NCBI GenBank assembly: GCA_965219455.1
Contig: OZ244744.1
Coordinates: forward strand, 800,001-864,000
Direction of reading: 5' to 3'
Length of the DNA: 64,000 nucleotides
Source: Candidatus Latescibacterota bacterium
Lineage (GTDB): Bacteria > Latescibacterota > UBA2968 > GCA-2709665
Shown here: positions 1 through 64,000 of the stretch, one piece after another
Position numbering within the stretch: the stretch's first letter is position 1
Layout of the letters: each line of letters opens with the position of its first letter
Notes under the pieces: model-generated
Databases searched by the model: none
The model's input: the letters and a program-made list of their open reading frames with translations, nothing else
Told to the model about the DNA's origin: nothing
Translations under genes and position numbers: made by a program

Positions 1-18
1 TTTGGGCCTTATAGACAC
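1..18 (-). CDS. Possible 5' start of a gene running off the window edge (MSIRPK...)
   Basis: GTG at 18-16 preceded by a GGAGG Shine-Dalgarno (complement of 31-35). Only 6 codons are visible. Confidence 0.25.
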
Positions 19-405
19 AATCTTGAGTCCCCTCCGAAAAGGGCGGCTATGAAGGTTTCGTGTTATCCCTTTACTGTCCGAGAACCGTTGGAATTTTAGA
101 CATGACGTTTGAAAAATAGCCAAATGGGCGCCTATGGACACACGTGCTGTTAGCCCTAAGATAACCGAGTATTGATGTTGCTGAGCAAATTGGCGTTCTT
201 GACCTATGGTGTGGTTGATTGTTGTATCAGTGTTGCGTGTTTTGGCCGCGAATTTCCTGCCGCGATCCATGCAATCGAAAGCCGATATCCTGCGATGTCG
301 GCTTTCGCGTTTCCGTAACCGGAGCTTTTCACCCTCGCTCATTCGGCTGGTTTGCGTTTTGAACACCGTCACCCGGTTGGGAAGCCGCGATGTTGAAATG
401 GGCTA

Positions 406-434
406 TTGACGGATTGACGGCGAGTTCTTAATGT
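406..434 (+). promoter_or_regulatory. sigma70-type promoter
   Basis: TTGACG-17 bp-TAATGT upstream of the small ORF at 515. Confidence 0.5.
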
Positions 435-514
435 TCCGAGTGTAGACGCCACGCTTTCCCCGATTCTACCGTCGCGAAACACGGATCGGACGGGACACTG
501 GGATAGGGTTTCCA

Positions 515-676
515 ATGCGCCTGCTTGCTCGCACCCTTCAACTTGCCGGTCTCATCTATATGGGGTACGGCCTTTTTGTCGGCCTGTACGAAGAGGACAT
601 CGGCCGGGAGGTACGCTTTGCAGTCATCGGCGGTCTGATGTTCGTGGCTGGCTGGCTGCTGCAGAGACGCGTCTGA
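515..676 (+). CDS. Small two-helix membrane protein, 53 aa (not in the ORF track)
   Basis: MRLLARTLQLAGLIYMGYGLFVGLYEEDIGREVRFAVIGGLMFVAGWLLQRRV*: two hydrophobic segments with an acidic loop, and an upstream promoter. Confidence 0.7.
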   Translation: MRLLARTLQLAGLIYMGYGLFVGLYEEDIGREVRFAVIGGLMFVAGWLLQRRV

Positions 677-757
677 ATCGGAATATTCGGGCTGGCCACC
701 GATCGGATATCTTAATTAAAATCGCCGTTAACGCGCGGCGCCCCCGTCTGAAATTGC

Positions 758-786
758 TTGACAAAGTGAAGCCCGGAACCTAACCT
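758..786 (+). promoter_or_regulatory. sigma70-type promoter
   Basis: TTGACA-17 bp-TAACCT. Confidence 0.6.
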
Positions 787-896
787 CAACAGAGACGTCA
801 CCGGTAGTTCGGGACCGGCTGAATCGCGGACACCGAATTTAGCGTTAGCTACAACGCCATCCGCTACCCGCCGAGCCCGAAGCCACCGGACTGTTG
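787..896 (+). ncRNA. Structured 5' leader, possible c-di-AMP (ydaO)-like riboswitch variant
   Basis: Long nested pairing (ccggtagttcggg/cccgaagccaccgg, gcgga/tccgc, gcgtt/aacgc) with ydaO-like words GGGACC, GCTGAATC and GCCGAGCCCGAAGC. Confidence 0.3.
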
Positions 897-907
897 CAGA
901 ATGGAAT

Positions 908-1384
908 ATGAATTCGCCGAAAAAGGAGACCACTCGCGTGGCCAGGCAACGACGCAGACAGATGTCGGTTCTGTTTATACCCGATGACGGTTCGCGCACT
1001 GTGGTGTTCAAACTCGGTTACTGGACGCTAAGGGCGGCAGCCGGCGCACTCATGCTGCTGCTCACCATGCTGGTCCTGGAATTCGCCTTTTTCTGGAAGA
1101 TTCAGGAGTGGAGACAGTCGGCACAGACACTCAAGGAAGAAAACAGCAGGCTGAACGCGGAAGTCGCCCGCGTTGAAGAACTGGCGCTCACGCTGAAGCG
1201 AATCCAGGAAACCGATCAGAAACTGCGCCAGATGCTGTTGCCCAATGCCGGATTGGCGCCGGCCGCCTATCCGAATCCAATGTCATCCGGACGCCAGGCG
1301 GAGAATGGAAGTGAAGGTGTGTCCGTCGCCAACGCAGCGAAGCGCTCTTCCGGGTCCCCTCGCGATTCAGTAGACGCCAGATGA
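908..1384 (+). CDS. Membrane-anchored coiled-coil protein resembling the N-terminal part of M23 peptidases (no catalytic domain)
   Basis: SVLFIPDDGSRTVVFKL start, then a TM helix and coiled coil. Lies directly upstream of bactofilin. No HxxxD/HxH motifs. Confidence 0.7.
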   Translation: MNSPKKETTRVARQRRRQMSVLFIPDDGSRTVVFKLGYWTLRAAAGALMLLLTMLVLEFAFFWKIQEWRQSAQTLKEENSRLNAEVARVEELALTLKRIQETDQKLRQMLLPNAGLAPAAYPNPMSSGRQAENGSEGVSVANAAKRSSGSPRDSVDAR

Positions 1385-1516
1385 ATTCGGGATATCCCGA
1401 TACATTCAGTTGGATTCTTCAGTCGTCTCACCGGGCCAACTGTCCGTTCCGGGGGAGCCCCAAACCCATAAGACAATCTTCCTGAACAAGGGGAACACTC
1501 ACAAGCGGACATAGGC

Positions 1517-1939
1517 ATGTTAGGGTTCAAACAAAAGCTGGAAAAGGAAGCCATCAAGACGGTGATTGGCAAAAACACAGTTATGGAAGGTTCTTTTAAT
1601 ACCGACGAGAGCGTCAGGTTGGACGGAACGCTCAAGGGCGAGTTGCACGCCTTGGGCACCCTCGTCATCGGGCCTTCCGGAAAGGTCGACGCCACAATCG
1701 TTCGCGTCAGGGACGCGGTGATTGGCGGTAAGGTCACGGGCAGACTGGAGGCCGAGGGATGTGTTAAGCTGGAAGCCAGTGCCGTTTTCACGGGAGACAT
1801 CGCCGCACGCTCGATTATTGTGGAAGAAGGAGCCATCATCAAGGGGAAGTGCGCCGCCGGAGACGAAAATCAATCATCAAGGGTGGTTGACACACAGGAG
1901 TCCCTCCCTGCCGAAACAGAAGAAGAAACGTCGAACTGA
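1517..1939 (+). CDS. Bactofilin (polymer-forming cytoskeletal protein, CcmA family)
   Basis: TVIGKNTVMEG...VRLDG...LVIGPSGKV...IIVEEGAIIKGKC beta-helix pattern. Confidence 0.92.
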   Translation: MLGFKQKLEKEAIKTVIGKNTVMEGSFNTDESVRLDGTLKGELHALGTLVIGPSGKVDATIVRVRDAVIGGKVTGRLEAEGCVKLEASAVFTGDIAARSIIVEEGAIIKGKCAAGDENQSSRVVDTQESLPAETEEETSN

Positions 1940-1971
1940 TCGTCAGGCGCATCCAAAGACTACGGTTCTAC

Positions 1972-2020
1972 ATGAAAAACAGGCGTTCGCGGTTCCTATC
2001 CGCAAACGCCTGTTTCATTT
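1972..2020. terminator. Bidirectional hairpin terminator between convergent genes
   Basis: atgaaaaacaggcgttcgcgg...ccgcaaacgcctgtttcat inverted repeat. Confidence 0.6.
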
Positions 2021-2093
2021 GGCCGGGTTCAATCTCCAACGTCCCAATCCGGCGTCCGGTCCGAATTTCGGCCGGACCGGCACGATCTTCAAT

Positions 2094-3395
2094 TCAACGC
2101 TTAATCCGATACCTTCCGCCCGGCAAGATCCGCCTGGCGTTTTGAAGGCTCAGCTTGATCTCCAGAAACACATCGTTTCCCTCATAGGCCGTACTTAGAA
2201 TTTCGCCCACACGATACAGATCCGAAAGGAGCTTTCCTTCCGCCTGAGGAATGCGCAAATGCATCACCGTACGCTCGCCCTCGAGACGGTCGTAAATCGC
2301 CCAACGCAGATCGTCCAACCCCCGGGCCTCTTGTGCCGAGATCCAGATGCCGTCGGGGAATTCGGCCTGCAGACGCCTTTGCATTCCCGGGCCGTGAAAC
2401 CGATCGATCTTGTTGAAAGCCATCAACGTGGGGAACTCCGCAATACCCAGTTCCTGGAGCGTTTCATACACTGCCGCAATCTGCTCCTCGCACTTGGGAT
2501 GGCTCACATCTACAACATGCAATAACAGGTCCGCATCCATAGCCTCTTCGAGGGTACTCCTGAAGGAGGCAACAAGGTGATGAGGCAGCTTCCGTATGAA
2601 CCCGACCGTGTCGGTAAGTAAAATCTCCCGATTGTACCCCAGATATACTTTGCGGGTCGTTGAGTCCAGCGTTGCAAACAAGCGGTCTTCCACCAACACG
2701 TCGGCACCGGAAAGCGCGCGCATCAACGTTGATTTTCCGGCATTTGTATAGCCGACCAGGGAGATACGGAATGTATCCGTACGCTGTTTGCGCCCCAGTA
2801 CGCGCCGCCGGGCGATCCTGTTCAACGCTTTGGTCAATGTCCCGATACGACTCCGCAGCGCCCGGCGGTCCACCTCCAGCTGAGTCTCTCCCGGTCCCCG
2901 CGTTCCTATTCCGCCCGTTGTCCCGCCGTGGCCGGCCTGGCGCGACAGATGCGTCCATTGACGCGTCAGACGCGGCAGTAGATAGTTGAGCTGTGCCAAT
3001 TCCACCTGGGTCTGGGCCTCGTGGGTTTTCGCGCGACCGGCGAAAATATCCAGAATCAGTCGGCTCCTGTCGATCACGTTGACTCCCGCCAGTTCCTCCA
3101 GATTCTTGTACTGGGCAGGTGACAGGTCGTCGTCGAAAATCACCACCTGCGCATTCAGCTGCCTTACGCGGAGCGCCAGTTCCTCAGCCTTGCCCCGACC
3201 AATAAAAAAAGCCGGATCGATGCTTTCTCGCTTCTGCACCATCCGGTCCACAACCTGCGCGCCCGCCGTATCAGCGAGCAACGCAAGTTCATTCAACGTG
3301 TCGTCTGTATCCCAGGATGAATTGCCAGGAAGCGCCATCCCCACCAGAATTGCACGTTCCACTTCCCTGGTTGTGATTATCTCATGCACTGCCAA
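2094..3395 (-). CDS. hflX: Ribosome-splitting GTPase HflX
   Basis: GIGTRGPGETQLE, GYTNAGKST, DRLFATLD, DTVGFI, NKID motifs. Confidence 0.97.
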   Translation of the reverse strand: MAVHEIITTREVERAILVGMALPGNSSWDTDDTLNELALLADTAGAQVVDRMVQKRESIDPAFFIGRGKAEELALRVRQLNAQVVIFDDDLSPAQYKNLEELAGVNVIDRSRLILDIFAGRAKTHEAQTQVELAQLNYLLPRLTRQWTHLSRQAGHGGTTGGIGTRGPGETQLEVDRRALRSRIGTLTKALNRIARRRVLGRKQRTDTFRISLVGYTNAGKSTLMRALSGADVLVEDRLFATLDSTTRKVYLGYNREILLTDTVGFIRKLPHHLVASFRSTLEEAMDADLLLHVVDVSHPKCEEQIAAVYETLQELGIAEFPTLMAFNKIDRFHGPGMQRRLQAEFPDGIWISAQEARGLDDLRWAIYDRLEGERTVMHLRIPQAEGKLLSDLYRVGEILSTAYEGNDVFLEIKLSLQNARRILPGGRYRIKR

Positions 3396-3443
3396 TCAAT
3401 AAATCTCCTTCCGAGCAGGCACAGGCGTACCGGGCGCCACACC

Positions 3444-4229
3444 CTATTTTCGAGATTCGGATTTTCGGTCCGCCCTGGGCGAAAGCGCCCGGAGCTGATC
3501 CCGAAGCTGCGCGGCTCGTTCAAAATCTTCAATGGCAACAGCCTCGCTGAGTTGCTCTTTGAGGTCCTGAAATAGAGGCCTGGGCCGATCCTTGCGAATC
3601 TCTTCCGCCCATTCCTTCAAAAATACGACCTCTTCGCTGTCTTCCACCAGGTCGGGCCGGTCGTAATCTTTAAAAAAGCCCTGGATCTCTTCGATACCGT
3701 TGTTGATTTCACGGAGCGCCCGATCGAAATTCTCCGCCTCCAATTCCTGCAGAACGACCGCACGCACGCGATGCCCGATCACGAAGGGTCTGTATTGCTC
3801 GAGAACCATACTATCCTCTTCTTCACGCGCGTATTCCTTGACAAAATCGAACATGTCGAGATTTCGCTGAGCGTCATCCTGGGCAAGTCGATATTCTCCC
3901 AGTTCCAGAAAGCTGATCCGCCGATGGTAATACTGGAGCCCTTCAACCTGAAGTGCAAGGCAAACGTCGGGATCGAGGTTAAATGACTTCGAATCCCTCG
4001 ACGAAGACCCCACTTTTGCCTTGTAGTAGTGGAGCAACGACTCATGTCCGTGAGGACGCTGCCCGTCCGGGCGGCCGGCGACGTCCATCTGCAATATCCC
4101 CATCTCCACCCGGAGTTGGATTTTTTCCTTGTCATCCCTCCCCTTTATTCTCCTGACACAGAGTTTATCGGGCTCGTATGGCCAGCTATCGAGAAGAGGC
4201 TGAATGTCATCCATCCCCATAGGCGTCAT
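3444..4229 (-). CDS. Conserved hypothetical protein with C-terminal UvrB/UvrC motif
   Basis: IQLRVEMGILQMDVAGRPDGQRPHG domain and C-terminal AVAIEDFERAAQLRDQL. Start placed at ATG 4229 behind GGAGG. Confidence 0.8.
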   Translation of the reverse strand: MTPMGMDDIQPLLDSWPYEPDKLCVRRIKGRDDKEKIQLRVEMGILQMDVAGRPDGQRPHGHESLLHYYKAKVGSSSRDSKSFNLDPDVCLALQVEGLQYYHRRISFLELGEYRLAQDDAQRNLDMFDFVKEYAREEEDSMVLEQYRPFVIGHRVRAVVLQELEAENFDRALREINNGIEEIQGFFKDYDRPDLVEDSEEVVFLKEWAEEIRKDRPRPLFQDLKEQLSEAVAIEDFERAAQLRDQLRALSPRADRKSESRK

Positions 4230-4351
4230 CCTCCGGATTCCCACCTGAGCTTGCAATAGAACCGTTATGCCGGGTCCCTCTGTGATTTTACCACAACGCC
4301 TCCCCGTTGTCAAGGTTTTTGACCCTGTAAATCCAGCAAGCACAGACCGCC

Positions 4352-5647
4352 CTAAAGTGCTGCAACGACCGATTTGACCGCTCCACGCACCAGGTTCAAC
4401 TCTTCCTCTCCATGGGTCAGTCCCACGTACCAGCGGCCATCGGGCAACAATTGAACGCCCGCCTCCAGCATGCCTGTCCGGAATCGCGTGTACAGCGCCA
4501 TATCCGTCGCTTTCAGGTCCCGATATTGCACGGGCAGAGACACAACGCCAAAATGAACGTTAAAGACCGTGCCCACTCCCGAAATGCAGACCGGGATTCC
4601 CCGTGTAGCCGCGGCCGCTTCAATCGCCTGGCGAATCGCATACCCATGCGCATGCATCTGGTGAAAGAGCCGGGGATTGGCGCTCAAGATCCTGACCGTC
4701 GCAAGCCCCGCGGCAAGATTTACCGTGCTACCGTTATAAGTTCCCGCGTGGATCGTCGCACCGTCCCGGAGCACGTCGAACATCATCCGGGACCCCGCCA
4801 CCGCGGAAAGTGTAAAACCTCCGGCCAACGCCTTTGCGTAGACCGAAAGATCGGGGATAACGTTGAAATATTCCCGTGCGCCGCCCAAGGCAAGACGAAA
4901 CCCGGTAATGACCTCGTCAAATATCGAAACCGCGCCATTGCTTCGACAAAGTTCGACCATCCCCGTCAGGAACCCATCTGCAGGCATGATGGATCCGGAG
5001 TTGGCCAGCACCGGCTCGGTGATCACCGCTGCAATCTCCGCACCTCGTTCGGCGAACAGGTTTTCCAATAGGTCCAGGCGGTTCCAGGGCAGCGAGATTG
5101 TCTCCGCGTACTCGGCCGCCGGCTGTCCGCCGCACGCGCCTACCACCCTGGGGGCCTCCGGGCTGCCAAGGGCATCGTCGGATTCGTGGTAACTCACCAG
5201 TATATTATTCAACCATCCGTGGTAATGCCCCTCGAATTTGACGAACTTGGTCCGCCCGGTTGCCGCACGGGCAAGCCGCAGCGCCGCCTGAACGGCCTCG
5301 GAGCCCGTATTGGAAAAAATAACCTGGTCCACGCCCGGCAGCGTCTCCACCAGCAGTTTCGCAAACGCGACCTCTCCCGGATGCTGGGCGCCCAGGGTGT
5401 ATGAATTCTGAACCGCCGCCGTCACCGCCGCGTTCAACTCCGGGTGATTCGATCCCAGGATCAACGGCCCCCACGCCAGTGTATAGTCCAGCAATCTGTT
5501 CCCGTCCACGTCAACGTAGTACGGCCCCTCCGCACGCTCAAAGAATAGCGGCGGCGAGGTCACGGCGCGCCTCATCCCCGAAGACACCCCCATCGCGAGG
5601 TAACGGGAACTCGCTTCATAAAGCGCTGTGGATCGAACCGTATTCAT
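4352..5647 (-). CDS. Class-III PLP aminotransferase (glutamate-1-semialdehyde aminomutase-like)
   Basis: NTGSEAV, KFEGHYHG, IFDEVITGFR, AKALAGG (PLP Lys), HAGTYNG. Confidence 0.9.
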   Translation of the reverse strand: MNTVRSTALYEASSRYLAMGVSSGMRRAVTSPPLFFERAEGPYYVDVDGNRLLDYTLAWGPLILGSNHPELNAAVTAAVQNSYTLGAQHPGEVAFAKLLVETLPGVDQVIFSNTGSEAVQAALRLARAATGRTKFVKFEGHYHGWLNNILVSYHESDDALGSPEAPRVVGACGGQPAAEYAETISLPWNRLDLLENLFAERGAEIAAVITEPVLANSGSIMPADGFLTGMVELCRSNGAVSIFDEVITGFRLALGGAREYFNVIPDLSVYAKALAGGFTLSAVAGSRMMFDVLRDGATIHAGTYNGSTVNLAAGLATVRILSANPRLFHQMHAHGYAIRQAIEAAAATRGIPVCISGVGTVFNVHFGVVSLPVQYRDLKATDMALYTRFRTGMLEAGVQLLPDGRWYVGLTHGEEELNLVRGAVKSVVAAL

Positions 5648-5841
5648 CGTGGATAATCCTCTCCATGCATCGGTCTGCTAACAGTCCGTTGATAAAGTCG
5701 CTCTGCAGGCGAGGCCGAGTCATTGTGACCGAAGACAAGGCGCGCGACCGCGTCGAATCGGGGGATTCGGGCAGGGAGTGCAACGCAGTAATTCGGCCAC
5801 AAGGGCCGGACGCAGCCCGGATGGACTTTTTCAACGGGCTG

Positions 5842-8469
5842 CTAAGGTTCCACTATTCTGGGTTTGATGTCACACGTCGGACATACCCGCCGAAGATGGT
5901 CCCGCCGCGCTTTCCAGACCTCTATTGCCGGGACGAAGATCGAGTCGGCCCGGCCAACTTTTCCACGACGCTGCTTGCCTCTGCGATCCAGGGCCCTGTT
6001 CAGTTTCCCGGGCGGCACCGGACACAGCGTTGATCTGAACGCCAGCCCCTTGACCAGGCGCACGCCGCCGTCGGGCATCACAACATGGTAGGGATTGCCA
6101 AACGGGTCGATGCAGCCGCAGGGCACCGATAGCTCGGCCACGTGGTATGCCGTTGTGGCATTGTGGTCGACCCCCAGCAACACGACGTACCCGTTCCCGT
6201 GAACGAGTTGACCGATGGGGCTGTCCGTCGTCCACAATCCCTTTTTGCCGTGGTCCCTGCAAAGGGCCTCGGCCCTGGGCCCCACGGCAGCCACCGCGTG
6301 TGTGGGATGGTCGCTTCTAACCGCATCCGGGCGCCGCCAGAACGCATCGGGAATCGCGCCGTTCGTCGTCGGCGTCGTCATCGGATTGTATACCTGTGCG
6401 GCCCGATGGTTAAACGACGGCATCATCAGTGTGCCCCGCTTTCCGATCACCGCCAGCAAAGCCTCGATCACGGTATCCGCGCCACCCACCACGTGTCCGA
6501 TCGATGACAGGGAACTATGCACCATCACGTCCATGCCCCGCGCCAGTCCCAGCGCCCTGAGGTCCGCCACCAGGCCCGCGCGCGTCACCTGCTCCGATTT
6601 CTGAATGAGCTCTACGTACCCCAGTTCAGCGTGGGCCTCGAAATAAGCGATCACCCGCTCCACCTTCACCGCGCTCCCGGTCTCGCACGCCACGGCCTGC
6701 GAAATCTCCTGGAGCGACCGATTGCCGTCCGCCCAGAACAGTGCCCAGGGCGAAAGCACTTTCCCGCCAATGCGCCTGGCGATCTCAGGCGGCGTGTTCT
6801 CCCCGATGGGCGACAGGAAACGGGTACGCCTCGGAATCCGGTCATCGCCCTCATAATGTCTGCGACGACGGCGCCTCTTGCCCTTCACCGCGGTCTCCGC
6901 GGCTTCCCGGACCTCGCGCTCGCAGTCCATGAATCGCCTCAGGACATCCGAACGGCTCCCTCCCCACATCCAGCGATGAAGCTTCTGCAGATTCACCCGA
7001 TGCTGCTCACGCTCATATTCCACCTGCGCAACGGACAGACTCCCCCGCCGCACCCGCTTAATCGTCCGCGCGGTCTCCGTTGCGGCCACGTCGACGATTT
7101 CCTTGGTGCCCGCATCCGCCAGCCAGTACAGATAGCCCGCCATTGCCGTTGCGCACGCCGCCAACCCCACCGTGCTCATCAGACTCGGCGTATCGGCGGA
7201 TGAATGATAAGCATCGAATCCCCGGCCCGATTTCCGGTGGTGAGTGGTGAGCCAGGGGCACGGGAATCCATACTTCGGATCGCCAATCAGCGTATCGGAC
7301 GTGGGTTGAAACGGCTCCATAAACAGACGATACCCAGGATTTCGCACGCGGAGCGTTTCGGACAGGATAGCCTCGCCCAAACGGTCCACAAAGCCGGCCG
7401 ACATCGGGATCGTCGCATGCCACTCGAGCCGGCCGCCGCATACCGAAGGCCTGCTTCCCACCGTATCGATAACGACACCCGCAAGGGGCGTTTGCAGGCG
7501 CTGCACGTCTTCCATGTATTTGAAGAACCCGTGACATTCGTAGGCGTTCATCAGACGGATCGTGCGTCGGGGCCGAGGCAGCGCGCCGCCCTCGATCAAC
7601 GCCTCCAGAATGCGTGCGATTTCCAGGCAAAGCGCCACGCCCGATGCATTGTCGATCGCGCCCGGCTCCGAGCTGTGCGCGAGCGCCCACACTTCATCCT
7701 GAGGGTCCTCCGCGCCCCGCACAATCCCGCTCACCAGATCGTGAGTACCCTGGTAGTGCCGAATATCCACTTCTGTCCGCACCGTAAGGGTGCCGTGCTT
7801 CAGGAGCAGCCGCCGCAACCGTTTTCCCTGGTTCTCAGATAGCACCAGGCCGACCATCAGAAATGCCGCGTCCTGAATCGGCACACCGCCCCACCCGAAT
7901 TTCGTCCACGCGGTCGCGTTGGGCAGATTCGGCACCGGGTTATCGGTAACCACCCCGGCCGCGCCGGCTTCCGCGAAGGATCGCAACGCGCCGCGCGGAT
8001 CCATTCGCGTCAGCACCACCTTCCCGGCCAACCCGTCCCGTGGAATTCGACCCAGGGCCTCCTTTGAATCCACGACTGCCAGTTCGTTGTCCATTCCGCC
8101 GGGCGGCGTGGCATCGCTCCATTGAATCACGTGCCAGGGGTTCTCCTTGTAGTCCAGAATTCGCGTCTTGACCGGACGAATCACGTCCATTGTCGCAGAA
8201 CGCACATCCGCGGCCTTATGAATGATCCATCGCCCCGAGCCGATGGAACCTCCCGTCCGCATGGTGTGGACTTCCGCCTTCGCGCCAGACTCCTCGTAAC
8301 GGCGGACCAGAAACTCCGTGGTCTCCGAAAAACGATCGAATGAGTTCCACCGGTCAGTTGCCACAACGGCACGCACATCCTCCAGAACCCGTCTACCGTC
8401 AGTTTTTCCGTGCAAAAGGGGCAACACCGTTTTACAAAAGTCAGCGACCGAACCAGGCGCACCGTACAT
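5842..8469 (-). CDS. Fusion of DUF4910/M28-like (PA-domain) aminopeptidase and AAC(3)-family N-acetyltransferase
   Basis: AHSSEPGAIDNASG and YHSSADTP (M28-like), a WADGNRSL HTH-like part, then C-terminal VMVHSSLSSIG...GTLMMPSF...RSDHPTH...LLGVDHNATTAYHVAE (Antibiotic_NAT). Start could be as far up as 8511. Confidence 0.85.
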   Translation of the reverse strand: MYGAPGSVADFCKTVLPLLHGKTDGRRVLEDVRAVVATDRWNSFDRFSETTEFLVRRYEESGAKAEVHTMRTGGSIGSGRWIIHKAADVRSATMDVIRPVKTRILDYKENPWHVIQWSDATPPGGMDNELAVVDSKEALGRIPRDGLAGKVVLTRMDPRGALRSFAEAGAAGVVTDNPVPNLPNATAWTKFGWGGVPIQDAAFLMVGLVLSENQGKRLRRLLLKHGTLTVRTEVDIRHYQGTHDLVSGIVRGAEDPQDEVWALAHSSEPGAIDNASGVALCLEIARILEALIEGGALPRPRRTIRLMNAYECHGFFKYMEDVQRLQTPLAGVVIDTVGSRPSVCGGRLEWHATIPMSAGFVDRLGEAILSETLRVRNPGYRLFMEPFQPTSDTLIGDPKYGFPCPWLTTHHRKSGRGFDAYHSSADTPSLMSTVGLAACATAMAGYLYWLADAGTKEIVDVAATETARTIKRVRRGSLSVAQVEYEREQHRVNLQKLHRWMWGGSRSDVLRRFMDCEREVREAAETAVKGKRRRRRRHYEGDDRIPRRTRFLSPIGENTPPEIARRIGGKVLSPWALFWADGNRSLQEISQAVACETGSAVKVERVIAYFEAHAELGYVELIQKSEQVTRAGLVADLRALGLARGMDVMVHSSLSSIGHVVGGADTVIEALLAVIGKRGTLMMPSFNHRAAQVYNPMTTPTTNGAIPDAFWRRPDAVRSDHPTHAVAAVGPRAEALCRDHGKKGLWTTDSPIGQLVHGNGYVVLLGVDHNATTAYHVAELSVPCGCIDPFGNPYHVVMPDGGVRLVKGLAFRSTLCPVPPGKLNRALDRRGKQRRGKVGRADSIFVPAIEVWKARRDHLRRVCPTCDIKPRIVEP

Positions 8470-8514
8470 TCTGATTCTCCATCGTAAGATTGGAATCTGT
8501 GGACGTTTCAACCA

Positions 8515-9570
8515 TTACGTCATGGTACCGTTTTCCGACACGGGCACGCCCAGTTCTTCGGCCACGGAACGAATTTCCGACCAAGTCGCCTCCTCCACGA
8601 ACACCCCCTCCGCCTCCCGCTTCCTGCGGGTCTCCGTCTCGATCTCTCCCGGTACATAGATCTGGTCCACACCCGGCATCGTCGGCGACGACCTCACCCA
8701 ATCGATGAGGTCCCGCACCTCCGACTTGAAGTCGTCCACGTCGGCGAAACTCTCGATCTTTATTGCCAATGCCAAGAATCCGCTCCCGCCGCGCGTGGGC
8801 GTCTCCGTACTGCACCCGGCCCAGGAAAGGCCGCCCGCGATGGCGTCGATCATCATCGCCAGGCCGTATCCCTTGTGGCCGGCGGGTCCGCCGAGCGGCA
8901 ACATGGCCGCGTCTCCGGCGTAGAAGACCTCCGGATCGGTCACCGGGTTTCCGTGTCGGTCCACCAGCCAGCCTTCCGGCACGGACTGCTTCCGCACGCG
9001 GCAGATGTCGATCTTGCCGCCGGCCACGACGCTTGTCGTTATATCCAGCGTCATCGGCGGCCCGTCTGCCGTGGGGACGCCAATCGCAATCGGATTGGGC
9101 GGCAGCCGCCGGCCGGTACCTCCGAACGGCGCCGCGAACCGTCCGCCTCCGTTCAACATTAATATGCCGATACAGTCTTGCTCTGCCGCGATAGCGGGGA
9201 AATCGCCGAGACGGCCGATATGGCCGGACCGATGGACCGCAACCGCCCCGATCGTGTGTTGAAGGGCGCGGTCCACCGCCATACGCATGGCCAGATTGGC
9301 CACCACGATGCCGATCCCCCCGTCGGCGTCAATGGTCATCGAAACAGGCGTCTCCCGAACCACCTTGTGGCCTCCGGCGGGCTTGATTCCACCCGCCTTC
9401 ACCCCGCGCGCGTAGCCCGGCATCCGGATGATCCCGTGGGAGTCGTGCCCCACCAGATTCGCATCTACAAGATGATCCGTAACGATCCGCGCCTGATTTT
9501 CGGGCAGCCCGGCGGCCTCGAAGATCGCATATGCGCACTGTCTGAGGTTCAGATGTGACAAGATCGGCAT
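8515..9570 (-). CDS. Ldh_2-family (malate/L-lactate/ureidoglycolate-type) oxidoreductase
   Basis: ANLVGHDSHG, HIGRLG, NPIAIG, GHKGYGLA, IYVPGE. Confidence 0.93.
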   Translation of the reverse strand: MPILSHLNLRQCAYAIFEAAGLPENQARIVTDHLVDANLVGHDSHGIIRMPGYARGVKAGGIKPAGGHKVVRETPVSMTIDADGGIGIVVANLAMRMAVDRALQHTIGAVAVHRSGHIGRLGDFPAIAAEQDCIGILMLNGGGRFAAPFGGTGRRLPPNPIAIGVPTADGPPMTLDITTSVVAGGKIDICRVRKQSVPEGWLVDRHGNPVTDPEVFYAGDAAMLPLGGPAGHKGYGLAMMIDAIAGGLSWAGCSTETPTRGGSGFLALAIKIESFADVDDFKSEVRDLIDWVRSSPTMPGVDQIYVPGEIETETRRKREAEGVFVEEATWSEIRSVAEELGVPVSENGTMT

Positions 9571-9603
9571 TGACTCTCTCCGAAAGATGTGGTTTGCATC
9601 CGT

Positions 9604-11574
9604 TTAATGGATGTACCGCTCACGCAAGAACCGTGTAATCTCGGAGACGGTCATCTCCGTGCCACGAATAGCATCGTGGACGCGAAATTGCCACGGCTCC
9701 GGGCCCAGCGCCGCCCGCCATTTCCGGATCGCGGCCACGTTGGCCCCGCCGGCCCTCTCAAGCGAGTCCAGCGCCGCATCAAGCTGTGCCTGTACGTCGG
9801 GGTCGGCCAGTTCGCGTGTCGCCACCTGCTCCGCAACGTGATAGATGCAGCGGGCGAGTTCCACGTAGGTCATGACGACGCGAGTCTCATTGACACAATC
9901 CGGGCGCTCGAATTCAGAAGCAATCTCCATTGCCCGGCGGCACGTGTCCACTTTTTCCTCAAAAGCCTCTGCACGTTCATAGTACCGGAACATGCCCTCG
10001 CCGAGATACGGTCGCTGTTTCCGCCGAATCATCTCGACCGCCTTTCCCCAGGAATAACAGATCGGAAAATCCGAGTCGTAGACATCAAACGCCACGGGCC
10101 CTATCCGTTCCGACCATTCCCCGAATGCCTCGGCATCGGCATCGCCTTCCCTCGTGGCCCACGCGATGGCGAACTCCTTCACACTCCGTCCGTTCAAATT
10201 CCACGAATACTCCGCCAGGGCCGCGACATTGAACCCGCACGTCTCCTTGCCCAAGGGCACCCACGCCATCATTCCGTAGGCCCCGCTGTATTGCCGCCGT
10301 ACAAGCTGGCCCACATAGTCCCGGATCCGATGCGGGGACGACTGCGGTAACTTGAACTCGGGGGTTTCCACACGTCCGTTCGCGGTGATCGGCACGTCGT
10401 AGCTGGCGATCCATCGACCCTGCGAAGCATGGTAATCCAGCAGGGGGTTGGCCGTCAGGTCTCTGGGCAGGTTCATCACGCGCTCCATTTCGGTGGCGCA
10501 GGCGCGCTCGATTTTGACTTCCGGCGGCAACTCCGCTACAACACGGTAATCCCGCTCCGAGGTCGTGGTGGACAGAAACACGCGAATGTTGAAACCGGGA
10601 TACCGCGGGCGAATGCGCCTCCAGGCTTTGACAAACGCCCTGGATTCAAGCACAAACTGCCCGTGGGCCGTGCAATCGTCACATTCACACTGCGCGGGCC
10701 GCTCGCTCAGCCAGCAGCCCACCTCGGGTGCGCCCTGGGAGGCGATATCCGCCATCCACTCTGCCAGTATATCCACCAGCCGGGGATTGGACGCGCACGG
10801 CGCCCGATGCTGATTGCCCTCCTTGTGGGCGAAATATCGCCCTGCCAGCGCGCCGTCGCCCTTGCCCGCCAACTCTGGATAGGCGCGATACAGGCCGCGG
10901 TCGTGCAGAAAATTCAAATGGGTGATAAGCGGCACATAGTGAAATCCGAGCAGGCGCGCCTCTTCCATAAGCGCCGAATCGATACGGGCGCTGTTCGGTT
11001 TCCCCCGCACCACCGTCGACAGTTCCGTGGAGTCCATTTTTCCATAGTTCAATTTCATCGACGCCATCCACGGAATCCATTCCTCCGGCGGTGGAAAGTT
11101 CCACATGCCGCGTTCGTCCATATCCGGCCAATCGGTCACTGAAACGAGCGGAATGCGGATGTTGTCGGGCGCCCGCATCGGCTCCAGGAGTTGGCGAAGT
11201 GTCTGGGCCGCATACGAGATTCCGGGTTCAGACAACGCGGCCAGCACCAGGCGTTGCTGTCCCTCCGGCCTGATCGTATATGCCTGACCGCAATTCGGCA
11301 ACCCCTGCAACCGCTCCGCATCCGGCCCGCTATCCACCACCCCGATCGCGATCTCAAACGCGCCGCCGACGGGTTTTCCGCCCGCCGCGGTGGCGCACAG
11401 GCGTTCCAACATAGCTGCCGCATGTTTCTCGATCGCGCCCGCTCCGGGCCTCGCCACAACCGAAACCTCTTCGGGCCGGCATTCAACGTCACCCTCAAAA
11501 GTGATCTCGTGCGGAAGTGGCAACAGATACCGCTTCCATTGCTCGTAGCGTCTTTCCATCGCTTGTTCATCCAT
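9604..11574 (-). CDS. Hypothetical protein with GH20 zincin-like N-terminal domain
   Basis: LLPLPHEI...QAYTI...GISYAAQTLRQL...VTDWPDMDERG pattern. The start is uncertain (ORF open to 11664). Confidence 0.7.
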   Translation of the reverse strand: MDEQAMERRYEQWKRYLLPLPHEITFEGDVECRPEEVSVVARPGAGAIEKHAAAMLERLCATAAGGKPVGGAFEIAIGVVDSGPDAERLQGLPNCGQAYTIRPEGQQRLVLAALSEPGISYAAQTLRQLLEPMRAPDNIRIPLVSVTDWPDMDERGMWNFPPPEEWIPWMASMKLNYGKMDSTELSTVVRGKPNSARIDSALMEEARLLGFHYVPLITHLNFLHDRGLYRAYPELAGKGDGALAGRYFAHKEGNQHRAPCASNPRLVDILAEWMADIASQGAPEVGCWLSERPAQCECDDCTAHGQFVLESRAFVKAWRRIRPRYPGFNIRVFLSTTTSERDYRVVAELPPEVKIERACATEMERVMNLPRDLTANPLLDYHASQGRWIASYDVPITANGRVETPEFKLPQSSPHRIRDYVGQLVRRQYSGAYGMMAWVPLGKETCGFNVAALAEYSWNLNGRSVKEFAIAWATREGDADAEAFGEWSERIGPVAFDVYDSDFPICYSWGKAVEMIRRKQRPYLGEGMFRYYERAEAFEEKVDTCRRAMEIASEFERPDCVNETRVVMTYVELARCIYHVAEQVATRELADPDVQAQLDAALDSLERAGGANVAAIRKWRAALGPEPWQFRVHDAIRGTEMTVSEITRFLRERYIH

Positions 11575-11717
11575 CGGCTTGTGTTTCCTGGCACTGAACT
11601 CAAATAGGTTGGCAGTATCGTCAAAAGGCCGGTATATGATTGCTACGGTGCACGGTAAAGTCAAGCCATAACGGCAGTCCGTACCGACGTCTGCCCGAAC
11701 CGATTCCAGGAAAACTA

Positions 11718-11746
11718 TTGACAGCCGGCAACCCGTTGGTTAACAT
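11718..11746 (+). promoter_or_regulatory. sigma70-type promoter for dut-ispH
   Basis: TTGACA-17 bp-TAACAT. Confidence 0.6.
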
Positions 11747-11785
11747 TATTTCATTGAGAAACCTGCCCCGAAAGGAAACGCGACG

Positions 11786-12232
11786 CTGGGCGAGCCCGTA
11801 AAGAAAATCCGAATTAAGAGAGTGGACGCTTCGCTCCCACTACCGCGCCATCAGACACCGGGCTCGGTCGGATTCGATCTGCTCTGCCGGAAGGGCGTTC
11901 TCGTTCCGCCGGGTGAAATTCGCCTTGTTCCAGCCAATCTCATCGTTGCAGTGCCCCCCGGGTATATGCTCCTGCTCGCCGCCCGCAGCAGCCTGCCGTA
12001 CAAAAAAGGCCTGATGGTACCGAATGGCGTCGGCATTGTCGATCAGGATTACCGGGGTCCCAACGATGAGATTCACATCCAGGTCTACAACTTTACGGAC
12101 CGTCCGGTGAGTGTCCGGCGCCGTGAGCGGCTCGCACAGGGCATCTTCGTCCGCATCGCCCAGGCCGAATGGGAGGAACCGGAACGCCTCGACGCACCAG
12201 ACCGGGGCGGATTCGGCAGCACCGGCATATAG
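11786..12232 (+). CDS. dut: dUTP diphosphatase
   Basis: GSVGFDL, ARSS, GIVDQDYRG, RGGFGSTG. The start is either CTG 11786 (after AAAGGA) or GTG 11822. Confidence 0.95.
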   Translation: MGEPVKKIRIKRVDASLPLPRHQTPGSVGFDLLCRKGVLVPPGEIRLVPANLIVAVPPGYMLLLAARSSLPYKKGLMVPNGVGIVDQDYRGPNDEIHIQVYNFTDRPVSVRRRERLAQGIFVRIAQAEWEEPERLDAPDRGGFGSTGI

Positions 12233-12301
12233 CGTACCCTCGGGCGGGCGCCCGGGTTCTTTCAATCCCGTTTGTCAGTAATCACCGACACGAGTCGAAC
12301 C

Positions 12302-13525
12302 ATGGCACGCCAATTCAACATTCCTGACTTCTACAAGAGTCCCGTTATCTCACGTGTGAAGGCGTTCAGGCAGATGCAGGACACGCGCAAGCGGGATCTT
12401 TCGCCTTCAGTGCTCGACTTCGGTCCGGTTCGATTTCTGCTGGCCCGGCATTTCGGGTTCTGTTTCGGCGTAGAAAACGCCATCGAAATCGCTTACAGGA
12501 CTCTGGAGGAACACCCGGATCGACGCATCTTTTTCCTCAACGAAATGATCCACAACCCGAACGTCAACAACGACCTCCAAGACAGGGGCGTACAGTTCAT
12601 ATTCGACCCGTACGGAATGCAACTCATTCCATGGGATCACCTTGAACCGGAAGATATCGTCGTGGTACCCGCTTTCGGTACCACTCTGGAAATTCAAGAA
12701 GCCCTGGCCTCCCGTGGCATTGACGCCTACACGTACAACACGACCTGCCCCTTTGTGGAGCGGGTCTGGAACCGGAGCGCCAAACTGGGTGATTCGGGAT
12801 TCTCCGTGGTCGTACATGGAAACGACACCCACCAGGAAACCCGCGCCACCTTCTCCCACAGCATCCGAAACGCGCCCACGGTTGTGGTAATGGACCTGAA
12901 CGAGGCGTACATTCTTGCCGACGTCATCCGGGGCACGGCAGACCGAGATATATTTTTAGAACGCTTTGGACACAAGTGCTCGGAAGGCTTTGACCCGGAC
13001 CGCCACCTTCAACGCATCGGAATCGTCAATCAGACAACCATGCTGGCCACCGAAACACGGCATATCGCGAAAGTCTTGCGCGAAACCCTGGCGGACCGTT
13101 ATGGAGAGGCCAACATACAGAAACACTACGCCGACACCTCGGACACCCTCTGCTACGCAACCAATGAAAACCAGAACGCGACGTATGTCCTCGTCGAGCA
13201 GGACGCGGACGTGGCGCTCGTCGTGGGCGGTTACAACTCCTCCAACACGTCCCACATCGTGGAACTCTGCCGCGAACAGATGCCTACCTACTTTATCAAA
13301 GACGCGGATGAGATCCGCTCGGAATCCGTTATCCGGCATTTCGATCCGGCAACAAAAAAAGCCGCCGTTGCAACGGACTGGCTGCCGGACAATCGTCCCC
13401 TTACCGTGGCGTTGACGTCCGGCGCCTCGTGCCCCGACGCCATTGTAGATGCAGTGCTGTTGCGCGTCCTCTCCTTTTTCGACCCCTCGCGATCCCTCGA
13501 CGAAGTCCTCGCCTGCTACGCGTGA
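12302..13525 (+). CDS. ispH: 4-hydroxy-3-methylbut-2-enyl diphosphate reductase
   Basis: FGFCFGV, IHNP, TTCPFV, QTT, TLCYAT, GGYNSSNT, SGASCPD. Confidence 0.95.
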   Translation: MARQFNIPDFYKSPVISRVKAFRQMQDTRKRDLSPSVLDFGPVRFLLARHFGFCFGVENAIEIAYRTLEEHPDRRIFFLNEMIHNPNVNNDLQDRGVQFIFDPYGMQLIPWDHLEPEDIVVVPAFGTTLEIQEALASRGIDAYTYNTTCPFVERVWNRSAKLGDSGFSVVVHGNDTHQETRATFSHSIRNAPTVVVMDLNEAYILADVIRGTADRDIFLERFGHKCSEGFDPDRHLQRIGIVNQTTMLATETRHIAKVLRETLADRYGEANIQKHYADTSDTLCYATNENQNATYVLVEQDADVALVVGGYNSSNTSHIVELCREQMPTYFIKDADEIRSESVIRHFDPATKKAAVATDWLPDNRPLTVALTSGASCPDAIVDAVLLRVLSFFDPSRSLDEVLACYA

Positions 13526-13546
13526 ACGGCCCGTTCAGTAAGCGGT

Positions 13547-14779
13547 TCAAATGGACGTCAACGGCCCGAGTGCGACCACCGCCGGTTCACCATCAAGAGG
13601 AAACCGCTCCAGATATTCGGCGATGCGTTCCGGCGTCACGGCGTCGATCTCGGCCAACTCTTCTTCCAGCGTTTTCAGCGGCGTACCGGTACTCAAACTT
13701 CCCACAATCTGCGAAAACCGCCGGAGCCCGTGCTCACCGCCGGTCACCAGGGCCGTCGCCTGCTTCGTCTTCGACCGGGCAAGGGCTTCTCCGTCCACTC
13801 CCCGCTTCAGTTCGTCCACTTCCTGCCGGACAATCTCCAGCACTCGCGAAACGTTTTTCGGATCAACAGAGACATATATGTAAAACAGTCCGGTATCGCT
13901 GAATCCGCAAAAATCCGCGGACGCCTCGTCAGCCAGCCCCTTCTGAATAACCGACCAGAACAGACGGCTATTACTGGCCGCGCCCAGATAGTGGGCCAGC
14001 AGATCGGAGGTCGTCGCCCATTCATCCGAATCGGGTGGCGCGGGATACGCCAGGGCGATATGCTCCCGGATCACGTTCGGGCGCTCCAGCACCCGTTTGG
14101 CTGGCCGAAATCCCGGTTCCATCTGCTCTCGAACCGCCTCGTGCGACTGCCACCCTCCACAATGAGTTTCAGCCGCACGAATCATTTCATCGCGATCGAA
14201 CCTGCCGGTAATCACAAACGTCATGTTGTCGGGCGCGTATCGCTTTTGGAAGTAATCCGCCATCTGCCCCCGGGAAATTGACCCGACCGTGTCCTCGGTG
14301 CCCAGTACGCTCTGCCCCAGCGGATGCCCCGCGAACGCTTCCTGTATCAGTTCGTCGATGATCAGCGCATCCGGCCGGTCACGATACATGGCGATCTCTT
14401 CCAGGATTACTTTTTTCTCCATATCGAACTGGTCTTCGGGAAGCGTCGACCGCATCATATCGGCCAGAATTTCCGCCGAATCCACGGCCCTTTCGCTCTG
14501 CACCCAGTGAAAATAGGCCGTGCCCTCCCACCAGGTATACGCATTCCACATCGCGCCCAGATCGTCGACGTCGAGGCTCAACTGTCGCCAATCCCGGTTG
14601 GCAGTGCCCTTGAAACACATATGCTCCAGAAAATGCGACACCCCGGCCAGTTCCGCCGGCTCGTCGCGCGAACCGGTATGCACGTAGAATCCCAATGCCG
14701 CCGAGTTAATCCTTGGAATCGACTCAAATACCAGTTGAAGGCCGTTATCGAGCATGTGGGTAGAAAACGGTGAGTGCAT
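13547..14779 (-). CDS. M16-family zinc peptidase (catalytic subunit)
   Basis: HFLEHMCFKGT (HxxEH) plus EKKVILEE. Confidence 0.93.
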   Translation of the reverse strand: MHSPFSTHMLDNGLQLVFESIPRINSAALGFYVHTGSRDEPAELAGVSHFLEHMCFKGTANRDWRQLSLDVDDLGAMWNAYTWWEGTAYFHWVQSERAVDSAEILADMMRSTLPEDQFDMEKKVILEEIAMYRDRPDALIIDELIQEAFAGHPLGQSVLGTEDTVGSISRGQMADYFQKRYAPDNMTFVITGRFDRDEMIRAAETHCGGWQSHEAVREQMEPGFRPAKRVLERPNVIREHIALAYPAPPDSDEWATTSDLLAHYLGAASNSRLFWSVIQKGLADEASADFCGFSDTGLFYIYVSVDPKNVSRVLEIVRQEVDELKRGVDGEALARSKTKQATALVTGGEHGLRRFSQIVGSLSTGTPLKTLEEELAEIDAVTPERIAEYLERFPLDGEPAVVALGPLTSI

Positions 14780-14810
14780 GGAAATCTCCTGGGAATGCCC
14801 GCCGGTTCTA

Positions 14811-15005
14811 GTGTTCTGTCCCGGAAATAGTTTGCCTGAATTCGGCCGTCGAGTCGCCCGGCTCGCAAGGCGCCTGAGCGAGGCGACCTGCGCAAGGTCG
14901 GCGAGCGAGAGGAACGCAGCGAGACGGGATGAATCGGCCTGCCTGTGCGGAAGCCCTGCACGCAGACAGGCGGAAGAATGGTGAGATATTTCTGGGACGG
15001 GACAT
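14811..15005. mobile_element. MITE copy 1 (TA-flanked) carrying a 33-bp palindromic insertion at 14938-14970
   Basis: Ends GTGTTCTGTCCCGGAAATA...TATTTCTGGGACGGACAT. Alignable along its length to 59904-60066. Confidence 0.8.
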
Positions 15006-16252
15006 TAGTACGCGTCCAGGGCCCTGGGTCCCAGCGTTACAAGCGTGGCGGGCGAGGGTGGAAAGGCAGCCAGATAGGCTGGCACCTGGTCCAGCGTCAC
15101 GTCGTCAATCCCCGCTGCAATCTGCTGAATCGAACGCGGCCGCCCGTCCAGAAACAAACCATCCATCATACTGCCCACGCGACCCTCCGGCAAATCGCCT
15201 GTTGTGAACAACTGGCCCTTCAGAACGGTCTTCGCCCTGTCGAGTTCGGCCTGTGTCACATCCTCCGCGACCCGCCCCACCTCCCGCCGGCACACGGCAA
15301 GGGTTTCATCCGCACGGTCAGCCGTAGTGCCGGCGTACAGCACAATAAGACCGCCGCCCCGGCGCGCCCGATAGGAGGCCGAAACACTGTAAGCCAGCCC
15401 CCGCTTTTCCCTCACCTCGGTGAACAGCCGGCTGGACCCGCTGCCTGAAAGCACAGCCACTGTGAGTTGGGCCGCATAGTAGAGTGCATCACCCCGTGGC
15501 GCGGCTCCAAAAAGAAGCCCGATGTGCGCCTGCTCGGACTGTTTGCGATGGTGCACGGTCCGGTCGGCCACAGAAAGTGGGTAAGGATCTTCGGGCGGAA
15601 GCCCGGATCTCTCCCAGTCGCCGAACGCCGCGTCCACTGCCCGGATCATCTCTTCCGGGTCCAGGCCGCCGGCCACTGAGATCAGGAGACGTGGCGGGCT
15701 GCAGAACCGCCCCCAGAAATCGCGCACGTCAGGCGGGGCAATAGTGGCAACCGTCGCGCCTTCACCCAGCGGATTGCGGCCCATCGGATCCCCTAACCCG
15801 GCCAGGTAAGTCATGTAGAGAACCTGGTGTGTCGGATTGTCTTCAAGGCGTTTCAGTTCCTCCAGGGCAAGCGTTTTCGCCACCTCAACCTGTTCATCGG
15901 GAAAGGATGCGCCGCGAAACACCTCGGCGTAGAGTTTCAGCCCTTGAAAATAATGTCCCGGCAACAGCTGTACCTGAAACTCGGTGAATTCCACGGTCGT
16001 CGCGGAGGCGCGTCGGGCGCCCAGGGAATCGAAGGCATCGTAAATCGAGCGCGCGTCCCGGGTCGGCGTACCCTTCAAAAGCGTTTCTTCGGCTACCCAG
16101 GCCAGCCCCAGCCGGTCGGAAGGGTCGTCTTTCGCCCCGAAGCCGAACCGGAAAGCAACCACAACGGATTGGGCGCCGGGCATGGACTCGGTGACGACTT
16201 CAATCCCATTCTTCAAGGTGTGTCGCTGTGGTTCGCATGAACGCATAATCAT
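15005..16252 (-). CDS. M16-family peptidase, non-catalytic partner subunit
   Basis: M16 fold with SSRLFTEVREKRGLAY, but HxxEH is replaced by WVAEE. Confidence 0.9.
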   Translation of the reverse strand: MIMRSCEPQRHTLKNGIEVVTESMPGAQSVVVAFRFGFGAKDDPSDRLGLAWVAEETLLKGTPTRDARSIYDAFDSLGARRASATTVEFTEFQVQLLPGHYFQGLKLYAEVFRGASFPDEQVEVAKTLALEELKRLEDNPTHQVLYMTYLAGLGDPMGRNPLGEGATVATIAPPDVRDFWGRFCSPPRLLISVAGGLDPEEMIRAVDAAFGDWERSGLPPEDPYPLSVADRTVHHRKQSEQAHIGLLFGAAPRGDALYYAAQLTVAVLSGSGSSRLFTEVREKRGLAYSVSASYRARRGGGLIVLYAGTTADRADETLAVCRREVGRVAEDVTQAELDRAKTVLKGQLFTTGDLPEGRVGSMMDGLFLDGRPRSIQQIAAGIDDVTLDQVPAYLAAFPPSPATLVTLGPRALDAY

Positions 16253-16443
16253 CCTTCCATGAATTGGTCCTGCGCGAAGCCCGTATCCGTCTGGCAGATC
16301 GTGGAAAAAAGGAAGACGGAATATAGGTTACGGCGTGCGCAAGTGAAAGCAAAACATGGCGTCAAATTGCAAATTCCCCAACTTCAATACGTCCCCGGCC
16401 CCCACGGCCTGCCGCGCTGAGCCCCCACGTTCCATCTTTCCAC

Positions 16444-16472
16444 TTGACACAGCCCAACCCATTGGCTAATTT
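16444..16472 (+). promoter_or_regulatory. Promoter upstream of lysine riboswitch
   Basis: TTGACA-17 bp-TAATTT. Confidence 0.55.
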
Positions 16473-16487
16473 GTTTCTTTGCGAAAG

Positions 16488-16664
16488 GCAAGGGTAGAGG
16501 CGCAGGTTTTCAAGAGTACCCGGTGATAACGAGGCGTAACCTACGCATCGGCGAAAGGGAAAACCTGCCGAAGTCCCGAATCTGCTCCGCCGCAGAGAGG
16601 GGCTGGTCCACCTGGATAAAATCCGCTGGACTGTCACGGAATGTGCCGTGGAGTGCTCTCTTGC
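16488..16664 (+). ncRNA. Lysine riboswitch (L-box) aptamer
   Basis: P1 gcaaggg/ctcttgc, AGAGGCGC, GAAAGGG, GCCGAA, ACTGTC, GGAGTGCT. Lies directly upstream of dapA. Confidence 0.88.
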
Positions 16665-16687
16665 GCCATCCATGCTGGAACCTGCAC

Positions 16688-16733
16688 GGCCGGCCTTGCC
16701 TCCACCCCCCTCGGGAACCGGCTGTTTTTTTTT
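16688..16733 (+). terminator. Riboswitch expression-platform terminator
   Basis: cggccgg...ccggctg followed by a T9 run. Confidence 0.65.
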
Positions 16734-16784
16734 ACTCCCTGATGGGCAATCCGTTTCTCCCTATTTTTACCTGGAGGTGGCCCC

Positions 16785-17822
16785 ATGTTATTCAGCGGAT
16801 GTTACACGGCCCTCATCACACCCCTGGACCTCGACAAAGGCGTGGACAACCCCGGGCTGGAAAAGCTGGTGAATTTCCAGATTTCACAGGGTGTAAACGG
16901 TGTCCTGGCAGTGGGCACAACCGGCGAAAGTCCCACCCTCAACAGTGGAGAACACAACAGCGTCACGGAACGGGTCTGTGCCCTGGCCAGAGGGAAATGC
17001 CGCGCTATTGCAGGTACTGGCGGAAATTCAACGGAGGAAACCCTGCGCGCCACGGAGCACGCCGCGCACGCCGGCGCAGATACCGCCCTTCTGGTAGATC
17101 CCTACTACAACGGCCCCAGTTCGCTTGAAATCCGCCGGGAATACGTTGCTCCCGTTGCGGAAGCCTTTCCGGAACTCCAGATGGTCCCCTACGTCATTCC
17201 GGGCCGTTCGGGAACGAAACTGCTCCCGGAAGACCTGGCCGTTCTGCACCGGGACTACGGAAACGTCAACGCCGTCAAAGAAGCCACGGGCGACCTGGAA
17301 AACATGGCCCGGACGCGTGAAGTCTGCGGGGACGATTTCTACATTCTTTCCGGCGACGACGACATAACCCATGCGATGATGACCAACGCCCGCATCCGCG
17401 CAGTCGGCGTCATCTCCGTCATGTCCAACGTGGTCCCCGGACCCATACAGCGTTTCACGCAAGCGATCCTCAAGGGCGATATGGTTGAGGCGGATCGCCT
17501 GGCGGATGCGCTCAAGCCCCTCTTCGGAATGGTCACCATTCTGTCGGACGAAGAAACACCCTTCGGAACGACACAGGTTAAAGCCCGTAATCCCGTGCCC
17601 ATAAAGACATTGATGAATATTCTTGGCATGCCGGCGGGTCCGTGCCGGCGGCCGTTGGGCAGGATGAACCAGAGCGGCCTGATACAGGTCCTTGAAAACG
17701 CACGAACCGTGCAGGACAACAACCCGGAACTCTTCGCCCCCATCGAACAGTTTTTCAACGTGGATATTTCAAACCGTCTCAATGACGCCTCGATTCTAGA
17801 AGATCTCGCGTACGTAGACTAA
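16785..17822 (+). CDS. dapA: 4-hydroxy-tetrahydrodipicolinate synthase
   Basis: GTTGESPTL, PYYN, VKEATG, LSGDD, NPVPIK. Confidence 0.95.
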   Translation: MLFSGCYTALITPLDLDKGVDNPGLEKLVNFQISQGVNGVLAVGTTGESPTLNSGEHNSVTERVCALARGKCRAIAGTGGNSTEETLRATEHAAHAGADTALLVDPYYNGPSSLEIRREYVAPVAEAFPELQMVPYVIPGRSGTKLLPEDLAVLHRDYGNVNAVKEATGDLENMARTREVCGDDFYILSGDDDITHAMMTNARIRAVGVISVMSNVVPGPIQRFTQAILKGDMVEADRLADALKPLFGMVTILSDEETPFGTTQVKARNPVPIKTLMNILGMPAGPCRRPLGRMNQSGLIQVLENARTVQDNNPELFAPIEQFFNVDISNRLNDASILEDLAYVD

Positions 17823-17846
17823 CCCGTGAATCCTGGAAGGAGTGGA

Positions 17847-19640
17847 ATGGGAACGACAAGAACCACAAACCGTAAGCTGCTGAACTGGGTAGAAGAAGCC
17901 GCGAAACTGTGTAAACCAAACAACATCCACTGGAGCGACGGTTCCCAGGAAGAGTACAATGATCTCGCCGGAGTTCTATGCCGGGCGGGCACCTTTGTAC
18001 GGCTGAACCCGGACCGACGCCCCAACAGCTTTCTTGCCCGGTCGGATGCGGGTGACGTCGCCCGCGTGGAAGACCGAACCTATATCTGCACGACGAACGA
18101 AGACGACGTCGGACCCACCAACAACTGGCGTGAACCCATTGAAATGAAACGCGACCTTAATGGCCTGTTCGCCGGTTCGATGCGCGGACGGACCATGTAC
18201 GTCATCCCCTTCTCCATGGGCCCCATCGGTTCGCCTACGTCCAAGATCGGCGTCGAAATTACGGACTCGCCTTACGTGGTCTGCAGCATGTACATCATGA
18301 CCCGAACGGGCGACCGGGTGCTGGACGCCCTCGGGGACGGAGACTTTCTGCCGTGCATGCATTCGGTGGGCGCCCCACTCGAGCCCGGACAGAAAGACGT
18401 CGCCTGGCCGTGCGACGCGGATCGAAAATACATCGTACACTTTCCCGAAGAGCCCTCCATCTGGTCGTACGGCTCGGGCTACGGCGGGAACGCCCTGCTT
18501 GGCAAGAAATGTTTCGCCCTCCGCATTGCGTCGACCATGGCCCGTGACGAAGGCTGGATGGCCGAGCACATGCTCATCCTGGGCCTCACCTCTCCCGAAA
18601 AAAGAAAACATTACCTCGGCGCCGCCTTCCCATCCGCGTGCGGTAAGACGAACCTGGCCATGTTGCTACCCACGGTCCCGGGATGGGAAGCCCGCTGTGT
18701 GGGCGACGACATTGCCTGGATGCGGCCGGGGGCCGACGGCAAGCTCAGGGCGATCAACCCGGAGGCCGGATTCTTCGGCGTCGCGCCCGGCACCAGTCTG
18801 GATACCAATGCACACGCCATGGCCGCCCTGACCAGGAACAGCATCTTCACCAACACGGCGCTCACACCCGAGGGCGACGTCTGGTGGGAAGAGATGACAG
18901 ACGATTCGCCCCCGCAACTGGAAGATTGGCTGGGCCGCCCCTGGACGCCGGGTTCGGGAGACAAGGCCTCCAATCCCAACGCCCGGTATACGGCCCCGGC
19001 CGTGCAGTGCCCCGTAATCGATCCGGAGTGGGAAAACCCCGATGGCGTCCCCATGTCCGCCTTCATCTTCGGCGGCCGCCGCTCATCGGTGGTTCCCCTG
19101 GTCTTCGAAGCGCTGAACTGGCGGCACGGCGTCTTTCTGGGCTCCATTATGGCGTCTGAAACCACGGCCGCCGCCGCCGGCGCCGTGGGTAAGCTGCGAA
19201 GAGATCCGTTTGCAATGCTTCCTTTCTGCGGCTATAATATGGGCGACTATTTCAGACACTGGTTTGAAATCGGCGCCAGGCTGGGCGACAACGCACCCAG
19301 AATCTTCTACGTGAACTGGTTTCGAAAGGACACGGACGGCAACTGGCTTTGGCCCGGTTTCGGCGAAAACAGCCGCGTACTCAAATGGATCTGCGGACGC
19401 ATTGAAGGTACGGCCGACGCGGTTGAAACCCCAATCGGGTACGTACCCACCCCCGACGCCCTGGATCTCAAAGGCCTGGATGTCCCGGATGCCCACGTGA
19501 AGGCGTTGCTTTCGGTGAATGCGAATGACTGGCGCGCCGAACTGCCCGATATCCGCGAGTTCTACGCCGGCTTTGGAGACCACCTGCCGCAGGAATTGCT
19601 GACCGAACTCAACGCCCTTGAGCAACGCCTCAGCGCCTAG
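17847..19640 (+). CDS. pckG: Phosphoenolpyruvate carboxykinase (GTP)
   Basis: [47 protein letters not shown]. Confidence 0.97.
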
Positions 19641-19751
19641 GTCGCGGATGCGGCGTGAAGCGAGGCGAATCGACCTGTCCCGGCGGGCGCACCGTTTTTT
19701 CTCGAACGATACGCCTCCTCTCCCGGTCGCGTTGTCCCCGGAGAATACCTC

Positions 19752-20558
19752 ATGACAAACATCGTTATCTGTGGCATCGCGGGCAAGATGTGCGGACGCA
19801 TCGCCCACCTGGCAATGGAAACCGACGATCTGAAAATCGTCGGCGGCGTGGAAGCGCGCGGCAACCCCGCCATCGGACGCGACATCGGCGAGGTTGTGGG
19901 CGCCGCGCTCACGGGTTTCCACATTGTCGACGACCTGGAGACGGTCGTTAAAAACGCCGACGTGGTCGTCGCCTTCACCGCGCCGCCGGAAGGGACACTC
20001 GATGCAGCTCGAATCGCCGGCGAAGCGGGAAGACCGATGGTCGTAGGCACTACAGGCATGTCGGCCCGGCAACTTACCGGATTTGAAAAGGCCCTGGAAG
20101 GCGTCGCCTGCGTGTTTGCCCCCAGCTTCAGCATCGGCGTGACCGTACTCACCAAACTGGTCGAAGACGCCGCACGTATGATGGGTGACGGGTACGACGT
20201 GGAGATCGTCGAGGCGCACCACCACTTCAAAACCGACGCCCCCAGCGGCACCGCCCTGGCGCTGGCGAATGCCGCGGCAACGGGTCTGGGCCGAAACCTG
20301 GAGGACGTGGCCCTCTATGGACGCCACGGAGAAGTCGGCGCGCGTACCGGGGATGAAATCGGCATCCACGCCATCCGTGCCGGAGACCTGGCCGGGGAGC
20401 ATACTGTCATCTTTGGCGGCACCGGCGAAATCTTCCAACTGGTTCACCGTGCGCAGAGTCGGGATTCCTACGGCGCAGGTGTTCTTCAGGCCATCCGCTA
20501 TGTCGTGAACTCGCCCACCGGACTGTTCAACATGCGGGACGTGCTTGGTATTGAATGA
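19752..20558 (+). CDS. dapB: 4-hydroxy-tetrahydrodipicolinate reductase
   Basis: GIAGKM, VGTTG, EAHHHFKTDAPSGTA, GEHTVIF. Confidence 0.95.
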   Translation: MTNIVICGIAGKMCGRIAHLAMETDDLKIVGGVEARGNPAIGRDIGEVVGAALTGFHIVDDLETVVKNADVVVAFTAPPEGTLDAARIAGEAGRPMVVGTTGMSARQLTGFEKALEGVACVFAPSFSIGVTVLTKLVEDAARMMGDGYDVEIVEAHHHFKTDAPSGTALALANAAATGLGRNLEDVALYGRHGEVGARTGDEIGIHAIRAGDLAGEHTVIFGGTGEIFQLVHRAQSRDSYGAGVLQAIRYVVNSPTGLFNMRDVLGIE

Positions 20559-20661
20559 AATTTATACGGCAATCGGCAGATAACAGACGGCCGGTCCGCC
20601 CGACGGCGGGTGGTTTACAGCGCCGTTTCACGTCTGGCACGATGTAAAGGGAGGCCCTAAA

Positions 20662-22602
20662 ATGGCAATCGAGATCTCCGCTGTGGAAGAAGCGATCAGA
20701 AACGGACAGACACTCGCCGCGGCGGACCAGGTACTCATCGACCCGCAGCCCGGCGCGCTGACCGGCCGCGTAGACGTACTCCTGTCCGCTATTCAGAATA
20801 GCGAGTGTCCCGCCGACGCGGTCTGCCGCACCCTGATCCGGCTCGGCATGAACTTCGTGGGGAGAGACGCCGAAATCGTCGGATACGGCGCGGAGGAAGC
20901 CGACCGCGCACTGGAGCAGGTCCTGGCCGCCATCGATGGTCTCGAAGGGGCCGTAATGGCGGACGTCGTGGCTGAATTCCTGGCCGACATGAAGTCCGTC
21001 AACCTGAGCGACAGCCTCTCCGGCCTTCTAGCGGAACGCATCGAATCGGACCTGAACAAAGCAAGCCCGGGCCGTTCTTTTCTGACGCTGCTCAAACGGC
21101 AGATGCGCAGCGGGGTCTACTGGAAAATGATCGGTGAAGACTACTGCAAATTCGGCAACGACTTCGCGCGCGGCCTGGAGTACCTTCGCCACTATGGGTT
21201 CTGCCAGGTGTCCACCAACCCCGTGCTGGCGGCCAAGGCCTTCGACGAAGACGGCACACTGGCCGAGCAACTCAAAGGCGAAGTCGACAAACACGATCGC
21301 TGGAAGCAAGACCCCGACGCCCACGCCGACGAGATCGCCATGGCGGCCACGCTCATCGCCCTCTGGCCCAATCTTTCCATTTTCCGGCCGCTCGCGGTAC
21401 ATACGGACCTCGAGGACTATATGGTCAGTTTCCAGCTCAATCCAAACATCGCCGACCGGGCCGAAGCCAGCATCGAGGATGCCCGAAATGCATACAGGGT
21501 GGCCGCCGACTACCTTGAAGGATACGACCGCCTGCTGGGCCTGGGAGATCGTTCCGGCCGGGTCAACCCGAACATCGTCTTCAAAGTCGCCGCCAGCCAC
21601 GAGGCCGCCCGCAAAATCACCACGACTCTCAACGGCAATGCCATTGGCTCCAACAACACCGTGGTCTACACCGTGGCCCAGGAAGTTCAGCTCATACTGG
21701 ACGCGTTCGAGGGCAAGGCGCACGCGGCGAAGGCGGGCGGGCAGGTTGTACGCACCTACGAAACCAACATGGGCGGCCGGTTTGTAAGCCACCTGCGGGA
21801 GGTTGAAGCCGAGAAGATCTTTCTCTCCGCGGCGGAAAGAGCCGGAGAAGACAAAGCGAATGAACTCCTTGACGCCCTGGCCGCCGAGCTGGACGCCGGG
21901 GACGCAGCCGACGGATCCTTTACAGACAAAGCGCGGGACGTCTGCAACTACAAGTTCCTCAAGTCCCTGGACCATCCCATCGTGCTCGGGGCTGCCGCGG
22001 CGGCCGGCCAGTCCGCGGACGCCATCCAGCTCCTGGAAGAAGATCTGAAAAAAGCGGGCACCCTGGTCGCCCGCCGGGTCTACTGGGTCTTCTTCAGCCC
22101 GGAAAACCGGCCGAAATGGGTCGCCCATCTTCGGGCAACCCACGGCGTTACGGACGACCAGGCACGATGGATCGTGGACTCCATGGACGTACTTCCGGCC
22201 TCCAAGCGTATTCCCGAAGACTCCTTCCACACGCTGGGCGCGTCCAACATGTGCAACACCGAATTTCCGAACCACGCCCGAGCCGTCCAGACGGCTTCCG
22301 AAGCCGAGGGCTTTAACCTCGAAGACTTCAGGGACGCGGTGCTGGATACCTACGAACCCGGCGTGGACCAGCGCCTGCGCGAACTTCCCGACTTCTGCCG
22401 TGGCTACGACCTGACGCCGTCTCTTAAAGACTTCCTGCAGAACGTCGTCGACATCGACGTGGCCGGCTGGCAGACCCGGGGCATGGAACCCGGCGACTGG
22501 CCGGACTTCGGCTCCGTACAGAAAACCAGCGCCGAGTTCCGAGCCGCCTACGACACCTTCGCCGCCAAATGCGTGGCCATCGCCAGGGAGGTCGCGGCCT
22601 GA
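20662..22602 (+). CDS. Large transaldolase-family protein (646 aa)
   Basis: VSTNPVL, VSFQLNP, NIVFKV (Schiff-base Lys), NNTVVYTVAQ. Confidence 0.75.
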   Translation: MAIEISAVEEAIRNGQTLAAADQVLIDPQPGALTGRVDVLLSAIQNSECPADAVCRTLIRLGMNFVGRDAEIVGYGAEEADRALEQVLAAIDGLEGAVMADVVAEFLADMKSVNLSDSLSGLLAERIESDLNKASPGRSFLTLLKRQMRSGVYWKMIGEDYCKFGNDFARGLEYLRHYGFCQVSTNPVLAAKAFDEDGTLAEQLKGEVDKHDRWKQDPDAHADEIAMAATLIALWPNLSIFRPLAVHTDLEDYMVSFQLNPNIADRAEASIEDARNAYRVAADYLEGYDRLLGLGDRSGRVNPNIVFKVAASHEAARKITTTLNGNAIGSNNTVVYTVAQEVQLILDAFEGKAHAAKAGGQVVRTYETNMGGRFVSHLREVEAEKIFLSAAERAGEDKANELLDALAAELDAGDAADGSFTDKARDVCNYKFLKSLDHPIVLGAAAAAGQSADAIQLLEEDLKKAGTLVARRVYWVFFSPENRPKWVAHLRATHGVTDDQARWIVDSMDVLPASKRIPEDSFHTLGASNMCNTEFPNHARAVQTASEAEGFNLEDFRDAVLDTYEPGVDQRLRELPDFCRGYDLTPSLKDFLQNVVDIDVAGWQTRGMEPGDWPDFGSVQKTSAEFRAAYDTFAAKCVAIAREVAA

Positions 22603-22846
22603 AGTCCCGCGAGACAAGGGGGCCGGACTGACGCGCCATGGTCATCCTCGACGGCGGCAGAGACGATCCTGCGGCTTGCTCTTTGACCCACCGACGTTCC
22701 ATTCAGACTTTTCTTCACAGACCGCTCGATCGCCACAAACCCACCGGCGGGACCGATTTTCAGACTGCAGGATCTTTATTCCCGGTGCGTATCGCTCATG
22801 TAAGGTCGCCGTCCGTTCAAACCGGCATACCGGGCCCACTTTCCGT

Positions 22847-24091
22847 ATGAACACGCCGACGATTACAGATCAGGATCCATGGATCCGGCAACTCGACGGA
22901 ACCGTTGACGAGTACAAGGACCGCATGGTGCAGGCCAGGCGGCATCTGCATGCCCATCCCGAGGTGAGCGGCGAGGAAACGGAGACCACGCGGTATGTGG
23001 AAGAACAGTTGCGGTCCGATGGCTTCCGTGTCCACACCGGCCCCACGGGCCGCGGGCTGATCGCCGAAACGGCCGGGAACGGGTCCGGGCCCAAAATCGC
23101 AATGAGGGCGGACCTCGACGCACTGCCCATACAGGACGCCAAAGAGGTAGACTATCGCAGCAACGTACGCGGGGTGATGCACGCATGCGGCCACGACGCC
23201 CATACGGCCACGGTGCTCGGCGCCGCCCTGGCGCTGGCTTCCGCCGGAGAATCCGGAATATTGCCCTGGCCCGTTTCGTGGCGGGCCATTTTTCAGCCGG
23301 CCGAGGAGACCAACCAGGGCGCCCTGGAAATGATCGAAGCCGGGGCGCTCAACGGTGTCAGCGCGATGCTCGCCCTTCACGTGGATCCCTCGCGCCCTGC
23401 GGGAACCATCGGGCACCGATCGGGTGTCCTCACCGCGCATTGCGATGAGATGCACGTTCTCGTCCGGGGGAGCGGCGGTCACGCGGCCCGTCCCTACGAA
23501 TCCCGGGACCCCATTGCAGCAGCCGCTCAGTTAATCAACGCACTCTACGTGACGGTGCCGAGGTCGCTCGACCCGCAACATACCGTGGTCCTCACGGTCG
23601 GCTCCATTGCAGCCGGGAAGCGCTACAACGCGATTCCCGATCGCGCGGTGCTCAAGGGCACCGTACGCAGCCTCGACAACGATGCGCGCCGCCTGGCCAT
23701 GGAACGTGTGCGGGAGATCGCGCAGGGGGTGGCGCGATTGTCCGGTACGGAAATTGAAATCACGTTCAAGCCGGGCCCTCCATCGGTCCTGAACGATCCT
23801 GGGCTAACCGATATGCTCCGTGAGTGCGCGGTCGATCTGCTCGGGGCCGACCGGGTTCAGTATATTGCGCAACCCAGCATGGGCGGCGATGATTTCGCCC
23901 ATTATCTCCAGCACGTTCCAGGCAGTCTCTTTCGCCTTGGATGTTCGGCCCCCGCGTCGGCTGGTCCAGGCCTGCACTCGCCGGATTTCGACATCGACGA
24001 ACGCGCCCTGGGCATCGGCGCGAAGATCCTTGCACGCGCCGTGGTCCGTTGGTCGGAACCGAAAACACACGACAGTGAGACCGCCCAATGA
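22847..24091 (+). CDS. M20D amidohydrolase
   Basis: RRHLHAHPE, RADLDALP, MHACGHDAH, FQPAEE, GGHAARP, LHSPDFD. Confidence 0.92.
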   Translation: MNTPTITDQDPWIRQLDGTVDEYKDRMVQARRHLHAHPEVSGEETETTRYVEEQLRSDGFRVHTGPTGRGLIAETAGNGSGPKIAMRADLDALPIQDAKEVDYRSNVRGVMHACGHDAHTATVLGAALALASAGESGILPWPVSWRAIFQPAEETNQGALEMIEAGALNGVSAMLALHVDPSRPAGTIGHRSGVLTAHCDEMHVLVRGSGGHAARPYESRDPIAAAAQLINALYVTVPRSLDPQHTVVLTVGSIAAGKRYNAIPDRAVLKGTVRSLDNDARRLAMERVREIAQGVARLSGTEIEITFKPGPPSVLNDPGLTDMLRECAVDLLGADRVQYIAQPSMGGDDFAHYLQHVPGSLFRLGCSAPASAGPGLHSPDFDIDERALGIGAKILARAVVRWSEPKTHDSETAQ

Positions 24092-25215
24092 GCCAAATGG
24101 TGTTCAACCCCAGCCGGAAACCTACGGTCGGCGTGGAAATCGAGCTGGCGCTGGTGGACGATAGAACCATGGCCCTGTGCAGCGCCAGCGAGAGGCTGCT
24201 CGCCCGCGTACCGCCGCGCCTCGAGGGAACGATCAAGCCGGAACTGATGCAGTGTTACGTGGAAATCAATTCAGGTGTCTGTATGACGGTGCAGGAGATC
24301 GAGGCGGATCTCAAAGAGAAGCTGTGCGCGCTGGAAGCCATTGCGGATCGGGAGGGTGTACGGCTGTACTGGTCGGCAACCCATCCGTTTTCCACCTGGC
24401 GGGACCAGGAAATCACCCGCAACAAACGATACGCGGGCCTGGTGGACCTGCTGCAGGATACGGCTCGCCAACTGGTGACTTTCGGCCTGCACGTGCACGT
24501 CGGCGTGGATAGCGGCGACAAAGCGGTGATGATCTGCGAGTTTATACTGCGACACGTACCGCTCCTGCTGGCGTTGAGCTGCAACAGTCCATTCTGGGAA
24601 GGCCGGAACACGGGTGTCTGCTCATGGCGGTCCAAGATCATGGACGGCCTTCCCACCGCCGGTCTGCCGCCGCTGATGCGGAACTGGAGTGAATATGTCT
24701 GGCTGGTGAATCACCTCGTCGAAACGGGTTATATAGAGACCATACGGGAAATCTGGTGGGACGTTCGCCCCCACAACAAGTTCGGCACGGTCGAGATCCG
24801 CGTCTGCGATATTCCCGGCAACTTCCACGATACCCTGGGCCTCGTCGCGCTGATGCAGTCCCTCATCAAATACCTTTCCGACCACATCGACCACGGTATA
24901 TACCAGCACGACTGCCACCCGATGCTCATACGTCAGAACAAGTGGCGCGCAGCCCGTTACGGCCTCGATGCCCAACTTGTCGACGCCGACACCTACCAGC
25001 TACAGCCGGCGCGCGAACTCGTAAGACGTCTGGTCGATCAACTGAAGCCAACCGCCCGAGACCTGGATTGTGTTCCCTACCTCGAGCGGAACCTGGATAT
25101 GGCGTCCAGGCCGACCTGGGCGCAACGACAGGTGGAAATCCTTGAAAGAACAGGCGATGCCCAATCGGTGGTGCGGGAAATGGCCGCCGCTTCCCGCCAG
25201 ACGTCGCCGGCTTAG
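24088..25215 (+). CDS. YbdK-family carboxylate-amine ligase (glutamate--cysteine ligase 2)
   Basis: TVGVEIEL, FGLHVHVG, NSPFW, WWDVRP, GTVEIRVCD, NKWRAARYG. ATGA overlap with the upstream gene. Confidence 0.92.
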   Translation: MSQMVFNPSRKPTVGVEIELALVDDRTMALCSASERLLARVPPRLEGTIKPELMQCYVEINSGVCMTVQEIEADLKEKLCALEAIADREGVRLYWSATHPFSTWRDQEITRNKRYAGLVDLLQDTARQLVTFGLHVHVGVDSGDKAVMICEFILRHVPLLLALSCNSPFWEGRNTGVCSWRSKIMDGLPTAGLPPLMRNWSEYVWLVNHLVETGYIETIREIWWDVRPHNKFGTVEIRVCDIPGNFHDTLGLVALMQSLIKYLSDHIDHGIYQHDCHPMLIRQNKWRAARYGLDAQLVDADTYQLQPARELVRRLVDQLKPTARDLDCVPYLERNLDMASRPTWAQRQVEILERTGDAQSVVREMAAASRQTSPA

Positions 25216-25478
25216 CAGCCCGCCCGATCGCTTCCAACAAAAAGGCACACACCTTCCGGCATGCGCCTGTAATCCACATTCAAATGCCTGTCTTTTTCGA
25301 ACCATGAACGGACGGGGCGTTTCCTGTGACGCCTCCCTCCGTAATTCTTCGCGTCAGCGTCCCGGATTTATGTTCCCGCCCGCATTCCGTCAAAGCAGAA
25401 TTGGCAAATCGGGGCCAAACACAGCAGCTCGATTTGTGACACCGCGCGTGGGAGACAATGTCCAGCAAGGGCCCGGTA

Positions 25479-25925
25479 CTATCCCTCCGCGAGAGCCTGT
25501 TTGTAGGCCTTCAGCTTCTCTTTTACCCCCGCGTCCGTCTGTGCGATGATCTGCGCGGCCAGCACGGCCGCATTTCGCGCATTGTCGATCCCCACGCAGC
25601 CCACCGGTACTCCTGGCGGCATCTGCACGATTGCGTACAGTGAATCGATGCCGTTCAGCGCGCCCGAGGCGATCGGCACCCCGATCACGGGCAACGTGGT
25701 GTGCGCCGCCATGACGCCCGGCAGCGCCGCCGCCAATCCCGCCCCCGCGATTATGACCTTCAGACCGCGCGCCTCGGCAGTGCGCGCATATTCGCCAGTT
25801 CTTTCGGGATTCCGATGCGCGGACGACACGGTCATCTCGTATGCGACGCCCAGTTCATCCAGAACGGGCGTCGCTTTCTGCATGATCGGTTCATCGGACT
25901 TGCTACCCATAATTATGCCAACCAC
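25479..25925 (-). CDS. purE: N5-CAIR mutase
   Basis: [34 protein letters not shown]. Confidence 0.96.
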
Positions 25926-25997
25926 GATCCTCTTCCTCCTTTGTGATGATTTAACGACCTCTTCGTGATCCCGAAATCTCGCCGGAGTCGAAGCGCC

Positions 25998-27278
25998 TCA
26001 GACCTCCAGGTGCTCCAACGCCCGGTATCCGATATCCCTACGGTAGTACACGTTGTCGAATTGAATATTCCCGATCGCCTCGTAGGCCCGATTGACCGAA
26101 GCCCGAATATCCCGGCCGATGGCCGTGACACCCAGAACCCGGCCGCCATTGGTCACCGTCGTCCATTCATCGCGCGACGTGCCCGCGTGAAACACCATGA
26201 CGTCGTCCCGGGCTTCGGCCTCGTCCAGGCCGGATATCGCAAAACCCGTTTCGTGCTCGCCCGGATATCCTCCGGAAGCCAGTACCACGCAAGTCGCGGC
26301 CCGGTTGTCCAGTTCAATTTCCAGATCCTTGAGGGTGCCTTCGAATACGGCCTCGATGATATCCACCAGATCGGTCTTCAGCAGAGGGAGCACAACCTGC
26401 GCCTCCGGGTCGCCCATGCGGCAGTTGAATTCGATGACCCGGGGACCGCTTTCGGTAATGATCAAACCGCCGTATAGGATTCCCTTATAGGGCCGCCCTT
26501 CCGCGGCAAGCGCCTTCACCGTGGGAAGCATGACGCGTTCCAGAATGGTCTTTTGCATTTCCTGCGTCACCACGGGGGCCGGTGCGTAGGCGCCCATCCC
26601 GCCCGTATTGGGGCCGGTATCGCCCTCGCCGATGGTCTTGTGATCCTGGGACGGCACGATGCACACCACGTGTTCCCCATCGGTAAAGCCCGTAATCGAT
26701 GCTTCCTCACCTTCCAGGTATTCCATTAGCACCAGTTTTTCTCCTGCAGCGCCGAACTCCCGGTCCACCAGCACCCGTTCGACGGCACAGAGCGCCTCAT
26801 CCATCGAGTGGCACACCAGCGCACCCTTTCCGGCAGCCAGTCCCGCGGCTTTCAAAACAACCGGCGCTCCCCAATCCTTCACGAACCCCCGCGCGGTGTC
26901 CGCGTCGGTGAATGTTCGATACTGCCCGGTGGGAATGCCATATTTGTGCATGATGCGCAGCGCGAAGTCTTTATCGGCTTCAATCCGGGCCGCCCTCCGC
27001 GAGGGCCCGAACACCCGGAGGCCCACGGCCTCGAACCGGTCCGCAAGCCCGTTTGCGAGCGGGTCCTCGGGCCCGACGACCGTCAAATCGATACGCTCCC
27101 GCTGTGCAAATCCCACCAGACCGTCCAGATCGTCCACACCGATATCCACGCAGGTGGCCTGTTCGGCCATACCGGGGTTGCCGGGAGCGGCATAGATACG
27201 ACTCACCTTCGGACTCTGGGCGATCTTCCACGCAAATGTGTGCTCGCGGCCTCCCTTGCCCACAATCAACACTTTCAT
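25998..27278 (-). CDS. purD: Phosphoribosylamine--glycine ligase
   Basis: GGREH, GLAAGKG, QDHK, GPNTGGMGAY, EFNCRMGDPE, GGRVL. Confidence 0.97.
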   Translation of the reverse strand: MKVLIVGKGGREHTFAWKIAQSPKVSRIYAAPGNPGMAEQATCVDIGVDDLDGLVGFAQRERIDLTVVGPEDPLANGLADRFEAVGLRVFGPSRRAARIEADKDFALRIMHKYGIPTGQYRTFTDADTARGFVKDWGAPVVLKAAGLAAGKGALVCHSMDEALCAVERVLVDREFGAAGEKLVLMEYLEGEEASITGFTDGEHVVCIVPSQDHKTIGEGDTGPNTGGMGAYAPAPVVTQEMQKTILERVMLPTVKALAAEGRPYKGILYGGLIITESGPRVIEFNCRMGDPEAQVVLPLLKTDLVDIIEAVFEGTLKDLEIELDNRAATCVVLASGGYPGEHETGFAISGLDEAEARDDVMVFHAGTSRDEWTTVTNGGRVLGVTAIGRDIRASVNRAYEAIGNIQFDNVYYRRDIGYRALEHLEV

Positions 27279-27312
27279 CTGTCCGGAACCCCCTGTATAA
27301 GCAAGCGTGGAC

Positions 27313-27354
27313 GTTCATTCCCGGAATTAGATTGCCGAAATTCGGCCGCCCGGC
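27313..27354. repeat. Partial (left-end) copy of the MITE
   Basis: gttcattcccggaattagattgccgaaattcggccg matches the MITE left arm. Confidence 0.55.
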
Positions 27355-27389
27355 CAACAAATGACTCGTCCGGCGACTCCGGAAAGACC

Positions 27390-28124
27390 CTATTCCAACT
27401 CGTCTTCGGAACCATGCCCGATCAGCGTGCCCAGATCCTCGCCCTCCAGAATCCGGCGCATGGTCCCGCGCGTGTCGAAATCGAAGACATGGATGGGAAG
27501 CCGGTTGTCCCGGGCGAGAATCACCGCGGACTGATCCAGCGCGCCCAGATTTTCCCGCACAACGGTATCGTATCCAACGCTGCGGTACAGGCGCGCGTCG
27601 GGACTCCTGTTGGGGTCGTCGGTGTAGACTCCAGCCGTTTTGTGCTTCGCGAAAAGTATGGCATCGGCCCGAATCTCAAGCGCTCGCTGCACGCCGGGAT
27701 AGTCCGTTGTAACGTAGGGATTGCCGATGCCCCCCGCGAAGATCACGATATAGCCCTTTTCGATATGGTGGATGGCGCGCAGCCGGATAAAGGGTTCGGC
27801 GACCGCGTTAATCGGAATTGCCGTCATTACGCGCACCTCCGCGTCGCTCCTGGCGGTCATCACGCCCCGTAACATCAGGCTGTTGACAATGGTACCCAGC
27901 ATTCCGATGTTGTGGGCTTCGGACTCTTCGATGCCCCACTGTGCACCGAGCATCCCTCTGAAAATGTTACCGCCTCCGATCACGACACCGACACCGACGC
28001 CGAGCCTGTGAACGGCCAGGATCTCATCCGCTATGTACTCCAGCGCAACCGGATCAAATCCGAATTCCCTATCACCCGCGACGGCCGCGCCGCTCAACTT
28101 GAGGACAATTCGCCTGTATCTCAT
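27390..28124 (-). CDS. pyrH: UMP kinase-family protein (PyrH paralogue)
   Basis: RIVLKLSG, GGGNIFRG, IGMLGT, GNPYVTTD, GVYTDDP. Confidence 0.85.
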   Translation of the reverse strand: MRYRRIVLKLSGAAVAGDREFGFDPVALEYIADEILAVHRLGVGVGVVIGGGNIFRGMLGAQWGIEESEAHNIGMLGTIVNSLMLRGVMTARSDAEVRVMTAIPINAVAEPFIRLRAIHHIEKGYIVIFAGGIGNPYVTTDYPGVQRALEIRADAILFAKHKTAGVYTDDPNRSPDARLYRSVGYDTVVRENLGALDQSAVILARDNRLPIHVFDFDTRGTMRRILEGEDLGTLIGHGSEDELE

Positions 28125-28678
28125 AATTAACGTATACTCCGGGGTGCGGATAAGAAAAGACAGAGGATGAATATCGGGGGATATCGAGAATCGAAATGCG
28201 GACGGACAGTGAATCTCACGAATGCCGCGGGCGCCGGGGGACCCGACGGGGATATCGGGAGCCTGTGATCCGGAACGCTGCCCGGAGGCGCTGCCATACT
28301 GGTTTAATATAGATTCGTTGTGGCGCGTGTCAACGAAATTCAACTCCTCCCTGAATGCGCGCACTGAAGGCCGATTCTGACGACCGCCCCGCCGGATCGA
28401 CCTGCCAGCGCTCCGGAGGCGTGCAGGCCCGAAACCGCAGGATTTCCACGATCTCGATCCCCCGTCCGTGAGGCGAGCAGTTGCGTTTTTTCTTTCATCA
28501 TTCCCATATTTAGGTTAACTTGATTCGGTGATCGGAGCGGAATGCTTCCGAAAACCGGATGCGTTCCGGAATTCCGGTTGACGTGTACAAGTGGTTATAA
28601 TACAGCAATTTCCATAGCGAAGCCGGATATTCAGCCTGACCCTGTTTTCTCTCGAACACATCCCGTTATGGAGGTGAC

Positions 28679-29488
28679 ATGCCCCCCCGAAGAGTTCTCG
28701 TCACCGGCGTATACGGCCTTATACCCGGCGCCATTTACGAGCATCTGATCCGGTCGCCCGACACCTACGAGACCTACGCCCTCGCGCGCCGTCGCTATCC
28801 ATCCGACAGGTCGCCCGACGGGCGCGCGCTCGACATCCCCGACGACAAATTTCACCTGGCCGATCTTTCCGATATGCAGGCTGTGCAAAACGCCGTTAAC
28901 GGCATGGACACCGTCGTCCAGATGGCGGCGGATCCACGGCCTGAAGCGAGTTGGGACCACATACTGAACAGCAACGTGATCGGCGCCTACAACGTCTTCG
29001 AAGCGTGCCGCATCGCCGGCGTCAGACGGATCGTTTACGCCAGTTCGATCATGACCAACTGGGGCTATCAGACCGACGAACCCTACAAGGCCATTAGAGA
29101 ATGCCGGTTCGACGACGTTCCCGATCCCATACCCATCGTTACCCATAAGCACCCGACGCGGCCCACGGAACCCTATTCCGCCAGCAAGGTCTGGGGTGAA
29201 GCCCTGGCTCGAATTTACTCAAACGTACATGGGATCTCGTGCATTTCCCTGCGTATCGGGGCGGTCAACGCTGAAGACCGGCCGGCCAGCCCCGAACTTT
29301 CCGCAGTCTGGTGCAGCCAGCGCGACGTCGTGAAGATTACCGAACACTGCATAAACGCGCCGGACGATCTCCGCTTCGATATCTTCTACAGCATCTCCAA
29401 CAACAGGTTCTGCTGGGTGGACATGGATCATGCCAGTCGAATTCTCGGTTTTGTCCCCCAGGACAGCGCGGAAGATCACATCTCATAG
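28679..29488 (+). CDS. NAD-dependent epimerase/dehydratase (uronate dehydrogenase-like)
   Basis: LVTG..G.I, YNVFEA, YASS, YSASKVWGE, SLRIG. Confidence 0.85.
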   Translation: MPPRRVLVTGVYGLIPGAIYEHLIRSPDTYETYALARRRYPSDRSPDGRALDIPDDKFHLADLSDMQAVQNAVNGMDTVVQMAADPRPEASWDHILNSNVIGAYNVFEACRIAGVRRIVYASSIMTNWGYQTDEPYKAIRECRFDDVPDPIPIVTHKHPTRPTEPYSASKVWGEALARIYSNVHGISCISLRIGAVNAEDRPASPELSAVWCSQRDVVKITEHCINAPDDLRFDIFYSISNNRFCWVDMDHASRILGFVPQDSAEDHIS

Positions 29489-29635
29489 CCGCGCCTATCG
29501 CCGTATCGCCTTACTTTCCGGAAACCGGGTAAGACGCATGCGGCGATTGCGTTCGCCGCACAAATCGTAATCCGATTTTACCCCTGACGCTTGAGTTCGG
29601 GCCGTAGTCGTCCGAATACTCGAGGAACTCATCCC

Positions 29636-30835
29636 ATGTCCAAGCTGCGTATGGCCGTTGCCGGTGTCGGCGCCGAGAAGGGCTCCCGTGCCAGGGGCTA
29701 CCTGGACACAATCCGGAAACTCGCGCATCTCTACGACCTCTGCGCGATCTGCGACGCCGGAGAAGAGGCCCTGCACGCGGCGGGCGAGTTGTTTGACGTT
29801 TCCGCGCGCTATACGTGTATCGAAACGCTACTCCAGGAACAGAGGCCGGATGTCTTTTTTGTCCTGCTCCCCACCGACGGCCAGACGGTGGCGGCGCTTG
29901 CCGGTATCGAATACGGCTGCCATATCATCACCGAAATCCCCTATGCGCTCACCCTGGACATGGGCGATGCAATCGACCGTGCGGCAAGTGCGAAAGGCCT
30001 GAAATGGGAAGTGGCCGAAAACGTCTGGCTCTGGCCCAACGAGCGACTCAAACAGAAAATCGCGCGGGCCGGCGTCCTGGGCAAGCTCACCCACGCCAGC
30101 CTCCGGTATCCCGCGGGCAGTTACCATGGGCTGAACGCCATCCGCACGATCCTGAACAGCAAACCCCGGCGCGCAACGGGTTATGCCCAGGCCGTAGAGG
30201 TGCCGCCCTACAAGAACTACGGCGGGGGGGACGAAACGACCCGCTGGTGGGAAAGCGGCGTGATCGAATTCGAAAACGACGTGGCGTGCATCTACGAAAT
30301 GCCCTCTACCCCCGGCGCGAATCCCGGTATGAACTGGGATATCGAAGGCATCAACGGCTACCTCTCGGGAGAAGCACTGACCCTCTACGAAACCGGGGGC
30401 CGCACCTATCCCATCCGCGAAATACACGAGGAAGTCGACGGCGAACGGATCCTCGCGAGCGTGCAGGTGGACACGGACCCTCCCATTGTCTGGAAAAATC
30501 CCTACAAACAGTATAGAGTCTCCAGCCAGGACGACGTGGCCAAAGCCGCCATCCTGGAGAGTCTGCACACCGCCGTCACCCGGAACACCATCCCCCAATA
30601 CGGTGCGGACGGCGGTCGGTTGGACTACGAAATGTGGGTGGCGCTACGCGAAAGCGCCGAAACCGGGGGCGGGTGGGTTGACTTCCCGCTGGCCGACGCC
30701 ACGAGCCTGGAAGAACGCATCCGCGCCGAATTCAATCGCTACTACGGCGGCGACCCCGTGGCCGACGCCCGAGAACTCATCAACGCACCCTTCGGCCGGC
30801 TCAGCGCCATGTGGACCGTAGCGGGCTGGCTGTAA
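29636..30835 (+). CDS. Gfo/Idh/MocA-family oxidoreductase
   Basis: AVAGVG Rossmann start, HIITEIP (EKP-equivalent), VAEN. Confidence 0.8.
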   Translation: MSKLRMAVAGVGAEKGSRARGYLDTIRKLAHLYDLCAICDAGEEALHAAGELFDVSARYTCIETLLQEQRPDVFFVLLPTDGQTVAALAGIEYGCHIITEIPYALTLDMGDAIDRAASAKGLKWEVAENVWLWPNERLKQKIARAGVLGKLTHASLRYPAGSYHGLNAIRTILNSKPRRATGYAQAVEVPPYKNYGGGDETTRWWESGVIEFENDVACIYEMPSTPGANPGMNWDIEGINGYLSGEALTLYETGGRTYPIREIHEEVDGERILASVQVDTDPPIVWKNPYKQYRVSSQDDVAKAAILESLHTAVTRNTIPQYGADGGRLDYEMWVALRESAETGGGWVDFPLADATSLEERIRAEFNRYYGGDPVADARELINAPFGRLSAMWTVAGWL

Positions 30836-30932
30836 CGTACGGAGTAACGGCACCGGCGGGCGGTCGAGACATACTCGTATCCTTTAACTTCCCGCGTTCC
30901 GGAGCCGTCCGTCAACCCGAAGGCGTTCGTCC

Positions 30933-31700
30933 ATGAATAGACCCGGCAGGCTGGCTTTCGTCACCGGCGCCGCCAGCGGCATCGGTAAAGCCATTGCGGA
31001 ACGGTTTGCCGCCGAAGGCCACCGCGTTATTGCCCTCGACCGATCGGAAGGCGCCCTTCAGGAACTGGCCGTATGTGGTTCCAACACCATCCCATGCGTC
31101 TTCGACCTGAACAACCTGGAGACCATCCCTGACCTGGTGGCCCGGCTCGCCAGAGAGCACGGAACCATCGATGTCCTTGTCAACAATGCCGGAGCCTGGT
31201 GCTACGAACCCGTTGTCGACATCCCCCTGGACCGATGGGAAGAAATCTATCGGATCAATACCACCGCTCCGTTCATCCTTACCCGGGAGGTCGCGCCCGG
31301 AATGATCGAACGCGGCGACGGCGTCGTCGTCAATATCGCCTCCCGCAACGCGATGGTCTCCAGTAAGGGCTCCGCCGCCTACGACTCCTCCAAGGCGGCG
31401 CTCGTCGCCTTTACCCGAACCGCGGCGGGAGAATTCGCGCCACACAACGTCCGCGTCAACGCCATCTGTCCGGGCGTCATCAACACGCCCGCGAACGACG
31501 ACCTGCTGGACGACACGGAGACCTTGGCCAACTATCTCAAGTTGATACCGCAGGGCCGCTACGGCGAACCCCATGAAATCGCAGGCATCGCGTACTTTCT
31601 CACCACCCCGGACGCCCGTTTCATTACCGGGCAGACGCTTGTTGCAGACGGCGGTCAGATGGCCTTCTCGGACTGGAAGAAGCTTTTTGACAAGCCCTGA
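30933..31700 (+). CDS. SDR oxidoreductase
   Basis: TGAASGIG, NNAG, YDSSK, VRVNAICPG. Confidence 0.93.
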   Translation: MNRPGRLAFVTGAASGIGKAIAERFAAEGHRVIALDRSEGALQELAVCGSNTIPCVFDLNNLETIPDLVARLAREHGTIDVLVNNAGAWCYEPVVDIPLDRWEEIYRINTTAPFILTREVAPGMIERGDGVVVNIASRNAMVSSKGSAAYDSSKAALVAFTRTAAGEFAPHNVRVNAICPGVINTPANDDLLDDTETLANYLKLIPQGRYGEPHEIAGIAYFLTTPDARFITGQTLVADGGQMAFSDWKKLFDKP

Positions 31701-31793
31701 CGCACCTCAGGGGGCCGACCCCCCTGCGGGACCCTCGGGCGCCGCACCGGTGGATCCCACGCAACGATCGTTCGACGCGGAGAGAGGACTGAT

Positions 31794-32561
31794 ATGAGCC
31801 ACCCACAATTCACCGGCAGAGTCGCAATCGTCACCGGCGCCAGCAGCGGCATCGGCAAGGCCGTCGCACTCGCCCTGGCGAATGAGGGCGCGTCGGTCGT
31901 TGCCACCTACAATAGCAACAAGGCCGGCGCGGACGCTCTCGAAGAAGACGCCTCCACGTCGGAAGGCAGCATCGAAACGGTGCGGACGGACGTCTGCAGC
32001 GCGAAAGACGTCCAGCGCATGGTGGACCATACCCTCGAAATCTTCGGCGGCCGGCTCGATGTACTAGTGAACAACGCCGGCCAGTGGATGGACAAGTCGC
32101 CCATTGCGGAATGCCCGGACGAACTGTGGGATCATATGATCAACGTCAACCTGAAGAGTGTTTTCCTCTGCTGCCGCGCGGCCATTCCCGCCATGCAAAA
32201 ACACGGTGGCGGCGCCATCGTCAATATCTCCTCCGTCGCGGGCCATACCGGCGGCGGGGGGGGCACCCTGCCCTACGGCACGGCGAAGGGCGGGGTCAAC
32301 ACCTTCACCCGTGGACTCGCAAAAGAGCTTGCCCCGCACGGCATCCGGGTCAACGCGCTGGCGCCCGGCGTTATCGACACCCCGATGCAGCACCGGCACT
32401 CCACACCCGAACAGCTCGATTCCTTCGGGCGGGCCGCACCTCTGAAACGGGTGGGCAAACCCGAGGAAATGGTCGGCGCCGTGTTGCTCCTCGCCTCCGA
32501 CCAGGGCAGTTTCATTACCGGTGAAATCATCGACGCCAACGGCGGGATCTACATGCGCTGA
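31794..32561 (+). CDS. SDR oxidoreductase
   Basis: TGASSGIG, NNAG, YGTAK, IRVNALAPG. Confidence 0.93.
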   Translation: MSHPQFTGRVAIVTGASSGIGKAVALALANEGASVVATYNSNKAGADALEEDASTSEGSIETVRTDVCSAKDVQRMVDHTLEIFGGRLDVLVNNAGQWMDKSPIAECPDELWDHMINVNLKSVFLCCRAAIPAMQKHGGGAIVNISSVAGHTGGGGGTLPYGTAKGGVNTFTRGLAKELAPHGIRVNALAPGVIDTPMQHRHSTPEQLDSFGRAAPLKRVGKPEEMVGAVLLLASDQGSFITGEIIDANGGIYMR

Positions 32562-32687
32562 CCGTGAACGGCGTCCGCCACCGGTCCTTGATGACCGTTC
32601 GCGGGTTTCCGGCTTTTTCGAGGCGCATTTCGATTCTGATGCGCCAGGATCTGGCCGCAAATACACCCAATCAGACAGGAGACCTGA

Positions 32688-33608
32688 ATGAGAATCGGAT
32701 GGACATTGCTTGTATCGCTGCTTCTTATCGCATGTGAAGCCGGAAAGAAGGAACTGGCAACCGAAAACGAAAGATCAAGTTACAGCTTTGGTTACACCAT
32801 TGGAAAGGACGTTGTCAGAGGTTTGGAAAAACTCTCGTTGGAACTTAATTCGGATGCCTACTGCAAAGGCGTGATGGAAGCCGCGGCGGGCGGAGGCACA
32901 CTCTATACCAGCGAAGAAATCCAGCAGACGCTTCAAGCCTTCCAGAAAGAAAGAGAGGTGGCGGACAACGAAAGGCTTAACTATTCTCTTGGATATGCAA
33001 TGGCCAGGGACGTCGTGGAAGGGCTTCGGCGCAACGGAGGTATTGAAATCGATCCGAACGCGTTCTCGACGGGTATACGCGACTGTATCCTGAAAACAGA
33101 ACCACGGATGACCAAAGAGGAGATCGATGCGGTTATGACTTCATTAAAGCAAAGAATGATCGAAAGGCAACAGGCCCAGATGAAGGCACGCGCCTCGCGG
33201 CCCAACCCGGGACAGATGGCCGAGAAAAACAAGGAAGAGGGCCGGCGGTTCCTGGCGCACAATCTAACGAAAGAGGGCGTCGTGGAACAACCCAGCGGCC
33301 TGCAGTACAAGATGACCAGAGAGGGTTCCGGGAAATCACCTTCGGCCACCGACAAGGTGACTGTACACTACCGAGGCACCCTCCTCGACGGCAACGAATT
33401 CGACAGTTCCATCAAGCGCGGAGAACCGGCCACTTTCCCGCTCAATCGGGTCATCGGGGGCTGGACGGAAGGGTTGCAGTTGTTGAAGGAGGGCTCCAAA
33501 TGCGTGCTCTTCATTCCATCCCACCTCGCCTACGGCGACCGCGGAAATCAGGGAATTCCACCCGGCGCCACGCTCATTTTCGAGGTTGAACTGCTCAAGG
33601 TCAATTGA
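32688..33608 (+). CDS. FKBP-type peptidyl-prolyl isomerase lipoprotein with duplicated N-terminal dimerisation domain
   Basis: Lipobox LLIAC, two SYS(F/L)G repeats, VHYRGTL...FDSS...VIGGWTEGL...IPPGATLIFEVEL. Confidence 0.92.
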   Translation: MRIGWTLLVSLLLIACEAGKKELATENERSSYSFGYTIGKDVVRGLEKLSLELNSDAYCKGVMEAAAGGGTLYTSEEIQQTLQAFQKEREVADNERLNYSLGYAMARDVVEGLRRNGGIEIDPNAFSTGIRDCILKTEPRMTKEEIDAVMTSLKQRMIERQQAQMKARASRPNPGQMAEKNKEEGRRFLAHNLTKEGVVEQPSGLQYKMTREGSGKSPSATDKVTVHYRGTLLDGNEFDSSIKRGEPATFPLNRVIGGWTEGLQLLKEGSKCVLFIPSHLAYGDRGNQGIPPGATLIFEVELLKVN

Positions 33609-33820
33609 CTACCGGGCCGACAGGTTGAAACGTCGCGGGCAACGCGCTTTTTCGTCCAGAGATGAAGACAAACGTGCCTTGCGGGAAAACTATCTATTAA
33701 TATCAACTTTCAATAAATCTGTTGTGGAAAGTCGGCTTTTTTGTTAGATTGTTATGCTTCTATATTTGCCGTAAATTGAATAGCTTGCTCCCATATGCGG
33801 GAGTACGAAGGAGGTACGTG

Positions 33821-34072
33821 TTGCCCACACTCAAATCGTCCTACAAAAGGCTCCGACAGAACCAGAAGGCCCGGCTGCGAAATAAAAGCGCGCGTTCCGC
33901 TCTGAGAACCGTCCTCAAAAAGGCGGCGAACACCACGGGCAGAGAGGAAACGGAATCGATGATGCCGCAGGCGGTATCGGTCATAGACAAAAGTGTAAAA
34001 AAGGGTATCCTGCATCGAAACACCGCGGCCCGTTACAAATCCAACCTGGCCCGACGGGCAAATGCCCTGTAG
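33821..34072 (+). CDS. rpsT: 30S ribosomal protein S20
   Basis: MPTLKSSYKRLRQ...IDKSVKKGILHRNTAARYKS, with an AAGGAGG SD. Confidence 0.95.
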   Translation: MPTLKSSYKRLRQNQKARLRNKSARSALRTVLKKAANTTGREETESMMPQAVSVIDKSVKKGILHRNTAARYKSNLARRANAL

Positions 34073-34088
34073 ACAGCCCTTACACAAA

Positions 34089-34133
34089 CAAAAACGCGCC
34101 CGGTGTCTATAAGGACATCGGGCGCGTTTTTTT
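34089..34133. terminator. Bidirectional terminator between rpsT and cysK
   Basis: aaaaacgcgcccggtgtc-tataag-gacatcgggcgcgttttttt. Confidence 0.8.
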
Positions 34134-34148
34134 AATTCGTTGGGTTTT

Positions 34149-34196
34149 GTGTCCCGTCCCGGAAATAGATTGCCTAAATTCGGGACAAAACACTTA
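34149..34196. repeat. Internally deleted mini-copy of the MITE overlapping the cysK stop
   Basis: Left arm gtgtcccgtcccggaaatagattgcctaaattcg fused to right arm ggacaaaacactta. Confidence 0.65.
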
Positions 34197-35120
34197 TGAA
34201 AAGAGAAAAGCGTCCATGTAACGTTCTCCCGTATCCGGCAGAATGACCACCACGCGCTCGCCCGCCGTCATGGCTGCCGCAATCGCAACCGCCGCATGGG
34301 CCGCCGCCCCTGAGGAAATGCCCGCCAGGATGCCATCTTCCCTCGCCAGTCTGCGTGCCATCCGGCGGGCCTGGGTATTGGAAACCGAAACCACGCGATC
34401 CAGGATATCCACGTTGAGCACGGCGGGGATCATTCCGGCGCCCAGCCCGTCGATCTCCGTAGGTCCGGGTTTTCCGCCGGACAATACCGCGGAATCCTCG
34501 GGCTCAACGCCGACAACGCGCGTCTCCGGGAACTCCGCCTTTAAGACCTCGCCCACGCCGGTGACCGTCCCGCCGGTCCCCACGCCCGCAACGAAGACGT
34601 CGGGCGCTCCCTCCATCTGCCGCAGGATCTCACGCGCGGTCGTGCGGCGGTGAACATCGGGATTGGCCGGGTTCTCAAACTGTTGCGGTAGATAAGATTC
34701 CGTACCGTCCTCGACCAGTTCCAGCGCCTTTTCGATGGTTCCCTGCATCCCGTCGTAGGCCGGCGTCAACACGACCTCGGCGCCCAGCGCCCTGAGCAAC
34801 TTCCGGCGTTCGTCGCTGACGCCTTCCGGCATGGTGATCGTCAGCCTGTACCCCTTCACGGCGGCCACCATCGCCAGGCCGATGCCCGTATTCCCGCTGG
34901 TGGGCTCTACAATTCTCATTCCGGGCCTCAAATCGCCGCGTGCCTCGGCCGCCTCGATCATGGCCAGCGCCGTCCGGTCTTTCACGCTGCCCGCCGGATT
35001 GAACGCCTCCAACTTGGCCCAGACCACGGCCCCCTCCGAATCGGCCACCCGGTTCAGACGCACCATCGGCGTTGCGCCGATGAGATCCAGAATGTTGTCG
35101 GCTTTTCTGAGGGTATCCAT
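34194..35120 (-). CDS. cysK: Cysteine synthase A
   Basis: KLEAFNPAGSVKDR, EPTSGNTG, QQFENPAN, GVGTGGT, PDTGERY. Confidence 0.93.
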   Translation of the reverse strand: MDTLRKADNILDLIGATPMVRLNRVADSEGAVVWAKLEAFNPAGSVKDRTALAMIEAAEARGDLRPGMRIVEPTSGNTGIGLAMVAAVKGYRLTITMPEGVSDERRKLLRALGAEVVLTPAYDGMQGTIEKALELVEDGTESYLPQQFENPANPDVHRRTTAREILRQMEGAPDVFVAGVGTGGTVTGVGEVLKAEFPETRVVGVEPEDSAVLSGGKPGPTEIDGLGAGMIPAVLNVDILDRVVSVSNTQARRMARRLAREDGILAGISSGAAAHAAVAIAAAMTAGERVVVILPDTGERYMDAFLFS

Positions 35121-35157
35121 GCTGTACGCCGCCGGGTGGGCTGGGGCCGCTTCCGAG

Positions 35158-35586
35158 CTAGATACGAAAGACGATACGCCCGCTTTGCATTCGATATTTC
35201 TTGCAGAGATCGCCAAACGTGACCGAGGCCAGAACCTCCTCCAGGGCCGCCTCCATCTCTTCATAAACTTCCTGCAGCACGTCTTTTTCGCCGTCCGCGC
35301 TTTCTTTCACTTCCGCGGTCAACTTGACCGGGCCCTCCAGGACCTCCAGGACCGCGCCAACGGTAATTTCGTCGGGCCGCCGGATCAGTTCGTGGCCGCC
35401 TTTGCGACCTCTGACGCTGCGCACCATCCCGGCATTGCGCAATGGATTCAGCAACTGTACGAGATAGGATTCAGGAATATTCTGCCGGGAAGCAATTTCC
35501 GCACTCTGCACGACCCCTTCGCCGTAGTGCAACGCCAGATCCAATACGGCCCGCAATCCGTAATTGCCCTTCGAGGAAATATACAT
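35158..35586 (-). CDS. Rrf2-family regulator (CymR-like, no Fe-S Cys triad)
   Basis: ISSKGNYGLRA, IPESYLVQLL, SVRGRKGG, LEGP. Confidence 0.9.
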   Translation of the reverse strand: MYISSKGNYGLRAVLDLALHYGEGVVQSAEIASRQNIPESYLVQLLNPLRNAGMVRSVRGRKGGHELIRRPDEITVGAVLEVLEGPVKLTAEVKESADGEKDVLQEVYEEMEAALEEVLASVTFGDLCKKYRMQSGRIVFRI

Positions 35587-35641
35587 GCACGGCCTCCCTG
35601 AAACCCGGCGGGAACACACGTCCTCCGCGAATACCGGTCAA

Positions 35642-35926
35642 TCAACATCGTCCGCCGGCGATGGCCGGAACAATCGTCACACTGTCGCCGTCTTTCAGCG
35701 GCGTCTCCGTACCCTCCAGAAAACGAACGTCCTCGTCGTTGACGTACACGTTTACGAACCGGCGCAAACCGCCGGTGCCGGCTTCGACCAGATTCTCCTT
35801 GATGCCCGGATGTTTCGATTCCAGATCGTCAAGCAGTTCGCCCAGTGTTGCGCCGCTGGCTTCAACGTCCGCGCGATCGCCCGTGAATTTTCGCAATGGC
35901 GTCGGAATCCGTACAGTCAAGCCCAT
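35642..35926 (-). CDS. MoaD/ThiS/CysO-type ubiquitin-like sulfur carrier ending GG-RC
   Basis: VRIPTPLRKFTG, RRFVNVYVNDEDVRFL, IVPAIAGGRC*. Confidence 0.92.
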   Translation of the reverse strand: MGLTVRIPTPLRKFTGDRADVEASGATLGELLDDLESKHPGIKENLVEAGTGGLRRFVNVYVNDEDVRFLEGTETPLKDGDSVTIVPAIAGGRC

Positions 35927-36056
35927 CGTGTGAACCTCCTGAATTGTGGTTGCATTGCGTTCCCGGGATTGCAATGCAGATGCGTCGGATCTGTCCGTTC
36001 CTTCCCGTGTGAGGCCACTTCTTCACCGGTAACCATACGCACTTGCAATCCCATTC

Positions 36057-36530
36057 CTATTGGATTGCCGGATCGTAACCCTCCAGCGCCTTCTCCGCAA
36101 ATGTCTTCGTACGTCCGTCCCATTCGAACCCGGCCGCGCCCCGTACAGCGGCGTCCACCACGGAGACCACGAGATACACCACATCCGGAAAGGCCGGCTC
36201 GTCCATGAACATGGCGGCCTGGCGATCTTCCTCGGAAAAATACGCGCCGCAGTCGATGTGCGAATGATAAAACGCCACCACGCGGCCGCCCGCGCTTTCT
36301 GTCTCCGCAAAAATCCGGTGAACTTCCAGGTCGTCCATCCGGTAAGCGTTTTTCGAGGTGCGGGGGTGTTCCTCCGGGTTTCGGGCATGCAACCGGTCCT
36401 GTATATTCCCGCACCGATACACCTGATAGTCGCCGTCCGTCCCCGCCGCCACAATCCCACAGCACTCGGCCGGATAATCCTTGCGTGCATGTTCGTAAAT
36501 CTGTTTCCAGACCGCCCGATCCAAGTCCAC
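36057..36530 (-). CDS. JAMM/MPN metallopeptidase (Mec-like)
   Basis: YPAECCG, YHSH...FSEED JAMM motif. Confidence 0.92.
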   Translation of the reverse strand: MDLDRAVWKQIYEHARKDYPAECCGIVAAGTDGDYQVYRCGNIQDRLHARNPEEHPRTSKNAYRMDDLEVHRIFAETESAGGRVVAFYHSHIDCGAYFSEEDRQAAMFMDEPAFPDVVYLVVSVVDAAVRGAAGFEWDGRTKTFAEKALEGYDPAIQ

Positions 36531-36536
36531 CCTCCT

Positions 36537-37484
36537 TCAAACCGGCTCGTCCAGACGCCACAACGGGGTGCTCATATATTTCTCGCCACTGTCCGGAAAA
36601 AGGGTAACCACAATCCCGTCGCCCGCCTCCTCGGCCACGCGCAACGCCCCCGCGAAGGCCGCACCGCACGACTGTCCGGCAGGAATGCCTAGCTCGCGCG
36701 TCAACCGCCTCGCGGCCGCGTAGGCATCTTCGGTCTCCACGCGGATCTTCTGATCCCACACCGAAGGGTCGTAAATGCCCGGCACGATGGATACGTCCAT
36801 ATTCTTCAGGCCTTCGATTCCGTGAAACTCGTGCGGTTCCACGGCCACTATCCGGACGTCGGGGTTGTACTCCTTCAACCGCCTGCCGGTGCCGATCAAC
36901 GTGCCGCTGGTGCCGAGGGTCGCCACGAAATGGGTCACGCGCCCCCGCGTCTGCCGCCAGATCTCCGGCGCCGTCTGCAGATAGTGCGCCCTGGGATTCG
37001 AAGGGTTATTGTACTGATCCGGTTTGTAATAACGCTCCGGATTGGCCGCCAATATCTCCCTGCACTTCAGAATGGCGCCATCGGAGCCCTCCAGCGGATC
37101 GCTCATAACAAGGCTCGCCCCGTAGGCCTGAATCACGTGCCTGCGTTCCACGCTCACGCTGCCCGGCATCACCAGTTCCACCCGATACCCCAACGACGCG
37201 CCGATCATCGCGTACGCGATTCCCGTATTGCCGGACGTCGAATCGATGATCACCCTATCGGGAGTCAACTCTCCTGATGAGATGGCATCCTGGATCATCT
37301 GCAGCGCCGGCCGGTCCTTCACCGATCCGCCCGGGTTGAACATCTCCATTTTCGCAAAAATCTCAACGCCATCCAGGTGATCCGCAAACTTCCGGATGCG
37401 CAAAAGCGGCGTCTTGCCGATGGCGTCGACAATTGTCGGCTGAATTCGGGAACCGATGTCCGTACTCCCAACCTGATGCCCCAC
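36537..37484 (-). CDS. Cysteine synthase B / CysM-like PLP enzyme
   Basis: NPGGSVKDR, DSTSGNTG, DQYNNPSN, LGTSGT, PDSGEKY. The start is approximate. Confidence 0.88.
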   Translation of the reverse strand: MGHQVGSTDIGSRIQPTIVDAIGKTPLLRIRKFADHLDGVEIFAKMEMFNPGGSVKDRPALQMIQDAISSGELTPDRVIIDSTSGNTGIAYAMIGASLGYRVELVMPGSVSVERRHVIQAYGASLVMSDPLEGSDGAILKCREILAANPERYYKPDQYNNPSNPRAHYLQTAPEIWRQTRGRVTHFVATLGTSGTLIGTGRRLKEYNPDVRIVAVEPHEFHGIEGLKNMDVSIVPGIYDPSVWDQKIRVETEDAYAAARRLTRELGIPAGQSCGAAFAGALRVAEEAGDGIVVTLFPDSGEKYMSTPLWRLDEPV

Positions 37485-37510
37485 AAGCAACCTCTTCCCG
37501 GTCGTGCGGG

Positions 37511-37617
37511 TGGAATACACCCCGATCACCTATAAAAATGGCCCCGTGTTGCCCGGGACCAAGCAGCAAAAACAATATATGCAGACGACCGGCTTTGTCA
37601 AGCGCAAACGGCGGAAG
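37511..37617. repeat. Direct repeat copy C (island left boundary) containing a minus-strand promoter
   Basis: Near-identical to 43764-43871. TTGACA (37601-37596) and TATATT (37579-37574) on the minus strand. Confidence 0.9.
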
Positions 37618-37702
37618 TCGGCAAAGCCAGCGATCAGCGTACTGCGGTTGTCGATACGGCCAAGCGATCTCCATTTGCCGACGACCGCACCCATGCTGCA
37701 TT

Positions 37703-38070
37703 TGCGGGGGCGGTTCGCGAACCTCCCTCGGGGAGGAAGGGAAAGGCCTGCGCTATCTCGGTCTGCCCGTCCTGCAGGTGCCCATTCCGGGGGGAAGAAG
37801 GGGCCTTTCCGCGCTCGTTCGTTCAGTAGAGCTGTCCAGAAATGCCTACATAGCCCGCAGGGCAGAGTCTCACGAACTATCTACAGCGGTAATTCGCGAA
37901 AAGGCTACCCGCTGCGTCTGGGCAGTGCGCTCCTTTGCGCTTTTTCATGGCGAGAAAGAAAAAGGGCGTAAATTAAAAATCGAAAAAATCCAAATTCACA
38001 TTCTCTCCCCAAATTCCCTGCCTCCGGCGGGTTCCTTTTGACGCGACCAAAAGGAACCAAAAGTCGCCGC
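37703..38070. repeat. Cluster of REP-like palindromes
   Basis: gggggcggttcgcgaacctccc, cgctttttc...gaaaaagggcg, ggttccttttg...caaaaggaacc. Confidence 0.5.
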
Positions 38071-38551
38071 TAGGCGCGGGGCCTGCCATATGCATAGCGC
38101 GAATCTCGCTGGGGGCTCCACATGATCGGTTGCCCTGCGAGCGAAAGTGGAAAACGGTGCTCAGTGCCGGACGGAACTACGCGCTCTGCTCTGGTTGACC
38201 TCATGATGGGCATCGCTGCCGACGTTCTATTGGCTTCCTGCTGGCGAGAGTACGGAAATGGCTCACACGAAAACACAAAGAGAAAAACAACAGTCAGCGG
38301 CGAGTGGTCAGTGGTCGCCCGCCCGGTTGTGTTGGGGGTTTGTTCGCCGCAGAAATCGCGCCGCTCACCATCAGCCTCGAACGGCAACACCAGGCGTCCC
38401 CTGTTGTCCCGTATAAACACCGGAACAACATGCCACCCGCTGCGAGGTCGGAGGTTGGTTCTCCGCGCTTTAACGTCCAGCACCACGATTCAGGAACGGC
38501 TGGAGGGGACGAAGGGCACCAAAGCGTGTCGACACTGTTGTGACGTTTCGC

Positions 38552-38650
38552 GGAAGAGCGGCCAAGCCGCGCGATCGGTTCCTGTCGCTCGACGAGTTGA
38601 AGCGCCTCGGCTTCATCCTCACCCATGCAGAGGGCAAACCCAACTACGCG
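38552..38650 (+). pseudogene. Tyrosine recombinase (phage integrase) remnant
   Basis: An unlisted frame reads KPRDRFLSLDELKRLGFILTHAE, matching the R(E/D)RFLSxxELxRLG motif that precedes the catalytic domain of phage-type integrases. Confidence 0.5.
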
Positions 38651-39684
38651 ATCAACTTCAACATATCACGATGGATGTTGCGCCAGTTCTGAGCAAGATC
38701 AATGCTCCGGGCACGGATCGAGTAACCCTCCAGGCAGACATCGACCTTCACCGACGCGTCGACTGTCGGGTAGAGCAGGATTCCTTCGTGTCTCGGCCCG
38801 GGCGCCCTGGTTGCTTCGCGATTTCTTAGATAGGCCAGGAGTTGGTAAAGATTGTCAGAATGTAGCTTCCCGCCGTAGCGGCCGCCAAACGCCTCTCGGT
38901 AGTATTTCGCGTCCATGATGATTCGCCGATCCGGCGCTTCCAGTATGACGTCGGCTTCCATTTTCGGAAGTTTCAAGCGATGGTGATCGGGCGTGCCTTC
39001 GTCGGCCCAAGCGATGGCGCGCCCGCGATGGTTGACCCGATAACGGTCTTGCTCACGCTTATAGAACTCGATTATGAAGTCCTCGTACAGTTTTTCCATT
39101 CGATCTTCGCTGAAGTCGGTGAAACTCGCCTCCCCGGATCTTTCGTTCACCACAAGTTGTTCATGGATGAGTCTGCAGACCGACAACAGGAATCGATAGT
39201 ACCGGCGGTTGCGGTCGAGTTGTACCTGTCGGAACAGCCGGCGGTTCAACCGCACCACGCTCACGTGGTTCAGCTTGGTGTATGCATTACGGACATTGGC
39301 GTACACGTCGGAATCCAGGTTCGGGAGTCGCAGGAGGGATCCGAGCGTGGAGCGGAGGATGCAGTTGTGCAGGACATCGTGGGACAGTTCCTCAAAGTCG
39401 CAAACGACCCGTCCGCGGGCGCATAGCGCCCGTTTAACCGTCTCCCCCACAGCGATCTTTCCTCGGATACCGCCCAAATCTTCACGCACCTCCCGATACC
39501 CTCGGTCAATACCTCTGCGGATTAGACGGAACGTCCCTTCCGCAAGCACCTTGCCCAATAGTTCATGAACTCTCTCCAGCCCTTCCAGCTCCTCCTGCCG
39601 TACGACATCTCGTTCATCGACATGCCTCCAAGCGTAGCACAGGAGGTAATAGATGTTGGCGATGGGGATTCTCTTGTCGTTCAC
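38644..39684 (-). CDS. mcrC: McrC restriction endonuclease subunit
   Basis: IPIANIYYLLCYAW, IRGKI, LYEDFI, D...IIMDAKYY, NLYQLLAYL, GILLYP. Confidence 0.92.
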   Translation of the reverse strand: MNDKRIPIANIYYLLCYAWRHVDERDVVRQEELEGLERVHELLGKVLAEGTFRLIRRGIDRGYREVREDLGGIRGKIAVGETVKRALCARGRVVCDFEELSHDVLHNCILRSTLGSLLRLPNLDSDVYANVRNAYTKLNHVSVVRLNRRLFRQVQLDRNRRYYRFLLSVCRLIHEQLVVNERSGEASFTDFSEDRMEKLYEDFIIEFYKREQDRYRVNHRGRAIAWADEGTPDHHRLKLPKMEADVILEAPDRRIIMDAKYYREAFGGRYGGKLHSDNLYQLLAYLRNREATRAPGPRHEGILLYPTVDASVKVDVCLEGYSIRARSIDLAQNWRNIHRDMLKLIA

Positions 39685-41069
39685 TGCTGCAATTTCTCCA
39701 CCAGTTTATCCACCTGTTTAGGACGGTCGAACCAGTACTCTCGCAACAGGGGCTCAACCTGTGTATCGACGATGCCAAGGTACCAATCGTCGTCCGCCGA
39801 CTCCTCTGGCACAAAGTAGCTGTGTCCGATCTGGAAATCGGGTCCGAGATCCTTGTCGTCGCGTATATGCTGGTTGAGCTCGGACAGGTTTCTGTCAATG
39901 CGGTCGACCAGAACTCGGTCGACGTCCGCTTCAAGCAGGTATTCGCGGAACTTCCCAGTGCCATATGCGGGCTGAAGCGTTTCGAATGCGAATCGGCGCC
40001 GTAGAGCATAGTCGACGATTGCCAGCGATCGATCGGCTGTATTCATGAGACCCAAAAGATGTACGTTTTCAGGGACGCTAAAGCGCTCCCCTGACGGACT
40101 GTACGTTAGCGCAATGGCGTGTTCGGGGCCACGCTTGTCCGCTTCGATGAGCATGAGCAACTCGCCGAATATCTTGGACAGATTGCCCCGGTTGATCTCA
40201 TCGATAATGAAGACGAAAGGCTTATCTAGATTTTGCTCCGCGCGCTTGCAGAACTCGAAGAACACGCCATTCCGTAACTTGAAGCCACCGGTCTCCGTCG
40301 GCCGCCAACCCTGAAAAAAGTCCTCATAAGCATAGGACTGATGAAACTGCACCATCTCGATAAACTGTGAGTCCTTGCGCCTTATCAGGCACCATGCGAT
40401 CCGTCGCGCGATGAATGTCTTGCCGACGCCCGGCGGTCCCTGAAGAATCAGATTCTTGCGAAGTGCGATTGAGTCGAGAATCCGGCGGAACTGAGGTTCT
40501 TCCAGGAACAGGTCAATTAGTGCCGTGTCAACATCATACGATTTGCCTTCCGTGTCATCGGGCTCAACTTCCGACTCGCCTGCATCGGCGTCGATTTTTT
40601 CGAATATATGTCGTAACCAGTCTCGATATTCCGTGAATCGAGTCAATGTCTTGGTCGTGATCAGGCCCGTGAAGTTGATCGGCGCACGGCACGGATGCCA
40701 CTCTACAGTCCTGACGTTTTTGTACTCTGCCCTTTCCGGCACGTAGGTGTATTCTCCGGTAACCTTTCCCCAGCCTAGAATGGCGCGGCGGCCTTTCTTC
40801 GCGATGAGGATGTCATCGATCTTAATCTCCTGCACGAATTCCCACGCCGCAAGTGACTGGTTGGAGGGGTTTTTTCCTCTGCCGTTCTCGATCAACGCGC
40901 TGTGGATATCCACCCTGGATTCATAATCGCTAAGGTTCCCGAGGTGGTCCCAACCAATTGCCGTGATACCAAGTTCGAGAAACTCTTCCCAAAAACGTGC
41001 GCCCCTGCCAGGCGCGATAGTCCAAACGTCGGCCGTGCCGAAACGGTCGCGGTACCATGCCGTTGACAT
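39681..41069 (-). CDS. mcrB: McrB AAA+ GTPase with N-terminal modified-DNA-binding domain
   Basis: GPPGVGKT, QFHQSYAYEDF, IIDEINRGN, MNTADRS, ALRRRF, IGHSYF. Confidence 0.93.
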   Translation of the reverse strand: MSTAWYRDRFGTADVWTIAPGRGARFWEEFLELGITAIGWDHLGNLSDYESRVDIHSALIENGRGKNPSNQSLAAWEFVQEIKIDDILIAKKGRRAILGWGKVTGEYTYVPERAEYKNVRTVEWHPCRAPINFTGLITTKTLTRFTEYRDWLRHIFEKIDADAGESEVEPDDTEGKSYDVDTALIDLFLEEPQFRRILDSIALRKNLILQGPPGVGKTFIARRIAWCLIRRKDSQFIEMVQFHQSYAYEDFFQGWRPTETGGFKLRNGVFFEFCKRAEQNLDKPFVFIIDEINRGNLSKIFGELLMLIEADKRGPEHAIALTYSPSGERFSVPENVHLLGLMNTADRSLAIVDYALRRRFAFETLQPAYGTGKFREYLLEADVDRVLVDRIDRNLSELNQHIRDDKDLGPDFQIGHSYFVPEESADDDWYLGIVDTQVEPLLREYWFDRPKQVDKLVEKLQQ

Positions 41070-41118
41070 TCCTATCAATCCTCTATTTGCATTCGACGAG
41101 GGCTCGTGGATTCCGAAC

Positions 41119-42030
41119 TTATATGCCCGCGAACCAATCCGACCGGATGCGTACCTTCTCAATCATCTCGGTTTCGACGCCAAGGTTATTTTCTTTGAGC
41201 AAATCACAAAGGCGATCCCCGTCGATCAAGTCAATGGCAATCGCACCGTCACGGGTGGCTTCGTCTGACGCCTGACTGGTGAAATGGCCCGTCGTGATAA
41301 ACAAGCCTTTGTCGGCGCGTCCCTGCAATGCCCCACGAAAATCCCTGATTTCCTTCGAACCAACGCTCCCTTTCCAGCGCTTACACTGGAAAAAGATCTG
41401 GAATGACACAAGGTTTACGCGTAGTACGCCGACACCATCGATTCCCCCATCACTGGATTTTCCACGCACTTCGACTTTGGTAAACCCTGCTTCACGTAAT
41501 AGACGCTGTGACAACCGCTCAAAACCTTCTGGCGGCATATCACCCAACACGGCCAAGAGCATCGACTTCCAGTCCTCAACTTCCTCGATGCTTTCACCGA
41601 TCGAGTCACCGTCTTCTGTCTTTAAGGCTTAATCGGCCAATCGCTTGATGCGTCGCCGTTCACGTTCTTCTTGGGAGACGTGTTCATGAATCGCATCGGT
41701 CTGAGCACGCGTTGTGATCACCGAACTGCTTTCTGTTAGGGCCCATATTCCACGCGAAGAATTCACCAGTGCATTGCCGCGTTTGAGGTAGGTACGTGCC
41801 CAAGCGAGGTAGTAGTTTACCCGCGGAAGATTTGGGTTCTGCGTCATAGTGAATGATTGCTCGGCCTCGGTCACCCCTTCCAGTTCGATCACTTTTTCAT
41901 CCAGTTCCTGAATGGTGGCCGAACCGCCCAAATCCCTAAGGGCCTCGACCGTGACCAACATCATTCCGGGCAGATCGGGTAGGTGTTCCGCGTCGATTTC
42001 AAAACGCCTTTTCATCGTTCTGTTAGTCAT
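41119..42030 (-). pseudogene. mrr: Mrr type IV restriction endonuclease interrupted by an in-frame TAA
   Basis: Mrr_N (LRDLGGSAT...WARTYLK...GIWALT) and Mrr_cat (DGGIDG, QCKRW, IRDFRGAL, LIDG) lie in the same frame, separated by TAA at 41631-41629. Confidence 0.85.
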
Positions 42031-42186
42031 TGGTGTCCCCACAAAAGACATTATTGAATGGTCCAAATAGCAAGTCGTGTTAAGCGGCAGCGATCCGTCG
42101 ACCGCTGCCGGTGAAGGCGTGTTCGGGAACATCCGACGAATCTATTCGACGAACCGGCGCGGGTGTTCGTAATTCAACTGCGGGCA

Positions 42187-42273
42187 CTCGCGGCCCGCCT
42201 CGAAGTCCGCCCTGCGATGCTCCCAGGTCTCTTGCAGGTTGAGCCAGAGCTGAGGCGTTATCCCAAAAAAACG
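42187..42273 (-). pseudogene. HigA antitoxin C-terminal fragment
   Basis: RFFGITPQLWLNLQETWEHRRADFEAGRE versus RYFGTTPQLWLNLQTTWELRRAEIEAGRE in the HigA at 42960-43265. Confidence 0.75.
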
Positions 42274-42292
42274 CACCGCCGCAAGTCCGGGT

Positions 42293-42607
42293 TCACGCGA
42301 ATCTCAGATCCGCCTGGCGCTTAGCGTCGCCACGTACCCGGCGGGCTTGCGCAAGCTCATAACTCGCCTGCATCCGCATCCAGTGATCGGCGGTACCCCA
42401 GCCGATATCCTCCAGCGCGAGCGCCATGTTCGCGGACACCCCCGTCCTGCCGTTCAACAAGCGCGATAGCGTGCCGCGCTCGCAGCCGAGGCGCGCCGCC
42501 GTCTGCGTGACGTTCGAGCCAACCTCTTCCATGCCCTCTCGGATCAGTTCGCCCAGGTGCGGAGGGTTCAACATGGGGCCGACACGATTGCTTTCAATGT
42601 CGTTCAT
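42293..42607 (-). CDS. HigA-family antitoxin
   Basis: NPPHLGELIRE, LSRLLNG, MALAL, WMRMQASYEL. Confidence 0.88.
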   Translation of the reverse strand: MNDIESNRVGPMLNPPHLGELIREGMEEVGSNVTQTAARLGCERGTLSRLLNGRTGVSANMALALEDIGWGTADHWMRMQASYELAQARRVRGDAKRQADLRFA

Positions 42608-42626
42608 GGTCAACACTCCCGTCCGG

Positions 42627-42740
42627 TCAGTGATAATCGATCAGGTCCACGTCCACGACCTCGCCGTCCTCAAAACGGAACACCACACGCCAGTTGCCGG
42701 TGACGCTAACGCTCCACTCGGCCGCAAGCGTCCGCTTTGC
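42627..42740 (-). pseudogene. HigB toxin, 5'-truncated
   Basis: Only the C-terminal WSVSVTGNWRVVFRFEDGEVVDVDLIDYH is recognisable. The upstream sequence is unrelated. Confidence 0.75.
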
Positions 42741-42894
42741 CATCACGACCGCCGACCGCATTGCGCAGCGGCAACTTGTGTGCGGGCTCGCACGGATCGG
42801 CGTAAACATTCGTTTCAGAGGCACAACGATCGGATCAGCGGAGCATTTGAAAAGCCCGGAGACGAAATTCGGACGCCCTTCGACGGTTGGTTCT

Positions 42895-42927
42895 CACACC
42901 CCGATCACGTACAAAAATGGCCCCGTG
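42895..42927. repeat. 33-bp core repeat copy B
   Basis: cacaccccgatcacgtacaaaaatggccccgtg, identical to 43769-43801 and 30/33 to 37516-37548. Confidence 0.9.
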
Positions 42928-42959
42928 CAGTCAGTGGCAGGCAATTGGCCATCACATTC

Positions 42960-43265
42960 CTACTGCACCGCTTGACGGGGCGTTACGCTTGCAGCGATCT
43001 CGCGGCCAGCCTCGATCTCCGCCCTGCGAAGCTCCCATGTCGTTTGCAGGTTGAGCCAAAGCTGAGGCGTCGTCCCAAAGTAGCGCGCCAGCCTCAACGC
43101 CGAGTCTGCGCTCACCCCACGTCGGCCGTTCAGAATCATCGTGATGCGATTCACCGACACTCCCAGTGCCTTCGCCAGGGCGTTGGCCGACAGCCCGAGC
43201 GCGTCGAGTTCGTCGCGGAGTATCTCACCCGGATGAACCGGTCTCATCCCATTCTTCGCGTTCAT
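42960..43265 (-). CDS. higA: HigA antitoxin
   Basis: MRPVHPGEILRDEL, ALRLARYFGTTPQLWLNLQ. Confidence 0.93.
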   Translation of the reverse strand: MNAKNGMRPVHPGEILRDELDALGLSANALAKALGVSVNRITMILNGRRGVSADSALRLARYFGTTPQLWLNLQTTWELRRAEIEAGREIAASVTPRQAVQ

Positions 43266-43276
43266 GTTCGCGCCTC

Positions 43277-43555
43277 TCAGTGGTAGTCCTCGATCTCCAC
43301 GTCGCACGCCCCATCGTCCGTCCAGCGGAAACAGATGCGCCATTGCTCGTTGATCCGGATGCTGTGTTGGCCGGCCCGGTCCCCACGCAACGCTTCGAGC
43401 CGATTGCTCGGCAATGCGGCGAGATCCCCAAGTGTCTCCGCGTTGGCCAGAAGGGTCAGTCGGCGGGCGGCCTGATTCGAGAAACCGTGAAACGCCGGGA
43501 CCCGCTTACCCTCGAAGAAACGTCTTGTATCCCGATCCTTGAAGCTCCGTATCAT
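43277..43555 (-). CDS. higB: HigB (RelE-family) toxin
   Basis: MIRSFKD, PSNRLEALRGDRAGQHSIRINEQWRICF, VEIEDYH. Confidence 0.93.
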   Translation of the reverse strand: MIRSFKDRDTRRFFEGKRVPAFHGFSNQAARRLTLLANAETLGDLAALPSNRLEALRGDRAGQHSIRINEQWRICFRWTDDGACDVEIEDYH

Positions 43556-43563
43556 GGGCGACG

Positions 43564-43592
43564 AATGTAACCTCTGTTACGGCTCCCTTCAA
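43564..43592 (-). promoter_or_regulatory. higBA promoter with palindromic operator
   Basis: TTGAAG-17-TACATT on the minus strand, overlapping GTAAC-N4-GTTAC (43567-43580). Confidence 0.6.
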
Positions 43593-43763
43593 TGCATCTC
43601 ACCGTCTTGCAAAAGGCGTTGATTCCGCCAGTGTCGCCGCCGACCCATGTGGACTGGTACGACGATGCTGCGCTGCTCTCGTTAATTTCGGTATGGCATG
43701 TACGGAAAACATTCGAACATCATTTGAGCAATACGGAAACGCGATTCAAAACCCGTCGGCGTT

Positions 43764-43871
43764 TGGAACACACCCCGATCACGTACAAAAATGGCCCCGT
43801 GTTGCCCGGGACCAAGCAGCAGGAAACAATATATGCTGACGACCGGCGTTGTCAAGCGCAAACGGCGGAAG
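43764..43871. repeat. Direct repeat copy A (island right boundary) containing a minus-strand promoter
   Basis: Near-identical to 37511-37617, followed by short tandem gcagcgaaa/cagcgat units. Confidence 0.9.
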
Positions 43872-43984
43872 CAGCGAAAGCAGCGAAAGCAGCGATCAGC
43901 GATCAGCGGTCAGTCTTCAGCCGTCAGCTAAAACCTGTTTACGTAATAGTCCGTGACGTCTATCGGCGATGTCCGCGCCAGCAA

Positions 43985-44095
43985 GCGGGCAACCACAAGG
44001 GTTGCCCCTACAAAAGCGATGTTGGCGCTCCAAGGGCTGGAAGCCCTCGGTCGTGGGGACCTCTCCCCCCGGCCCTCTCCCGAGGGAGAGAGGGA
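43985..44095. repeat. REP-like palindromes
   Basis: gggcaaccacaagggttgcccctac (GTAG-type REP on the minus strand) and ccctctcccgagggagagaggg. Confidence 0.6.
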
Positions 44096-44383
44096 GACAG
44101 CGGGCAGGTCTATACGGAAACAAACGCAGTACGGAATGGCCTGCGGCTCCACGGGATTTGCTACAGCCCACAAACTGCCAGGTTGTGGTACGACCGGGCT
44201 ATTCTGGTCGGAGGTGTCAATTTCACTATCCATTGACTGACTGGATTGGCGATTTGTACGTCCAACCCCGGTACCCATTTCCATTCAACACACCGTCCGT
44301 ACAAAAATCATCGACGGAAGCCGATAGCACTTCCGCCGATACAGATTCGGTCTGATTCGGGACGACTGCCATTTCGGCCCCGA

Positions 44384-45139
44384 CTATCCCGCCGCGAGTT
44401 GACCCTCCGCTTCCGGTATTTCGACGTCCATCAACGGTACGTGCATACCGCATTCCGATTTGGACGTTCCCGCCCAGCGGCCCGCGCGTTCGTCGGCGCC
44501 GGGCGCTGCCGGCCGGGTGCAGGGCCAACAGCCGATGCTTGAATAGCCCTGGTCCATGAGCGAATTGTACGGCAGATCCTTTTCAATGATGTAATCCCAC
44601 ACCTGCTTCCGCGTCCAGGCGGCAAGCGGATTTATCTTGGCGACGTCCCGGCCGCCGCTGGTTCGGTAACCTTCCACGACACGTACGCCGGCCCGCGTTC
44701 CTGACTGATCTCTCCTGAGGCTGGCAATCCATCCGTTAAGACTTGCCAATTTCCGCTGCAGAGGCTCCACCTTGCGCATGCGGCAACAATGATCGGGATC
44801 ACGGTTGTACAGGTCGGGGCCGCAGACGCTATCCTGCTCGGGTACGCTCAAGCGGGGGCGTAAGGACTCGATCTCAATATCGTACCGCGCCTCAATACGC
44901 GTTTTGAGCGCAAGCGTTTCAGAAAACAGATACCCGGTGTCGATTGTAAAAACAGGAAGTTGCGGGACCACCCTTTGCGCCATATCCAAGAGAACCACGC
45001 CGCTGGCCCCGAAAGCCGTACTCATTGCCACCGCGGGACCGAGGTTTCGCCAGGCCCACTCCAGGATTTCCTCGGGCGGCGCCGCCTCCAATGCATCGGC
45101 CAACCGGCCAATCTTCTGCTGGTCGAAATCCATACACAT
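44384..45139 (-). CDS. cysH: APS/PAPS reductase (4Fe-4S APS-reductase type)
   Basis: IDTGYLF, CCRMRKVEPL, KINPLAAW, SIGCWPCT, ERAGRW, ECGMH. Confidence 0.93.
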   Translation of the reverse strand: MCMDFDQQKIGRLADALEAAPPEEILEWAWRNLGPAVAMSTAFGASGVVLLDMAQRVVPQLPVFTIDTGYLFSETLALKTRIEARYDIEIESLRPRLSVPEQDSVCGPDLYNRDPDHCCRMRKVEPLQRKLASLNGWIASLRRDQSGTRAGVRVVEGYRTSGGRDVAKINPLAAWTRKQVWDYIIEKDLPYNSLMDQGYSSIGCWPCTRPAAPGADERAGRWAGTSKSECGMHVPLMDVEIPEAEGQLAAG

Positions 45140-45162
45140 CCTCTGTCGGCTTTAATTACTGT

Positions 45163-45211
45163 ATTGTTAATCAAGTTAGTCAACAATAATAAATTCATTT
45201 CTTGCTGTCAA
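45163..45211 (-). promoter_or_regulatory. cysH promoter with Rrf2/IscR-type operator
   Basis: TTGACA-17-TATTGT. The 25-bp ATTGTTGACTA-ACT-TGATTAACAAT overlaps the -10. Confidence 0.6.
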
Positions 45212-45386
45212 GTCTTAAATGCAAAATTCCGATTATCCGGAAAGTCCGATAACCGGCCGGGGATAGTCGAGACTCGCACCGACGGAGTTTGAAATCACCT
45301 TGACTTTTAAGATGGGTTTTGATAACTTTCAGGCCTCAAAATTGTTGGCGTTTCGCGTCATCGTGGAACCGTCCGATCCAGGAAAC

Positions 45387-45421
45387 AAAAAAGCCCGATC
45401 TGTTGAGATCCGGGCCGTTTT
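45387..45421 (-). terminator. Terminator downstream of tRNA-Lys
   Basis: aaaaaagcccgatc...gatccgggc hairpin with an A/T run. Confidence 0.6.
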
Positions 45422-45454
45422 ATAATACAACTAATTTATTTTGAGAAAGTTAAA

Positions 45455-45526
45455 TGAGCCCGGAAGGATTTGAACCTTCGACCAACGGCTTAAAAGGCCG
45501 CTGCTCTACCCCTGAGCTACGGGCCC
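45455..45526 (-). tRNA. tRNA-Lys (anticodon TTT), CCA not encoded
   Basis: GGGCCCGTAGCTCAGGGGTAGAGCAGCGGCCTTTTAAGCCGTTGGTCGAAGGTTCAAATCCTTCCGGGCTCA cloverleaf. Confidence 0.96.
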
Positions 45527-45626
45527 ATTCCGTTCCCAGATCAAACTACAAAAACCGATGCACGATCGGGCAAAGTGATGAATATAGACAAGCCGTTCTC
45601 CCCTGTCAAGGAAAAGGGTTTCCGTA

Positions 45627-46862
45627 ATGATGCGCAGGCGAAGCAAGCGCCGCATGCTGAAGTGGGTACTTTGGATCACGGGAGTACTGGCGGTTATTTT
45701 TCTTGCCCTGTCGCTTATCGAGATAGACGACGTCGTCATGGCCCAGGGCATCGTAGAACCCGGTGAAAAAATCTATATCGATTCTCCGCTCAAGCGCGTT
45801 ATCGAAAGCATCCATTGTGAACCTGGAACGCCGGTGAAAGCCGGACAGCCGGTTGTCCAACTCTATAATGGCGACCTGGTCGCCTCGGTTGAAGCGGCCG
45901 AGAAGGAGATCCAGCGCAACGAAGCGAACCTGGAACATGCCAGGGCAAACCTGGCGCTGCTGAAAGAAAAACCGACCGCGGAAGCGTTGAAGATCGCGGA
46001 ATCCAGGGTCGAACATGCACGCATTGCGCTGAAAGCCCGCAAGCAGGAAATGAAGCGGGCCGAACACCTCTATCTGGGCGAGCGCCTCTGGAGCGTCGAG
46101 GAACTCGAACGCGCAAAAACGAACTGCGAACTCGCGGAAACCAACCTGAAGGTGGTTTCCGAGGTCCTGAACCTGACCCGGCGCGGCGCATCGCCTGCGG
46201 AACTTCGGCAGGGCGCGGCCGACGTTCGCCGCGCAGCGGCAGCGCTGGACAACGCCCGAAACAGTCTGAAGGCGGCGCAGGAAGGCCTGGAACTGACCAC
46301 CCTCCGGTCGCCCGTCAACGGCATTGTTGTCAGACGGGATCTGCATCCCGGCATGCTTGCCGACCAGGGGCAAATCGTACTCATTGTTGCGGGAGAGGGC
46401 GGAGGAGATACGATCGACGCCTGGGTCCCGGAAACCAACGCGTGGAAAATCCGTCTGGGACACCCCGTAGAAATCCTCAGCAATCTATTTTCCGACCGCG
46501 AGGAATTCGCCGGTAACGGCAAAATCTCCAGGATATACGGATATGCGGTACACGGCAGCGGCGTCCGAACCTTTGAGTTGGAAATTGGCATTGTGGAAAC
46601 CCCGTTGCCGCTCAAATACGGCTCTACCGCAGACCTGCGCATTATTGTGGGCAGGCGCAGCATTCTCAAATTCCTCCTGAATATCGAAGATCGCGACGTG
46701 GTCCAGGCCAGCCGGCAGGACGTCCGTAATCAGAGTGAAAGGGACAAGATTCAACCGTCGCCTTCCCGTCAGACCTTCTCCGACTCCATCACGACGACAC
46801 CCTCCCGGAACACCACGTCGGCCGATTCCGGAAGCGGCACGGCAGTGGCGCGGAAGCCCTAA
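45627..46862 (+). CDS. HlyD-family membrane fusion/secretion protein
   Basis: N-terminal TM, AQGIVEP, VKAGQP lipoyl half, long coiled coil, LRSPVNGIV. Confidence 0.88.
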   Translation: MMRRRSKRRMLKWVLWITGVLAVIFLALSLIEIDDVVMAQGIVEPGEKIYIDSPLKRVIESIHCEPGTPVKAGQPVVQLYNGDLVASVEAAEKEIQRNEANLEHARANLALLKEKPTAEALKIAESRVEHARIALKARKQEMKRAEHLYLGERLWSVEELERAKTNCELAETNLKVVSEVLNLTRRGASPAELRQGAADVRRAAAALDNARNSLKAAQEGLELTTLRSPVNGIVVRRDLHPGMLADQGQIVLIVAGEGGGDTIDAWVPETNAWKIRLGHPVEILSNLFSDREEFAGNGKISRIYGYAVHGSGVRTFELEIGIVETPLPLKYGSTADLRIIVGRRSILKFLLNIEDRDVVQASRQDVRNQSERDKIQPSPSRQTFSDSITTTPSRNTTSADSGSGTAVARKP

Positions 46863-46876
46863 CATTCACGACGAGG

Positions 46877-49537
46877 ATGAACATGTCGGACGCACGTACC
46901 AAATCTGAAAAATACGTCTATTTCTTCGGCGATGGCACGGCCGACGGCGACGGCGACAGACGCAATCTGCTCGGCGGGAAAGGCGCCAACCTTGCGGAAA
47001 TGTCTCGCATCGGCATTCCGGTTCCCGCAGGGTTCACCATTACCACGGACGTTTGCGCCTACTACTACGGCCACCAGAAAAATCACCCGCCTGCGCTGAA
47101 GAGCCAGGTTGTAACGAACCTGAGAAAAGTTGAGAAAGCCATGGGCGGGCGGTTCGGCGACGCCGGCAATCCGTTACTCCTGTCGGTCCGGTCGGGCGCG
47201 CGTGTCTCCATGCCCGGAATGATGGAGACCGTGCTCAACCTGGGCCTCAACGACGAAATTGCCGAGGGTCTGATTGCAAAATCCGGTAATGAACGCTTTG
47301 TCTGGGACGTGTACCGCCGCTTCATTCAAACATACGGCGACGTTGTTATGGGTGTGCAGCCGGAAGAACGCGAACACGATCCCTTCGAAGCCGCCATTGA
47401 CAGCGTAAAGGCCGAACGAGGCATCACCCTGGATACCGACCTCACGCCCAATGATCTTCGGGAACTGGTGGACGTTTTCAAGGACCTCGTCAGGAAACGC
47501 GCGGGCCGTTCTTTCCCGGACAGCCCAATGGAACAACTGTGGGGAAGCGTAAATGCCGTCTTCGATTCCTGGAACGGCAACCGGGCCATCGTCTACCGAA
47601 ACATCCACGACATACCCCATAGTTGGGGGACCGCTGTCAACGTGCAATCGATGGTCTACGGCAATATGGGCGACGACTGCGCAACGGGTGTGGCGTTCAC
47701 GCGCGACCCCTCCACCGGCGCGCGGAAATTTTACGGCGAATACCTCATCAACGCCCAGGGCGAAGACGTCGTGGCAGGGGTACGCACACCCGAGCCGGTT
47801 GCGAAGTTGAAGAAACAGTTGCCCCTTGCCTACGAAACCCTGGAGCACATTTACAAAAAGCTGGAACTGCACTACCGGGACATGCAGGACATCGAGTTTA
47901 CCGTTCAGGAAGGTGAACTCTGGATGCTGCAGACCCGAACGGGCAAGCGCACCGCGGCATCCGCGCTCAAAATAGCGGTAGACATGGTGAAAGAGGAGCT
48001 TATCACCAAAGAAGAAGCCATCGCCCGAATCGACCCCGCCCAACTCGACCACCTCCTGCACCCGACATTCGACCCCGACGCGCCCCGCGAGGTTCTGGCG
48101 TCCGGGCTTCCCGCCTCACCCGGCGCAGCCGCGGGCAAGGCGGTGTTCACAGCCGACGAAGCCGAGACGTTGGCGGCCGATGACGAAGACGCCATCCTGG
48201 TTCGCCTCGAAACCTCGCCCGAAGACATCGGAGGGATGCACGCCGCCAGGGGCATTCTCACCGCCCGCGGCGGCCAGACCAGTCACGCCGCCGTCGTGGC
48301 GCGGGGCATGGGCAAATGTTGCGTGGCCGGATGCGGAGCCATCTCGATCGATTACCAAAACGACCTGTTCACGGTCAACGGAAAGACCGTTAAGGCCGGG
48401 GACTGGATATCACTGGACGGTTCCACGGGCGAATTGATGCTCGGCCGCGTGCCCACGCGGAATCCGAAACTTTCCGGTAATTTCTCCACCATCATGAAAT
48501 GGGCGGACGAAATGCGGAAACTGAACGTGCGCACCAACGCGGATACGCCGCACGATTCTGAAGTCGCACGGAAGTTTGGCGCCGAGGGCATCGGCCTGTG
48601 CCGAACCGAACACATGTTTTTTGAAGACGACCGCATCCTGGCCGTACGTGAGATGATCCTTGCAGGCGACGAATCGGGCCGCAGAAAGGCGCTGGAAAAA
48701 CTCCTGCCCATGCAACGCGGCGACTTCGAGGGCATTTTCCAGGCCATGCGGGGCCTGCCCGTCACCATCCGGCTGCTCGACCCGCCCCTGCACGAGTTCC
48801 TGCCCCACGAGCCCGAACAGCAGCGCGAAATGGCGCGTCAGATGGGGGTTCCGCTAAAGACGATCCAGGAGAAAGTGGAGAACCTGCACGAGTTCAACCC
48901 CATGTTGGGGCATCGGGGCTGCCGCCTGGGCGTTACCTTCCCCGAGATCTACGAAATGCAGGCTCGGGCAATCTTCGAAGCGGCCGTCAACGCGCGCAGA
49001 CGGAGAATCAAGGCCATCCCCGAAATCATGATCCCCCTGGTCGGCACGGTCAAGGAATTCACCGAGCTTCGTAAAATGGTGGACCGTGTCGCCAACGAGA
49101 TCGTGGGCGGCGGGAAGGTCAAGATAGACTATCTTGTCGGCACTATGATCGAAATTCCCCGTGCGGCTCTGGTGGCGGACACCATTGCCGAATCCGCCGA
49201 TTTCTTCAGCTTCGGTACCAACGACCTCACCCAGATGACATTCGGCTTCTCCCGAGACGACGCCGGCAAATTCCTCCCTGAATACATCGAACAGGGAATC
49301 CTTGAACAGGACCCCTTCCAGAGCCTCGACCAGGTCGGCGTGGGGCAACTTGTAATTATGGGAACCGACCGCGGGCGCACCGCGCGAAAAACCCTCAAGG
49401 TAGGCATCTGCGGTGAGCATGGCGGCGACCCTGAATCGGTGAAATTCTGCCACCGGGTGGGCCTGGACTACGTCTCCTGCTCTCCGTACCGCGTGCCTAT
49501 CGCCCGCCTGGCTGCCGCTCAGGCCGCCATCGAATAG
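46877..49537 (+). CDS. ppdK: Pyruvate, phosphate dikinase
   Basis: LGGKGANLAEM, SMPGMM, GGQTSHAAVVARG, GLCRTEHM, GICGEHGG. Confidence 0.98.
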   Translation: MNMSDARTKSEKYVYFFGDGTADGDGDRRNLLGGKGANLAEMSRIGIPVPAGFTITTDVCAYYYGHQKNHPPALKSQVVTNLRKVEKAMGGRFGDAGNPLLLSVRSGARVSMPGMMETVLNLGLNDEIAEGLIAKSGNERFVWDVYRRFIQTYGDVVMGVQPEEREHDPFEAAIDSVKAERGITLDTDLTPNDLRELVDVFKDLVRKRAGRSFPDSPMEQLWGSVNAVFDSWNGNRAIVYRNIHDIPHSWGTAVNVQSMVYGNMGDDCATGVAFTRDPSTGARKFYGEYLINAQGEDVVAGVRTPEPVAKLKKQLPLAYETLEHIYKKLELHYRDMQDIEFTVQEGELWMLQTRTGKRTAASALKIAVDMVKEELITKEEAIARIDPAQLDHLLHPTFDPDAPREVLASGLPASPGAAAGKAVFTADEAETLAADDEDAILVRLETSPEDIGGMHAARGILTARGGQTSHAAVVARGMGKCCVAGCGAISIDYQNDLFTVNGKTVKAGDWISLDGSTGELMLGRVPTRNPKLSGNFSTIMKWADEMRKLNVRTNADTPHDSEVARKFGAEGIGLCRTEHMFFEDDRILAVREMILAGDESGRRKALEKLLPMQRGDFEGIFQAMRGLPVTIRLLDPPLHEFLPHEPEQQREMARQMGVPLKTIQEKVENLHEFNPMLGHRGCRLGVTFPEIYEMQARAIFEAAVNARRRRIKAIPEIMIPLVGTVKEFTELRKMVDRVANEIVGGGKVKIDYLVGTMIEIPRAALVADTIAESADFFSFGTNDLTQMTFGFSRDDAGKFLPEYIEQGILEQDPFQSLDQVGVGQLVIMGTDRGRTARKTLKVGICGEHGGDPESVKFCHRVGLDYVSCSPYRVPIARLAAAQAAIE

Positions 49538-49821
49538 CCGAATCCGCCTGACCGGGGTACGTGGTTCCGTCCTCCTTCTCGCCAGCCCGATCGGACCGTA
49601 AGACGGGGGCCCGCCTCCGGCTGCGGTTTCCCCCGACATTCTCGTTTCAGCGTTTTCCATCGGCGGTTTTCGGCCGATCGGAAAACGCGGCTCCGGATGC
49701 GTATCGACGGGCGGGCCAGCGATGGCTCCCGGCCGCGCGACGCTTGATTTTCGATCCTCGATAGCCTATATTTTCACGGTATTTTCAGGCGGGCGCGACG
49801 CCGCTCGCGGGTTTTGCATTT

Positions 49822-50589
49822 ATGCCTCGTATCATTGCCATTGCCAACCAGAAAGGCGGCGTCGGAAAAACCACCACAGCGGTGAACCTCTCCGCTTGCC
49901 TGGCGGCTGCAGAAAAGAAGACCCTACTCGTCGACCTGGACCCGCAGTCCAACGCCACCAGCGGTTTTGGCGTGTCGGTGGCTCGAGAGGATCCGTGCAT
50001 CTACGAAGTACTCCTCCAGGAGTACCCGCTTTCTGACATCACCCGGGAAACCGAGATTCCCTACCTGAACGTGGCCCCCTCGCATATGCGCCTCACCGGG
50101 GCCGAAGTCGAAATGGTCAACCTCGGCGCCCGCGAGCACCGGCTCCGGGCTGCCCTGGAAAACGCTGGCGAAAGCTACGATTTCCTGTTGATCGATTGCC
50201 CGCCGTCCCTGGGGTTGCTTACCCTGAACGCGCTCACCGCCGCCGGCTCCGTGCTCATTCCGATACAGTGCGAATATTATGCCCTGGAAGGTGTGGGCAA
50301 ACTGTTGAATACGCTGAGACTGGTTCGGCGCCATCTGAATCCCCCGCTCAGAATCGAGGGCGTGCTGCTCACGATGTTCGACACCCGGCTTAATCTCTCC
50401 CGACAGGTCGTAGATGAGGCCCGCCACCACTTCGGAGAGCGGGTTTACAACACCATCATCGGCCGAAACGTCAAGCTCGGCGAGGCGCCCAGTTTCGGCA
50501 AACCCATCATTCTGTACGATATTATGTCTCAAGGGGCCCGGAATTACATGAGTCTTGCCGGGGAGGTAATCAACCATGGCCAAGCGTAA
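49822..50589 (+). CDS. parA: ParA/Soj chromosome-partitioning ATPase
   Basis: NQKGGVGKTTT, DLDPQ, DCPPSLG, QCEYYALEG. Confidence 0.96.
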   Translation: MPRIIAIANQKGGVGKTTTAVNLSACLAAAEKKTLLVDLDPQSNATSGFGVSVAREDPCIYEVLLQEYPLSDITRETEIPYLNVAPSHMRLTGAEVEMVNLGAREHRLRAALENAGESYDFLLIDCPPSLGLLTLNALTAAGSVLIPIQCEYYALEGVGKLLNTLRLVRRHLNPPLRIEGVLLTMFDTRLNLSRQVVDEARHHFGERVYNTIIGRNVKLGEAPSFGKPIILYDIMSQGARNYMSLAGEVINHGQA

Positions 50590-51481
50590 CGCCCTGGGCA
50601 GAGGCCTGGGCGCCCTCATCCCCGGCGCTGACGAATCACCACTGGAGCGGCCCGTGGGGTCATCGGAGACGGGTGACCTCCACCCGGGCGCGCGGATGCT
50701 CGAGATAGGCATTGGAGATCTCGAGCCCAACACACACCAGCCCCGGGCGGATTTCGATCCGGACGCCGTCCAGGAATTGGCGGACTCGATCAAGGAAAAA
50801 GGGGTCATTCAGCCCGTTGTCGTTCGACGCTGCGGTTCCGGATATCAGCTCATCGCCGGCGAGCGCCGCCTCCGCGCCGCGAAACTGGCGGGCCTGGAGA
50901 CCATCCCCGCCATCCTGCTGGACGTGGGATCCGATCAGGAGATGATGGAAATCTCCCTGATCGAAAACGTACAGCGGGAAGACCTGAATCCGATCGAAGA
51001 AGCCAGAGCATACAGGGCCCTGATGGAATCCTGTTTCCTGACCCAGGAAGAGGTGGCCGAGAAAGTCGGCAAAAACAGATCCACCGTTACCAACACGCTG
51101 CGCCTTCTCCACCTCACGGAAGGGGTCAGAAACGCCCTCCAGGACAAACAGATTTCCATGGGGCACGCCCGCGCTCTCCTGGGCCTGTCGGACGACCGCC
51201 TGCAGGCGAATCTTTGCAGGAAAATTGTCGCCGACGGCCTTTCCGTAAGGCAGGTTGAAAACCTTGTCAAGGCCGGTAGAGAAGGGCGCAGTGAACCACC
51301 CAGGTCCCTGCCCCGGAGCAAAGATCCTCAGACCCTTTCGCTGGAAGAAGACCTTCAGCGCAGGTTTGGCACGGGGGTGAATATCAATCGCCGGGGCAAG
51401 AAGGGAAAAATCGAAATCGCGTTCTACACAGATAACGACCTTGAGCGCATCCTGGACCTCCTCCGGGAAACGTCGTACTGA
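50576..51481 (+). CDS. parB: ParB/Spo0J partition protein
   Basis: LGRGLGALI, QPR, AGERRLRA, IENVQREDLNPIEEA, GHARAL. Confidence 0.96.
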   Translation: MAKRNALGRGLGALIPGADESPLERPVGSSETGDLHPGARMLEIGIGDLEPNTHQPRADFDPDAVQELADSIKEKGVIQPVVVRRCGSGYQLIAGERRLRAAKLAGLETIPAILLDVGSDQEMMEISLIENVQREDLNPIEEARAYRALMESCFLTQEEVAEKVGKNRSTVTNTLRLLHLTEGVRNALQDKQISMGHARALLGLSDDRLQANLCRKIVADGLSVRQVENLVKAGREGRSEPPRSLPRSKDPQTLSLEEDLQRRFGTGVNINRRGKKGKIEIAFYTDNDLERILDLLRETSY

Positions 51482-51518
51482 CGTCGACCGCCCACCGAAG
51501 ATCCCGCCCAGGGGCAGC

Positions 51519-52451
51519 ATGCTCGGAAATTTCCTGGAAAAATTCAAACGTGGCCTCTCAAAAACCCGAGAGGGGCTGTCGGGAAAAATCAGCGAGGTCC
51601 TGCGCCGCAGCCCCAGACTGGATGATGAAGCCCTGGAGGAGATTGAAGAAATCCTCATACGGGCAGACGTGGGTGTCAACGCGACGCTGCGAATCATCGA
51701 CCGTCTTCGGGAACGCCTTCAGCGAGGGTCGGCGCCGGAAGGGACGGAAGAATGGGTCCGCGGCCGGCTCGAGACCGAACTGCTGGAGATCCTCCGGGCC
51801 GTTCAGCCCCCATCCCTGGCGCCTCCCCGGGCCAGGCCTCACGTTATCCTGGTTGCCGGTGTCAACGGATCGGGCAAAACGACCACGATCGGCAAGCTGG
51901 CATGCCGGTACGGCGCGCGGGGCAACCGAGTACTCCTTGCCGCCTGCGACACCTTTCGGGCCGCCGCGATCGAACAGCTATCGATCTGGGCCGAGCGTTC
52001 CGGCGCGGACATCGTACGCCACCGGCCCGGCGCGGACGCCGCCTCAGTGGCCTTCGACGCCCTTGCCGCCGCCCGATCCCGCGATATGGACGTCGTCATT
52101 ATCGACACCGCGGGGCGCCTGCACACCAGCATAAATCTGATGGAGGAACTCAAGAAAATCTGTCGCGTCCTGGGAAAATGCCTGCAGGGCGCCCCCCACG
52201 AAACCCTGCTGGTCCTGGACGCCACCACGGGACAGAACGCCGTCGCCCAGGCCCGCCAATTCCACGCGGACATCGGAATTACCGGTCTTGTTCTGGCCAA
52301 ATTGGATGGCACGGCCAGGGGCGGCGTTGTCATTGCCATTGCCGACGAACTCGGTCTCCCCGTTCGTATGGTCGGCCTGGGTGAAGGCCAGGATGATCTG
52401 AGTGACTTTGAACCGGAGGCCTTCGTCACGGCTCTCTTCGAAGGCGACTAG
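51519..52451 (+). CDS. ftsY: SRP receptor FtsY
   Basis: GVNGSGKTTT, DTFRAAA, DTAGR, DATTGQN, KLDGTARGG. Confidence 0.96.
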   Translation: MLGNFLEKFKRGLSKTREGLSGKISEVLRRSPRLDDEALEEIEEILIRADVGVNATLRIIDRLRERLQRGSAPEGTEEWVRGRLETELLEILRAVQPPSLAPPRARPHVILVAGVNGSGKTTTIGKLACRYGARGNRVLLAACDTFRAAAIEQLSIWAERSGADIVRHRPGADAASVAFDALAAARSRDMDVVIIDTAGRLHTSINLMEELKKICRVLGKCLQGAPHETLLVLDATTGQNAVAQARQFHADIGITGLVLAKLDGTARGGVVIAIADELGLPVRMVGLGEGQDDLSDFEPEAFVTALFEGD

Positions 52452-52457
52452 CACGAT

Positions 52458-53636
52458 ATGACGCATATTTACTTTGACAACCAGGCCACCACGCCGGTCG
52501 ACCCGAGGGTAATGGACGCCATGCTGCCCTATTTCAAGGCGGAATTCGGCAATGCGGCCAGCCGTACCCACAGCTTCGGGTGGACCGCTGAAGCAGCGGT
52601 GGACCGGGCGCGGGAACAGGCCGCGGAACTGATCCATGCCGACGCCAGGGAGATCATTTTCACCAGCGGCGCCACCGAATCGGACAACCTGGCCATTAAG
52701 GGCGTGGCCTCGGTGCACCGGGAGAAGGGCGGGCACCTCGTCACCCAGGCCACCGAACACCACGCCGTCCTCGATTCGTGCAAAGCGCTTGAACGGCGGG
52801 GTTTCGACGTTACCGTCCTGCCCGTAGACCGTTACGGCCAGATCGCACCGGGAACCGTCTCGGACGCGATCCGCGAAAACACCGTGCTTGTCTCCATTAT
52901 GGCGGCCAACAACGAAATCGGCACCGTGCAGCCCCTGGGCGAAATTGGAGCCATCTGCAGGGAACGGAACATCCTCTTCCACTGCGACGCCGCTCAGGCC
53001 GTGGGTAAGTTACCCATCGACGTGCATACCCTCGGCATTGACCTGCTCTCGATATCCGCCCACAAATTGTACGGCCCCAAAGGCGTGGGCGCGCTCTACG
53101 TTCGCGGCCGACCACGGGTGCGCCTCGTTGCGGAAATCGACGGGGGCGGCCACGAACGCGGCATGCGCTCGGGTACGCTAAACGTCCCGGGCATTGTGGG
53201 TCTCGGCGCGGCCTGCGAACTTGCGCACGCGGAAATGGCCGCTGAAGGGACCCGCGTCCGGGCGTTGCGCGAACGACTGAGAACACGTCTGTTCGACGGC
53301 CTGGACGATATTTATCTCAATGGACATCCGGACAAGCGACTGGATGGTAACCTGAACATCAGCTTCGAAGGCGTGGAGGGCGAGAGTCTGCTTGTGGGCC
53401 TTGGTGAAATCGCGCTCTCGTCCGGATCCGCCTGCACCTCGGCGGCGCTGGAACCCTCCTACGTGCTGCGGGCGCTGGGGATGCCGAACCGCCTGGCCGA
53501 AAGCAGCATCCGCTTTGGTCTGGGCAGGTTCAACACCGAAGCCGAGATTGACCACGTGGCCGGCCGAGTCATCGAGGAAGTCGGACGCCTGCGAGAAATT
53601 TCACCATACTCCAACGCAAAGCAACGGCGCAGGTAA
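52458..53636 (+). CDS. iscS: Cysteine desulfurase IscS
   Basis: [33 protein letters not shown]. Confidence 0.95.
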
Positions 53637-53696
53637 CGCGTCCTGAAATACAGATCCCGAAACCTCAGAACTTAATTCCCATCAAGGACCGAACCC

Positions 53697-54515
53697 ATGC
53701 AAATTCCGCCCGGCATGCCGAAACCCCGCCCCATCCCCGAGGTCGAGCACATTGTAGCCGTTTCCAGCGGCAAGGGAGGCGTGGGTAAAACCACCGTCAG
53801 CGTGAACCTGTCCGTCGCCCTCGCGCGCCAGGGGCAGGCCGTTGGACTGCTCGACGCCGACATCTACGGGCCCAACGTCCCCATGATGCTGGGCGCCACG
53901 GAGCAACCCCGGGCGGTGAGCGGCAAGATCATCCCGCTCGAAAACCATGGCGTCAAATTGATGTCTCTCGGGCTCATCGCCGGCGAGGACGCACCCGTGA
54001 TCTGGCGCGGCCCTATCGTGGGAAAGATGATCCAACAGTTCATGTCCGACGTCGCCTGGGGCGCGCTTGATTTCCTCGTTGTCGACCTTCCGCCGGGAAC
54101 CGGTGACGCCCAACTCACCCTCGCGCAAACCGTTCCGCTAAGCGGCGCGGTCATTGTCACCACGCCGCAGGACGTCGCGCTTGAAGACGTCACTCGAGGC
54201 ATCGAGATGTTCCGGAAGTTAGACGTTCCCATCCTCGGCGCCGTCGAAAACATGAGCGGCTTTATATGTCCATGCTGCGGCGAGCGGGCGCCAATCTTCG
54301 GGGATGGCGGCGGCGACAAGATCGCCATGCACTTCAACATCCCGGTGCTGGGCCGGCTGCCCATTCTGCCGGCCATTCGCGAAGGCGGCGACACCGGCAA
54401 TCCGATTGCCGCACAGGAATCCGACGAGACACAAACCTTCCTCGAAATCGCACAGATGATCGTGGATCAGATCGACACCTTTGAACAACCGGGACCTCAA
54501 ATTACCATTTCGTGA
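53697..54515 (+). CDS. Mrp/ApbC Fe-S carrier ATPase
   Basis: SGKGGVGKTT, DADIYGP, WRGP, DLPPGTGD, ENMS..CPCC. Confidence 0.94.
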   Translation: MQIPPGMPKPRPIPEVEHIVAVSSGKGGVGKTTVSVNLSVALARQGQAVGLLDADIYGPNVPMMLGATEQPRAVSGKIIPLENHGVKLMSLGLIAGEDAPVIWRGPIVGKMIQQFMSDVAWGALDFLVVDLPPGTGDAQLTLAQTVPLSGAVIVTTPQDVALEDVTRGIEMFRKLDVPILGAVENMSGFICPCCGERAPIFGDGGGDKIAMHFNIPVLGRLPILPAIREGGDTGNPIAAQESDETQTFLEIAQMIVDQIDTFEQPGPQITIS

Positions 54516-54707
54516 AATATACGGAGCCGGACAAACGGCGATTCCGATCCATACGCTCGAGTGCCCGAAACGCGAAACATGAATTCGGACCGATTCTCTC
54601 CCGGACACTCGTCTTGAACGCCGGACGCCGTCATTAAATTTTGCGTTCCCGGCGGGAATTGGATACATTATCTGTACGTGAATCCAACCACTCTGCACCG
54701 GGGGAAT

Positions 54708-55889
54708 ATGATGAGCACGGCATTTGAAACCCTTATGGAAACCGTCAGGAGCGAGGTCCGGGGCATTTCGCCTGAAGACGCCCGGAAGCGGCTGGACAGC
54801 GTCCTGCTGCTGGACGTAAGGGAACGGGAGGACTACGCCCTGGGTTATATTTCGGGCGCCGAGAACCTCTCCAGGGGATTCCTCGAACTGCGTATCGAAA
54901 CCGTGGCGAACGACCGCTCAACCGCCATTCTCGTCTACGGCGACGATAACCAGGGACCCCTGGCGGCGCGAGACCTGCACAATATGGGATATGAAAACGT
55001 CGTCTACCTTAAGGGCGGCTTCGACGCCTGGGTGGCGGCGGGCTTGCCGGTTCAGCGCGACAGAGCGCTCACCAAGGCCGAGGTCCAGCGTTACTCAAGG
55101 CACCTCCTGGTGCCCGAAGTGGGTGAAAAGGGGCAGGGAAAGTTGCTGGAGGCAAAGGTCCTGATGGTCGGCGCCGGCGGCCTCGGATGTCCCGCGGCCT
55201 ACTATCTCGCCGCGGCCGGCGTTGGCACCCTGGGGATTGTGGACGCGGACGTGGTGGACCTCACCAATCTCCAACGACAGATCCTGCACGGCACATCCGA
55301 CGTGGGCAGGCCGAAAGCCATCTCCGCGCGGGAAACCCTTCAAGACCTGAACCCCGGCTGCAAGGTGGTCCCGTATGTCGAATTCCTCAATTCCGAAAAT
55401 GTGATGGACATCATCGCGGACTACGACATTGTGGTGAACGGCTGCGACAACTTTCCCACGCGCTATATGGTCAACGACGCCTGCGTGTTCGCGCGTAAGC
55501 CCATCGTAGACGGAAGCATATTTCGTTTCGAGGGCCAGGTGACCATCTATCCCTGCGATCTGGAGGGTCCGTGCTACCGCTGTCTCTATCCTGAACCGCC
55601 GCCCGCCGAACTGGCGCCGTCGTGCGCCGAAGCGGGGGTTCTGGGCGTACTTCCGGGCACGGTGGGCCTGATTCAGGCTACCGAAGTGGTCAAGCTGATT
55701 CTTGGCCAGGGCGAACCGCTTATCGGCAGATTGCTCATGTACGATGCGCTGGCCATGAGTTTCCGGACTTTTAAAATTCGCCGCGACACCGCCTGTCCGG
55801 TCTGTGGCGACAATCCCGAGGTTACCGAACTCATCGACTACGTCGCCTTCTGCAACGGCGTTACGCAACACGCCGCCGCGGACGATTGA
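54708..55889 (+). CDS. Rhodanese-MoeB (MoeZ-like) sulfur-carrier adenylyltransferase
   Basis: N-terminal rhodanese fold (LDVRE...LKGGFDAW), then RYSRH, GAGGLG, NLQRQ, DNFPTRY, CYRC, SCAEAGVLG, CPVC. Confidence 0.93.
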   Translation: MMSTAFETLMETVRSEVRGISPEDARKRLDSVLLLDVREREDYALGYISGAENLSRGFLELRIETVANDRSTAILVYGDDNQGPLAARDLHNMGYENVVYLKGGFDAWVAAGLPVQRDRALTKAEVQRYSRHLLVPEVGEKGQGKLLEAKVLMVGAGGLGCPAAYYLAAAGVGTLGIVDADVVDLTNLQRQILHGTSDVGRPKAISARETLQDLNPGCKVVPYVEFLNSENVMDIIADYDIVVNGCDNFPTRYMVNDACVFARKPIVDGSIFRFEGQVTIYPCDLEGPCYRCLYPEPPPAELAPSCAEAGVLGVLPGTVGLIQATEVVKLILGQGEPLIGRLLMYDALAMSFRTFKIRRDTACPVCGDNPEVTELIDYVAFCNGVTQHAAADD

Positions 55890-55912
55890 GTCGCCGGAAC
55901 GGCAATTCATGC

Positions 55913-55952
55913 AAAAAGAAGCGCGCCCTGTTCGGGGCGCGCTTCTTTTTTT
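55913..55952. terminator. Bidirectional terminator between moeZ and groEL
   Basis: aaaaagaagcgcgccc-tgttcg-gggcgcgcttcttttttt. Confidence 0.85.
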
Positions 55953-55986
55953 TCTCCTCCGCTCTGGGAGAGCAGACCATGCTTCT

Positions 55987-57630
<1,644 letters not shown>

Positions 57631-57644
57631 TTAAAGGAATCGCC

Positions 57645-57941
57645 TTATTCTTCAATAATCGCCAGGATATCGCTCTCGGACATAATGAGATGATCCTCGT
57701 CGTCCAGCCGCACCTCGGTGCCGGAATATTTGCCGTAAAGCACCACGTCGCCGGATGACACGGACAGCGCGATCCTGTTGCCGGAATCGTCCAGTTTGCC
57801 GTCTCCGACGGCCACGACTTCACCGCGCTGAGGCTTCTCTTTTGCCGTGTCAGGAATAATAATGCCGCCCTTCACCTGCTCTTCTTCTTCCTGGGGCCTG
57901 ACCAGCACACGATCTCCCAGCGGCTTCACCTTGACTGCCAT
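57645..57941 (-). CDS. groS: Co-chaperonin GroES
   Basis: [28 protein letters not shown]. Confidence 0.98.
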
Positions 57942-58014
57942 GTCTCTAACCTCCTTGAAAAAATGAGACGGGATCGGCGTTAAATTTATTGATTTTAATT
58001 GCTTAACGTCGTTG

Positions 58015-58041
58015 TTGGCACTCTGACTTGTTGAGTGCTAA
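58015..58041. promoter_or_regulatory. CIRCE element (HrcA operator)
   Basis: TTGGCACTC-N9-GAGTGCTAA upstream of groES. Confidence 0.92.
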
Positions 58042-58175
58042 CAATCAACCAATATATCAAACTGGCGTATTCTTGGCAAGAAAAATCTGGCAGATACAAA
58101 ATAACACCGGGCCTTCCTGGGAAGACCCGGTGCAAATTTTCTTTTGGATCCAGGGCATTTGGAGCCCGTAGCGCT

Positions 58176-58637
58176 TCATTTCCGGTTGTACAGCGCCTGG
58201 AACGCCTGCAGTAGTTCTCGCGATTTCTTCACGTGGGCAGTGTCGGTGGTCTGCTTGCATTTCATCGCCGAAACGATCATTTGATGAAGCAATGCCAGTT
58301 TCTTGGAATAGGCCTTCTGTGAGGTCGGATCGTCGCCCGCGGGCGCCTTGATGCGCTGCGCCAGGAAGTACTGCGCCACAATCTCACGAATGTGATCCGC
58401 ATGAGTTTCTTTGTTATTCACCCACCTCACCAGCTGATTCATGTTCTTGCCCGCTTCGGGCGAAAGCTGGATGATCTGGTTCATTGACTTCTCAATGGTC
58501 TTCAGATTCTCCTCGATAGTCGCAAACCTGGCCGCGTCGCCATAGATCCCACAGGGGATTTCACAGTGCGCAAACGTCGAGCCGTACAAAGTCAGCAGAA
58601 AAAGCGGGAGGAGAATTACCGGAACCAGACGTCTCAT
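58176..58637 (-). CDS. sodN: Nickel superoxide dismutase precursor
   Basis: Ni-hook HCEIPCGIY directly after a hydrophobic signal peptide ending TFA. Confidence 0.92.
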   Translation of the reverse strand: MRRLVPVILLPLFLLTLYGSTFAHCEIPCGIYGDAARFATIEENLKTIEKSMNQIIQLSPEAGKNMNQLVRWVNNKETHADHIREIVAQYFLAQRIKAPAGDDPTSQKAYSKKLALLHQMIVSAMKCKQTTDTAHVKKSRELLQAFQALYNRK

Positions 58638-58650
58638 AACGAAGCTCCTT

Positions 58651-58677
58651 TGGTGATTTATTTCCGGGAATGGACAC
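58651..58677. repeat. MITE right-end fragment abutting IS630
   Basis: tggtgatttatttccgggaatggacac resembles the MITE right arm. Confidence 0.6.
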
Positions 58678-58679
58678 TA

Positions 58680-59901
58680 GTACCTATTGACTTCTAAACC
58701 TGCGCGTGCCTATAGTATGATGTCTCCCCTGAAGACGAAGGAGCCATCGGCATGCCAAAGAAATACGTTGTACGTCTGACGCCCGAAGAACGGGAGCGTC
58801 TGCAGGATCTGGTAAGCAAAGGCAAGACGCAAGCCTACCGAATAAGGCACGCTCACGTACTTCTCAAGGCCGATGCAGAGGGTCCGGCCTGGCTGGATCG
58901 GCAGATCACGGAGGCCTTTTCGTGCAATCGGTCTACGGTTGAGGGCATCCGGAAGCGTTTTGTGTTGGAGGGACTGGATTCGGCCCTTGAGCGAAAGAAG
59001 CGAGCCCATCCTCCCACGGAAAGAAAGCTTGATGGTGCTAAGGAAGCCCGATTGATCGCGTTGGCTTGCAGTGAACCACCAAAGGGACATAAGCGGTGGA
59101 CGCTGAAGCTGCTGGCCGATGAGCTCGTGGCCCTGGAGATCATCGATAGCATCTCATACCGAACGGTGCAGCGGACGCTTAAAAAAACAAACTTAGGCCT
59201 CACCTGAGAACGTGCTGGGTGATTCCGCCCAAGCAAAACGCCGCGTTTGTCGCCGCGATGGAGGATATCTTGGACGTGTATCAGCGGCCGTACGACGCCA
59301 AGAGGCCCGTTGTCAATATGGACGAACACCCGGTCCAGTTGGTCAAGGAGACGCGTCTTCCGGTAGCAACACGTCCGGGCAAACCTGAACGCTACGACTA
59401 CGAGTATGAACGTAACGGAACAGCCGTGAACTTCATGTTCACCGAACCGCTTTCGGGTTGGCGCAAGGTCCGTGTAAGAGAACGCAAGACCGCGGTGGAC
59501 TGGGCCCAAGAGATCAAGGATCTCCTTGATACTCACTACCGTGAAGCCGAAACCGTCGTCTTGGTGTGTGATAACCTCAACACACACACGCCCGCGGCAC
59601 TCTACAAGGCGTTCTCACCCGAAGAAGCGCGCCGTCTGGCCAAGCGTCTCGAAATCCACTACACGCCGAAACACGGGAGCTGGCTCAACATCGCCGAGAT
59701 CGAACTCAGCGTCTTGAGCAACCAATGCTTGAAGGAACGCATCGCCGATATCGAATCACTCAAAGAGCAGACTTCCGCCTGGACCAATGATCGCAACAAC
59801 AAAAGCAAGGCTGTCCATTGGCGGTTCACCACGGACGATGCTCGGATCAAACTGAGAAAACTGTATCCAGACTACGCCGCGCTTTAGCCGTCAAAGGGTA
59901 C
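58680..59901 (+). mobile_element. IS630-family insertion sequence
   Basis: Imperfect TIRs GTACCTATTGAC / GTACCCTTTGAC, TA duplication at 58678-79 and 59902-03. Confidence 0.92.
58752..59887 (+). CDS. IS630 transposase, two ORFs joined by a -1 frameshift
   Basis: HTH ORF (RWTLKLLA) and DDE ORF (MDE, CDNLNTH, TPKHGSWLNIAE). The A7C slippery site is at 59181-59188, and the -1 frame continues NKLRPHLRTCWVIPP. Confidence 0.92.
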
Positions 59902-59903
59902 TA

Positions 59904-60066
59904 GTGTTCTGTCCCAGAAATAGGTTGCCTAAATTCGGCCGTCGAGTCGCCCGGCTCGCAAGGCGCCAGAGCGCAGGCGACCTGCGTAAGTTCGGCGAGC
60001 GAAGGCAACGCCGCGAGACGGGATGAATCGGCGGGAGAATGGTTAGATATTTTTGGGACAGGACAC
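59904..60066. mobile_element. MITE copy 2 (163 bp, TA-flanked)
   Basis: TIR GTGTTCTGTCCCAGAAATA...TATTTTTGGGACAGGACAC, homologous to 14811-15005. Confidence 0.82.
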
Positions 60067-60299
60067 TAGACCCGATTAGCCCGAATGAACCGCGCCAACA
60101 CCTCCTTCTCTCTTTGTGCAGGTTTCGTTTTTCTTGCCTATTTATTTTTGATTTTCTTTGTGCTAACCTATATATTAAATGTAAACCCTGACGGTCGCAC
60201 AAAGTTAAGGAATTCGCCTCTCCGCATCAAGAAAATAGCGATGACGCCGACGCCTCAGGATGGTTTCAGGATCTACCGCGCCCGGGATGGAATATCGCC

Positions 60300-62465
60300 A
60301 TGCCCATAACCCGCGACCGGGTCCTGGATTATATCCGTAAAGAAGCGGGCCGACCGCTCAAGCCTCGCGAGTTGAGGCGGGCGCTAAGGGTGCCCGAAAA
60401 CGACTACCGGCGATTTCGGCGCCTGCTCGTCCAACTCGAACGGGAAGGTGTCATCGTCAGGCTGCGCAACAACCGCTTTGGACCTCCCGACAGGCTCAAT
60501 CTCGCCACGGGTCGACTGAGCGTTAACCCCGACGGGTTTGGATTTATCTGCCTCGATGAAGGAGGCCCGGACATCTTCGTCGGGGCTGGCGGCTTGCGCG
60601 GCGCGTTGCACGGCGACCGCGTCGTTGCCCGGATTTCCCGCAGGGCCGGCGGCAAGCCCGAAGGCGGAATTGTCCGTGTGCTGGAACGCGGCGCCAGAGC
60701 CATAGTGGGAATCTATCGCGCCGGAACGCGCTTTGGCTTTGTGAAACCGGACGATCCCCGATTTCTCAGGGATGTCTACATCTCCCCCAACGATGCCGGA
60801 GAGGCCCGGGACGGTCAGATGGTCGTTGCCCGCCTCCGATCCTGGCTCCCGGGAAATCCCGAACCCGAAGGCGAGATCGTCGAAGTCCTCGGACATCCCG
60901 ACGACCCCGGCATCGATACCCTTTCCATCGTGAAAGAGTACGGCCTGCCCATTGAGTTTCCCCCGCACATACTCAAAGCTGCAGAGGAAATTCCAGACCA
61001 ACTCTCCGCAGTAGAAACCCGTAACCGGGTGGACCTTCGTCATCTTTTGTGCGTTACCATCGATCCGGAAGACGCCCGCGACCACGACGACGCCGTTTCT
61101 CTGGAAGATCGACCGGGAGACGGATACCGGCTGGGCGTACATATTGCCGACGTTGGCTACTACGTTCAAGAAGGCAGCCCGCTGGACCATGAGGCCCTGA
61201 CGCGAGGAACCAGCGTCTACCTCGCGGACCGGGCGATCCCCATGCTGCCGGAGCGCCTGTCCGCAAATCTATGCTCCCTTCTGCCCGAAAGGGACCGGCT
61301 TGCGGTCAGTGTACTTATCGATCTGGATGCGAACGGCCGGTCGCTGAAAACGGAGATCGCGCCGTCTGTGGTCCGAAGCCGGGCGAAGCTGTCCTACCGA
61401 CAGGCCCAGAGGTTCCTCAATGGTGTCGGATCGTCCGAGTCAACGCCCCACGGCGCCCTCTTACGGAAGATGGACAGCCTGCGCAGGCTTATCACCCGCC
61501 GGCGAATGAAGCGGGGCGCGATCGACTTCAACATTGCCGAACCTCGTATCGTCGTGGACCACGAGGGCAACGTCACCGACATTCGCAGGAGCGAACGCCT
61601 CGACAGCCACCGCATTATCGAAGAGTTTATGCTTCTGGCCAACGAAACCGTGGCCTGCCATCTGAGAGACCGGAATCTGCCTGGCCTTTACCGGATTCAC
61701 GACAGGCCGGACGCGCGAAAACTTGCGGACTTTGCAAACACGGCCGCCGCCTTCGGATTCGGGTTTCCGCGCCGGGACAGGATCACTTCAGCCGACATTC
61801 AGAAGTTTCTGGCCGCTGTTGAAGGGGAGCGTTCCGGCCAGGTACTGAATGCATGCTTGTTGCAGTCCATGAAGAAAGCCGTCTACTCTCCCGACAACAT
61901 CGGCCACTTCGGCCTCGCCTGTGACACCTACACCCACTTCACCTCTCCCATTCGACGTTACCCGGACCTGCTGATCCACCGCCTCTTAAAAGAAGCCGGC
62001 GGATTGACCGAAGAAAAAAAGAACGGGCTCAGGGAACGACTGCCCACGCTCGGCGGCATCGTCACCGACCGGGAAACCGTGGCCCAGAAGGCGGAAAGAG
62101 CGTCCATCAAGGTCAAACAGGTCCGCTTTCTGGAAGAACGCGTCGGCGACGCCTTCAACGCCGTTATCGTTGGGGTCCGGTCCATCGGATTCTTCGCACA
62201 GCTCGACGATTTTTTAGTCGACGGACTCGTCAGGGTCAGTACACTGAGAGACGATTACTACGTCTATCACGAAACAGAAGGCGCCCTGACTGGAGAACGC
62301 ACCGGCAGGCGGTTCAGGCTGGGCGACCCGGTGGTGGTTCAGCTTATACGGGCGGACCGGAGATTCCGCCGGCTTGATTTTCTGTTGCAAGAGGGCGGTT
62401 CCACGCCGGAAAGGGACCGCCGCCGGAGAACGAAACCCGGAAAACGCCGACGACGCAGGCACTGA
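60300..62465 (+). CDS. rnr: Ribonuclease R
   Basis: GFGF cold-shock domains, TIDPEDARDHDDA, HIADV, IEEFMLLAN, HFTSPIRRYPD, S1 domain, basic tail. Confidence 0.97.
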   Translation: MPITRDRVLDYIRKEAGRPLKPRELRRALRVPENDYRRFRRLLVQLEREGVIVRLRNNRFGPPDRLNLATGRLSVNPDGFGFICLDEGGPDIFVGAGGLRGALHGDRVVARISRRAGGKPEGGIVRVLERGARAIVGIYRAGTRFGFVKPDDPRFLRDVYISPNDAGEARDGQMVVARLRSWLPGNPEPEGEIVEVLGHPDDPGIDTLSIVKEYGLPIEFPPHILKAAEEIPDQLSAVETRNRVDLRHLLCVTIDPEDARDHDDAVSLEDRPGDGYRLGVHIADVGYYVQEGSPLDHEALTRGTSVYLADRAIPMLPERLSANLCSLLPERDRLAVSVLIDLDANGRSLKTEIAPSVVRSRAKLSYRQAQRFLNGVGSSESTPHGALLRKMDSLRRLITRRRMKRGAIDFNIAEPRIVVDHEGNVTDIRRSERLDSHRIIEEFMLLANETVACHLRDRNLPGLYRIHDRPDARKLADFANTAAAFGFGFPRRDRITSADIQKFLAAVEGERSGQVLNACLLQSMKKAVYSPDNIGHFGLACDTYTHFTSPIRRYPDLLIHRLLKEAGGLTEEKKNGLRERLPTLGGIVTDRETVAQKAERASIKVKQVRFLEERVGDAFNAVIVGVRSIGFFAQLDDFLVDGLVRVSTLRDDYYVYHETEGALTGERTGRRFRLGDPVVVQLIRADRRFRRLDFLLQEGGSTPERDRRRRTKPGKRRRRRH

Positions 62466-62696
62466 CGGTTCCGGTTGCGCGTGCTCCCCTGGTCGGGTGC
62501 GTCTTTCGGACTGCCCGGCATGAGAGGTGGCCCGGGAGATTTCACCGGCTCGGATCCTGAATGACGATGCGGCACCCGGGACCGCCAGGATTCTCACGCA
62601 ACGCAGCGGGCCTCCAGCGGGTTGCCCGCCAACCCTTTTGCGCAATTGCAGTTCGTCCGAGCAAATTCAACTCACACATCCCCGACAGGAGGGCCG

Positions 62697-64000
62697 ATGG
62701 ACCAGGGTGTCAAACACTTTTGCGGCATCTTCGGCATTTATGGGAATGGCGGTGCGGCGAAACTCACCACGCTGGGCCTTCATGCCCTGCAGCACCGGGG
62801 TGAGGAGAGCAGCGGCATCGTTTCCGGTAACGGTGAATACCTGTTTCGCCACACCGCAATGGGGCACGTGGCCGATGTGTTCGCCGACGACGGCGTATTG
62901 GACCGGCTGCCAGGCCACCTTGCCATCGGACACAACCGGTATTCTACCACCGGATCTGACACCCTCACCAACGCCCAGCCCTTTCTGGCGGAATGCCGGG
63001 ACGCCTTTGTCGCCGTCGCGCACAATGGCAACCTCACCAATACGGCCGAACTTCGCAGCCGGATGCAGGACGACGGCGCCATCTTCCAGACGACAACCGA
63101 CAGCGAACTGATTCTCCATCTCGTCGCCAGGTGCAGAGAAGAAAAAATGGTGGATCGTATTACGAGCGCTTTACAGCAAATCGAAGGCGCGTATTCGCTC
63201 GTCCTGGCCACGGAAAACAAGCTGTTCGCCGCCCGCGACCCCTTCGGATTCCGTCCGTTGTGCCTGGGCCAGCTCGGAGATGCCTGGATTGTCGCCTCCG
63301 AATCATGCGCGCTCGACATCATCTCGGCACGTTATATTCGCGACATCGAACCCGGTGAACTCATCATGATAGACGCGCACGGTCTCCGCGCCTTCACGAC
63401 CGAGGAAGCCGATCGTCACGCGTTCTGCATTTTCGAATACATATACTTCTCACGGCCCGACAGCATCATCTTTGGCGACAACGTCGACAAGACACGGCGC
63501 CGGCTCGGCAGACAACTCGCCATTGAACAACCTGCCGTCGCAGACATCGTGATATCCGTGCCGGACTCCAGCAATACCGCGGCGCTGGGTTATGCCAATC
63601 AATCCGGCATCAAACATGAGATCGGTCTTATACGGAACCACTATGTCGGACGCACCTTTATTACGCCCGGACAGGACAGTCGATCGTCCAAGGTTCGCCT
63701 CAAATTCAACCCCGTCAGGGGCGTTCTGAACGGAAAACGGGTCGTTGTCGTAGAAGATTCAATTGTTCGAGGCACAACGCTTAAACATCTGGTTCGAATG
63801 TTACGGGAAGCGGGCGCCCGCCAGGTTCACGTGCGCGTGAGTTGCCCTCCAATTGTCGGTCCGTGCTTTTACGGAATTGACTTTCAGACCAAGAAGGAAC
63901 TGATCGCCAGCGCCAAAACCGTGGAACAAATCCGCGAACACCTCGGTGCCGACAGCCTGGGTTATCTCTCCCTGGACGGCATGCTCGGCGTGGCCCCTAA
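62697..64000 (+). CDS. purF: Amidophosphoribosyltransferase (runs off the window end)
   Basis: MDQGVKHF/CGIFG, LQHRG, GHNRYST, HNGNL, CIFEYIYFSRPDS, VVVEDSIVRGTT. Absent from the ORF track because no stop lies in the window. Confidence 0.96.
   Translation, partial: MDQGVKHFCGIFGIYGNGGAAKLTTLGLHALQHRGEESSGIVSGNGEYLFRHTAMGHVADVFADDGVLDRLPGHLAIGHNRYSTTGSDTLTNAQPFLAECRDAFVAVAHNGNLTNTAELRSRMQDDGAIFQTTTDSELILHLVARCREEKMVDRITSALQQIEGAYSLVLATENKLFAARDPFGFRPLCLGQLGDAWIVASESCALDIISARYIRDIEPGELIMIDAHGLRAFTTEEADRHAFCIFEYIYFSRPDSIIFGDNVDKTRRRLGRQLAIEQPAVADIVISVPDSSNTAALGYANQSGIKHEIGLIRNHYVGRTFITPGQDSRSSKVRLKFNPVRGVLNGKRVVVVEDSIVRGTTLKHLVRMLREAGARQVHVRVSCPPIVGPCFYGIDFQTKKELIASAKTVEQIREHLGADSLGYLSLDGMLGVAP

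Follow-up and report, generated by a model that had tools for sequence, protein, structure and literature searches.

When integrative elements insert one beside another at a single att site, a known process called tandem accretion, the products are ICE/CIME arrays—such as those related to ICESt1—and islands stacked at tRNA or ssrA genes. The process is reportedly described by Pavlovic et al. (2004). Integrons feature the integrase IntI, co-oriented cassettes ending in attC, and a promoter and attI by intI. Xer-dependent dif/pdif modules (IMEX and the pdif modules of Acinetobacter) are small, often carry toxin–antitoxin (TA) pairs, have short sites at their ends, and lack a recombinase of their own. 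Tandem accretion is reportedly the subject of PMC3146451 and PMC4891358. Defence hotspots flanked by core genes include E. coli hotspot #37, often with no detectable mobility genes (PMC10121019), and, reportedly, the core defence hotspots of Pseudomonas aeruginosa (PMC10250203).

The locus described here lies in a window of 64,000 nucleotides—the whole stretch of DNA that was analyzed—from a Candidatus Latescibacterota bacterium. It features, in order of position:

36537–37474, minus strand: cysM-like cysteine synthase gene of the cysKM family (Pfam PALP; NCBIfam TIGR01136, 348 against a cut-off of 344)
37506–37648, minus strand: left promoter/leader copy (repL, allele type A), with core 37516–37548, hairpin 37539–37561, and promoter-like site 37574–37601
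37986–38216 and 38314–38484: dispersed noncoding repeats of two families, the first with at least about 30 longer genomic copies among those listed, the second with about 12 copies
38564–38638, plus strand: tyrosine integrase remnant of ~25 codons, recognized by phmmer matches and truncated where mcrC has its 3' end
38644–39684, minus strand: mcrC, intact (PF10117; NF007277, 324.5 bits)
39681–41162, minus strand: mcrB, intact, AAA_5 GTPase-type subunit of 493 aa (PF07728)
41119–42132, minus strand: mrr pseudogene, whose Mrr_N and Mrr_cat share a frame that one stop interrupts, at codon 168 (41629–41631)
42142–42276, minus strand: C-terminal fragment of a HigA-1-like antitoxin, 44 aa (85% to 42999–43089; 59% over 44 aa)
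42293–42616, minus strand: higA2, intact orphan antitoxin of the HigA family (TIGR02607, 67 against a cut-off of 47.7; orthologs found)
42627–42729, minus strand: higB2 relic, in which the family model matches the last ~34 codons only
42895–42927, minus strand: internal core copy, in which the leader hairpin is represented by its 3' half, with the T-run and 18 nt
42960–43555, minus strand: higBA-1, intact pair (higB-1 43277–43555; higA-1 42960–43265; orthologs found)
43759–43910, minus strand: right promoter/leader copy (repR, allele type B), with core 43769–43801, hairpin 43792–43814, and promoter-like site 43828–43855
44384–45139, minus strand: cysH, PAPS/APS reductase (Pfam, NCBIfam), with a terminator-like hairpin at 44309–44341

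All listed genes from cysM to cysH, identified with Pfam and NCBIfam, lie on the minus strand, and the likely start of cysM is the GTG at 37474, which follows GAAGAGG in the congener alignment. McrB and McrC are encoded side by side as a type IV restriction gene pair, with matches to NF008457 and NF007277 that both stay below the equivalog cut-offs. In higBA-1, the HigB-like toxin gene lies upstream of the gene of the HigA HTH antitoxin (PF05015, E 6e-14; TIGR02607, 96.7 against 47.7). The stretch 42730–42870, upstream of the higB2 relic, has no match in any relative. An initial annotation, made from the letters alone, had described co-oriented cargo with eroded modules—a truncated higB, a higA fragment, and a nonsense mrr—followed by intact mcrBC; Pfam, NCBIfam, and ORF reading confirm this erosion, and all cargo genes of the window have the orientation of the right-hand promoter. 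Today, the islet is predicted to supply only McrBC-type restriction and one HigBA pair. Public-run contig depth is very high in the dispersed-repeat part (37986–38484) and also high at 42320–42610, though higA2 is single-copy in its own genome.

The direct repeats that were said to bound a ~6-kb block between cysH and cysM are present at 37506–37648 and 43759–43910 and are copies of the genus's native cysM promoter/leader. The two long copies share 84% identity over 151 nt—92% between 37506–37568 and 43759–43821 and 90% between 37570–37627 and 43824–43881. The higBA module indeed lies between two identical 33-mers, since 42895–42927 equals 43769–43801 with 0 mismatches; compared with 37516–37548, the internal 33-mer has three differing positions, and the number of 33-mer matches expected in 100 shuffles is 0. 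A diverged leader of ~25 nt to the left of the core is common to all three copies, the internal one at 42871–42894. On the minus strand, both long copies carry a sigma-70-like TTGACA-16-TATATT (11/12) followed by a hairpin with 8-bp arms and a 7-nt loop and by a T-run; the promoter assigned earlier to the left repeat corresponds to this consensus match, and to that only, at 37574–37601. The full-length left copy would again put a predicted promoter before cysM, which may use it. At the internal core, homology breaks off inside the 7-nt loop between the two 8-bp inverted arms, and no counterpart of a left-arm binding site is visible there. An Rfam scan of 36000–46000 let only a tRNA-Lys pass, leaving the repeat without a match. 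A search of the own genome (5.84 Mb), as proposed at the outset for the 33-mer and a 105-mer, finds the repeat not dispersed but at three places only (E 6e-74, 5e-42, and 8e-7); of the 20 matches listed, the remaining 17 are 15–29 nt long with E ≥ 0.4.

The comparison set comprises 14 congeners (15 genomes of the genus with the own one), which are species-level genomes and not a population. Across it, the spot appears to be a genus-specific variable site between ancestrally adjacent cysH and cysM. The empty single-copy site between the two genes that the initial annotation had asked for occurs in three of the 14 congeners (G007, G008, and G010) and in one metagenome contig, L080; in other genera, cysH and cysM are adjacent in five of five loci, 100–170 nt apart. 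Variable cargo between cysM and the repeat is likewise found, differing among nine of the 14: higBA pairs (two HigBA types), McrBC, Mrr, HEC-05/GmrSD-like proteins, a type II MTase and REase, and a GajB-like helicase. Neither the window cargo nor 57 cargo ORFs from six congeners contain an intact integrase, recombinase, or transposase domain, and no genome searched has an intact integrase, transposase, or integron integrase at the locus. A core pattern scan returned 18 stretches from genome contigs (15 from the 14 congeners and three chance ones with unrelated flanks) and four from metagenome contigs, one of them a true, empty site; an integrase-bearing variant of the site was found in neither.

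In G014, higBA-1 is the sole cargo, in the order cysM–leader–core|higA-1–higB-1–repeat–cysH. Its downstream core has the host-type end ACGCCCCG, as in empty G010, and its upstream core the element-type end ACACCCCG, which the window and G005 also have at their cores linked to higBA-1; G003, G004, and G006 have one- or two-base variants of the latter. The core|higA-1 junction is alike in the window, G013, G014, and G001. Six congeners with cargo lack the left copy and have a common left junction, and in G004, no core separates higBA-1 from the intact higBA-2 beside it. The duplicated segment measures ~33–57 bp in G014, ~150–190 bp in the window, and >450 bp in G013, where 312 bp of cysM are part of it.

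G011 and G013 share the type-A allele of the left copy, and G004, G005, G007, and G010 the type-B allele of the right copy. Because the two are different alleles, they were brought together and not duplicated in place. The right copy of G013 is chimeric, its allele type switching at the hairpin. The whole locus is mosaic: patches of 96–100% identity to G013 lie beside stretches of 84–90%, and the best-matching congener is G011 for cysM, G013 for 37500–42700, G003 for higBA-1, G004/G006/G014 for the right repeat, G011 for cysH, and G013 for the upstream gene. The identity patches show that homologous exchange is active. Homologous recombination between species has heavily reshuffled the locus and alone could give much of this pattern. 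A native origin of 37650–38643 in the type-A lineage, considered because of similarity to G011 beside the repeat, was dropped, as dispersed repeats account for that similarity.

The integrase remnant of the initial annotation is real but tiny. Its ~25 codons match seven proteins at E 4e-5 to 9e-4 (phmmer, library of 1.8 billion), three of which have integrase N-terminal domains; to one protein, 21 of 28 positions are identical. In these proteins, the matching segment immediately precedes the LLLFTGARSSE block. The relic has the left repeat on one side and the cargo on the other. A 72-aa query against 61 genomes gives an ortholog in G013 only, the other matches being dispersed repeats in its first 33 aa. 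Pfam at E ≤ 10, plasmid tblastn, and a paralog search of the own genome give no match, the family is not found in the 15 genus genomes at E ≤ 1e-8, and P0006, from the relic searches, is without a PDB relative. Because the relic meets mcrC through a secondary joint, it need not have come with the present cargo.

As in tandem accretion, the array has target-derived direct repeats on both sides, and a third copy inside it sets two sub-elements apart: one without an integrase, seen alone as higBA-1 in G014, and one with only a ~25-codon integrase relic at its edge. Relatives have empty single-copy sites. Unlike there, the target is a promoter/5' leader instead of the 3' end of a tRNA, tmRNA, or protein gene, and the repeat carries the whole promoter. 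Since no intact integrase survives at the locus in the genus, excision cannot be assumed. Core-gene-flanked defence hotspots (PMC10121019) share with this locus a fixed place between conserved genes, empty in some genomes, with variable, defence-rich cargo in others and mobility genes often undetected; in contrast to them, the spot lies inside a promoter/leader, with cargo bounded by leader copies, as seen across 15 species-level genomes. With Xer-dependent dif/pdif modules, the locus has in common a small TA module with short sites at its ends and no recombinase of its own, but the core has no 11-6-11 XerC/XerD-type site as judged by eye, and its copies are direct repeats instead of inverted pairs.

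Chromosomal integrons with TA cassettes resemble the locus in that a promoter lies at one end and the cargo is co-oriented and includes a TA pair, here of the higBA type. They differ in that the locus has a single repeat-bounded module, multigene modules, and neither IntI nor attC. In the own genome, TIGR02249 scores 88.9 bits at best, away from the locus and short of the cut-off of 265, and there is none inside the window; the internal core, taken together with the higA-1 tail, has no attC-like fold better than that of shuffles (z +0.97); and no Xer/dif-like or attC-like motif is seen by eye in the core. Of the integron-type promoter trait, the promoter-like site and co-oriented cargo are present and intI is absent. 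The boundaries of mcrBC, mrr, and the higBA-2 relic carry neither core nor repeat, the duplicated length varies between genomes, and the left copy is missing from the six congeners. The integron-like logic invoked in the initial annotation is therefore not supported. Its other half is supported: sequential insertion at a non-tRNA site, the cysM leader, is a reasonable history because of the empty sites, the variable cargo, the G014 state, the relic, and the nondispersed repeat.

The block may be a decayed, immobile composite islet in the cysM promoter/leader that arose by two integrations and subsequent decay, the most likely of the readings and about evenly poised between right and wrong. A small higBA-1 element that itself carried a copy of the leader's distal half would have recombined at or beside the hairpin loop, leaving higBA-1 bracketed by core—the state still found alone in G014. 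A second element, with a tyrosine integrase and its own ~150–190-bp promoter/leader copy, would then have recombined at the same sequence, giving the full-length left copy and a promoter again before cysM. Later, the integrase would have been destroyed, dispersed repeats would have invaded, and mrr and higB2 would have eroded, and finally, deletions and homologous recombination between species would have reshuffled the pieces. The empty sites, the closeness of cysH and cysM in other genera, G014 with its host-type and element-type core ends, the common core|higA-1 junction, the place of the relic, the two alleles, the G013 chimera, the loop break, and the defence-rich cargo count for these two integrations. 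Counting against them are the missing intact integrase, the failure to find the relic's family in the genus genomes, the shortness of the relic and its secondary joint with mcrC, the unequal duplications, the six congeners without a left copy, the coreless pair of G004, the lack of a visible left-arm counterpart at the internal core, and the G013 identity patches. So does a nearly invariant ~45-nt repeat block, the best substrate for ordinary homologous crossover between diverged genomes too; allele switches there need no site-specific enzyme.

It is possible, if on the doubtful side, that homologous recombination alone shaped the hotspot and no site-specific enzyme ever acted. Cargo would have entered by homology-facilitated illegitimate recombination or by Campbell-type single crossovers, with cysM, cysH, and the ~45-nt block as anchors; the leader copies would be by-products of joining two diverged haplotypes, and the integrase relic unrelated debris. 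The strong mosaic, with its 100% patches beside 84–90% stretches and its shifting best-matching congener, agrees with this, as do the uniform allele type of each long window copy and the lack of a recombinase gene at the locus in 15 genomes. The G013 duplication (356 bp, of which 312 bp code for part of cysM) is what a circle entering by one homologous crossover would leave, and E. coli hotspot #37 is reported to be without detectable mobile elements in 68% of cases (PMC10121019). However, the relic sits exactly where an island integrase is expected, the clean higBA-1 insertion of G014 has a duplication short for RecA-dependent integration, and the homology break coincides with the inverted-repeat loop. 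That loop might also be the live attachment site of an active cassette-capture platform, at which a host recombinase would act in trans and add promoterless or self-regulated modules behind the cysM promoter, the newest nearest to it—a functional analogue of attI/Pc without IntI or attC. The only fully intact TA pair is nearest the right-hand promoter, the cargo is co-oriented with it, alleles switch at the hairpin, and near-identical strain contigs of one public run (X1) cover the higBA-1 unit 42895–43798 with 2 differences in 904 nt. Such a platform is nonetheless improbable: no IntI exceeds its cut-off and no attC-like structure is found, one module only is core-bracketed, one cargo gene of G009 lies on the opposite strand, and in the 13 congeners searched higBA-1 occurs at this locus only, its sole paralog elsewhere (G005, 75%) being without a core. 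Because intact mcrBC lies far from the promoter, there is also no decay gradient.

The duplication could, lastly, be an assembly artefact from a mis-join at the repeat, which the initial annotation had named as a way to overturn it; this is very unlikely indeed. The public data are four runs as assembled contigs that break inside the shared block, and none of the listed contig pieces spans the repeat into both unique flanks; no support for an artefact was found. Against one, the long copies differ by 8–16% and so are not collapsible duplicates; G013, a separate complete genome, has the same repL/dispersed-repeat/mcrC joints and core|higA-1 joint; and every unique segment has counterparts with 0–1 differences among the run contigs of three further studies. 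Run X1 covers cysM, higBA-1, and cysH and leaves mcrBC–mrr almost without cover, which is no evidence of absence. Joints listed in public-run contigs were disregarded, their sides being 18–27 nt long and mostly in dispersed repeats.

The islet is an ordinary variable hotspot island, a 6-kb patchwork of restriction and TA genes of which most are decaying, and not a new integron-like system. Because an ultra-conserved regulatory block can be an att site or a homology anchor, the two origins are hard to tell apart. Repeat-bracketed cargo and co-orientation alone do not indicate an integron-like system. If true, attachment at the hairpin loop would make this an integron-like capture platform of uncultured Candidatus Latescibacterota, placing modules behind a strong housekeeping promoter with neither IntI nor attC. 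The locus documents a defence/TA hotspot in this little-studied lineage and clearly exemplifies an island that sits within a promoter/leader and comes with a promoter copy of its own for the displaced gene.

The islet of about 6 kb between cysM and cysH is bounded by two long repeat copies, at 37506–37648 on the left and 43759–43910 on the right. In a repeat search of the window, 37506–37568 aligns with 43759–43821 at 92% identity and 37570–37627 with 43824–43881 at 90%, and a third, partial copy occupies 42885–42947. The 33-mer at 42895–42927—the internal core—recurs exactly at 43769–43801 and differs at three positions in 37516–37548; the chance expectation for 33-mer matches is 0 (100 shuffles). 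The bounding repeats of the initial annotation are, hence, real. Left of the core, approximately 25 nt of diverged sequence are also common to all three copies in a three-way alignment. The distal end of the right copy, 43866–43905, carries a short tandem array of three CAGCGAAAG units and two CAGCGAT units, which is absent from the left copy. Dispersal of the repeat was also checked: in the own genome, a single contig of 5.84 Mb, matches are limited to these three places—the remaining 17 of 20 listed matches being 15–29 nt long with E ≥ 0.4—and the repeat is therefore nondispersed.

The gene content claimed initially (mcrBC, a nonsense mrr, a higA fragment, a truncated higB, and an intact higBA) is borne out by Pfam and NCBIfam. 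All islet genes and the cysM and cysH flanks lie on the minus strand.

Features of the islet and its flanks
cysKM-family synthase, minus strand (Pfam, NCBIfam)
mcrC and mcrB, minus strand (Pfam, NCBIfam)
mrr, minus strand, Mrr_N and Mrr_cat in one frame with a single stop at codon 168
HigA-1-like fragment, minus strand, 44 aa
higA2, minus strand, intact HigA-family antitoxin
HigB relic, minus strand, last ~34 codons kept
higB-1/higA-1 pair (42960–43555), minus strand, intact
cysH, minus strand (Pfam, NCBIfam)

On the minus strand, both long copies feature TTGACA-16-TATATT (11/12) and, 13 nt further on, a hairpin (8-bp stem, 7-nt loop) and then a T-run; the 33-bp core comprises the 3′ arm of this hairpin together with the T-run and 18 nt beyond it. 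The stretch from CACGTACAAAAATGG to GTCAAGCGCAAACGG is near-invariant throughout the genus among the copies read with their flanks. The empty site sought between cysH and cysM is present: the repeat stands in single copy directly between the two genes in three of 14 congeneric genomes (G007, G008, and G010) and in the metagenome contig L080. Five loci of other genera (same family or order) were compared, and in all of them cysH neighbours cysM at a distance of 100–170 nt. Judged by this single-copy state and this adjacency, the repeat is the predicted promoter/leader native to cysM, and the unoccupied site represents the ancestral condition. Pattern scans covering 185,579 species genomes as well as a metagenome collection confine the core to this genus; three more matches in each of the two were rejected as short chance matches. 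The near-consensus promoter with its terminator-like hairpin and T-run about 13 nt on (37530–37601 and 43783–43855) lies upstream of cysM genus-wide, an arrangement that could be a promoter-proximal attenuator or operator for sulfur regulation. Two variants observed in the hairpin stem occur without compensatory change. Behind the terminator of cysH (44300–44341), the tail ATTTTTGTAC is identical to the 10-mer of the core T-run (43782–43792).

The cysM-to-cysH region was compared in the 14 congeners, MAGs recorded as Candidatus Latescibacterota or Gemmatimonadota, by mapping window segments and reading every repeat copy with its flanks.

Arrangement from cysM to cysH in the congeneric genomes
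G007, G008, G010: empty, one repeat only
G014: core, higA-1, higB-1, full repeat
G002, G005, G006: higA2, higA-1, repeat; higB-1 intact in G005 only
G003: mcrC fragment, higA2 fragment, higBA-1, repeat
G004: mcrC, 632-aa McrB with N-terminal Mrr_N, higA2, intact higB2, 0.8 kb, higA-1, higB-1 relic, repeat
G001: higA2, core, partial higA-1, repeat
G009: higA2, intact higB2, type II REase and MTase, GajB-like UvrD helicase, HEC-05/GmrSD-like protein, repeat
G013: the window's arrangement and a duplicated 312-bp 5′ cysM piece ahead of the internal core
G011, G012: repeat adjoining cysM; other DNA on the cysH side, 4.8 kb and 2.8 kb

Variable cargo, as expected by the initial annotation, thus lies between cysM and the cysH-side repeat in 9/14 congeners, with contents differing between genomes. 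No integrase, recombinase, or transposase domain was found in the 57 ORFs scanned of 105 listed, namely those of six loci with unfamiliar cargo, flanking genes left out. HigA-1 is full length in all nine congeners having it, and HigB-1 is intact in three of the nine. Compared with window 43323–43745, G002, G004, and G006 (L037, L041, and L036) have one common deletion between two GGAAAC microhomologies that removes most of higB-1 and leaves an orphan antitoxin, higA-1. In the G009 cargo (L039:10025–17144), the HEC-05/GmrSD-like protein matches at E 1e-188, and no GajA was seen alongside the GajB-like UvrD helicase. This cargo further encodes an HTH protein, a D12 methyltransferase whose gene is oppositely oriented, and a DUF7690/DUF7687 protein matching a type II restriction enzyme model. 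Large ORFs of 551–723 aa occupy the repeat–cysH interval in G011 (L029:14891–16546), G012 (L034:16502–18532), G013 (L030:8712–10883), and G009 (L039:7044–9080), so that the cysH-side spacer is a second variable spot; none of the four matches a Pfam or PADLOC family, and two have a weak dockerin/EF-hand-like C-terminus.

In G013 (L030:13757–15709) and G004 (L041:2091–3989), Mrr_N is fused in frame to McrB in intact ORFs of 650 and 632 aa. The window counterpart is the nonsense-broken mrr followed by a 493-aa McrB, with an approximately 500-bp Mrr_cat segment (41068–41563) between Mrr_N and mcrB that both fusions lack. Either a deletion would have given McrB a new N-terminal DNA-binding domain, or the Mrr_cat piece would have inserted in the window's lineage.

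For the integrase remnant claimed initially, the stretch 38474–38689 yields no match in Pfam, on plasmids, or among paralogs. Exhaustive phmmer searching with a 37-residue query returns seven matches (E 4e-5 to 9e-4), three of them with Phage_int_SAM_3, Phage_int_M, or Arm-DNA-bind_3 domains; the relic is identical to the matching protein P0006 at 21/28 positions. In five sequences read, the matched segment is directly followed by LLLFTGARSSE, which we take to be the first conserved block of tyrosine recombinases. By tblastn, no other piece of such an integrase gene lies within 36500–45500, and its family was not found at E ≤ 1e-8 in 15 genus genomes. As judged by these alignments, the relic is genuine, yet only a trace. 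It breaks off at the mcrC 3′ end. Before it lie dispersed noncoding repeats of two families; the own genome has about 30 longer copies of the first (37986–38216) and about 12 of the second (38314–38484), at 75–90% identity. A palindromic REP-like unit of the GGGCAACCACAAGGGTTGCCCC type (window 43985–44060) recurs in several congeners' cysH-side spacers. Contig depth over the dispersed and REP-like repeats is very high in all four public runs.

The islet is not an integron. A profile search of the own genome gives no IntI match reaching the cut-off and none near the locus, folding gives no attC-like structure at the internal core, and only one module is core-bracketed; the integron-like logic proposed initially is therefore not supported. 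The own genome does encode tyrosine recombinases, for example at about 2.417 Mb and 4.000 Mb. Erosion does not rise with distance from the right-hand promoter, since intact mcrBC lies farthest from it. The higBA-1 pair occurs at this locus only (13 congeners searched), with a single 75% paralog elsewhere that lacks the core.

The remaining proposal, sequential addition of modules at a non-tRNA core, fits in part: target-derived direct repeats flank the island, relatives have empty sites, the relic is located at the island's edge, and the internal copy divides two sub-elements, the smaller of which stands alone in G014. There, the upstream core has an element-type end and the downstream core a host-type end, and the core|higA-1 junction is identical in four genomes. 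Homology breaks off within the loop that two inverted 8-bp arms enclose; this would correspond to the layout of a tyrosine-recombinase core site. The two long copies of the window belong to separate allele types, A for the left and B for the right, and were therefore brought together, not duplicated in place; in G013, the allele type switches at the hairpin within the right copy.

A purely homologous origin of the islet structure would account for the mosaicism of the locus: the closest congener shifts from G011 (cysM) to G013 (37500–42700), G003 (higBA-1), G004/G006/G014 (right repeat), G011 (cysH), and G013 again, and patches of 96–100% identity to G013 border stretches of 84–90%. Further, the duplicated length varies by genome (33–57 bp, about 150–190 bp, or >450 bp including cysM coding sequence), one left junction without a left copy is common to six congeners, and no core separates the two higBA pairs of G004. 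The invariant block of ~45 nt is anyway the stretch where diverged genomes can most readily cross over by homology. Because points stand on both sides, we give an even chance to a decayed two-step accretion reshuffled afterwards by homologous recombination, and hold the purely homologous origin to be possible but rather doubtful.

The long copies differ by 8–16%, G013 independently has the critical joints, and, in the public runs of three other studies, contigs reproduce every unique segment with 0–1 differences. No public-run contig spans a repeat; the long-range order therefore rests on the assembly itself. Over the higA2 region (42320–42610), contigs of all four public runs reach a depth of 1200–1660 although the own genome has just one copy of higA2, presumably owing to plentiful close homologs in the communities sampled.

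Of the two known phenomena closest to the islet, one is tandem accretion, a known process in which integrative elements stack up at a single att site. The other is the core-gene-flanked defence hotspot, some examples of which are reported to be without detectable mobility genes (PMC10121019); a further paper (PMC10250203) also concerns such hotspots. The islet, hence, belongs to a known kind; what is unusual is that its target is a promoter/leader, not a tRNA gene's 3′ end, and that its host is an uncultured lineage.
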